IMG/VR virus record: IMGVR_UViG_3300031861_000375
Coordinates: 1 to 39,127 of that record
Source: a virus
Taxonomy: Duplodnaviria; Caudoviricetes
DNA: 39,127 nucleotides
Strand: one strand, 5' to 3'
Positions within the stretch are counted from its first letter, which is position 1. Every line of letters starts with the position of its first letter. The notes below the pieces were generated by a model. It was not told the DNA's origin. It ran no database searches and saw only the letters and a program-made list of their open reading frames with translations. Positions 1 through 39,127 of the stretch are shown one piece after another. The position numbers and the translations under genes were made by a program.

Positions 1-984
1 GTGCCGGGATCAGCCCTTGATACGGAAGACGCGATCTATCTTCCCTCCGCTCTCAGCGCTTCAGACCCTGAAAGTCTGTTTCGTGTGTGCTCCCTTATAA
101 GCGCAGCGACTGATGATGTAGTCGTTGATGCGGGAGAGCTTAAGTTCATTGACCCCTTTGGTCTCGCCGTGCTTCGCGCTGCGCTCGAAACCCAGCCTGC
201 TGGAAAGCAAATCAACTGGCGTTGGATGTCCCAAGACCTGATCGACTATTTTGCGCGAATGGATTTTTTTCAGGAGCTATTGGTCGAAGGTCTTGACCTA
301 AAAAACGCTAGGCTTCAGTTAGCTGGCGAGCCGTTCAGCTGTGTTGAGCTGATAAAAGTCACTGACTCTGGCCAATCGGAAGAGACTGCATCGCGGCTTG
401 TCCGCGCGATGATGGGCGCAGATGCAGACCTTGATCAGTACGAACCGTACAGACGCCCAATCGAATATGCCTTGAAGGAGCTCCTCGAAAATGCTCTTTC
501 CCACGCACGGCGTGAAGGACATTTCAATTCTTCTGTATGGGTAGCTTGCCAACACTTCACTAATGCTGGCACTGTGCGGTTATCAATTGTTGACAACGGC
601 TGTGGTTTTTTGGCTACGCTCCGCAACCACGTACAGCTAAAAGACAACAAGACTCACGCCGCCGCAATTCAGGCCGCACTGATTGAACGGGTTAGCTGCA
701 ATCGAGGCCCCCAAGTCGGTTATGAAACCGATAGTCAGAATCAAGGTGTTGGTTTGACAATGACTGCTAAGATTGCTAAAGCAGCTGAGGGGCATTTGGT
801 GGTAGCAAGTGGTGACGCATGGCTCCACACAACGCGCGAAGCGCAATTCTCACTGTCGGATTGCGCTTGGAAAGGTGTAGCAATCTCGTTTGAGTGCCAA
901 CGTGACAAGCTTCCCGAGATTGACATCTCCGCATTACTGCCCGCCGTTGAGGGTTCGCCGAATGTCGAGATCACATTCGAATGA
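1..984 (+). CDS. STAS-like N-terminal domain fused to GHKL/HATPase_c (anti-sigma-kinase-like) ATPase
   Basis: N-terminal VVVDAGELKFIDPFGL resembles STAS; ELLENALSHA (N box), IVDNGCGF (G1 box), NQGVGL (G2 box). GTG at window edge, so true start uncertain. Confidence 0.75.
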   Translation: MPGSALDTEDAIYLPSALSASDPESLFRVCSLISAATDDVVVDAGELKFIDPFGLAVLRAALETQPAGKQINWRWMSQDLIDYFARMDFFQELLVEGLDLKNARLQLAGEPFSCVELIKVTDSGQSEETASRLVRAMMGADADLDQYEPYRRPIEYALKELLENALSHARREGHFNSSVWVACQHFTNAGTVRLSIVDNGCGFLATLRNHVQLKDNKTHAAAIQAALIERVSCNRGPQVGYETDSQNQGVGLTMTAKIAKAAEGHLVVASGDAWLHTTREAQFSLSDCAWKGVAISFECQRDKLPEIDISALLPAVEGSPNVEITFE

Positions 985-990
985 TTCGCA

Positions 991-1018
991 GTAATTTATC
1001 TGAATTCAGATAAATTAC
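991..1018. promoter_or_regulatory. Perfect 28-bp palindrome, candidate operator or hairpin
   Basis: GTAATTTATCTGAATTCAGATAAATTAC equals its own reverse complement; intergenic. Function inferred. Confidence 0.55.
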
Positions 1019-1076
1019 CGGCATCTACGATACATATAAGATAGATTTTGATACATAAATCGCCGAGGAACGCGTA

Positions 1077-1388
1077 ATGCAAACCCAAATTAGTTTAGCG
1101 TCAGGATCAGATACTGTCCGCACGCTTGGCATGAGGGCATCTGCTGCGCCTTATCGAAAGGAAATTGAAATGATGCTCGACAGTGGGAACACTGTGCTCA
1201 TCGATTTTTCTGGTAAGGAAGCGACCCAGTCCTTTGTAGATGAGTTGGTTGGTGCTCTCGTACTAAAGAGAGGAGAGAGCGTTGTTTCCAAGCTCTCATT
1301 TAAAAACTGTCCTGATGCAGTAAAATCCATAATAAAATTTGTTATCAATGACAGAGCCGCGCAGCTGAACCAGCTAGCCACGGCTTAA
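1077..1388 (+). CDS. STAS-like domain protein (DUF4325-like)
   Basis: 103 aa, IDFSGKEATQSFVDELVG motif; GAGGA RBS upstream; follows GHKL ATPase gene. Confidence 0.75.
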   Translation: MQTQISLASGSDTVRTLGMRASAAPYRKEIEMMLDSGNTVLIDFSGKEATQSFVDELVGALVLKRGESVVSKLSFKNCPDAVKSIIKFVINDRAAQLNQLATA

Positions 1389-1399
1389 CTGGTACGACT

Positions 1400-1426
1400 A
1401 AAAACCCCCGCTACGCGGGGTTTTTT
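1400..1426. terminator. Bidirectional intrinsic terminator
   Basis: A-run, CCCCGC-TAC-GCGGGG stem-loop, T6 run, between convergent genes. Confidence 0.85.
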
Positions 1427-1601
1427 ATTTCGACTCCCCCCAAATCTCAGCCGCCTTTTCAAACCCCACCCACTTCCCCTCCCGATCCAGCCCGCGACTA
1501 GCCATCAGCTGGGCGGCAATAGCTTGTGTATCAACCTCCCCTTTCGCCATGGCGCTCAGCAGTTCGGTGGGCAGGGGTTGGAGGTGCTCGAGCAGGTTCA
1601 T
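1425..1601 (-). CDS. Small hypothetical phage protein (58 aa)
   Basis: MNLLEHLQPLPTELL...; AAGGAAA RBS before ATG at 1601. Confidence 0.7.
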   Translation of the reverse strand: MNLLEHLQPLPTELLSAMAKGEVDTQAIAAQLMASRGLDREGKWVGFEKAAEIWGESK

Positions 1602-1666
1602 TATCGTTTCCTTGGTGGTTTCCGTTGGCACCAGTAACGCTCTGGTGCCGTGGCATAGCAAGTGAA

Positions 1667-2470
1667 TCAGACGCCATCAAACAGGCCTCCGAGCGAGGCC
1701 GGCACCCAGTTCATAATCACCAGCTCACCCGTTGTTTCAGCCACGCCCTGCCGCTGGTTGGTGCAGCTGTAGCGGATATCGAGCTGCTCCATATGGAAGC
1801 CATCGAACGCCCGGCGGATATCGGGGTGGTCGTTGATGCTGACCATCACCTTGCCTTTGCATCGCCGCATGAAGTCGGCCATGCGCTCATAGTTTTCGTA
1901 GGGAAAGTCCACGCCATAGCCTGCGGTCTGCCAGTAAGGCGGGTCCATGTAGTGGAAGGTGTGCGCGCGGTCATAGCGCTCGGCACATTCAAGCCAGGGC
2001 AGGTTCTCCACATACACACCGGCCAGGCGCTGCCAGGCAGCGGACAGGTTCTCCTCGATGCGCATAATGTTCGGCGCCGGGCCGGTGGTTGCGGTACCGA
2101 ACGTCTGCCCACTGACCTTGCCACCGAAGGCATGGTGCTGCAGGTAGAAGAACCGGGCAGCGCGTTGGATGTCGGTTAGGGTTTCCGGGCGGGTGATCTT
2201 CTGCCACTCGAACAGCTGCCGGCTGGAGAGCGCCCACTTGAATTGCCGCACGAACTCCTCGACGTGGTTCTGCACCACCCGGTACAGCGACACCAGGTCG
2301 CCGTTGATATCGTTCAGCACTTCCACGGGCGCCGGCTGCGGGCGCATGAAGAACAGCGCAGCACCGCCGGCAAAGACTTCGACGTAACATTCGTGAGGAG
2401 GGAACAACGGGATAAGACGGTCGGCCAGGCGGCGTTTGCCACCCATCCAGGGAATGATAGGACTGGTCAT
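1667..2470 (-). CDS. dam: DNA adenine methyltransferase (D12/Dam class)
   Basis: PWMGGK, EVFAGGA, LNDIN and catalytic DPPY motifs; start placed at MTSPIIPW. Confidence 0.93.
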   Translation of the reverse strand: MTSPIIPWMGGKRRLADRLIPLFPPHECYVEVFAGGAALFFMRPQPAPVEVLNDINGDLVSLYRVVQNHVEEFVRQFKWALSSRQLFEWQKITRPETLTDIQRAARFFYLQHHAFGGKVSGQTFGTATTGPAPNIMRIEENLSAAWQRLAGVYVENLPWLECAERYDRAHTFHYMDPPYWQTAGYGVDFPYENYERMADFMRRCKGKVMVSINDHPDIRRAFDGFHMEQLDIRYSCTNQRQGVAETTGELVIMNWVPASLGGLFDGV

Positions 2471-2486
2471 AGAATGCAAACCTTTA

Positions 2487-2502
2487 CTGTATAAATAAAC
2501 AG
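2487..2502. promoter_or_regulatory. LexA (SOS) box
   Basis: CTGTATAAATAAACAG matches CTGT-N8-ACAG with AT-rich spacer; 16 bp upstream of the methyltransferase ATG. Confidence 0.85.
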
Positions 2503-2517
2503 GTGCTAGGCTCTCCA

Positions 2518-2620
2518 CCGCTTCGTGCACGGAGTGGGAGCCTTGGCTTGGCTTGCAGGAATGGCTGCGGGTCGAGTGGCCTGCCTGGGTGCTGTAACAC
2601 CTGAGCGGGTCGCTCTTTTC
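2518..2620 (+). ncRNA. Putative three-hairpin small RNA antisense to the late transcript
   Basis: Stems 2518-2537, 2550-2573, 2574-2615 each need G-U pairs available only on the + strand; ends in TTTTCTT; preceded by TTTACT-N18-TAGGCT with extended -10 TG. Confidence 0.55.
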
Positions 2621-2630
2621 TTACGGAGGG

Positions 2631-3173
2631 TTATGGGGTTGCAGTGGGCTGGCCGGTCAGCGTCCGGACGTAGCCTTGCAGGTACTCGAGTTTCTTCTGA
2701 TCGCGGATCATTCCGCCCCGGATATTCCAAACAGCTGATCCAGCTCGCTCACTGAGTTCGACGCTGGCTCCATTGCCCAAGCTGCCGGCGCCGGCGGTAG
2801 CGGACACGACGCGGTCATTGGCGGCAATGATGACGTCGATCCGCAGCCGCTTACGCTCAGCATCAGCGCCAGAGTAAAGGCCACGTAACCTTTCGTTTTC
2901 AGCTTGTGCATCAGTCAGCTCCTTGTGTTTTATTGAATCCAGCTCGGCATGGCGCTGCTCGAGCAGTACCCGGGCATCTAATTGATCGCGCACCTGGTGG
3001 GCAGCCGCTCGAGCTATCTCGCCCAGGGTGTCGCTGTGGGATTTCTCAGCCATCGCCAGTCGTTCGCCGATGCGCCAGCCATTGCCCGCCCACCCTGCTG
3101 CAAAAACTGCAACCAGCAATGCGCCGAGCAACCAGGTGCGCGGCGATCCTGGGATTAGATCAACCATGCTCAT
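2631..3173 (-). CDS. Rz: Inner-membrane spanin (Rz-like)
   Basis: N-terminal TM segment, coiled coil, LEYLQGYVR C-terminus; ATGA overlap with endolysin; nested lipoprotein gene. Confidence 0.88.
   Translation of the reverse strand: MSMVDLIPGSPRTWLLGALLVAVFAAGWAGNGWRIGERLAMAEKSHSDTLGEIARAAAHQVRDQLDARVLLEQRHAELDSIKHKELTDAQAENERLRGLYSGADAERKRLRIDVIIAANDRVVSATAGAGSLGNGASVELSERAGSAVWNIRGGMIRDQKKLEYLQGYVRTLTGQPTATP
2708..2911 (-). CDS. Rz1: Outer-membrane spanin lipoprotein (Rz1-like), nested in Rz
   Basis: Signal peptide with lipobox VSGC, Pro-rich CPLPPAPAAWAM, embedded in an alternate frame of Rz. Confidence 0.85.
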   Translation of the reverse strand: MHKLKTKGYVAFTLALMLSVSGCGSTSSLPPMTASCPLPPAPAAWAMEPASNSVSELDQLFGISGAE

Positions 3174-3721
3174 ACCAGCACCTTGCTTGCCCGCAGCCAC
3201 AGTTCACGGCGGTCTGCTGCGCCGTTCTGCCCACCGTTGATCTTGCGGGTGATCGCGGTGAACTTGCCCTGGTCGGCCAAGGTGTTCAGCTCTTTCACCC
3301 ACCAGAACCAGCCGGCCGACTGCGCCGCCCACTCGGGTTGCTCCAGCAGTTGCGGCTCACGCAACAGGCGGTCATCACCGAACAGCCCGGCGCTGCACTT
3401 GAGGTAGTTGTAGCGGCCTGTGATCTGGATGAGCCCGCGCCCGCGATACAGCTGGCCATCGCCATCGGCCTTGGGCGTATTACCCAGGCGCTCGGCCAGT
3501 GGGCCGGTGTCGTACTTGGCCAGGTAGGCGTTGTTGCCTAGCTCTCGCGTCCACTGGAGCTGGCCGGACTCATGCCCGACCTGCGCCAAAAAGGCAGCCA
3601 TGCGCTTGGGCGTATTGATATGCCAGCGCTTGGCAGCAGCGTTGATTGCAGGTACAAAAACGCCCGCTGATCGGCGGGCGTTGGGCATGATGTGGAGCAA
3701 CTGCTGTTCCGTGATGTCCAT
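3170..3721 (-). CDS. Endolysin, glycoside hydrolase family 19
   Basis: AAFLAQVGHESG, YRGRGLIQITGRYNY, ITRKINGG motifs. Confidence 0.95.
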   Translation of the reverse strand: MDITEQQLLHIMPNARRSAGVFVPAINAAAKRWHINTPKRMAAFLAQVGHESGQLQWTRELGNNAYLAKYDTGPLAERLGNTPKADGDGQLYRGRGLIQITGRYNYLKCSAGLFGDDRLLREPQLLEQPEWAAQSAGWFWWVKELNTLADQGKFTAITRKINGGQNGAADRRELWLRASKVLV

Positions 3722-3776
3722 GAAGTCTCCACGTGTTTAGCCCCACACCATGGCGGGCTGTTTGATTGAGGTAGTT

Positions 3777-3983
3777 ATGCGCAACAAATTCCCCAGCCAG
3801 GTGCTGGCAAAGGCAGTGGCCAACCGCTTTGCAGCGGAAGCACTGGCCGATTTCGAATTAACACCAGCAGATCTGGCAGGCGAACCGCTCACCGCAGAAG
3901 AGCGTGTGGCGGTCTACGCCGAGATCAGGCAGATATCTGCCCGATTGAGGCTGGAAGCAGAGCGGCTGTACTCCCTGGTTTAG
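3777..3983 (+). CDS. Hypothetical protein (68 aa), moron-like, opposite to late operon
   Basis: GAGGT RBS before ATG 3777; fills gap between endolysin and a terminator. Confidence 0.65.
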   Translation: MRNKFPSQVLAKAVANRFAAEALADFELTPADLAGEPLTAEERVAVYAEIRQISARLRLEAERLYSLV

Positions 3984-3999
3984 GCCTCATCCAGGCAAT

Positions 4000-4024
4000 A
4001 AAAAGCCCGCACTTGGCGGGCTTT
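4000..4024. terminator. Intrinsic terminator, probably bidirectional
   Basis: AAAAAGCCCGC-ACTTG-GCGGGCTTT between convergent small ORFs. Confidence 0.8.
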
Positions 4025-4039
4025 GGTAAGCGCTCTTGG

Positions 4040-4219
4040 TTACAGCGGTTGCAGCTCAGTTGTGGACGGGGCTTCCAGGCCCATATCGCATACAGACAGC
4101 TCAAACACAGTGGGCGCTACCTGGCCCCCATACTTCATGCCCAAGCTGAATTGAATGGCCCCGAACACACTTACCGCTAAGGCCAAGGCTGCCAGTTCAA
4201 GTGCGCGCTTTCTTGTCAT
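4040..4219 (-). CDS. Small membrane-anchored or exported protein (59 aa, not in ORF track)
   Basis: Manual translation MTRKRALELAALALAVSVFGAIQFSLGMKYGGQVAPTVFELSVCDMGLEAPSTTELQPL; AAGGAA RBS; basic N-terminus then hydrophobic helix. Confidence 0.6.
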   Translation of the reverse strand: MTRKRALELAALALAVSVFGAIQFSLGMKYGGQVAPTVFELSVCDMGLEAPSTTELQPL

Positions 4220-4279
4220 CGCAGGTTCCTTTTGCGTTCTGCCGTCATTGGCATGGCAAGCGTAGCAGCCAGTAACCGG

Positions 4280-4738
4280 CTATGCCGCTAGCCTGGCGTA
4301 CCATGTTTCTGTCAGCCAGCGACACTGGTCGCCCGCTGTTCCTGGGTTGAATATGGAAGGCACAGGTAACGACAGCGCTCGCATACACCACTCTGAGCAG
4401 AACGCAGCATGCTCGGTCGGCCGGTTACGGTTGAACACCTGGCTTGCAATCAGTGACGGCCAACCGTAAACGTCGCTGTCGGTGGATTCGAAGTAACGGA
4501 CGATGGCGGCGCCGTCCGCCCAGGGCAGCTCGATCAAGTCCCAGTGATCCGCGCCCAGGCTGATTTCATCGGCCCCAGGCCCTACCCGCTTACGCCGCAC
4601 GCCCTTGTCCATCACTGAACTGGAGTAGCACCAGCCGTCCACCACCAATTCACAGTGGCTATAGATGCTGCCTGTCCACCCGCGAATAAGGTAATTGGCT
4701 ATTGTTCCGCGCCCCTTGTAGAGCGCCAGCTTGACCAT
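4280..4738 (-). CDS. Permuted papain-like (NlpC/P60, YiiX/YebB-like) protein in tail fibre module
   Basis: N-terminal YSHCELV (His) and C-terminal FCSEWC (Cys): permuted catalytic order. Confidence 0.7.
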   Translation of the reverse strand: MVKLALYKGRGTIANYLIRGWTGSIYSHCELVVDGWCYSSSVMDKGVRRKRVGPGADEISLGADHWDLIELPWADGAAIVRYFESTDSDVYGWPSLIASQVFNRNRPTEHAAFCSEWCMRALSLPVPSIFNPGTAGDQCRWLTETWYARLAA

Positions 4739-5475
4739 TAGGCGTTATTCCCAATGCCGGCCACAGCGGCTTCAATAGCCGCGATGGTTTGCGCTGCGAC
4801 GGCTTTAGCCTGTTCGACCTGGCCATCATTCACAAGCGCGCGGATGTGCTCTTTCGCCGCAAGGCGAGTTTCACGCAGCTGATAAAAGGCCTCTTTATAG
4901 GCTGCCGCCTCCGTCAAGATACTCTGCGCTGCTTGCTTGGGTGTGCGATCACCGATAACCCAAGCCATTACGGCGCGCGGGGTATCACCCAGGTAATCCG
5001 CTGCGGCAAAAGCAGCAGCTTCTTCGGCAGCGACTTTGTATTCCTCGGCGCGCAAGGGGTCGCCGGCTACGGTGTGGCGGGCGGCGTCGGCGGCCGTGTC
5101 GATTGCAAGGCAGAGGCTTGCCGATAGCGCTAGCCGGTTAACAGCTTGCAAGGCCGCGTCGAAGACCCAGCCGTTGCCTGACCAGCGGTGATCAGCTGAT
5201 GGCCGTGCCTCGGTGGTCAGGCCCTCCGGCAGTTCGCCCATGGCGGCGTACTGCTCTGCCGTGCCAGTGTCGGTGCGGTAAACCGTGCCGCGATGGTCGG
5301 CCAACTGTTGCGGTTGTCCATCAACCAGCGCCCAGACTTTGCCTGCTGCGGGATTAGCCAGCTTGGCAGCTAGTTGAATGGCATTGCTCGGTACCTGGAT
5401 GCCAATACCAGGTATGACAGGAAGCTCAATCGGACCTGTGAGGATGCCCGTGTTGTCTGCGATGTAAATGTGCAT
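4738..5475 (-). CDS. Tail fibre assembly/chaperone-like protein
   Basis: ADHRGTVYRTDTG...GELPEGLT...RPS..HRWSGNGW pattern; directly downstream of tail fibre. Confidence 0.8.
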   Translation of the reverse strand: MHIYIADNTGILTGPIELPVIPGIGIQVPSNAIQLAAKLANPAAGKVWALVDGQPQQLADHRGTVYRTDTGTAEQYAAMGELPEGLTTEARPSADHRWSGNGWVFDAALQAVNRLALSASLCLAIDTAADAARHTVAGDPLRAEEYKVAAEEAAAFAAADYLGDTPRAVMAWVIGDRTPKQAAQSILTEAAAYKEAFYQLRETRLAAKEHIRALVNDGQVEQAKAVAAQTIAAIEAAVAGIGNNA

Positions 5476-5485
5476 GGTGGGCTCC

Positions 5486-8215
5486 TCAGATCAGTTTGAT
5501 GCGTGCCGGATATGCGATGTTGCGCGGGCGCGAAACACCGGAAGACATGCTGGGGCCGCCAGACCCAGGGATATCGTCGGATGTGGTTGTTGAAAGCCAC
5601 GCAAGTTCTGCGCCTATGTACTGTGAAACGATATAAGGGTCTGCACCAAGCAAGTTACGAGCCGCGATGGGGTCAGTTTCCGTTTTTGCCCGCACCCCGA
5701 ACACAGCAGCGTTGCCTGTATCTATTACATTCAGCGTCCCTTTTTGCCAGCTGCCCGCGACTCGCGCAGGATCAATCGCCCGGCCTTCATCCAGCATCCT
5801 CAAGAACTCACCGCGAACGTCTGGCGAGCGCACAGTTGTAGAGCCGTCACCCCGCGTCCAACAACCTTCAAACCCAGCGCGGCCAGCATCATCGACCAGC
5901 ATGCCGCTGGCTTGTGCGTGATCCCAAACCCACGGCCAGTCTGCGCGGACAAAAAGCACGCCATGGGGTAGGCCATAGCCACCTGGCTGGATGGCGGTTG
6001 ATGTTTCAAAGCTCAGGCGACCAAGCGGGGAGTCATCGCGTCGGGCAATAGGCCACCAGCCACCTGCGCCGTCACTGCGCAGGTGCCACCAGTCGCCAGC
6101 CCCCATCAGATATAGGAAGCCGTAGCCCGCTGCATTGAGATGGGTGTGAAACTTGATCTTGTCCGCGCCAGATACTTGAACTTTTGCGCGGTTGCTGGTG
6201 TTGTCTAATCGACGGATAAGCAAGTCGCGCACGCCGAACGCGGCATCGTTGACCGGCAGGGTTAGCGTGCGGTCGCCAGCAGTGGCGTCCAGCACAATCA
6301 CACCCTCATGGGCGGCGGTGAGCAATGTGTTTGCGCTTAGGCTGGTGAACACCCCCCGCATCTTGTACTTTGCGCTCAGCTCGGTCGTCAGATCGTTAAT
6401 CTGCCGCTGCAACTTGCCGAAGCCTGCAAGCACGCTGTCGGTATCAAGCACCGGGCCTCCAGCCGCCAGGCTCAAACCACCCAAGGCCGCCGCAAGCACT
6501 CGCGCAACAGTGAACCACTTGTTGGTCGCGCCTTCAGTAAGGCTATCGGTGTCCGGGTTGGCGGTAGCGTTGCTGGCGACGGTGCCGAGCTTGGTTTTCT
6601 CAGCGTCCGTGTAGGCGTTCGTATCCGGGTTCGATTCGTAGAGCGTCTTGACGTCAGCGGCAGTGATCGGCGCGCCCGAGCCAGCTGGCTGCCACTGCGC
6701 ATCACTTACATCCCACACATGGCGGATTGTGTCGGAGCCAACCCCTGCGTCAACGTCTGCATAGTCGCCAGCACTGGCAGTTGGGTGAGCGGCCTGCAGA
6801 GCGCCGAGCGAGGCATACAGGCCCTTGAAGCGGCTGGACTCCAACCCTGCCAACTTGCTCTTTTCGGCGCTGGTGTAGTTCTCGTCACTCAGTACCTTGG
6901 CACCATCCTTATCCACTTTGCCGGACAGGGCGGTAGTCAGTGTTGCCGGCTGCACTGCGGTATCGGCCAGCGCGCCCTGGGCAGACGTGGCTTTGCTGTC
7001 GAGCGCCGCCTGCAAATCAGTCTGATCAGCAAGCGTGCCGCCAATGCCGCCCCACACAGCAGAGCCGCCGCCTGGGATAAGGCCTGCATCTTCTGTGGTT
7101 GTGTCGTCGTAGGTAATGATCAGGTGGCCGGAGCCATCAAGGGCCATGCTGGTAATGCCGCGGCCATCGACGCCGGCCGCGCCATCAGCACCATCAGCAC
7201 CATCTGCGCCAGACGCGCCAACAACAAGGCCAAGATCGGTTTCAATGGCATTCGTGTAGGTCACCACCAAATGGCCTGAGCCATTGATCACAAGGGCTGC
7301 AATACCAACGCCGTCAGCACCATCTGCACCAGTATCACCCTGCAGGAACTCAAGCCATTCAGCCTCGGTGCCTACAAAGCCATTATTCAACGCGACCTGA
7401 TAGGCGCTGATACCCGCCGGGCCTTGGAACGGCACGCCATCAGACCAGCCGGCACCTTCCCGAAAAAACAGTTCGCCTGTGGTTGTATCGAGGAACGAGA
7501 AGCCTTCCGGCTCGGAGTCGTACAGGGCGCGATCCGCAGTCGGGCCGGTGGCGTCTACCTGGAAGGCCGGGCCGACCGGGCCTTGCCCGCCGGGAACGCC
7601 CTGCCCGCCCGCAGTAACCACCCAGCCACCCGCGCACATGCCTGCCGCCGTAGGAGTTGTTCCGGCAGGCCACACTTTCGCCGTGCCAGTAAATGCGCGA
7701 AACACATCGCCGTTGCTGAAGCTGATATCGAGCAGCCAGTTACCGGTGCCCCAGGTGAGCGCGGCGGTTGCTTCATCGCTGAGCGCCACCTCAATCCAGC
7801 CACCCGCATTAACCGTTGGCACAATATTCAGCAGCTCACCGCCGGCAGCGTCCAGTACCTGAAGCACAGCCGTGGCGCCGGTTAGATCGACGGGCAGGTT
7901 GTAAACCAGCTCGCCGCCGGCCGGGGCTAACCCAGTGGCCGACAACGGGTTGATTTCCAGAGCGGCCGCATCGATCACTGTCGCCATGTGCGGGCGCTGG
8001 CGGATCGGCTCGGCATTGAGCTGCGGCATGCGCGTTACGCCACGGACCCATACCGGCCAGTCAATTGGTAGGCCGTGATCGACGGTCAGTTGCACCGGTG
8101 CCGATGGAGCGATTGCTGAAATCGGGCGGTACTCAAGCACCGGCTGCATGATGCGTAGCACTTGGCGGTAGGTGGCGCCCTGAATAATGGACAGGTCTAA
8201 GCGGGCCGGCTGCAT
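5486..8215 (-). CDS. Tail fibre protein with collagen-like repeats and C-terminal collar-like domain
   Basis: GXY repeats, SPDVRGEFLRMLDEGRAIDPARVAGSWQ and RPRNIAYPARIK C-terminal motifs; start placed at MQPARLDL after GGAG. Confidence 0.88.
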   Translation of the reverse strand: MQPARLDLSIIQGATYRQVLRIMQPVLEYRPISAIAPSAPVQLTVDHGLPIDWPVWVRGVTRMPQLNAEPIRQRPHMATVIDAAALEINPLSATGLAPAGGELVYNLPVDLTGATAVLQVLDAAGGELLNIVPTVNAGGWIEVALSDEATAALTWGTGNWLLDISFSNGDVFRAFTGTAKVWPAGTTPTAAGMCAGGWVVTAGGQGVPGGQGPVGPAFQVDATGPTADRALYDSEPEGFSFLDTTTGELFFREGAGWSDGVPFQGPAGISAYQVALNNGFVGTEAEWLEFLQGDTGADGADGVGIAALVINGSGHLVVTYTNAIETDLGLVVGASGADGADGADGAAGVDGRGITSMALDGSGHLIITYDDTTTEDAGLIPGGGSAVWGGIGGTLADQTDLQAALDSKATSAQGALADTAVQPATLTTALSGKVDKDGAKVLSDENYTSAEKSKLAGLESSRFKGLYASLGALQAAHPTASAGDYADVDAGVGSDTIRHVWDVSDAQWQPAGSGAPITAADVKTLYESNPDTNAYTDAEKTKLGTVASNATANPDTDSLTEGATNKWFTVARVLAAALGGLSLAAGGPVLDTDSVLAGFGKLQRQINDLTTELSAKYKMRGVFTSLSANTLLTAAHEGVIVLDATAGDRTLTLPVNDAAFGVRDLLIRRLDNTSNRAKVQVSGADKIKFHTHLNAAGYGFLYLMGAGDWWHLRSDGAGGWWPIARRDDSPLGRLSFETSTAIQPGGYGLPHGVLFVRADWPWVWDHAQASGMLVDDAGRAGFEGCWTRGDGSTTVRSPDVRGEFLRMLDEGRAIDPARVAGSWQKGTLNVIDTGNAAVFGVRAKTETDPIAARNLLGADPYIVSQYIGAELAWLSTTTSDDIPGSGGPSMSSGVSRPRNIAYPARIKLI

Positions 8216-8279
8216 AAAATCTCCAGGCAAAAAACCACAAGGCGTGGCTTGAGGGGTTGTCTAAATTAGCGGCGCGGCG

Positions 8280-8942
8280 CTAGCTACCTGGTGAGCCGGA
8301 ATATGCAAGCGCACCGAAAAGCGACCACGTATCGTTACCGGTGCGCTTTAACGTAATCACCGAAAACTGGCCGTAGGTGGCCGTGGAAAAGTCGGCCTCA
8401 TGATTAATTGAAACGCCGCCACCACCGACCACAGACAGTGTGCCGACCCCACCCTGTTGAAATCGAATCTCGGCGCCAGCGCCCCACCCAACCTCGACTT
8501 GGCTCGGGATTGTCACTAGCTGGGCAGTAGCGTCTTGACTGACGGCGAAGGTATTAACATCTGCCAGCCCGAGCATTTTGGGGCCAGAGAAGTTGGTAAC
8601 CAATGAAGGCGCATAAGCAGCGGAGGCGTCTCGCAACCTTTCAAGCGTCCCCTTTGTAATGCGCGCCGATACACCGCTTGCAGCAGGCCAGTCAGCCGCT
8701 GCTGTGCCTTCACGCCCGCGTTCAACAGTCATCACCCCATCTACAACAGCTGTGACCTCAACTACCTCATGAGCCGTTTCGACACCGTCAGCGCCAACGG
8801 ATGCCAGTGTCAGAAGGTAGTAATCACCGGAGCCAAGGCCGACCAGTTCAGCGGCCAGTGTCGGGTCAACCGAAAGCCAAGCATCTGAAGCAAAGACAGG
8901 CGCAGTGAGCGCTGCTGCCCAGTTATTGATAAAAAGCTGCAT
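8280..8942 (-). CDS. Tail-associated structural protein
   Basis: MQLFINNW... with TVERGREGT motif; position between tail tip and fibre genes. Confidence 0.6.
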   Translation of the reverse strand: MQLFINNWAAALTAPVFASDAWLSVDPTLAAELVGLGSGDYYLLTLASVGADGVETAHEVVEVTAVVDGVMTVERGREGTAAADWPAASGVSARITKGTLERLRDASAAYAPSLVTNFSGPKMLGLADVNTFAVSQDATAQLVTIPSQVEVGWGAGAEIRFQQGGVGTLSVVGGGGVSINHEADFSTATYGQFSVITLKRTGNDTWSLFGALAYSGSPGS

Positions 8943-8950
8943 GGTTTCTC

Positions 8951-10723
8951 CTAGATAAAAGTCACCGGCTGGGTCTGGCCTAACAGCACGTCACCCGTAA
9001 AGGGGTTGCGTGCGCCGTAGCGGGTTTCGGCGTTGCTGGTTGGTGACGGGGCCGGCACTTCAATTTCGCCAGCAGTCAAGCCTTCAGGGCTGGCAGTCGC
9101 CCCGTAGACGGCGCTGATGCCATTACTGCCAGGCCACGGGCGCTGCATGCGCTTCAGGCAGACCAGGTGATTACTCCACCAGTGAGGCCCGCCGCTGCAG
9201 GTAACTGCCGGGTTTACATCCAACTTGAACCACGATTGGGTAAGGCTTGGCAGCCAGTCCTTGACCTCGGCGTTTGCGGATAGGTTGGACGGGTCAAGCA
9301 TTCGGACCGGCAGCGCATCACCGAGGCCCACTGCGGAATCGCCGGTCTGCGTGTCGTCATCAATCAGTACGTCATTCACAAACAGCTCACGCTTGTGGGT
9401 GAACGTCGCACCGGAAGATGGCGGCAGCGGGCGCTGCGAAGGACCGAGCTCTGCGGGAATAGTGTCGCTGTAGACCAGGGTGTAAAGAAACTCGGCGCGA
9501 ACCTTGTAACGGTCAACCTCCACGCCGCCGACGCGCAGAACCAGCTCCACCAACTCGCCGCAACTCTGCTCTACCGCAGCGGACCATGTGTACGCCCCCA
9601 CTTCGACCACGTCGCCAGCACCCGCCGCGAGGGCGCACACCCCACCTGAAAGCTCGTAGCGATAGGCAAACTCAGGTGGCGGCGAACCCGCTGCTGATAT
9701 GGAAAAATCATAGGCGGCGGTGATGCTGTAACTCATATCAAGAGTGATCGGCGTAGGCGTGCCATCCAGGGCAAACCACCACCCCAATACATAGCCAGTA
9801 ATGGCGGCCGTGCGGGTTCCGGTCGCTATACTTATTGATGGCTCTTCTGCGGATGGGGTGCCGGGGGGCAGCAGCACGGCATGCGGATTTTCGATAGTGC
9901 GATAAAGCCATTCGCAGGGTTCGCCCGCCACTGGCCGAAATTCATCAACAGCATCGAAGTCGATGGTCCAGCGGGCCGCCAGCGTGCCAAGCGCATCGCT
10001 ATACATAGTCTCGCCGGGCAGCACCGGCGAGAGCGGAGACAAGCTGGCGGTAATTGGCGCTCCCGGCAGCCCGGTGCCGCTGATGCTTAAAAGATCGAAC
10101 CCAGCAAAACTGCTTGGCACATAATTATCACTACTGGGGCTAAACACAGCCTCGCCGATGATTACCTTTGAACCATCCGGCAGACTGTCCCACAGCAGCG
10201 GACGCCGCACCGGATACGATAGCGGCGCAACCGAATCATACCCCGTAAGGCTAACGGCCAACGGCAGGAACTCGCCGGTATGGGCAAAGGCCAGTTGGCC
10301 GTATCTCTTAAGCTCCGCCACATTTACAAGCCAGGTCTTGTCCGGGTTCGCGTCCATATTAAACGGCAGGCTGATGGTCCAGCAGTTGCCAGGCGCAGCA
10401 GCATAAAGCGCTTGGGCGGTGACGCCCCCACGACCGTAGACAGAGAGCTGGGCGCTGTTATTGCGCATATTTACAACCGCATCGGTACGCCACTGATAAC
10501 CCGCAGCAAGGTCGGAGGCTGCCTCTGCCGGCGACCTTGCAACCGGCGGCACCCCAGGAACCGCGAGGCGGTAGCTGCCACGGACGCCATTGGCAAACCA
10601 GATAGAGTCTTTATGTGCGCCATTCGGGAGGGTCAGCCTTGCTGATCGCACCAGCCCATGGAATGGGCAGCCCACTATGCGATGCTGGCCCAGGCAAAGT
10701 GCATGCTCGTCCATCTGGCTCAT
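8951..10723 (-). CDS. Putative tail tip/structural protein (590 aa)
   Basis: Long beta-rich ORF with GCPFHGLV N-terminal motif, translationally coupled in tail operon. Confidence 0.6.
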   Translation of the reverse strand: MSQMDEHALCLGQHRIVGCPFHGLVRSARLTLPNGAHKDSIWFANGVRGSYRLAVPGVPPVARSPAEAASDLAAGYQWRTDAVVNMRNNSAQLSVYGRGGVTAQALYAAAPGNCWTISLPFNMDANPDKTWLVNVAELKRYGQLAFAHTGEFLPLAVSLTGYDSVAPLSYPVRRPLLWDSLPDGSKVIIGEAVFSPSSDNYVPSSFAGFDLLSISGTGLPGAPITASLSPLSPVLPGETMYSDALGTLAARWTIDFDAVDEFRPVAGEPCEWLYRTIENPHAVLLPPGTPSAEEPSISIATGTRTAAITGYVLGWWFALDGTPTPITLDMSYSITAAYDFSISAAGSPPPEFAYRYELSGGVCALAAGAGDVVEVGAYTWSAAVEQSCGELVELVLRVGGVEVDRYKVRAEFLYTLVYSDTIPAELGPSQRPLPPSSGATFTHKRELFVNDVLIDDDTQTGDSAVGLGDALPVRMLDPSNLSANAEVKDWLPSLTQSWFKLDVNPAVTCSGGPHWWSNHLVCLKRMQRPWPGSNGISAVYGATASPEGLTAGEIEVPAPSPTSNAETRYGARNPFTGDVLLGQTQPVTFI

Positions 10724-11196
10724 CAGGTCGGCTCCGCAAAAATCTGCACGACTGGCGCGCTATTGGCATCGGCTTGCACGATCTTCTTCAGCGGCAGGAA
10801 CTCCCACACAAACACCCCATCCGAACTGGTCAGGTAGCGGGCGTCATGGAACTCCCGCGCGGCATAGCTCTGCTCGGTCAACGGGCTGGCAATACCACCG
10901 CCGCCCGTTGCAGGAGGCGGCGTGTAGTTGCCGCGGCCCCGCGTGGCAGGCACGGCGCCAACCGGTTGCACGGTGCGCAGGGTGCGGCGTTGTTGGGTGG
11001 GGTTGATGAGGCGGTTAATGTCCGCCACCACCGTTTCGCCACGGCGCTCAGCCTCGAGACGCTGGCCAATGCCCCGGCGTTCTGCCTCAATCCGGCTACC
11101 GGTGGCCCGGCGTTCTGCGCCACCCGTTGCGGCGCGGCTGCTGCTGATGCCCGCCGCAATGGCTTGGCGCTGCTGTGCAAGGGTCGCCATGCTCAA
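10723..11196 (-). CDS. Putative minor tail protein
   Basis: Coupled ORF; duplicated (I/L)EAERRG segment; GGGGIASPLTE motif. Confidence 0.6.
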   Translation of the reverse strand: MSMATLAQQRQAIAAGISSSRAATGGAERRATGSRIEAERRGIGQRLEAERRGETVVADINRLINPTQQRRTLRTVQPVGAVPATRGRGNYTPPPATGGGGIASPLTEQSYAAREFHDARYLTSSDGVFVWEFLPLKKIVQADANSAPVVQIFAEPT

Positions 11197-12881
11197 AGCT
11201 CCAGCAAGTCATTGGGGATGGCCACGCGGTAAGTGGCCGTGATGGGTACCGGCAGCTCGTCGCGCTGGCCGGCGTCAATCTCCAGCGCATCAACGTCAAA
11301 GCGGCGCGGGTACACCAGCGGGTCGGCAATGTCGCTGGTCGTGTAGTTGCCGGCAAATCCGGGCAGCTCGTCGTCGTACTCCGGTACGCCACTGCGCCCG
11401 CCCAGTTGAGTGGGCAGAACGGTGCGCGTGAAGTCTGGGTCGGGCTGCGGCTCATCCACCGAGGGCGGCGGCGTGAGTGGATCTGTCACGGCGCCGCCGC
11501 CGCGCATCACCTTGATAGTGAGCGTGGTGATGGCCTCACCGCTGGCATAGTCGAGCCGGTGCGCAATGCGCGAGCACTTGCCGCGGGCCTTGATGATGTC
11601 GTCAAGCTCAAGCGTGTGCGTCAGGTCGATGCCCATCGCCATGCTGGTCGGCACCTGCCAGGTCACCGTGGTGCCTCGGTGCGAACTCACCACAATCGCC
11701 CGGGCCTGCTGCAACTGCACCACCAAAAACAGAACGCGGCGCGAATCGTCGCGCTCGTCGGTGTGGCCGCTCAAGCCATCGGTAAAGGGTTCCTCACCCC
11801 ACACTTCAGCCAGGAGGCTTTCTATCTCAAGGGCACCCCCGGTGCGCTCAATCACCTCACCCGTTGCCGCAATGCTGGTGGGCACCTCAACGCTCAGCTC
11901 ATAGCGCTCGGTCACGCTCTGCGCCCAGCGGCGGCCAAGGGCGAAGGTAGCGCCCAGCAACAGCTGCTCATCGGTGAAGTAGTTGATCCACGGCACGCCA
12001 ATCGAGCAGGGGTCTGGCATGCTGGGTGGCAGCAAGTCCCAGATATAACCGTCCAACAGATTGCCGCCGGCATCTTCCACAGCATCCGTCACCATCGCAA
12101 CGGTGGGCAGCTCTTTTGAGTCCGTGAAGTACCAGCCGCAAAAGCCACCGCCGAGCCAACTGAAGTACTCGTTTTTTTGGCGCAGGCGCGCATAGCGGTA
12201 ATCCGCCTCGATCACCACTTTGTTGGTGCGCCGGGATAGGTCGTCAAGGCTGGCGGCCTGGGTTTGGTCCAGCACCGTGCCGGGGCCAAAGACAAAGGCC
12301 GGGGCCGTGGCATACCAACTGGTTACACGCGGCACGCCATCGGCCGAGCAATCCAAGGAAGCCGTGCGGGTGCTCATGCGCTCGCGGGCGTAGTCCCAAC
12401 GGCTGCGGCCCTCCACCGGGTCAAACACATCCTCCGACCAGGTTCCGCCAGTTAGCGCATCAATCTCGGCAACGCTCATACCTTCAACACGCTGCTGCAG
12501 CTGGTCGGTCAGCTCGCAAGTCATCACGCGCGTGGTGGAGTCCCACACCGGTGAGGCGATGCGCCCAGTCAATAAGCGCGCCTCAGTGGTCAGGCCTGAA
12601 CTGGTGCTGATGTAGTCAATGGCTACCTCACGGCCCACCCACTCATCAGGCACAACCGGGCCGGGTGGCAGGTAGAACGCAATGCTGCCAACACCGGCCG
12701 CATCTTCCTCGCGGTCGGCGTCCAGGCCTTCGACCATCTGAGCACTGTAATCCACGCCGCCAATGGTCACGCGCTCGCGCCAGCGGTAGCCAGTGCCCGC
12801 CACCACGTATACGGGTGCCGAACCGCTGGCCGTGCTGCTGCCGTTAATCGGCGCGCTATTGAGGGGGCCGCCGTTAAACAT
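11193..12881 (-). CDS. Putative tail tip (hub-like) protein
   Basis: 562 aa from MFNGGPLN (TGATG overlap); second gene after tape measure. Confidence 0.65.
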   Translation of the reverse strand: MFNGGPLNSAPINGSSTASGSAPVYVVAGTGYRWRERVTIGGVDYSAQMVEGLDADREEDAAGVGSIAFYLPPGPVVPDEWVGREVAIDYISTSSGLTTEARLLTGRIASPVWDSTTRVMTCELTDQLQQRVEGMSVAEIDALTGGTWSEDVFDPVEGRSRWDYARERMSTRTASLDCSADGVPRVTSWYATAPAFVFGPGTVLDQTQAASLDDLSRRTNKVVIEADYRYARLRQKNEYFSWLGGGFCGWYFTDSKELPTVAMVTDAVEDAGGNLLDGYIWDLLPPSMPDPCSIGVPWINYFTDEQLLLGATFALGRRWAQSVTERYELSVEVPTSIAATGEVIERTGGALEIESLLAEVWGEEPFTDGLSGHTDERDDSRRVLFLVVQLQQARAIVVSSHRGTTVTWQVPTSMAMGIDLTHTLELDDIIKARGKCSRIAHRLDYASGEAITTLTIKVMRGGGAVTDPLTPPPSVDEPQPDPDFTRTVLPTQLGGRSGVPEYDDELPGFAGNYTTSDIADPLVYPRRFDVDALEIDAGQRDELPVPITATYRVAIPNDLLEL

Positions 12882-13387
12882 CACGCCTCCTGCCAAGCAA
12901 TGGACCAGCCGTGCGAGGCGCTGCCGCTGGATTGCGACTTAGGCGGGCGCGTGGCGAACACCGAATAAACCGGGAACCACCACACCTGATAAAGGCTTGC
13001 GCCTGGCACCGCGGTGACGGTTGAAACGCCGGCCACAGTGTCGACTTCAGCAGCCACAAACTGATCACCCACCAGGGCGAACGCCCACGGCGCTTGGTCC
13101 GGACGAGGCGTTGACGGGAGCGTGAACACCAAGCCGGCGGATTGCATGCTGCTGACTTGGGTGCTGCGCAGCTCAAGCGGCGCCGAATAGTCCAGGCCAT
13201 CGAGCGCGGGCGGTATCCAGCCTTGGCCGCTGATGGTGCCGGCCATCTTTTCCCAGCGCGTCATCTTCACAGCTGCGCCGTTACTCATGCGCAGCAGGCT
13301 ATTGCCCCCTACGGCCTCCTCGCTCAATTCAGGCGCGCCAGCATGCAGCACAATCGGTATGCCACCGAGCATGAGGGGTACGGACAT
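12881..13387 (-). CDS. Minor tail protein (distal-tail position)
   Basis: First gene after tape measure; GGAG RBS. Confidence 0.65.
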   Translation of the reverse strand: MSVPLMLGGIPIVLHAGAPELSEEAVGGNSLLRMSNGAAVKMTRWEKMAGTISGQGWIPPALDGLDYSAPLELRSTQVSSMQSAGLVFTLPSTPRPDQAPWAFALVGDQFVAAEVDTVAGVSTVTAVPGASLYQVWWFPVYSVFATRPPKSQSSGSASHGWSIAWQEA

Positions 13388-13405
13388 TCGGGAAACTCCA
13401 GGTGT

Positions 13406-13428
13406 AAAAAAGCCCGCGAAGGCGGGCT
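13406..13428 (-). terminator. Intrinsic terminator-like hairpin after tape measure gene
   Basis: AGCCCGC stem with 4-nt loop followed by T-run on minus strand. Confidence 0.7.
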
Positions 13429-13429
13429 G

Positions 13430-16237
13430 TTAGCGGCGCGTGCCGCCAAATTTTGCAGCGAGGCGCTTGAGGTCGAGCGCATCACCGGGGCTGGCGTACA
13501 CGCTGAATTGCTCGCCACCCATCTCAAAGGCCACGCGGCCAAGGTCGGGGAAGCTGGGGCCGGCCATCAGCGCGGGATTCATGGTTGGGATTGCGGGGAG
13601 TGAACGCTCACTGATTGGCCCGCCGGAAGCGAACTTCGGTATTCGGCGCTGCCGCAGTGCCTCCATGAAGCCCTCACCGTAGTAGTCCACGGTTGATTTG
13701 GGCTGCATGAATTCGCCGTTTGAACCCCACATCAAGATGCTGTCACTGGTTCCCGTGCCAGGGCCACGCAGCTTGCCGCCGCCAGCCAATGCCGGAATGT
13801 TTTGCAGCACGAAGTCGCCTGAGTAAGGCGCCACATCCTTCAGGATAGGCCCGTCCGGATGAACCACCCGCACCGGCAATACAATCTCCTGCTGCCCCAT
13901 TTCAGCCACCAGAGTCTGAATCTGAGTGCGCACAGCTTCAATGCTCGCTTCATCCGACTTGATGCTGAGCGGCATGTTCTCTAGCTTCTTACCCTCGTCA
14001 GCAAGCGCCTGGATGCTCGCCTTGATCTCATCGATCTTTGCCTGCGCATTGGTCTGCTCAATATCGTTCGCGGCAAGCTCAATGGCTTCCAGCTCCTGGA
14101 TAAAGCCACTGAAGCCGTAGGTGTTCTCGCCGGCGGCGGCCAGGTCCTGCAGCATCTTCAATGCCGCCTGGGCCTGAGTCTGAGCACCCTCAACGTCGCC
14201 AGCCTGCAACGCAGCGCGAGCGCCAACCTTGAGCGCCTGGGCATTGCTGTACGACGCATCGCCCTCGCCACCCAGCCCGGCCAGTGCCTCGCTGTAGCGC
14301 TTCTCAATGTCGAGTCGGTCTTGCTTGACCTTTTCAAGATCGGCGGTGGCTTTCTTCTCTTCCGCTACCAGCTCTTTGTTTTTGGCTTTTACGGCTTTGA
14401 CCTGTTCATCCTGAATCTTCTTGATATCGCCGATGTACTTGGTGTTGGCATCGATTTCTTTTTGGCGGCCAGCTTCTGCGGCGGCGGCCCCAACATCAGC
14501 CAGGAACTCTAGCTCAGCATTCAGGCCCGTTTGCTGCTCAACAATCGAGGCACGGAAAGCAGCGAGAGCATCGCGTTTTTTCTGGAGGTCTTCGTTGCTG
14601 TAAAGAAGACCGTCGATTGTGGTGCTCAGCCCGGTACCAGCCAAGCTGCGGTCCAAGTCAGCAATTTGCTGATCGACCTTATCAAGCTCTGTGACCAAGC
14701 CCTGAGAGTTGGCAGCGATGAAAGCAATACGGTTGCCAAGGTCTACAAACTCATTAGCCCCCTCTACAGCGGTACCGGCCAAGGCTGCCAAAGCGGACGC
14801 CAGCTTGACGAGGTTATCAATAACGGCAGGGTCAGAAAGGGTTTTACCAAGGTCGTTGATGGAATCAATAAGCGGCTGAACATCTGCCTGACCGATTGCT
14901 TTCTGCCATTTATCGGCAAGGGCAGTCATCGCACCGCCCACCGTCTCGGGCAGGGTTGCCGCCTCTTTGCGTAGCGTGTCGAGCTGGCTGGTTAGCGCAT
15001 CGGAAACCACATCAGCAGTCAGCAAGCCTTGGGTGGCCATTTCTTTCAGCGCACCTACGGGCACGCCAATAGAAGCAGCAAGGGCTTGCATCAGTCGCGG
15101 CGCCTGCTCAGCCACGCTGTTGAATTCTTCGCCGCGCAGAGCCCCAGCCCCAAGAGCCTGAGCGAACTGGATAACGCCGTTTTGAGCCTCTTCCGCTGTG
15201 GCGCCAGACACCCTGAACGATGTGGCCACAGCCTCTGTCACTTTAATAATATCGGCCTGGGTGCGGCCCGCCTCTTTGAGGGGGCGACTGATACGGCTAT
15301 ATAGTGTGACCAATGACGCCACTGGGCTTTGCGTGGCCTGAGCGATACGGCTAAGTTCATTTTGCGCCGCGGTGAATTCTTCCTGAGAGCTGGTCGCCAG
15401 CTTGAGGCGGGCATTCATCAGGTTGTAGGCGTCCGCCATATTGGCAATGCCTTTGATGGCAGACACAGTTGCGTAAGCAGCACCCACGCCAGATACCAGC
15501 CCAGTCAATGGCGAACCACCACCCCGAAGCCTATTTTGCTCAGCGGTAAGCTGACCCATGGCGGTTTTGGTTTCGATCACGCGGCGGGTATAAGCCTGCT
15601 GGGCAATAGACAACTCACGGTTGGTCAGATTGCCACTGCTGCGAAGTAAGGCGTACTGCTGGCGTATCCGCTCCAGCGCGCCTTCGTATTGGCGGGCGCG
15701 GCTGATCCCGAAGTCTGCCTTTGCTTGCTCAAGGTTTGCTTGGCGCTGTTCGCGGGCTACCTGTCCAATGGCGGCGGCCTGGGCGCGAATGCCGGCAGTT
15801 GCGGCATCACGACGCCCCGCAAGAGTGGCGGCGCCAAGCTCGGCAGTCAGGCGCTTCTGCTCGGCGGCAAGGTTAGTGGTATCAATCCGGGCCGACTGCA
15901 GCTCACGGCGGCGGGCCACAAGCTGTGAGCGGGCCAAGTTCTCGGCGCGCGTCAGGCGTTGCAGTTCGGCAACTGCATCCTTGTAGGTAGCCGTCAGCTC
16001 TTTACTCGGCCGCCCAGCGCTGGCCATTTCGTTGCCAACCTCGCGCACCCGATCACGGGCGTTACGGGATTGTTTCTCAAGCGACTCCAGCTCACTCTCA
16101 ATCGAGCGGAAAGCACCAACCTGCTTGAGCGGCTTCTCAATCGCCTTGACCGTTTCCTGGTATTCCTTGCGGAAGCTGCTCACGCCTTTGGTGGCCTGGG
16201 CAACATCAGCCGTCAGGCGCAGTTCAATATCGGTCAT
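13430..16237 (-). CDS. Tail tape measure protein
   Basis: 935 aa Ala/Leu-rich helical; QFAQALGAGALRGEEFNSVAEQAP tape-measure motif. Confidence 0.95.
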   Translation of the reverse strand: MTDIELRLTADVAQATKGVSSFRKEYQETVKAIEKPLKQVGAFRSIESELESLEKQSRNARDRVREVGNEMASAGRPSKELTATYKDAVAELQRLTRAENLARSQLVARRRELQSARIDTTNLAAEQKRLTAELGAATLAGRRDAATAGIRAQAAAIGQVAREQRQANLEQAKADFGISRARQYEGALERIRQQYALLRSSGNLTNRELSIAQQAYTRRVIETKTAMGQLTAEQNRLRGGGSPLTGLVSGVGAAYATVSAIKGIANMADAYNLMNARLKLATSSQEEFTAAQNELSRIAQATQSPVASLVTLYSRISRPLKEAGRTQADIIKVTEAVATSFRVSGATAEEAQNGVIQFAQALGAGALRGEEFNSVAEQAPRLMQALAASIGVPVGALKEMATQGLLTADVVSDALTSQLDTLRKEAATLPETVGGAMTALADKWQKAIGQADVQPLIDSINDLGKTLSDPAVIDNLVKLASALAALAGTAVEGANEFVDLGNRIAFIAANSQGLVTELDKVDQQIADLDRSLAGTGLSTTIDGLLYSNEDLQKKRDALAAFRASIVEQQTGLNAELEFLADVGAAAAEAGRQKEIDANTKYIGDIKKIQDEQVKAVKAKNKELVAEEKKATADLEKVKQDRLDIEKRYSEALAGLGGEGDASYSNAQALKVGARAALQAGDVEGAQTQAQAALKMLQDLAAAGENTYGFSGFIQELEAIELAANDIEQTNAQAKIDEIKASIQALADEGKKLENMPLSIKSDEASIEAVRTQIQTLVAEMGQQEIVLPVRVVHPDGPILKDVAPYSGDFVLQNIPALAGGGKLRGPGTGTSDSILMWGSNGEFMQPKSTVDYYGEGFMEALRQRRIPKFASGGPISERSLPAIPTMNPALMAGPSFPDLGRVAFEMGGEQFSVYASPGDALDLKRLAAKFGGTRR

Positions 16238-16240
16238 GGG

Positions 16241-16641
16241 CTAGCCCTTCAAGGCGCGGCAGAAAAGTGACCACGGGTAATCAAGCACCCGATGATGGCC
16301 AAGTACGGTGAGTTTGCAGATGAGGTCGTCTAGCTGGCTCAGGCTTGCTGCTGGTGTTTGCGTAGCCGGGCCAGCATCGCGAAAAAATCGGGGTTCGCCT
16401 TCTTGCAACCCTCCACCACCTCGGCTAATTCGCTAGGCCGCATGGCGTCTATATCTTCGAGGGTAAGGCTGGTCAGGGCTGGCAGGTCGCCAAGGCGCAA
16501 ATCAGGGAACAGCGCATCGAGCACTAAATCACCCTGCCCTGGCGTGGCGATCAGCTCCCGCGCGCCTGCCACGGTAATCTCGCGGCAGATCACTTCTTTG
16601 TCGCCAACCTTCACTGCAAGCAGCCCGCCTGGAACGCTCAT
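16241..16641 (-). CDS. Tail assembly chaperone long form (gpGT-like) via -1 frameshift, about 133 aa
   Basis: Slippery T TTT TTC at 16387-16381; -1 frame open for 46 codons to TAG 3 bp before tape measure ATG. Confidence 0.8.
16339..16641 (-). CDS. Tail assembly chaperone (gpG-like), 100 aa
   Basis: Between tail tube and tape measure; ends ...NPDFFAML...; GGAG RBS before MSVPGG. Confidence 0.82.
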   Translation of the reverse strand: MSVPGGLLAVKVGDKEVICREITVAGARELIATPGQGDLVLDALFPDLRLGDLPALTSLTLEDIDAMRPSELAEVVEGCKKANPDFFAMLARLRKHQQQA

Positions 16642-16658
16642 ACTTTTCTCCGGGTAAT

Positions 16659-16681
16659 AAAAAACCCGCCGAAGCGGGTTT
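16659..16681 (-). terminator. Intrinsic terminator after moron gene
   Basis: AAACCCGC-TTCG-GCGGGTTTTTT on minus strand. Confidence 0.8.
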
Positions 16682-16697
16682 ATCAAATTCGCAGTAA

Positions 16698-17063
16698 TTA
16701 GCCTTTAAAGCCGACCAGTTTGTTCACCGCTCGTGATGTGCATAGAACGCGCACCTTGTTGCCGTCGCTAAACGACATTGCCGCCGCCGTATGCTTTTCA
16801 GCTGCAAAGCCGCCAAGCGCTCCAATTAATAAGCCCGCCATCAACCCCAATACCCCAGCAACCAGCATCAAAAGCAAGCCAAGCAGCGCCGCGCCTACTA
16901 AGGCGCGCCCAACACTGAATCCTTTGTCGGTAATTTGATCTATATCCAGGCTCTCAATATCTGAGGGCCGGTATGCCGCCTTCTTTGAGGATTCAATGTG
17001 AAGCTTGCCACCACTCAGGAAGGCTGACCCCTTGACCCCAAACGTTCCTGCGATGATCTTCAC
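16698..17063 (-). CDS. Moron-encoded membrane protein (121 aa)
   Basis: GTG start with GGAGGGA RBS; long hydrophobic hairpin (ALVGAALLGLLLMLVAGVLGLMAGLLIGALGGF); own terminator. Confidence 0.7.
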   Translation of the reverse strand: MKIIAGTFGVKGSAFLSGGKLHIESSKKAAYRPSDIESLDIDQITDKGFSVGRALVGAALLGLLLMLVAGVLGLMAGLLIGALGGFAAEKHTAAAMSFSDGNKVRVLCTSRAVNKLVGFKG

Positions 17064-17155
17064 GGTAATCCCTCCCAATTGATATGGGAGGGACTTTAGC
17101 CCAGCACAAGCAGCTGTTACCAGTTGATCGATTAACCATATGTCAAGGAACGGCC

Positions 17156-17737
17156 ATGCCAATCTCAGTGACTTATTTCAGTTACGGCGAGATCAAGAAT
17201 ATAACGACCGACAACCTCGTATTCTCTGGCGATAAAGTTTTGCTGGGCCAGAGAGTGACAGTTCCTTATGCGATGCTAATCGCCATCGACGAAGGCACTG
17301 GCGAGATACTTAAGGACCTGCTGAGCAGGATGAGCGGGCAACCAGCAAAGCCTGCGCATTGCTGGCAACTGCGATGCCTCGATATATACCCTGCATTGCT
17401 CTGCCTGCGCGTAATCGGTGCCACTTTTAGGGGCGGCACCAAGCCCAGGCATTACCTGCCAGCCGCCGAATTCGCGGAGCGCCAAGGGCAATCAACCTAT
17501 TCGGCAGACGAACTTTCTGAATTTCTGTGTAAAACCTATAAATGCGATAACGCCCTTTATCTTGAAATCCTGAAGCTAATACCGGTACATCAGACGGATG
17601 ATTTCATTGTCGCGGCGTGGCGCATAACAAAACTTAACCCAGCCCAAGCAAGCGAGCAGCCGGCAGATGTTATTGAGCTTCTGAAACACTGCCGCCTTTT
17701 GCCGCCTGACGAACAGCAGCTTGGCCTGTTCAGCTAA
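17156..17737 (+). CDS. Moron-encoded hypothetical protein (193 aa)
   Basis: AAGGAA RBS before ATG 17156; AT-richer than flanks; opposite strand to tail operon. Confidence 0.7.
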   Translation: MPISVTYFSYGEIKNITTDNLVFSGDKVLLGQRVTVPYAMLIAIDEGTGEILKDLLSRMSGQPAKPAHCWQLRCLDIYPALLCLRVIGATFRGGTKPRHYLPAAEFAERQGQSTYSADELSEFLCKTYKCDNALYLEILKLIPVHQTDDFIVAAWRITKLNPAQASEQPADVIELLKHCRLLPPDEQQLGLFS

Positions 17738-17759
17738 AGGCCGTCCCTGGCCTAAATGA

Positions 17760-18500
17760 TCAATCCACGTCCTTGATCAGCATGTACTGCGAGATGCCGC
17801 TGCCGACTTTGGTGGCGTCCTTCTCGGCCTTCGCGGTGAACTCCATGCCCTGGAACTCATCACCGATGAAGCTGAGCGATGCTGGGGAATGGTTGACCTT
17901 GAAGGCTTCGATGACCACCGGCTTGCCGGAGCGGGCTTCGTTCAGACCGATGAAGACCATACGGAAACGCTTGCCGGACTTAACCAGCGCTTGGATGGTG
18001 ACGTGCTTGGCGAAGGAGTAATCCACCTGGATTGTTTCAGCTGCACCGATGCCGCCGCCCTCAAGGATTTCAGGGAAGCCGGCTGCGTTGATCACGTAGT
18101 CAGTGTTTTCCACATAGGTGGTAGTGCCTGGCTCATCCTTCACAACGACAGAGGTGGCGCCAGGGTTGGCCAGCATGATCATCGCACCCGGGTTGGCCAC
18201 ATGCTCTTCACCGGTCACGGTGCCTGCAGCAACGTCAGCCGAGCCGCCATAGATAGCGCGGGCCATGTTGGCCTTGTTGAAGTGGCGGGCGTTGTAGGTG
18301 ATGTTCAGTGCCTGGATGCGCTGTACCGAGGAATCCAGACCGCCACCGGGGGTGGTGTAGTCCTGCTCTTCGATTTCCTGCGGGGTCGCTTCGTAGTTCA
18401 GCGAGTTGCAGTTACCGATGAACAGCAAGCCCTGCGAATCGTCCAGGTCTTCCAGATAGATCTTGCCTACGCCGAGGTAAGCGCCGCGTAAATCAGCCAT
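17760..18500 (-). CDS. Major tail (tube) protein
   Basis: FIGNCNSL, DYTTPGGG, GLNEARSGKPV motifs; synteny. Confidence 0.85.
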   Translation of the reverse strand: MADLRGAYLGVGKIYLEDLDDSQGLLFIGNCNSLNYEATPQEIEEQDYTTPGGGLDSSVQRIQALNITYNARHFNKANMARAIYGGSADVAAGTVTGEEHVANPGAMIMLANPGATSVVVKDEPGTTTYVENTDYVINAAGFPEILEGGGIGAAETIQVDYSFAKHVTIQALVKSGKRFRMVFIGLNEARSGKPVVIEAFKVNHSPASLSFIGDEFQGMEFTAKAEKDATKVGSGISQYMLIKDVD

Positions 18501-18681
18501 TGCTAGACTCCTTCTGCTGGCCGCCGATCACGCCCCGCTTGGTCAGCCAGGCTTTTTGATCTTCGGTAACTTTGATTTTGTCGCCCTTGCTGCAGGGCTG
18601 ACCTTTGTGGGTGTGCGCTTTATCGAGGACGACCTCGACCAAGACGGGCAGCTCAGCAGCCGTCTGCGATTTAGTGCTCAT
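18493..18681 (-). CDS. Small conserved phage protein
   Basis: 62 aa, HTHKG...GDKIKV...AWL pattern, between tail terminator and tube genes. Confidence 0.65.
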   Translation of the reverse strand: MSTKSQTAAELPVLVEVVLDKAHTHKGQPCSKGDKIKVTEDQKAWLTKRGVIGGQQKESSNG

Positions 18682-18684
18682 GGG

Positions 18685-19149
18685 TCACGCTCCGGAGGTG
18701 ATTACGGTGTGGAGATAAACGGGTATCAGCACGCTGGCCGCGCGCTCGCCATTGCCTGGCGGGTAGTGCTCGGCGGCGCCGAGGGTGAAGCCGGTAACGC
18801 CAATGCCGGTTGCCCACTCCACGTACTGGCCGCCAGAAGGCATCAGGCACTTGAGCAGATCAAGCTCTATGTCATCGAGCGCATCTTCATAGCCATCAAG
18901 GCCAGCATCGACGGCGCCGACCACGTTGAAACATGGGTAAGCCCGAATGGCGCCGGCGCCCTGCTCAGGCGGCTTGCCTTTGCCACGCTGAACAACTATC
19001 AGAGGGAAGCCGGATTCGTTTGAGGTGATGACCTCATTGAACCAGCCTGTTCTGACGTTTGATCCGGCGGTGGTTTCGTAGCCGTTGGCAGGGCTGATAA
19101 CCGATAGCCGATCGGTTAGCGCTTTGCGGCCAGTGGTTAAACGGTTCAT
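18685..19149 (-). CDS. Tail terminator-like protein
   Basis: ISPANGYETTAG motif; synteny upstream of tube gene. Confidence 0.7.
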   Translation of the reverse strand: MNRLTTGRKALTDRLSVISPANGYETTAGSNVRTGWFNEVITSNESGFPLIVVQRGKGKPPEQGAGAIRAYPCFNVVGAVDAGLDGYEDALDDIELDLLKCLMPSGGQYVEWATGIGVTGFTLGAAEHYPPGNGERAASVLIPVYLHTVITSGA

Positions 19150-19466
19150 GTATTCACCATGCAGGCGGCAGTCACCATATGCCCGTCATCCTCGATCACG
19201 TCCTCCACGCTGTAGCGCTTGCAGCCGTGCTGGAAGATCCCGCCACGGGTTACAGAGGTTAAGTCGCGCTTCTTCCAAGTGATGCCCACGGCATCACTGC
19301 GGAACAAACCTTCAGGCCCGACCCGCTGCAGGTTGTGATCAACCAGGACTTCGATGCCATAAACCGGCGGCTCACCATACTGGCCCTGGTAATCACAGAT
19401 GCCGTCATTGAGAGAAGACATAATGGCGGCATCCATTGCCGCCAATGCCTTGCCGAAACCGGCCAT
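19146..19466 (-). CDS. Head-tail joining protein (lambda FII-like)
   Basis: 106 aa after capsid gene; YSVEDVIEDDG C-terminal pattern. Confidence 0.7.
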   Translation of the reverse strand: MAGFGKALAAMDAAIMSSLNDGICDYQGQYGEPPVYGIEVLVDHNLQRVGPEGLFRSDAVGITWKKRDLTSVTRGGIFQHGCKRYSVEDVIEDDGHMVTAACMVNT

Positions 19467-19468
19467 GG

Positions 19469-20467
19469 TTAGATGGTCAGCTCGCGGACGGAGGCTGGGC
19501 GTGTGCATAGGTGCAGCGGGTTGGACTGCGCCTCGCCTTCCACGCCCTTGTCGTACTTCATCACCTCCAGCTTGGAGTAGTACGGCATGCCTTCGGTGTT
19601 GACCGTTTCCATGTAGTCAGCCGGGGCAAAGGCACTGATGAACAGCTCCGGCACACCCATGGGCACTACGTGGGCGCGGTCATCTGCCACGAATGGCATG
19701 TTCCCGATCTTGCCCTTGTAGCGCTCCCAGGTGATGCCACCGAACTCAAACGGAAGGCGACGATCACCCAACAGCTGCGAAGCGCGCTCCCAGCCTAGGT
19801 ATGCCTCGCGCACATTTTTTTGGGCGATAAATTTAGCCCAGTAGACCTTGCCGCAATAAGCATGGGCGCCCGTGCTGGTGACGGTGCCAAGCGCATCTTC
19901 CTGTGCATCCAGCACTTCGACGCACTTAGCAGCAACGTCAGTGTCTTGGTTCTCCAGCTCCATGCTGAAAACCTTAGGGCGCGCCATACCGAAGCGCTGG
20001 AAGATGTCGAACAACACGCTCTGGCCATCCGCATCGACCACCTTGCCCTTGATAGCGCCAATACGCTGAAACTCGTGGGTCAAGTCCAGCTGGCGGCGCG
20101 CCTTTTCCACACGCCGCGCAACGTAAGCCTGCACCTGCATCAGCTCGGTAAGGCTGCCGACTGCGCGAATGCCCTGGATTTCGTCCGCCAGGATCTGGAA
20201 GGTTTCCGGCAGGTGCACGGTGTTGAACGGGATCAGGTTGCGTTTGTTGCCGGTCACGACCTGGCCGGTACTACCGCGCGGCGCGGCCTTTACCAGCGCC
20301 AGGGTCATGCCGTCCTTTTCGATCTGCACGACGGTGCTACTAACGCCCTGTTCTTCAAACAGGCCCGCCGCGGCGATCTGCCCCGGCAGCACGTGGTCTT
20401 CGTTGATGACAGCGAGCAGCGCGTCAACGCCGAACGCCTCGTCCTGGAAAATGGTGATTTCGGCCAT
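19469..20467 (-). CDS. Major capsid protein (lambda gpE family)
   Basis: FAPADYMETVNT, QSNPLHLCTRP motifs. Confidence 0.93.
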   Translation of the reverse strand: MAEITIFQDEAFGVDALLAVINEDHVLPGQIAAAGLFEEQGVSSTVVQIEKDGMTLALVKAAPRGSTGQVVTGNKRNLIPFNTVHLPETFQILADEIQGIRAVGSLTELMQVQAYVARRVEKARRQLDLTHEFQRIGAIKGKVVDADGQSVLFDIFQRFGMARPKVFSMELENQDTDVAAKCVEVLDAQEDALGTVTSTGAHAYCGKVYWAKFIAQKNVREAYLGWERASQLLGDRRLPFEFGGITWERYKGKIGNMPFVADDRAHVVPMGVPELFISAFAPADYMETVNTEGMPYYSKLEVMKYDKGVEGEAQSNPLHLCTRPASVRELTI

Positions 20468-20535
20468 GGTGGGCTCCTAGAAATGCGAAACCCCGCAGGT
20501 GCGGGGCTTGGGGTAATGGGGGTTGCCAGTTGGTA

Positions 20536-21171
20536 TTAAGGGCGAATGACGAAACCCTTGGCGAGCAAGTCGGCGCGACCGTTGGTATCGAGGCCAGTGA
20601 GCAAGCGCTCAATCACCTCGGCGTCACGCATTACGCCGGCAGCGCGCACATCGTTCACGCTGGCATCCACCGAAGCGAACAGGATGCCGCTGGCAGCTCG
20701 ACGACCGTCGTCGGTGCCGTCGTCGTCATAGGCGGTGTATTCGCCCAGGCTGGCCACCACTGCCAGGGTGAAGCTGTCGTCAACGGCGAAGTCGGTAGCG
20801 CCATCGCTGAGGGTGAAAGTCAGCCCACCACCTGTAAACGCTTGGGCAACAGTACCTTCACCGACGACAGCGCCAGTGGGGTCTACCACTTCGAACTTAC
20901 CGCCGTTGGCGGCGGCTTCGGTGATGGTCAGCAAATAGCTGCCTGTGATAGCAGCACTGGTGACAGTCACCGAGCCGATAGTGCCATTGCCGGTGTTGCC
21001 GCCATCAGCGGTGGGGGTCAATGCGTTGGCAGCCGTGATCTGGGCGATCAAGGTGCCGGCTTTGAGAATACCGGAGCCGGCGGCGATGACCACCTCCTCG
21101 CGGCTGCGGGTGCCGTTGGCCTCCGAAAGGAGGAACTCACCGGTATACACGCCTTCGGTTTTGATGGTCAT
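20536..21171 (-). CDS. Head decoration protein with inserted beta-rich domain
   Basis: GEFLLSEANGTRSRE N-terminus and AASGILF...DAEV C-terminus flank an extra segment of about 95 aa. Confidence 0.82.
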   Translation of the reverse strand: MTIKTEGVYTGEFLLSEANGTRSREEVVIAAGSGILKAGTLIAQITAANALTPTADGGNTGNGTIGSVTVTSAAITGSYLLTITEAAANGGKFEVVDPTGAVVGEGTVAQAFTGGGLTFTLSDGATDFAVDDSFTLAVVASLGEYTAYDDDGTDDGRRAASGILFASVDASVNDVRAAGVMRDAEVIERLLTGLDTNGRADLLAKGFVIRP

Positions 21172-22379
21172 GCTTGTTTTCCTCCTTTCGAGGCTTGGGT
21201 ATTACGACGCCGGGTGTAGACCTGACTCGGCGTCGGGGGTTGGTGTGCGCTGGCCTGGGGAGCATCATCAAGCGGCGGCAGGTTGCTGATCTCGACCGTG
21301 CTGCTGTTGGTGGCCAGTTTGTCGAACAGCTTGGCCCGGGCCTGGTCACCAGTGAGTCCGGCCTCGATCAGGCCTTGAGCTTCATCCGGCAGCTTGGCCA
21401 CCAGGCAGGCGGCGCGTACTTCTTTGGCGCGGTTGAAGTGCGCCTGCACGGCATCGGTACTGGCCAGGGCGCTAGTACGGATGAGGTAGGGCAGGCAGTT
21501 GCTCAGCCCGGCCTGCTCGCAGTCCGCTGCCAGTTTGGCGGCCAGTTCGGAGGTTTCCTGGGTTGCGGGTGCCGGGGCCGGGTCGGGCTCAGGTTCAGGG
21601 GCCGGGGCGGGCTCTGGATCTGCCGGCGTATCGGGTTCACCTACCAGCAGCAGCGCGGCCGCTGGCACGTTGCGGTAGCGGTTGAGGATCTTGCCCAGGG
21701 CTGCGTTGTTTACCAGCGGCTCAACCTCGCCGAACACCTCATCGACAAAGCCGTGAGTCTTGGCCTCGCTGGCGGTGAGCCAGGTGGTGTCGTTGATCAT
21801 GCGCCGAAGCTCGGCGTCATCGATGTTCAGGGCGCGATGTTGGTAGCTGGCGACGATGCCTTCGAAGGCTTTGTCCATCATGTCGGCCATCTTGCGCAGT
21901 TCTTCGCTGTCGCCGGCCATCCAGGTCCAGGGGTTGTGGATCATGAACATGGCGTTGTCGGCCATGGTCACCCGATGCGCGCCGCACACTGCAACACTGC
22001 CGGCGCTAAAGCACGCCCCGTCAATCTGCCCAGTGCAGCGCTCGCCCAGAGCGCGCAGGGTGTTGTGGATGGCAATGCCGTCGAAGAGGTCGCCGCCCAC
22101 CGTGTCGAAGTGCACCAACACATCCGAAACGCCGTCGTCGACTTCCTTGAGATCGCGGATGAAATCACCGGAGGTCACGCCCCAGAAGCCGATCTCGCCG
22201 TAGATGTAGACCTCGATCAGCTTGCCACCCTCTTCGCCGGCAGCCTGGATGCTGTACCAGTGCTCGGCGCTGAGGGTTGGTACCCCTTCGGCGCGGTTCA
22301 GAATGCGCGGCTGTTCAAGGGCGCTGATACCCAAGCCGCCGAGCATTACCGCCAGCGCCAGTCGGTTGGTCATGTTCAT
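21168..22379 (-). CDS. ClpP-like prohead maturation protease with scaffold-like C-terminus
   Basis: IYGEIG, CFSAGS (Ser), MIHNPW (His), TWLTASEA..HGFVD; Pro-rich linker. Confidence 0.92.
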   Translation of the reverse strand: MNMTNRLALAVMLGGLGISALEQPRILNRAEGVPTLSAEHWYSIQAAGEEGGKLIEVYIYGEIGFWGVTSGDFIRDLKEVDDGVSDVLVHFDTVGGDLFDGIAIHNTLRALGERCTGQIDGACFSAGSVAVCGAHRVTMADNAMFMIHNPWTWMAGDSEELRKMADMMDKAFEGIVASYQHRALNIDDAELRRMINDTTWLTASEAKTHGFVDEVFGEVEPLVNNAALGKILNRYRNVPAAALLLVGEPDTPADPEPAPAPEPEPDPAPAPATQETSELAAKLAADCEQAGLSNCLPYLIRTSALASTDAVQAHFNRAKEVRAACLVAKLPDEAQGLIEAGLTGDQARAKLFDKLATNSSTVEISNLPPLDDAPQASAHQPPTPSQVYTRRRNTQASKGGKQA

Positions 22380-23836
22380 GATTTTTCCTCTTTCTCGTCC
22401 GCCATCGCGGCCGTATCGGTGGTGTAGTCGAGCCCGAGCTTTTGGGCCCGAAGGTTGTCGTCGGCGTTTTCTTGGTCGATCACTTCAGCGTCGTAGCCGC
22501 TGCGTAGCGCGTGCTCGCTGCGGCTGGCCAAACCACCTTTGATTTCCAGCAACTTGCCTTGCACGTCCTGTACGGGGTGCATGTAGGCCCAGCCCTGCGG
22601 TACCCAGCGTGTGCGCAGGTAGTCACGGCGCTTGCCTTGGTAATCGGGCAACTGGATGGCACCGGACAGCCATGCAGCGTCGAGCCAGGCGGCGCGCACT
22701 GGCCGGCAGAGCTGAAACACGTAAACGCCGAACTGGAGCTGTTCTATGCGGCGGCGGAACTCATTGAGCAGCACCCGCAACACACGATCGCTGATGTCGG
22801 CCATATCGCCGGTCAGCAACTCATAGGGCAGTTCGATACCCGCCGCTGCTGCCATAAGCTGTTGGCGCATGAAGTCGACGTAGGTGTCGCCGGCTGCTGG
22901 CGGGTCAGAGAACTTAACCTCCTCTCCCTCCATCAGCTCCTGCAAGGTGCCCGGTTCCATAGCCACCATCGGTACACCGTCGGTGTCCGTGGTGAACGGC
23001 TGTCCGGTTGCAGGGTCGATGGTCGGAGGTCCTTCCCCACGTGGCTTGGTGATGAAGCCGGCAAAGAGGTTGGCCACCTCCTGCCGGAACAACACCGCGT
23101 CGTCATAGTTGTCCAACGACTTGAGGCGCAGCAGCACAGGCGCCAGTCGCGGGATTCCGCGCAGTTGGCCGCCTTCCAACGGTTCAAAGATGTGCAGCAC
23201 CTCGCTGGCCGGAATTCGGTTCAGCGTGTTGTAGCTGGCACCCAGGGCTCGCGAGTCACCTGGGTGGTTCTTCCACATCCAATAGGCAACGCGCCGGCCG
23301 ACTTGATCGAACTCAATGCCAGCTCGAACCACGTTGCCGCGCCGCGTAACAAAGTTGCGATCCAGCGGTACAAACTCAGCGGCGAGAATCTGCAGTTGCA
23401 GCGGTACCGCCAAGCCATCTTCAGAGCGACGGTAACGTAGCCGCACAAAGCACTCGCCGGTCTCTTCTACCATGCGGGCAATTAGGCTTTGCTGTCCGTA
23501 GAAGTCGGTGAGGTTGTCGGCATCCGACTCGTCGGCCCAGTCACTCCATAGCTGGTTGACTGCACTGCGCAGGTCAGGGTCTTTGATCTGCGCACGCGGG
23601 GTGATGCCGGTACCGATCAGACTGCTGACTCGCTTGGAGATACCGCTTGCAGCCCAGGGGTTGTTGCGCACTGCCGCTTTAGAGCGTTTGCGCAGGGTCG
23701 GTAGAGCCGGTATAGCAACTGCGTTTAGCGCAGCATCGGGTGCGTCCCAACTTTGGGAGCGCCGCCCTTGGCCGGCACCTTCATAGCTATTGAGTGTCTG
23801 CAGGCGGCGCGGGTTGGCACGGATTCGATAACCCAT
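22376..23836 (-). CDS. Portal protein, lambda family
   Basis: GIEFD..GRRVAYW, GQLRGIP, LPYELLTGD motifs. Confidence 0.95.
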   Translation of the reverse strand: MGYRIRANPRRLQTLNSYEGAGQGRRSQSWDAPDAALNAVAIPALPTLRKRSKAAVRNNPWAASGISKRVSSLIGTGITPRAQIKDPDLRSAVNQLWSDWADESDADNLTDFYGQQSLIARMVEETGECFVRLRYRRSEDGLAVPLQLQILAAEFVPLDRNFVTRRGNVVRAGIEFDQVGRRVAYWMWKNHPGDSRALGASYNTLNRIPASEVLHIFEPLEGGQLRGIPRLAPVLLRLKSLDNYDDAVLFRQEVANLFAGFITKPRGEGPPTIDPATGQPFTTDTDGVPMVAMEPGTLQELMEGEEVKFSDPPAAGDTYVDFMRQQLMAAAAGIELPYELLTGDMADISDRVLRVLLNEFRRRIEQLQFGVYVFQLCRPVRAAWLDAAWLSGAIQLPDYQGKRRDYLRTRWVPQGWAYMHPVQDVQGKLLEIKGGLASRSEHALRSGYDAEVIDQENADDNLRAQKLGLDYTTDTAAMADEKEEKS

Positions 23837-24054
23837 TACGCCCCCTTACCACGACTGTAGAGCCGAACTTGCCGGGGCTGGCCTGCTCGCGCCTCCCGGG
23901 CGGCATCGGTTGCATACTGCGACTCCAGCATGCGCAAGCTGGCAAGCGCGGCGCGATCCAGACGGCGATCACCCTTGCTGATGCTCTGCCCGGTTTCTAG
24001 GATTTCCGTGATCGACGCCCGGACTTCATCCAGGCGCTGTTGTGCGCTTGCCAT
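23836..24054 (-). CDS. Head completion protein (gpW-like)
   Basis: 72 aa between terminase large subunit and portal. Confidence 0.75.
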   Translation of the reverse strand: MASAQQRLDEVRASITEILETGQSISKGDRRLDRAALASLRMLESQYATDAAREARAGQPRQVRLYSRGKGA

Positions 24055-24069
24055 GTGGGCGCCCTCTAA

Positions 24070-26040
24070 TCATCGTTTCAGGTAGGCGCTCCGGGATACC
24101 CGACGCGCAGTTGGTTGCGGTGCTGGCTTGCTGGAAGGCACGGGCGCAGGCCGGGGGTGCTGCTCATCATCTGCTCGCGCGGCACTGCCCGGCGCGGACT
24201 GGGCGAACAAACTGCCCTGGCTGACCGAGGCGCGTAGGCGACCCCACTCAGATTCGTGGTAACGGTGCAGACCCAGGAACTGGGCGGCAGCCTGGTTGTA
24301 AACCAGCAGGTCGAGCACTTCGTTGCGCTCAGCCTTGCCCTTCACCCAAACGGTGCGCTTGTAGCCCTTGACGTAAACGGTGATCTTCCTCTCGGCTACA
24401 GCCTGCTCGTAGAACTCGTCGGGCAGGTCAGTGGAGAAGTGCAACGCGCCAGGGCCATCGCGGAACGGGTAGCGGTTGTAGATCCAGTCCTTGGCTGTGT
24501 CGGTACCGATGATCCACAGCTCTGCGCCCTGCTTCTCGGTCTGGCCGTTGTGCTTCACGTCGACTTTCGAGGGGCGCTGGGCCAGCACCGGACGGCCTGG
24601 CTTGCTCGCGCCTTTCACGGCAATCACGTTGCGCCAGCGACGTAGCCGGGTGAACTTGTAGACCTCATCGGTGTGGTGGCCACCGGAGTCGATGGCCGTA
24701 GCGCAGATGGCCAGCTCAACGCCAGAGGCATGCCGATATCGGCGTTTCAATTGTTCGTCCAGTGCATTCCAGGTGCGCTCATCGGCTGGGTCACCCGCCA
24801 CAACCTGGAAGTCGACGACCCAGCGTTCGAGGCCCTCGCCCCAGCCGATCACCAGCATCTCAAGGCGGTTGTGCTGCACGTCTACTGCGGCGGTGAGAAT
24901 CAGCGCGCCGGGTGGTACCGAACCCAGGCGGTAATCCTCGGCCCGGGCCTTCAGCTCGGTAGCCTTGGTCATCGCTTGCGCGGAATCCCAGACCAAAGCC
25001 AGACGGGTGTTGTAGAACACCTGCATGGGTTCATTGTCGCCACGGTCAGCGGCCAGCTTGGCTTTGTCGTACTGCTTGGCCAGGCTCGACCAGGCCATCC
25101 AACCCAGCGGCGAATACAGGGCGTTGAGGTGGAAGCCCACTGTCTCGCCGTCGCCTTGTGCCGTGGCGCGCCACTCGCCCGCCTGGAGCATCGTGGTTTT
25201 GTGGTGCTCCTCGATCAGGGCACCACAGGCCTCGTTGCTGCAGAGGTAGTCAACGCGCTTGTAGTCGGCAGTCCATTTTAGACTTGCCCACTCAAGCACT
25301 TGATGCATGCCGCAATGGGGGCACGGGACGAAGTAGCGGCGCTTGTCGCTGCTTTCGTACAGGTCATCAATCCGCGATGCGCCCTTGATCGTCGGCGAGC
25401 TGGAGAAGTAAAACTTCGCCTTGCGGCCGAACGTGGTGCCGCGTGCCTCGGCGAGTTCAATGGGGTCGCCTTCGCTATCTACGTCCACATCCCAGCGGTC
25501 AATCTCGTCGCCGTACACATAACGTGCGGACAGTTCTGCCAGGTTGGCAGCGGAGCCGGCTGTGGTGCAGTAGAGCGTCCCACCCTCAAACTCTTTGGTG
25601 TCTAGGGTGTTGCGGGCATCACGCGAGCGCGGCTTGGCAACGCGCTTGGCCAGCTCCGGTACCGCCTTGATCGTTTTGTCGATCCGGCTGGATACCCGGC
25701 GAGCCAGTTTCTCGCTCGGCAGTAGCGCTAGGATGTTGGCCGGCGCCATATGGATGTTTCCGCCGATCCAGTTCAGCGCAATTTGCGTCTTCATCATCTG
25801 CGAAGCGACCATGGTCACCACGCGTTTACTGGGGTGAAGCGGCGACAAACAGCGCATTGGCTCGCGAGCGAACGGCGTGCGGTCGGTGTGGTACTTGCCG
25901 GGTTCTGCGGCGCCGGTGTCCTTCGGGATGCGCTGGTATTCGTCGGACCACTCGTCGATCCACAGTTCAGGGTCGAGCTCCAGGCCACGATGGTATGCCG
26001 CGCGGTACGTGGCGGCACCGTCGGCATACGGATGTTGCAT
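24070..26040 (-). CDS. terL: Terminase large subunit (lambda GpA family)
   Basis: ASQMMKT Walker A variant, YGDEIDRW Walker B, SSPT, CPHC, AIDSGG, RNEVLD. Confidence 0.96.
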   Translation of the reverse strand: MQHPYADGAATYRAAYHRGLELDPELWIDEWSDEYQRIPKDTGAAEPGKYHTDRTPFAREPMRCLSPLHPSKRVVTMVASQMMKTQIALNWIGGNIHMAPANILALLPSEKLARRVSSRIDKTIKAVPELAKRVAKPRSRDARNTLDTKEFEGGTLYCTTAGSAANLAELSARYVYGDEIDRWDVDVDSEGDPIELAEARGTTFGRKAKFYFSSSPTIKGASRIDDLYESSDKRRYFVPCPHCGMHQVLEWASLKWTADYKRVDYLCSNEACGALIEEHHKTTMLQAGEWRATAQGDGETVGFHLNALYSPLGWMAWSSLAKQYDKAKLAADRGDNEPMQVFYNTRLALVWDSAQAMTKATELKARAEDYRLGSVPPGALILTAAVDVQHNRLEMLVIGWGEGLERWVVDFQVVAGDPADERTWNALDEQLKRRYRHASGVELAICATAIDSGGHHTDEVYKFTRLRRWRNVIAVKGASKPGRPVLAQRPSKVDVKHNGQTEKQGAELWIIGTDTAKDWIYNRYPFRDGPGALHFSTDLPDEFYEQAVAERKITVYVKGYKRTVWVKGKAERNEVLDLLVYNQAAAQFLGLHRYHESEWGRLRASVSQGSLFAQSAPGSAARADDEQHPRPAPVPSSKPAPQPTARRVSRSAYLKR

Positions 26041-26042
26041 GG

Positions 26043-26621
26043 CTAATTCGGCTCCTTCGCCCCCTGCTCCAACTCGGAGTCCAATTGCACCAGGCTGGCG
26101 GCGTCCTCAAGGACACTACGCAGCAGCTCGGTCAGGCGGCGTTCCATTTCCCAGGAATCAGTGATGACCACGAGCTCGCCGGCCACCTTAGGCGGCAAGC
26201 CCAGCACTAGGTCACGTAGGGTGCGTGCGGCCGAGAAAGCGGCACGGTCAACAGCGGCACGCACAACCAGCTCGCCACGGCCTTTCAAGAACTCGTCTTC
26301 TGCCAGCAGCGCCAGGTAGTGCTCGCGGTGTGCACGGGCCTTCTGATAGTTGTCCCCACCGCTGGTTAGAACCGGCAATGAGGGCGGCGCCTGCGGCGTA
26401 ACCAGGGCATGCACACCTTTTTCGGCGCGGTCACGTTGGTGGCGATCAGCAACGCCTGCCTTGCTTGGGTCGGCGGTCTCGCCGAGCAGCGCCAGAGTGG
26501 CCTCAACCTCGACGTGGCCCTTTTCGCTCAGCACCAAACGCCCTTGTCCGGCCAACTTGGACACATAGGGCCGGGACCAGCCTTGGCTATCTGCGAACTC
26601 TGACTTCTTCATGACCGTCAT
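26043..26621 (-). CDS. terS: Terminase small subunit
   Basis: N-terminal wHTH (KSEFADSQGWSRPYVSKL) and GELV coiled segment; upstream of terL. Confidence 0.88.
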   Translation of the reverse strand: MTVMKKSEFADSQGWSRPYVSKLAGQGRLVLSEKGHVEVEATLALLGETADPSKAGVADRHQRDRAEKGVHALVTPQAPPSLPVLTSGGDNYQKARAHREHYLALLAEDEFLKGRGELVVRAAVDRAAFSAARTLRDLVLGLPPKVAGELVVITDSWEMERRLTELLRSVLEDAASLVQLDSELEQGAKEPN

Positions 26622-26629
26622 GAATTCAC

Positions 26630-26780
26630 CTGTTAACCAGAAACACGTACAGAGTTAACCGAATTAACCCCTGTTAACTAACCTCCGGAGCCTCCCACTA
26701 CCGCGAGAGCGGGGTTCGAATTACCCTTGAGCGGGCACCTACCCCAGGGTCCCCGGCTGTGGCACGCCATTGCCCCGAAC
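26630..26780. other. Probable cos packaging region
   Basis: Non-coding gap upstream of terS in a GpA-type phage; GTTAAC at 26632, 26654, 26673. Cut site not determined. Confidence 0.55.
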
Positions 26781-27515
26781 TCATCGGCCGCCGCGAGTTC
26801 CGAGCGCCCGAGCCAGCGCGAGCTCGAAGCGGATTGGCAGGCGATCCTCAGCAATGCGCTCGGCAACACCGAAGAAGTCAAAGCGCTTCGAGTACTGCGG
26901 CCGACGCCCGAAGGCGATGACCATGCGCATGCCAGTCGCGCCGCGCCCTGTCCGCTCGGCAATACCCAGCGGCCTGCTGCCCTTACGCAATATGAAATAG
27001 CGCTTGAGGTTGCCAGCACTGCGCTTGCTGTCTGTGCTGTTCGCGTACTTATCAAACTGCGACCCAAGACCAGACAGGATCTTGTTCATGGTGCCGCGAC
27101 TGATGTTCCCGTACGCATCCAACTTCATACCCTTGCCAGGCAGGATGTATTGCCCAGCTGGCAGCTGGGCCGCAGCAGTCAGCAACTTCTCGCTGCGCTT
27201 CTGATCACGCCCGCCGCCAAAGATTTGCGGCGCCAGCCACTCAGTGGCCGGCTTACCGCCACTACCCGGCGCCTGATCCTTCATCCAGACCCGGGCCTTC
27301 ATCCTCTCTTTCGTGGCCGGCTCAACGAACAGACTGTTCAACGTCCACCTGGTGGGCCGGTCAAATACGGTGGCCATCTCTTCAACCAGCCCATGCTTCA
27401 CATCTTGAGCAGTACCGGTCAGGGCAAGCGCCGCCGCAAAGGGCAACTGCTCACGCTCAAGACGATCCAACATCTGAAGGCGCTCGCGCAGCCCGGAGAA
27501 CTTGACCTCGATCAC
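26781..27515 (-). CDS. Basic phage morphogenesis protein (tail completion, gpZ-like)
   Basis: QLPFAAALALT, FDRPTRWTLNS, RFDFFGVA motifs; family assignment tentative. Confidence 0.6.
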   Translation of the reverse strand: MIEVKFSGLRERLQMLDRLEREQLPFAAALALTGTAQDVKHGLVEEMATVFDRPTRWTLNSLFVEPATKERMKARVWMKDQAPGSGGKPATEWLAPQIFGGGRDQKRSEKLLTAAAQLPAGQYILPGKGMKLDAYGNISRGTMNKILSGLGSQFDKYANSTDSKRSAGNLKRYFILRKGSRPLGIAERTGRGATGMRMVIAFGRRPQYSKRFDFFGVAERIAEDRLPIRFELALARALGTRGGR

Positions 27516-27826
27516 GGCCGCGCACTCGACCGCCGGTCCTGCCAGTCAATCTGAATGATCCGCGCCACGTTACCGCGCGCTCGGTACACCAGCAGCAGCA
27601 ACGCCGCCAGGATGATCAGCAGGAATGGCGACAGCGGCGTCATCACATGGCCCGACACCAACGCCAGCGACACAGACAGCGAGTAGCAACCCGAGCCGAC
27701 CGCCAGCGCCCATGCCAACAGCGAGACGCCCAACCGATAGCGGGCATCACCGCGCTGGTATGAAACAATCCTCAGGCAGATAGCGCCGCACAAAGCAGCA
27801 GCGACCAGCGTCCAAGGGTCAACCAT
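27512..27826 (-). CDS. Putative 3-TM phage holin
   Basis: Three hydrophobic segments, YQRGDARYR and ARGNVARI motifs. Confidence 0.8.
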   Translation of the reverse strand: MVDPWTLVAAALCGAICLRIVSYQRGDARYRLGVSLLAWALAVGSGCYSLSVSLALVSGHVMTPLSPFLLIILAALLLLVYRARGNVARIIQIDWQDRRSSARP

Positions 27827-28211
27827 TGCGCCCTCCCGATGCGCCGAAAGCAGCGCGCACCACACCAACCAGATAGCGGAGCCACCCTGGCATCTTGCCG
27901 CCCTGAATCCATTCCAGCAGGCTCACGCACACAACCACCGTGAACAGCGCACCGAAGAAAGCCACCAACCCTGGCGTCTTCGCCCAGTTCTGCCCAATGG
28001 CCTCACTCGAAACGTAATAGCCAACAATCCAGCTTGCCACGAAGTAGCCAGCGCGAGCCCAGGCAGACAGATCCTTAGCGAACACCATGAAGAACAGCGC
28101 ACCGGCAAACGCACCGATCACCGCGTTGGTGTCCACACCGGGGATCAAGCTGGCCGTAGTCATACCCACGATTGCTGCCGTGGCGACCAAGCCGGTCGAG
28201 GCGTCTGCCAT
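27819..28211 (-). CDS. Putative holin/antiholin membrane protein
   Basis: VIGAFAGALFF motif, multiple TM segments, first late gene. Confidence 0.75.
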   Translation of the reverse strand: MADASTGLVATAAIVGMTTASLIPGVDTNAVIGAFAGALFFMVFAKDLSAWARAGYFVASWIVGYYVSSEAIGQNWAKTPGLVAFFGALFTVVVCVSLLEWIQGGKMPGWLRYLVGVVRAAFGASGGRNG

Positions 28212-28230
28212 ACCTGAGCTCCAAAACGAG

Positions 28231-28278
28231 AAAGCCCCGCATAAGCGAGGCTTTGAAAGAAAAGCCCCCTTTGGGGGC
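28231..28278 (-). terminator. Tandem terminator hairpins in late leader (tR'-like)
   Basis: GCCCCC-AAA-GGGGGC-TTTTCTTT (28278-28255) and AAAGCCTCGC-TTAT-GCGGGGCTTT (28254-28231). Confidence 0.7.
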
Positions 28279-28413
28279 TAGTGACCGGGGCGGTAACCGG
28301 TCGGGCGCACAGCACGTGCTAGGTGTTTATTGCTGACGCAGCAATAAATCTTGGGCACCTTGTACCCCTTGACATGCAACGCCCGCAACGGGAAAAAAAG
28401 GCATGGTTGCAAG

Positions 28414-28450
28414 TGGTTAACCAAGTGCGCGCAGTTGGTTAACAAAGTGC
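28414..28450. promoter_or_regulatory. 15-bp direct repeat upstream of late leader, candidate regulator binding site
   Basis: TGGTTAACCAAGTGC (28414) and TGGTTAACAAAGTGC (28436), 22 bp period. Confidence 0.5.
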
Positions 28451-28469
28451 AAAGTGTGGCGACGAACGG

Positions 28470-29015
28470 TCACAACTCGCGCCACAACGCCCGCCATTCA
28501 TCCACCCGCCGCTCAAGCCGTAGCTGCTCCTGTCGCGACACTTTCTGCGCCGCACGCACACGCTCAGCCCGCGCAACGCTGGCCGGCAGCACGTGCTCTG
28601 CCTTGGCTAATCCAGCAGCCACGCCCGGCAACGCATCCTGCAGTTCCGAGTGCAGCTCATCCACGCGAGTGCGGTATGTCCGCACCGACACACCCAAACG
28701 CTGCGCTTGCTCAGCAACAGGCAAAGGCCTCAACTGGCAGTAACGCACCCGCGCCAGCTGCACCATCGTGCGCCCAACAGAGCCACGCCCAACAGGGGCA
28801 TCCAAGGCCAGATCATGCAGAGCCTTATCCACGGCCTGCGCCGCCTTGCTCAGCGATACCCAGCGCTCCACGGTGGATAGGCAGCGGCTGCCCACACGCC
28901 CACACGGGGCATCATCACCCAGCCTGGCCAGCGGGGAACCTATGCTCACATCGATAGCAGGGTCCAAAGCCTCACGGCCCCAGGCGCACAGCAGCACTTC
29001 CATAGCCTCAATCAT
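28470..29015 (-). CDS. Putative late-gene regulator (Q-like position)
   Basis: MIEAMEVLLCAWG start; C-terminal HTH AEQAQRLGVSVRTYRTRV; sits before late leader. Confidence 0.65.
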   Translation of the reverse strand: MIEAMEVLLCAWGREALDPAIDVSIGSPLARLGDDAPCGRVGSRCLSTVERWVSLSKAAQAVDKALHDLALDAPVGRGSVGRTMVQLARVRYCQLRPLPVAEQAQRLGVSVRTYRTRVDELHSELQDALPGVAAGLAKAEHVLPASVARAERVRAAQKVSRQEQLRLERRVDEWRALWREL

Positions 29016-29040
29016 CGCAAAACCCCCGCTATCCGCAGTA

Positions 29041-29342
29041 ACCCAACACAAAAGGCCCAACCCAACACAAACCCAACACACTTAAAACTCTTATAAATCA
29101 ACACCTTCAAGCTATCTGTGTTGAGTGTGTTGGGTGTGTTGGGTTTTTCAGTCCTCGCGTAGCGATTTTTTCTTTGTGTCAGGGTCTCGCCATCAGTAGT
29201 CGCACGATTGAATGCGCATGCGTGCGTGCGCGTACAAACCCAACACACCCAACACACACCGCGCAAAGGCCCGCCGTTGACGGCCTCAACCTGTGTTGGG
29301 TTGCCAAAACCCACCCAACACAACCCAGCACAACCCAACACA
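29041..29342. repeat. Iteron array, probable replication origin
   Basis: 12 copies of ACCCAACACA (8 direct, 4 inverted; two with one mismatch) with an AT-rich patch near 29081-29100, downstream of primase-helicase. Confidence 0.8.
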
Positions 29343-29355
29343 CTTTTAGGCAGAG

Positions 29356-32070
29356 TCATGCTGCAGCCGCCTTGACGTGATCCCACGCCGATACGTTCCA
29401 GCCCGCAGCCTGCGCGGCACCGCGCCACTTATCGACCATCTTGCCCAACTGGGCCGCATTCAAGGATGGGGGCGGGGAAGGCTCCAGATCAGCCGGGAAA
29501 AAGAACGCACCAAACCGTCGGCTTGTGCCCTCACTCCAGGGGATGCTGCGCGTCTTCTCAACCTCCGCACTCACAAACAGGCTGAACTTCGTGTGGCTTA
29601 GCACGTGCTCCTTGTTGCGCTGACACCACTCGGTAAACAGCGCGTATAGGTCAGTGCTCAAGCACCCGCCCCACAAGTTGGGGCCCAGCTCACCAACCCG
29701 CCACATATGCACAAAGGTCTGCCACGCAGCCCGGCTCAGCGCCACCAGGCGCTCACGCGCCTCGGTCTTCGGCGGGCGGGTGCGTTGGTCGAAGTCGCCC
29801 AGATCAATCGACAGCAGCCACGCATACAACGCAGCCACCCCACCATTACGCAGCTCAGCACCAATCGCCTTCTGGCGCGCCGCCGGCAATGTTTCCATAG
29901 GCCACATCACCAGCAGCCGCCGGTCACTCTCGCTGATCGGCCACGGCAGAATCTCGTTCGACAGAAACACCGCATTCATATGGTTGGCTTCCTCCCAACC
30001 ATTGATGAATTTGCTCTCCATCCGCACCGTCTTGCCGGTGATTAGATGCTTGATCTTGCCCACCTGGTTGTAACGCTGGTCACGGCTCACAACTTCTTCG
30101 AACACCGCCCACAGCTTGCGGCTCTGCCAGGCGTTGAAGTTGCTCTCAAGCTGCGTCTGCCCTACCGTTGCCGCGTACTGGCCGTAAAGCTCACCCATCG
30201 CATCGGCAAACAGCAGGCTCTTGCCCGAGCCTTCCATAATCGAGTGCATCAGCACGGCCGTATCCATCTTGGCGCCAGGGTGCTGCAGCGGGTACGCCAA
30301 CCAGCGCACCAACCAATCCCGCGACGGCTCATCGTGGTTGCACAGAAAGTCGATCAGCCAGATCAGGTTCGCGCACGCCTCATCATTACGCTCAGGCGCC
30401 AGCGGCAGGCCGTCATAGGTATTGATGTATACGGCAGGGTCTTTCGTCATGGTCGGGTCGAACACGATGTGGTCAACATCCACCACCCGACGCTCGGCAC
30501 TGTTCAGCCACAGCGCATAGGCATCGCCCAGCGCCATCTTTACCGCACCCTCGGGCACACGGCGTTTCTTCTGCCGGTCCCACACATCCTTGGTGCCGTC
30601 GATGTACACATAGCGTTCAACCGGCGGCATACCCAGGGCACCGCCCTTCTTGCCGGTCAACCGCTTGGCCTGCTGGATATCGCGCACATGGTCTGCGGCC
30701 ACCACCCGGCGGGTATCGTCGGTCAGCGCCAACCACTCTTTCGCCAACGGCTTGCCCACCAGGGCTTCAAAGGCCGCCTTCTTCATCAGCAAGGCCTTGT
30801 CGCCGTCCCACACCTGCGTTGTGCCTTCCACCAATGCATAGCGCCGCGTCACCTGGACAAGCGTCAGCACCTCCCCCGCGCCCCCGGTAGTGCCGGTGGT
30901 GGAATTTTCGGGCGCGCAGTCATCAGATGGGGCGCGGGGAAGATCCTCAACCGGCCCGGCAGGCTCCAGCAATAACGCCGTCAGCAGCTGCTCGCGCACA
31001 GCATCGAGGCCCAGGCCAACATGCAGGTCATTCCAATCCTTACCCTCGGCACCCTGCGGAAATACCGCCACCGCACCGCATTGCTGCGCCGCCAGTTCGG
31101 CCTTGGTGCGCCCCGGGTTGCCAGGTGTGGTCGGGTCATCATCACCACAAATCACCAAGCGCGCCGCTGGGTACATAGCCCGCAGTCGCGCCGCAACCTT
31201 TGGCAAATTTCCCGAATCAATGCCCACCACAACCGGCCAGCCAACGGCCATGTGGCAACTCGCTGCCGTGGCATAACCCTCAGCCAACCCGACTACCTGC
31301 GCATCGGCATCATCAGCCACCACATGAAAACAGCCGCTCTTGCGGCCGTACTTCGGGAACAGCTTCTTACCGGTGCTACTCACCTGCTGCAGGCTGTGCA
31401 AACGCCCTGCCTCATCGCACAGCGGCATCACCATGTCACCACGGCGCAACACCAGCATCGACAAATGAGCAGGGCGCGGGCTGGGCACGCTTTTCAGGTA
31501 ACGCTGGGCATCGTCGCCCACCCACAGCTGGCAGCGCTCGGACTGGTCATCAATCTCAAGCACAACCGTGTGGCGCATAAAGCCAATACCAAAAGCGGCC
31601 ACCTGCTTTTTGTCCAGGTAGGCGCTCTTGCCTTCGGCTGCTGTGTGCTGCGCCCATATCACCGCGCACTCAGCGGCAACCTTTGCCCGCATGCGCTCCA
31701 GCAGGGCTTCGTCGGCCTCTACCTCAGCCTGCCTGGCCCGCCGCCGCTCTTCCTGCTCACGCGCAAACCGCCGCCTATCCTCGGCAGACAGCTCGGTTTT
31801 ATCCGGCGTCCACCCGTTATCCATCGCCAGCTTGATTACCGTGCCAAGCCCGGTACCGGCCTTGCGAAAGCTCTTCCAAACAGCCTTCGCATCACTCAGC
31901 TTGTAGCCGGTACCGGACTGGCTCCACGTATCCCAAGCATCCCAACCGTTGGTACCGAACTCGGCTTTAATGCCCATGCCAACCTGCACCCAGGTCTCGC
32001 GATCCGTGGCGGGGATGAAACGCAGCAGCACACGCAGGTCTTCCAGTGAAACAGGGATCTGATCAGCCAC
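29356..32070 (-). CDS. Primase-helicase (PriCT-2 + Toprim + P-loop helicase)
   Basis: DRETWVQVGMGIK..WDTWS (PriCT-2), AEGYATA and CGDDD (Toprim), EGSGKS Walker A, VFEEV Walker B. Confidence 0.92.
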   Translation of the reverse strand: MADQIPVSLEDLRVLLRFIPATDRETWVQVGMGIKAEFGTNGWDAWDTWSQSGTGYKLSDAKAVWKSFRKAGTGLGTVIKLAMDNGWTPDKTELSAEDRRRFAREQEERRRARQAEVEADEALLERMRAKVAAECAVIWAQHTAAEGKSAYLDKKQVAAFGIGFMRHTVVLEIDDQSERCQLWVGDDAQRYLKSVPSPRPAHLSMLVLRRGDMVMPLCDEAGRLHSLQQVSSTGKKLFPKYGRKSGCFHVVADDADAQVVGLAEGYATAASCHMAVGWPVVVGIDSGNLPKVAARLRAMYPAARLVICGDDDPTTPGNPGRTKAELAAQQCGAVAVFPQGAEGKDWNDLHVGLGLDAVREQLLTALLLEPAGPVEDLPRAPSDDCAPENSTTGTTGGAGEVLTLVQVTRRYALVEGTTQVWDGDKALLMKKAAFEALVGKPLAKEWLALTDDTRRVVAADHVRDIQQAKRLTGKKGGALGMPPVERYVYIDGTKDVWDRQKKRRVPEGAVKMALGDAYALWLNSAERRVVDVDHIVFDPTMTKDPAVYINTYDGLPLAPERNDEACANLIWLIDFLCNHDEPSRDWLVRWLAYPLQHPGAKMDTAVLMHSIMEGSGKSLLFADAMGELYGQYAATVGQTQLESNFNAWQSRKLWAVFEEVVSRDQRYNQVGKIKHLITGKTVRMESKFINGWEEANHMNAVFLSNEILPWPISESDRRLLVMWPMETLPAARQKAIGAELRNGGVAALYAWLLSIDLGDFDQRTRPPKTEARERLVALSRAAWQTFVHMWRVGELGPNLWGGCLSTDLYALFTEWCQRNKEHVLSHTKFSLFVSAEVEKTRSIPWSEGTSRRFGAFFFPADLEPSPPPSLNAAQLGKMVDKWRGAAQAAGWNVSAWDHVKAAAA

Positions 32071-32275
32071 GTTTCAGCTCCCGCAAATGCTGGCAATCAA
32101 CGCAGCACTGGCAACCCGGCACGGCCACGCGGCGTGCTTGGGGTATCTCAACCCCGCAGCTCTCGCACCACTCGGCGCTGGTGGCCTGGCCACCCACGCG
32201 GCGCTGGTGTTGCGCAAGTGCCTGCAGCAGCAGGTGCTCTGCATGCTCGTTGGCGTCATCTATCAGGTCAGCCAC
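32063..32275 (-). CDS. TraR/DksA C4-type zinc finger protein
   Basis: MADLIDDA, CESCGVEIPQARR, CVDCQ. Confidence 0.92.
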   Translation of the reverse strand: MADLIDDANEHAEHLLLQALAQHQRRVGGQATSAEWCESCGVEIPQARRVAVPGCQCCVDCQHLRELKRG

Positions 32276-32753
32276 GGTTGTCGCCCTCCATTGCTTGGCG
32301 GGCGCCAGCCATAATGCCCAGCAACTTGCTGATCAGCGCAAAGCCGTGCGCTTCCAGTTCGGCCACTTCGGCCCGCTCCCAGCGGCTGTCAGCAGCGCCG
32401 CCGGCCAGGCTGGCAACAAACTCACCCTCTTTGGCCAACAGTTTGCCCAGCGCCTGCATCGCATCGCGCGTGGCCGGCACGGGCACGGGCTGGTAACTCA
32501 CCACCCCGTACACCTGCTCAAACCACGTGCGCACGGCAGGGCCGCGCACAAGCTCAACAACACGCGCCAGGTCATCCGGTCTCAAATGGTGGTCAGGGTA
32601 AGCACCTGAAAGGCGCTTTTGAAACGGCCCGTAAGGCTCGCCAAGCATGGCGCAAACGGCCTTGTGGCCGCCGCGGAACTCACGGCAATCAGTGTCGATC
32701 GCCACATCCAGCGGCACCGCAGGGCCGCTGTAATCATCGTGCTGATGCGTCAT
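32268..32753 (-). CDS. CII-family phage regulatory protein
   Basis: GGHKAVCAMLG...KRLS...HHL pattern; position after cro; start at MTHQ with AGGA RBS. Confidence 0.7.
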   Translation of the reverse strand: MTHQHDDYSGPAVPLDVAIDTDCREFRGGHKAVCAMLGEPYGPFQKRLSGAYPDHHLRPDDLARVVELVRGPAVRTWFEQVYGVVSYQPVPVPATRDAMQALGKLLAKEGEFVASLAGGAADSRWERAEVAELEAHGFALISKLLGIMAGARQAMEGDNRG

Positions 32754-32826
32754 GGTAGTAAATCCTGCCAACTACCATAGCCATGGTCAGGGCAGCGCCC
32801 TATCCTATGCCTACAGCAGTCGCCAA

Positions 32827-33100
32827 ACCCCTGATACGTGCTGTGTCCCTGGGGAAAGGCTTGTTGAGGTAGTCAGGGGTGGTACCCGTCTACCGGAACG
32901 CAGGGGCTGGGCCTATTCTTGGTGAGTGGCGCCCAGTTCCCCGCCTCTATTGCACCTGCCGCCGTGGCGTCAGGTTTGTTGCTTTTGGCCTACTGGCCTA
33001 ATGCCGGCTCCGGTCTGCTGGTGAGGCTTCCGGAGCCAGCCCCGCTGCTAGTCCTCTTGCTGCTGTGCCCTACAGCGGGTAGTGACTTGGTGAGTGGCAC
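32827..33100 (+). ncRNA. Putative multi-hairpin regulatory RNA with repeated seed motifs
   Basis: Hairpins at 32827-32880, 32900-32944, 33006-33037, 33041-33079, 33082-33100 carry TGGTGAG or TGCTGTG(T)CCC; candidate -10 TATCCT at 32801; G-U pairs favour + strand. Confidence 0.55.
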
Positions 33101-33106
33101 GTCGAA

Positions 33107-33334
33107 TTAAGCGGCCTGCGAGCCGCGTAAATAAGCCCAATCAATGTCTTCACGCAGTGATTCACAGGTAACAGCGCCTTGGGTTTCGCGCTCAAGATTT
33201 ACAGCAAGCCCCGCACCCGCACGCCTGTTGCAGTAAGCCACCTGCTTGAGTTGACCAACAGAGGTTTGGCAGCGCTTCGCCAAGCACTCAAGCTGGGCCT
33301 TATCCAGCGTTTTCATGTAGTCGAGTAATTTCAT
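33107..33334 (-). CDS. cro: Cro-like (YdaS family) HTH regulator
   Basis: 75 aa, LAKRCQTSVGQLKQVA helix-turn-helix, GAVTCESLREDIDW; divergent from repressor. Confidence 0.85.
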   Translation of the reverse strand: MKLLDYMKTLDKAQLECLAKRCQTSVGQLKQVAYCNRRAGAGLAVNLERETQGAVTCESLREDIDWAYLRGSQAA

Positions 33335-33376
33335 TGCTAAGCCTCGCTTTACAGCGCCTTCCGTCTTGATGCTCGC

Positions 33377-33450
33377 AATATCTACCATTTAGTAACTAGC
33401 AGTCAATACTAAATAGTTCATTTACTTTTTTGTAACTGGTGCCGAAGATT
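33377..33450. promoter_or_regulatory. OR-like operator trio with divergent promoters
   Basis: TACCATTTAGTA (33383), TACTAAATAGTT (33407), TACTTTTTTGTA (33423); minus-strand TTGACT-N18-GATATT toward cro. Confidence 0.7.
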
Positions 33451-33455
33451 GCCTA

Positions 33456-34145
33456 ATGAAGAAAACAGATATCAGACGCGCCAATTTGCAGCTGCTGCTA
33501 GAGAGCCGCTTTGACGGTAACAAGAATGCGTTGGCCCGCGCGGTAGAACGCCAGCCAGGCTACGTTGCCGGCATGCTCCCTGACGCTAATAACCAACGCT
33601 CGTTTGGTGAAGCTAACGCTAGAGATTTCGAACGTCACTTAGGTCTACCTGATGGCTGGTTTGATTGCAGCCATGAGCAATCGCCGGTTAGCAGTACTGG
33701 TAATTACGTTATTGCCGAAGCAAGGCTGGAACCTGGCCCAGACCTGACCCGCCCATTCAAACGGACTCGAATATTAGGGATAGCGCAATTGGGCCCAGAC
33801 GGATATTGGGATGCCTTAACCGTTGCAGACGGCTGGCTAGACGTACCCACCACAGACCCCGACGCCTACTCACTGCGCGTAAAGGGTGACTCAATGGCCC
33901 CCGCCATTCGCAGCGGCTGGGTGGTGTGGTGCGAACCCAACCACCAGCTAATACCCGGCGAATACGTGATGGTGCGCTGCATAGACGGCCAAAGCATGGT
34001 GAAAGAACTGCTCTACGAGAATGCCGAAGAAGTCAGCTTAATGGCCGTAAACGATGGCTACGGCCGCGTGACCATCGCCCGCAGCGACATTGAGCAGATC
34101 CACTACGTGGGCGGCATCGTGCCACCGAGCAAAATCAAGTACTGA
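33456..34145 (+). CDS. cI: CI-like repressor with S24 autopeptidase domain
   Basis: N-terminal HTH; AQLG cleavage-region motif; LRVKGDSMAP (Ser) and MVKEL (Lys). Confidence 0.92.
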   Translation: MKKTDIRRANLQLLLESRFDGNKNALARAVERQPGYVAGMLPDANNQRSFGEANARDFERHLGLPDGWFDCSHEQSPVSSTGNYVIAEARLEPGPDLTRPFKRTRILGIAQLGPDGYWDALTVADGWLDVPTTDPDAYSLRVKGDSMAPAIRSGWVVWCEPNHQLIPGEYVMVRCIDGQSMVKELLYENAEEVSLMAVNDGYGRVTIARSDIEQIHYVGGIVPPSKIKY

Positions 34146-34184
34146 CCCGACTTACTCACACCCAACAGCAATGGAGCTATGCTA

Positions 34185-34337
34185 ATGTCTGACAAAGACC
34201 GCCGACCGCCCTCACAGCCTCCTCGCCCGACGCCGCAGGATAGGCCAACACCTAACCGCGAAATCAAGCACGATAGCGGCAACGGCCCCAACACTATTTC
34301 TGAGAGCCGACCCACACCCCCGAGACCCAAGCGATGA
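34185..34337 (+). CDS. Pro/Arg-rich disordered peptide (50 aa, not in ORF track)
   Basis: MSDKDRRPPSQPPRPTPQDRPTPNREIKHDSGNGPNTISESRPTPPRPKR; GGAG RBS 8 nt upstream; ATGA overlap with next gene. Confidence 0.7.
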   Translation: MSDKDRRPPSQPPRPTPQDRPTPNREIKHDSGNGPNTISESRPTPPRPKR

Positions 34338-34870
34338 CCGACGCCGACAAGGTTGAAGATGAACTCCACGAACTCCGCTTTTATGTGCAGCGCTGCATTC
34401 GCTACCACATGCGCAGAATGTCGTTCTTTATGCGCTGGAGTCGCTTCACTGCCTTTGTCGGCGTACTCTTTGGCTCTGCTGCCGTGGCGTCAATTCTTGC
34501 TGACGCTCCCGCTGCAGTGACAGCAGCAGCTGCGCTGTTGGTAACAGTGGCATCAGCCGTAGACCTTGTTATTGGCACTGGCCAGCGCGCCTCACTTCAT
34601 GGCGACCTGCGTAAATGCTACCTCGGCATTGAAGAGGAAATAATGGCCCAGGGCACTCCAACCCCGGAATCTCTACGGACAATGCGCAGCAGAATACGCC
34701 GCATTGAAGCAGACGAGCCGCCGACACTACCGGCGCTAGAACTGCTGGCCCGCAACGAAGTCATCCGCGCCATGTACACCCGCGAGGAGGCCACGCAGTA
34801 CCTGTCCAACGTGCCCTGGTACATGCGCATGACAGCTCACTGGATAGAGTGGGACACATCAGCCGCTTAA
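34334..34870 (+). CDS. Two-TM membrane protein, SLATT-like
   Basis: N-terminal helix (RCIRYH), two TM helices, then A..H..L...Y helical tail typical of SLATT architecture. Confidence 0.65.
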   Translation: MTDADKVEDELHELRFYVQRCIRYHMRRMSFFMRWSRFTAFVGVLFGSAAVASILADAPAAVTAAAALLVTVASAVDLVIGTGQRASLHGDLRKCYLGIEEEIMAQGTPTPESLRTMRSRIRRIEADEPPTLPALELLARNEVIRAMYTREEATQYLSNVPWYMRMTAHWIEWDTSAA

Positions 34871-34885
34871 GGCACTGCACACCAT

Positions 34886-34911
34886 AAAACCCCGCCCACC
34901 GCGGGGTTTTT
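34886..34911 (+). terminator. Intrinsic terminator of the cI-cargo transcript
   Basis: AAAACCCCGC-CCACC-GCGGGGTTTTT. Confidence 0.85.
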
Positions 34912-34913
34912 AT

Positions 34914-34973
34914 TACCTTCTAGAAAATCATTTACCAATTAGTATTGCCTGATTATTTACTACTTGGTACATT
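34914..34973 (+). promoter_or_regulatory. OL-like operators and PL-like sigma70 promoter
   Basis: TACCTTCTAGAA (34914), TACCAATTAGTA (34933), TACTACTTGGTA (34958); TTGCCT-N17-TACATT at 34945-34973. Confidence 0.78.
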
Positions 34974-35009
34974 GCATCCGTACCCCTCACCAAGGTCACG
35001 GAGCAACCC

Positions 35010-35198
35010 ATGGACACAGCACGCACCACCACCCGCTGCCCGGTGTATCTGCACCCGGCAGCGGCTTCTAACCCCGGCACCGTTCGCAGCATCCAACAGG
35101 CCACCGGCCAGCTGGTTGTAATCAACGGCACCCGCACCCAGCTCAAGCCCACCACCCCTGCCGATGCATTCGGCCCATTCGGGGGTGACGCCGCATGA
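35010..35198 (+). CDS. Small early phage protein
   Basis: 62 aa, GGAG RBS, first gene after PL-like promoter, ATGA-coupled to next gene. Confidence 0.7.
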   Translation: MDTARTTTRCPVYLHPAAASNPGTVRSIQQATGQLVVINGTRTQLKPTTPADAFGPFGGDAA

Positions 35199-35506
35199 GT
35201 ACCAATCACCCCACCATCGCCATGCAGTGTTTTATGCAGGGATTGGCCAACGAGATCAAAGACTGCCGCACCGCATCGTACGACTTTGCAGTTGAGGCGC
35301 GCGTATATAACGCCATTGGCCAAACCGTAGCAGCACTCAACCTGGAAGCGATCACCGGTCAACAGTACGACCGCCTCACAGCGATGGCGATGAATGCCGC
35401 CTCCCTGCGCCGTGAAGAACTGCTGCTTAAGCACCCTGCTCACAGCCGCGCCGCCCTGCAGTCTTACCAACAGCGCCAGGCCGAAAAAAAGCAGGTGACC
35501 GCATGA
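35195..35506 (+). CDS. Hypothetical early protein
   Basis: 103 aa, ATGA overlaps on both sides. Confidence 0.7.
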   Translation: MSTNHPTIAMQCFMQGLANEIKDCRTASYDFAVEARVYNAIGQTVAALNLEAITGQQYDRLTAMAMNAASLRREELLLKHPAHSRAALQSYQQRQAEKKQVTA

Positions 35507-36081
35507 GCCATCTTCTTATCGGCCTGCACGGCCTCGCCCGCACCGGTAAAGACACCGTAGCCCGCTACCTGGCCGCGCATTACGCGCTACTGTCCTACGC
35601 CTTTGCCGACCCGCTCAAGCAAGCGCTGGCACAGATGTTCAACCTTACCGAGGCCCAGCTGGAAGGCGCCGCCAAAGAGCAGAACATCGAGTGGCTGGGC
35701 AAATCTCCTCGCCAGCTGATGCAGTTGCTCGGTACCGAGTGGGGCCGTCACCTAGTGCACCCTGACCTTTGGGTGCTGCTGGCTGAGCAGAACATCGGCA
35801 ACCACCTGAGCATCGACCAAGCCCGCTACAGCGGCGTGGTAGTGCGTGATGTGCGCTTTGACAACGAAGCCAACTGGCTGCGCACGCGCGGCGGCAGCGT
35901 GGTGCACATCCTGCGCCCGGATGCACCCAGCGTGGCCAGCCACAGCAGCGAAAGCGGCCTGGTCATTCACGACAACGACTTCGTGCTGCGCAACGAAGGC
36001 AGCCTGGATGATCTGTACGCCCAGGTGGCCAAGCTGATGCTCATCTTGCAGGCCCGCCAACGCCTGCGTAACGCAGCCTGA
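35503..36081 (+). CDS. Deoxynucleoside monophosphate kinase
   Basis: GLARTGKDT P-loop, FADPLK, SPRQLMQLLGTEWGR, DVRFDNEA, HSSE. Confidence 0.92.
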   Translation: MSHLLIGLHGLARTGKDTVARYLAAHYALLSYAFADPLKQALAQMFNLTEAQLEGAAKEQNIEWLGKSPRQLMQLLGTEWGRHLVHPDLWVLLAEQNIGNHLSIDQARYSGVVVRDVRFDNEANWLRTRGGSVVHILRPDAPSVASHSSESGLVIHDNDFVLRNEGSLDDLYAQVAKLMLILQARQRLRNAA

Positions 36082-36091
36082 GGCCACGCCC

Positions 36092-36364
36092 ATGAACCGC
36101 GACCTCAACCAGGCTGCCGCCGTGCTCGGCATGGGCCCGCGCAAGCTGCGCGACCAGCTGCGCGAGCGCGGCATCATCAACCACCAGGGCGAGCTGGCGT
36201 GCCGCTACCGCGACAAAGGCCATCTCTATATCGAAACCCGCAGCCGCTGGAACAAAGCCATTAACGGCTGGACCCACTACGCCGCCGTAATGGTCACCGA
36301 GTCCGGCATTGCCTGGCTGGCCGAGCAGCTGGATATCAACATCACTATCAAATTGAGGGCTTAA
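36092..36364 (+). CDS. Antirepressor KilAC-like domain protein
   Basis: AAAVLGMGPRKLRDQLRERGII and VTESGIAWL motifs. Confidence 0.8.
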   Translation: MNRDLNQAAAVLGMGPRKLRDQLRERGIINHQGELACRYRDKGHLYIETRSRWNKAINGWTHYAAVMVTESGIAWLAEQLDINITIKLRA

Positions 36365-36366
36365 CC

Positions 36367-36756
36367 ATGTCTCTTACCCAAGAACAACGCGCCGCTATTG
36401 AATCCACCCCGCATGCTGCCATGGTCGCGGCGCTGGTAAAGCCAGGCCAAGACATCATCCAGCAGATGACACCCGGCAAGGCGAACGCCCTACACATGGC
36501 CGTTGGCGCATCGGGCGAAGCGGGCGAACTGCTGGACGCAATCAAGCGCTTTGTTATCTACAACAAACCGCTTGACCGCGAGAACGTGGTGGAAGAGCTA
36601 GGCGACCTTGAGTTCTTTATCGAAGGCCTGCGCGCTGAGTTAGGCATCAGCCGCGAAGAAACACTCACCGCCAACAAGTTCAAGTTGCTGGGCAAGCGCT
36701 ATGCCAGCGGCACCTACAGTGACGCGCAAGCCATTGCGCGCGCAGACAAGGCCTAA
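36367..36756 (+). CDS. MazG-like nucleotide pyrophosphohydrolase
   Basis: GEAGELLDAIK, EELGDLEF, N..KL..RY motifs. Confidence 0.88.
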   Translation: MSLTQEQRAAIESTPHAAMVAALVKPGQDIIQQMTPGKANALHMAVGASGEAGELLDAIKRFVIYNKPLDRENVVEELGDLEFFIEGLRAELGISREETLTANKFKLLGKRYASGTYSDAQAIARADKA

Positions 36757-36760
36757 CCGC

Positions 36761-37123
36761 ATGACCAGCCCAGCCAACCACGCTATCGGCGCGCTCAAGC
36801 TGGCCGTGCTGAACATCGACCACCCTGGCGTTATTCGCCCATCCATCGTGCAAACCGCAGCGGTAGAGGCCATTGGCCGTCTGCAGAGCAACCAGCCGCA
36901 CGCCGATGACCTCGTGCGCCTTTACACCCAGCTGCTGGCCGTTACGCCAGCGGGCTACCTCCCGCACGTCACGCTCACCCAAGCGAGCAGCAGCGCCTTT
37001 GGCTGCGTCATCACCGACGCCGCCGGCAATGTGGTGGATCGCCAGGTGGGTAAAACCACCGAAGGCATTGCTGAGATTATCCGCCTGCGCTTCACGCGCC
37101 CGATTGCGGAGGCCACCCCGTGA
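36761..37123 (+). CDS. Hypothetical early protein
   Basis: 120 aa from MTSPANHAIG; GTGA overlap with next gene. Confidence 0.65.
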   Translation: MTSPANHAIGALKLAVLNIDHPGVIRPSIVQTAAVEAIGRLQSNQPHADDLVRLYTQLLAVTPAGYLPHVTLTQASSSAFGCVITDAAGNVVDRQVGKTTEGIAEIIRLRFTRPIAEATP

Positions 37124-37368
37124 GCAGCCGACACGCCCACCTCAAACAGGCCTACCCCATTGGCTACCTGACCATTGAGCAGGTACTGGCACTGGAACCA
37201 CTGGCCAACGTACCCAGCCTGCGCGCCCTGCGCCGCCACGTGGAGTCCGGCCGGATAGACCTCCGCCTGAGCCGGCTCAACGACCTACCCGGCGCCCGCT
37301 GGATTGTTTACACGCACCACCTGGCCGAATGGCTCGACCGCCAAGAAGCCGCCGCCGACGCGGCATAA
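37120..37368 (+). CDS. PrtN-family (pyocin activator-like) DNA-binding protein
   Basis: LRRHVESGRIDL...VYTHHLAEWLD pattern, 82 aa, GGAGG RBS. Confidence 0.72.
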   Translation: MSSRHAHLKQAYPIGYLTIEQVLALEPLANVPSLRALRRHVESGRIDLRLSRLNDLPGARWIVYTHHLAEWLDRQEAAADAA

Positions 37369-37410
37369 CCCGCCCCACCAAGGGCACACAACCACCAAGA
37401 GGCACAGCAC

Positions 37411-37758
37411 ATGAAAGCAACCGATACCACCGAGTTTCTAGGCTCACTCAATGCCGGCGTATTTGCTCAGCAAGTAGGCCGCGCCCTTTCCGATGTAGCC
37501 GCGGGCGTTGTCGACCACGGCAAAAAGGGCAAGGTCGTTCTCACCTTCGAGCTCAGCCAAATTGGCGAGAGCAACCAGGTGAAGGTCAACCACAAGCTGG
37601 ACTTCGCCCAACCCACCAAACGCGGCACCAAGCGCGAAGACACAGCGCTGGATACGCCCATGTACGTCACCGCCAACGGCATCGAGCTGTTCCAAAACGA
37701 CCCAACAGCGCAGCTGTTCAACAAGCAAGACACCCCGGTGCGCGCCCAAGAGGTTTAA
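37411..37758 (+). CDS. Conserved prophage protein (YfdP-like), partner of DUF2303
   Basis: LNAGVF...ALSDVAAGVVDHGKKGKV, TPMYV motifs; directly before DUF2303 gene. Confidence 0.72.
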   Translation: MKATDTTEFLGSLNAGVFAQQVGRALSDVAAGVVDHGKKGKVVLTFELSQIGESNQVKVNHKLDFAQPTKRGTKREDTALDTPMYVTANGIELFQNDPTAQLFNKQDTPVRAQEV

Positions 37759-37807
37759 GCGCGCCGTTCTGTAGTAATTCCAAGCCACTCACCAAGGAAA
37801 CACCTCA

Positions 37808-38638
37808 ATGTTTAACAAAGAAACCTTACAGCACATCGAATCCCAAGCACTGGTTGCAGCAGCTAAGCCCATTAGCATCGACGGCGGCAGTAACGTGGTC
37901 GTGCTGCCGGACTCAGTCAGCATGCACAGCCTGGAGCGCTACCAGCCGATGCGCGATCGCTTTCGCGCCAGCCTGAAAACCCAGTCCCTGCGAGACTTCA
38001 GCAAGTATGTCGAGCGCCACAATGACACCGACCTCGGGCTACTTGCCGGCGGCTTTATCGACCAAGACGCCATGTCGGCCACCGTCATTTTCAACCTGGG
38101 TACGCCCGACGAAGCCGGCCACGGCGATGACCGTGCCACCCTCACCCTCAAACCGTCCGCTGCCTACACCGCCGTTCAGTCGATTGTCGGCAAACCCCTC
38201 AGCCAGCAAGCCCTGGCCGAATGGCTGGAAGACTGGGCACCGAACATCACCGCCACAGCGGGTGACGAAACACTGACCATCGCGGCAGCCATCAGCGGCG
38301 TGCGCAAGATGACCATCAAAGCCACCAGCCAGCGTGACAGCTCGGTCGGTGACCTCAGCGCGACCCGCAGCGCAATGGACGAAATCGAAGCCAAAAGCCA
38401 AGAAACCCTGCCAACCGTCTTCCTGTTCCAGGTCGTGCCGTTCGAGGGCTTGGCAGAATCGACCATCACCCTGCGCCTGTCGGCTATCACCGGCGAAGAC
38501 AAGCCCGTACTCAAGCTGCGCTGGGTCGGGGAAGAGGCCCAGCGCGAAGGCTTCGCCATTGAGTTCAAGCACGTGCTCGAGCAAGAAGTCGGCGGCTTCG
38601 TACCCCTGACCATCGGCACCTTCGCTATCGGCAACTAA
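37808..38638 (+). CDS. DUF2303 (YfdQ-like) family protein
   Basis: FNLGTPDEAGHGD, LSQQALAEWLEDW, PFEGL motifs. Confidence 0.85.
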   Translation: MFNKETLQHIESQALVAAAKPISIDGGSNVVVLPDSVSMHSLERYQPMRDRFRASLKTQSLRDFSKYVERHNDTDLGLLAGGFIDQDAMSATVIFNLGTPDEAGHGDDRATLTLKPSAAYTAVQSIVGKPLSQQALAEWLEDWAPNITATAGDETLTIAAAISGVRKMTIKATSQRDSSVGDLSATRSAMDEIEAKSQETLPTVFLFQVVPFEGLAESTITLRLSAITGEDKPVLKLRWVGEEAQREGFAIEFKHVLEQEVGGFVPLTIGTFAIGN

Positions 38639-38692
38639 CCCACCACCCACTGCCGGCCTCACCAGCCGGCAGCAACCCAAGGGACACAGCAC

Positions 38693-39127
38693 ATGACCAC
38701 TATCAACATCATCTTCACCGCCTTTACAGTCTGCGCGCTGGCTGGGCTGATCGCCTACCGCATAGGCCTCAGCACAGGCGCCCGCGCCCAACGGCTGAAA
38801 AACCAAACACTGCGCAACGCTCAAGCCAAGCTCATCCAGAGCGCGAACAGCTCAATCGAGAGCCTAACCGCCCGCATGGCTGCCCTGCTCACCCGGCAAA
38901 CGGAAACAGCCGAGCGCGCCACCCAATGCGAGGCCCGCGCCAACGCTCTGGCCACCAAACAAGAGAGCCACCAGGCGCAGCTCGAAGCCATCATGCAAGA
39001 CGCCGACGACCGCGTAGCCACCTACGCCCGCCGCGCCAACCCCTTCAACCATGAAGACCGCATCACCCTGCAAGCCGCCGCCAACCAGCTGGACGTGGCC
39101 GCCAACACTTACTCTGGCCTGCAAGCC
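38693..39127 (+). CDS. Membrane-anchored coiled-coil phage protein, 3' truncated by window edge
   Basis: MTTINIIFTAFTVCALAGLIAYRIG then helical region; frame open to window end; AAGGGA RBS. Confidence 0.7.
   Translation, partial: MTTINIIFTAFTVCALAGLIAYRIGLSTGARAQRLKNQTLRNAQAKLIQSANSSIESLTARMAALLTRQTETAERATQCEARANALATKQESHQAQLEAIMQDADDRVATYARRANPFNHEDRITLQAAANQLDVAANTYSGLQA

Follow-up and report, generated by a model that had tools for sequence, protein, structure and literature searches.

The window analysed here is a provirus record of 39,127 nt (IMGVR_UViG_3300031861_000375, Caudoviricetes), in which a hairpin array locates to the gap between a cro-like and a CII-like gene (Table 1). The minus strand, leftwards, carries the cro-like gene, the CII-like gene, a DksA-like zinc finger and a primase. 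On the plus strand, rightwards of the array, a cI-like repressor gene is followed by the early-left operon. This operon contains gene 35010, a dNMP kinase, a KilAC-domain gene, a MazG-like gene and a PrtN/excisionase-like gene, and further a yfdP-like gene (37411, named after an annotated relative), the DUF2303 (yfdQ) gene 37808 and gene 38693. Two cultured phages match the window DNA, both infecting Pseudomonas stutzeri, and a CII homologue is present in nine Pseudomonas phage records.

The early-left promoter-like site was read from the sequence. It is overlapped by 12-bp imperfect palindromes (34933-34944, 34958-34969) that resemble those near the cro promoter. Counting both early promoters (33383-33418, 34933-34969), there are four such 12-bp imperfect palindromes, similar to one another and likely CI operators. 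Two genes of unknown function lie 3' of cI at 34179-34870, one encoding a proline-rich protein of 52 aa and the other a 178 aa protein of PHROG 11791; they are possible accessory cargo. A strong hairpin stands 3' of them near 34890-34915.

Table 1. Coordinates of the array, its presumptive targets and neighbouring features in the window
Feature	Position	Strand	Remarks
Late leader before the first late (holin-like) gene	28257..28345	-	a'-like element 28307-28318 in a GUGCU-loop hairpin; terminator-like stem
CII-like activator gene (186/CP76 type)	32268..32753	-	PHROG 101, E=3e-21
6-11-6 inverted repeat, candidate CII operator	32754..32776		one base before the -35
Promoter-like site	32778..32806	+	-35 TAGCCA, 17 nt, -10 TATCCT (32801-32806); predicted start near 32813
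H1 hairpin, a' seed 32837-32850	32813..32866	+	base stem holds an invariant G-U (29/29 rows)
H2 hairpin, conserved UGGUA-type loop, no target found	32868..32894	+	both sides change in 4/5 outer pairs
H3 hairpin, b' seed 32918-32930	32900..32944	+	both sides change in 6/9 counted pairs
Terminator-like stem, U-rich tail	32954..32986	+	conserved in long-type loci
H4 hairpin, b-type loop 33017-33027 matching the gene 38693 leader	33003..33039	+	strand of action uncertain
H5 hairpin, a-type loop	33042..33079	+	best duplex at the yfdP start region
H6 weak hairpin, second b' seed copy 33086-33098	33082..33100	+	-4.6 kcal/mol, barely a hairpin
cro-like gene	33107..33334	-	probable start 33334; ORF list start 33388
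cI-like repressor gene, peptidase S24 domain	33456..34145	+	
Early-left promoter-like site	34945..34973	+	TTGCCT, 17 nt, TACATT
Target pair 1, gene 35010 (first of operon)	b site 34986-34994, a site 35012-35023	+	b in leader hairpin loop; a over codons 1-5
Target 2, yfdP-like gene 37411	a site 37396..37409	+	between ribosome-binding site and ATG
Target 3, DUF2303 (yfdQ) gene 37808	b site 37784..37796	+	just 5' of the ribosome-binding site
Target pair 4, gene 38693	38650..38692	+	b site 38656-38666 in hairpin loop; a site 38680-38692 directly before ATG

In the long form found in the window, H1 with its a' seed, H2 and H3 with its b' seed are followed by the terminator-like stem and then by H4-H6. 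The terminator-like stem parts the first two seeds from the last three, and the last three are absent in some relatives; the arrays of L004, L007, L039 and L040 stop just past this stem. A terminator scan does not call the stem, which is probably leaky. The shortest form of the array, about 85 nt, consists of one a' and one b' hairpin, and in other relatives the seeds are repeated several times ahead of a U-run. Across the long-form stems (H2, H3 and terminator-like), 13 of 23 pairs change on both sides with 94% of the cells paired, and none of 500 shuffles reaches 13 of 23, a figure that related sequences inflate. The covariance model of the short form does not pick out the window's long form (best E=0.37), so what links the two forms is their shared position, promoter and seeds, and no single model covers both.

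Several further traits of the arrays were noticed. The invariant 5' end of the predicted RNA, ACAGC (32812-32846 region), can pair with the RNA's own a' seed, and the alignment fold prefers this pairing over the long H1 stem; it could be a folding switch masking the seed. Short-form b' hairpins (e.g. L069:8631-8722) are usually followed by ACC, like the 3' end of RNase P substrates. L185, L188 and L189 have further seed-type hairpins, a second set, in the cII leader; these lie outside the predicted RNA, in the stretch from the cII start to the palindrome-promoter unit. Distant CII relatives (L200-L206) have arrays of about 250-340 nt with several GUGGUG loops (L200 is mis-sized); those of L200-L203 end in a hairpin and a U-run, and L201-L206 have sites matching array loops at an early gene start.

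Seeds, sites and their co-variation

An earlier note, made from the window sequence, had listed exact antisense matches between the array loops and the start regions of four early genes, and all of them are found where it placed them. The H1 loop (32838-32850) is the exact reverse complement of 38680-38692 over 13 nt, and the extended pairing of about 20 nt claimed for gene 38693 holds as well. The same loop (32837-32848) matches 35012-35023 over 12 nt. The b' seed of H3 (32918-32930) and its copy in H6 (33086-33098) each match 37784-37796 over 13 nt, while H4 (33017-33027) matches 38656-38666 over 11 nt and H5 (33061-33069) matches 37401-37409 over 9 nt. One additional match of 9 nt, absent from that note, joins 32918-32926 to 34986-34994 in the gene 35010 leader. 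Added up over the four start regions, the longest matches come to 47 nt. This sum is reached by none of 1472 control windows of 300 nt from the same genome (mean 27.6, max 40) and by none of 2000 dinucleotide shuffles (max 41); because the four regions were picked after the matches had been seen, the cross-phage tests below are stronger than this chance test.

In duplex scans, every one of the five seed loops has its best site at one of three starts among the four: that of H1 at 38693, with 35010 a close second, those of H3 and H6 at 37808, that of H4 at the 38693 leader hairpin and that of H5 at 37411. The best duplex sites of the unseeded terminator-like stem lie inside genes. The b sites occupy mRNA hairpin loops (35010, 38693) or stand just 5' of the ribosome-binding site (yfdQ), and the a sites lie over the spacer, the start codon or the first codons at three genes. 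Together, the target sites mark the first gene of the operon and the three starts that follow a gap of 42-54 nt. At the other six, where the gap is -4 to 10 nt, no match reaches loop size except one of 10 nt to H2. This layout fits control of every independent translation start, although it is only the gaps that leave room for such sites.

The array belongs to a family across Pseudomonadaceae prophages. We collected 136 loci via the CII protein and the first early gene. Of 301 genomes sampled within the family, 53 contain a CII homologue (57 matches), not all of them checked for the array. The first co-variation set comprises 120 loci with both the array and the first gene, in 24 clusters. At each of the six site windows the match is better for own than for foreign arrays, with permutation p from 1e-5 to 0.002, values that, like those below, overstate independence because the clusters are related by descent. 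The mean match is 10.1 nt for own versus 7.2 nt for foreign arrays at the gene-35010 b site (n=24 clusters), 10.3 versus 9.1 nt at its a site, 11.2 versus 8.0 nt at yfdQ (n=19) and 10.3 versus 9.3 nt at yfdP; both sites of the gene after yfdQ are also better matched by own arrays. At four control start regions, the matches are only 6-7 nt (p=0.76, 0.99, 0.41 and 0.049). At the first-gene b site, the exact match is shorter than 9 nt in seven of the 24 clusters; G-U pairs account for several of them (L043, L133), and L003 is a true mismatch, without any matching b seed. In this set the arrays of L003, L061, L107 and L134 are over-long, and the promoter is misplaced in L038-L040, L059, L060 and L062, so their a' loop is lost.

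The second set covers 40 of the 57 CII matches and gives 22 clusters with the first gene, some loci coming from clades of the first set; L182, whose first-gene start is mis-called, was kept in. Own arrays again match better, with 9.9 versus 6.6 nt at the b site and 10.0 versus 7.2 nt at the a site (n=22 clusters, p=1e-5), and the coding-region controls are null (p=0.32, 0.53). New seed-site classes appeared, for instance GGUCAGAG versus CUCUGACC and GCAUGGUUGUGU versus ACACAACCAUGC. Seed-target co-variation among relatives, which the earlier note had proposed as a check, is thus positive in both locus sets. An exact 7-nt seed class for the own first-gene site is present in 104 of 122 unique rows, spread over 13 classes that were set after seeing the data and with L038-L040, L059, L060, L062, L045 and L182 left out; of the 18 rows left unmatched, several fit another class in the second set. 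We place 22 seed/site changes on the CII tree, a number to be taken as an upper guide since block exchange can carry seed and site together.

Among individual hairpins, it is H3 that fits the yfdQ site best in 31 of 36 loci. The H3 loop has degenerated in 4 loci, and the yfdQ site is gone in 3 (L003, L010, L011). The hairpin array is a real, conserved and co-evolving RNA element.

In L003, L005, L010 and L011, we notice that an old variant H3 loop fits none of the tested early-left sites of its own phage; it might be aimed at another phage or at the host.

The a' element also recurs in the late leader, where 42 of 46 unique regions 5' of the first late gene contain it. On the late strand it has the orientation of a seed and is followed by a hairpin and a terminator-like stem. 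Own and foreign matches do not differ here (8.42 vs 8.47 nt, p=0.57, 12 clusters), in a comparison limited by the scant variation of the a sites. The late leader may be a second seed-bearing short RNA, or a protein signal.

The promoter-like site and the predicted RNA

The CII-like protein matches Pfam Phage_CP76 below the family cut-off, and many of its homologues carry PF06892. The eight best fold matches of its predicted model (pLDDT 86) are all to the phage 186 regulator (best E=6e-4), in entries which we take to be 186 CII. The fold match is modest (TM-score 0.45), and sequence searches of the protein against solved structures found nothing. On the fold matches, a lambda-type CII identity was dropped and the 186 type preferred. 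We predict the protein to be the activator of the antisense-RNA promoter.

The 6-11-6 palindrome beside this promoter keeps at least 5 of 6 matches at the same spacing in 55 of 68 unique promoter regions, and its symmetry averages 5.1 of 6 over the 68 regions versus 0.6-1.8 when the arms are shifted. The sequence of the repeat differs between clades while the symmetry is retained. In L185, L188 and L189 it travels with the promoter though both are detached from the cII start. A cII mRNA hairpin is a less likely reading of the palindrome, since it accompanies the promoter when parted from that start.

The candidate -10 named in the earlier note is present at 32801-32806, with a -35-like hexamer 17 nt upstream. 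For the counts, 131 sequences with a CII start, the window included, were reduced to 97 unique regions, and the script takes the best match to the window's hexamers; TAGCCA is present in 83 and TATCCT in 66, separated by a spacer of 17 or 18 nt and of variable sequence. The window's promoter is a weak consensus match that scores below the threshold of the sigma-70 scan.

The establishment context suggested by that note stands, with a CII gene and a conserved promoter/palindrome geometry. Its model, lambda PRE, is replaced by 186 pE, because the CII here folds like the 186 regulator. The 186 CII site is an inverted repeat, with its half-sites beside the -35. 186 CII activates one promoter, pE, which is convergent to the lytic promoter (PMC7708051). 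As for membership among 186-type establishment promoters, an adjacent CII of the 186 fold is present, with modest scores. We infer the CII dependence of the promoter from fold, position and geometry.

On this sequence evidence, we consider it probable that the array encodes a CII-driven antisense RNA with multiple targets, which represses the early-left operon; both its transcription and the repression are predicted. After infection, CII would accumulate and bind the 6-11-6 palindrome, and the weak promoter would fire near 32813. The core RNA of about 175 nt, with the a' loop, the UGGUA hairpin and the b' loop, would stop at the leaky terminator. Read-through would append three more loops and may continue antisense to cro towards cI. 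The b' loop would pair first with b sites in mRNA hairpin loops or unstructured leaders. The a' loop would then cover the ribosome-binding spacer or the first codons, blocking translation.

The four targets are the operon's only starts not translationally coupled upstream, so blocking them would silence the coupled genes too. These include the KilAC-domain antirepressor-like, the excisionase-like and the nucleotide-metabolism genes, which would be silenced before CI repression completes. The KilAC-domain gene's own start carries no site, and its control by the array RNA would be indirect, via coupling.

Acting strand and alternative readings

The orientation of promoter and palindrome, the invariant G-U in H1, G-U changes in the b' stem of the short form and the U-rich ends favour the plus strand as the acting one, although the matter is not closed. 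Co-variation alone cannot assign the strand, since a minus-strand copy of the same site would co-vary equally. The core stems have G-U and A-C pairs at 13:4, near the shuffles (40:18). The earlier note held that the 32900-32944 stem favours the plus strand; this stem does fold better there (-27.3 versus -20.9 on the minus strand), but it also contains one A-C pair. Sequencing runs containing a related array, that of L036, were compared at the level of contigs (8 of at least 21 runs). Seven have flat cover over early, switch and replication genes, which is DNA-like, and one has a single contig across the array and its flanks; these patterns speak neither for nor against the RNA.

The extension bears on a second reading, which is compatible with the antisense RNA and which we regard as possible, though clearly the lesser likelihood. 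In this reading the core RNA (32813 to ~32985) acts as proposed, and H4-H6 are b-a-b targets on the minus strand, in the cro-cII mRNA, through which the RNA would curb the rightward operon. The stems of H4-H6 lean to the minus strand, with G-U and A-C pairs at 3:9 on the plus strand versus 27:12 in shuffles, and they are positioned past the terminator-like stem. Read on the minus strand, b and a are 26 nt apart, as they are in the targets (26 and 28 nt). The seed-type hairpins of L185, L188 and L189 lie upstream of the promoter, in the cII leader. As targets, H4-H6 would resemble the target pairs flanking c4 and CI RNA. On the other hand, H4 or H6 follows early-left sites in L005, L010 and L011, whose H3 loop fits no site, and L195 has lost its H3 seed but kept H4 and H5, which match its own targets. 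At the gene 38693 leader site, the extension is a better match than the core in 24 of 33 loci (many of them near-identical relatives), H4 being the hairpin concerned. Repeated seeds also precede a clear plus-strand U-run in L080, L096 and L201-L203. The earlier claim that all five hairpins are seeds on one RNA is therefore kept in part: the loops do follow specific targets, but the split by the terminator-like stem, the absence of the extension in some relatives and its minus-leaning stems count against it. We favour H4-H6 as extra seeds reached by read-through of the proposed RNA, and a double role as seed and target is possible.

A different proposal is that the RNA is made steadily in the lysogen, independently of CII, and provides a second immunity factor, directed at superinfecting phages whose a/b sites match. 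The rapid, matched divergence of seed and site does resemble the diversification of immunity types, and c4 separates P1 from P7 likewise (PMC5320573, PMC12197685). We hold this unlikely: the poor -35 with its fixed adjoining palindrome suggests dependence on an activator, and cII sits in an operon expected to be repressed by CI.

A similarly low probability is given to the idea that the plus strand has no function, and that the motifs are CA-rich a/b boxes in the same sense on both early transcripts, read by a third factor such as an RNA-binding protein or an antitermination complex. The minus-strand loops read identically to the targets, the fold z-score of the whole interval is better on the minus strand (-2.57) than on the plus strand (-1.63), and the wobble strand test on seed-target mismatches shows no significant lean, with 21 G-U versus 16 A-C (p=0.26). 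Moreover, a GUGCU-loop hairpin recurs before the terminator of the late leader, as a signal for protein binding might. However, the 13 b-type classes with their matched changes are easier to explain by base pairing than by one protein family. It is also the plus strand that the conserved promoter and palindrome face and on which the base stem of H1 has its invariant G-U, and the late-leader element is in seed orientation on the late strand.

We think it very improbable that the RNA activates by opening the leader hairpin of gene 35010: the b site is in the loop of this hairpin and the 3' arm includes part of the GGAG of the ribosome-binding site, but at three genes the a sites cover the spacer, the start codon or the first codons, and pairing there should keep the ribosome off. 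Chance matches or functionless relics of inverted duplications, to which the likeness of H4 to an inverted copy of the gene 38693 leader hairpin might point, are scarcely credible and are largely refuted by the matched changes in divergent phages, the stem co-variation and the above-chance matches.

Beyond the antisense RNA itself, the observations can be joined in a more speculative scheme, which we offer tentatively. The array may form an expandable, guide-like code, in which CII drives a transcript with a varying number of seed hairpins, each fitted to one uncoupled start and maybe cut into units. The late-leader RNA would reuse this code against early genes during lytic growth, and the seed classes would amount to RNA immunity types among related phages.

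Teaching presents the lysis-lysogeny switch in lambda-like and 186-like phages as a circuit of proteins. If the antisense RNA is real, this circuit would gain a new arm: a widespread RNA, transcribed from the establishment promoter region, that acts in trans to silence the other early operon. With at least 13 sequence classes of seed and target found in nature, swaps between pairs give a direct test of the mechanism. The pairs are also a source of compact, orthogonal RNA regulators for use in Pseudomonas, and the array RNA is a possible explanation of immunity patterns that repressor type alone does not predict.

Relation to known phage RNAs

Our searches of the literature, made at the level of titles and abstracts, mostly without subscription papers and with the c4-2 motif supplement outside their scope, found no description of such an RNA. 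The seed strings are absent from one supplement file of PMC2864571, in which alignment gaps can hide them. The array matches no Rfam family in the Rfam/Infernal search that the earlier note had proposed. The Rfam C4 model (RF01695) has no match in the window at the gathering score. Relaxing the threshold to E<=10 brings up no hit in 32600-39127 or the whole record, nor does E<=1 in ten related loci.

By analogy, we take the array to work like P1 c4 and P4 CI RNA. As in c4, two loop seeds (a' and b') face paired sites at the ribosome-binding region and co-vary with them. In the c4 RNA of P1 and P7, changes of seed and site set the specificity (PMC5320573, PMC12197685). The architecture differs, in that c4 packs three stems, a tetraloop and the a' and b' loops into about 77 nt, whereas the array is a chain of separate hairpins, two in the short form and variable in the number of seed hairpins. 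Unlike c4, it has its own promoter opposite to the host operon, and its four target genes lie 2-6 kb away in another operon. In c4 and P4 CI, RNA and flanking targets share one transcript; the main targets of the array lie beyond cI in the early-left operon, which has its own promoter-like site. H4-H6 as flanking targets of the c4/CI kind are conceivable only on the opposite strand. The array is not classed as C4, since it fails the model, the fold and the same-transcript layout. For a c4/CI-type maturation by RNase P, the only lead here is the ACC after the short-form hairpins.

P4 CI RNA (seqA, seqC) and Gifsy-1 IsrK are small phage RNAs in which short pairing shuts off lytic functions (PMC4825925, PMC3632133). 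P4 CI is processed from the transcript that it controls and acts through premature termination, whereas the array would act on the translation starts of another operon.

In its position, the promoter-like site resembles 186 pE and lambda PRE: it lies in the cro-cII gap, faces cI and adjoins the CII gene. To our knowledge, neither the 186 pE nor the lambda PRE transcript carries seed hairpins aimed at other genes. Lambda OOP and P22 sar are small antisense RNAs of the lysis-lysogeny circuit (PMC7067206, PMC12197685), and lambda PaQ is a CII-activated promoter (PMC7708051). The PaQ and sar RNAs, like OOP, overlap a single target with full complementarity, whereas the array RNA would use loop seeds of 9-14 nt on several distant targets.
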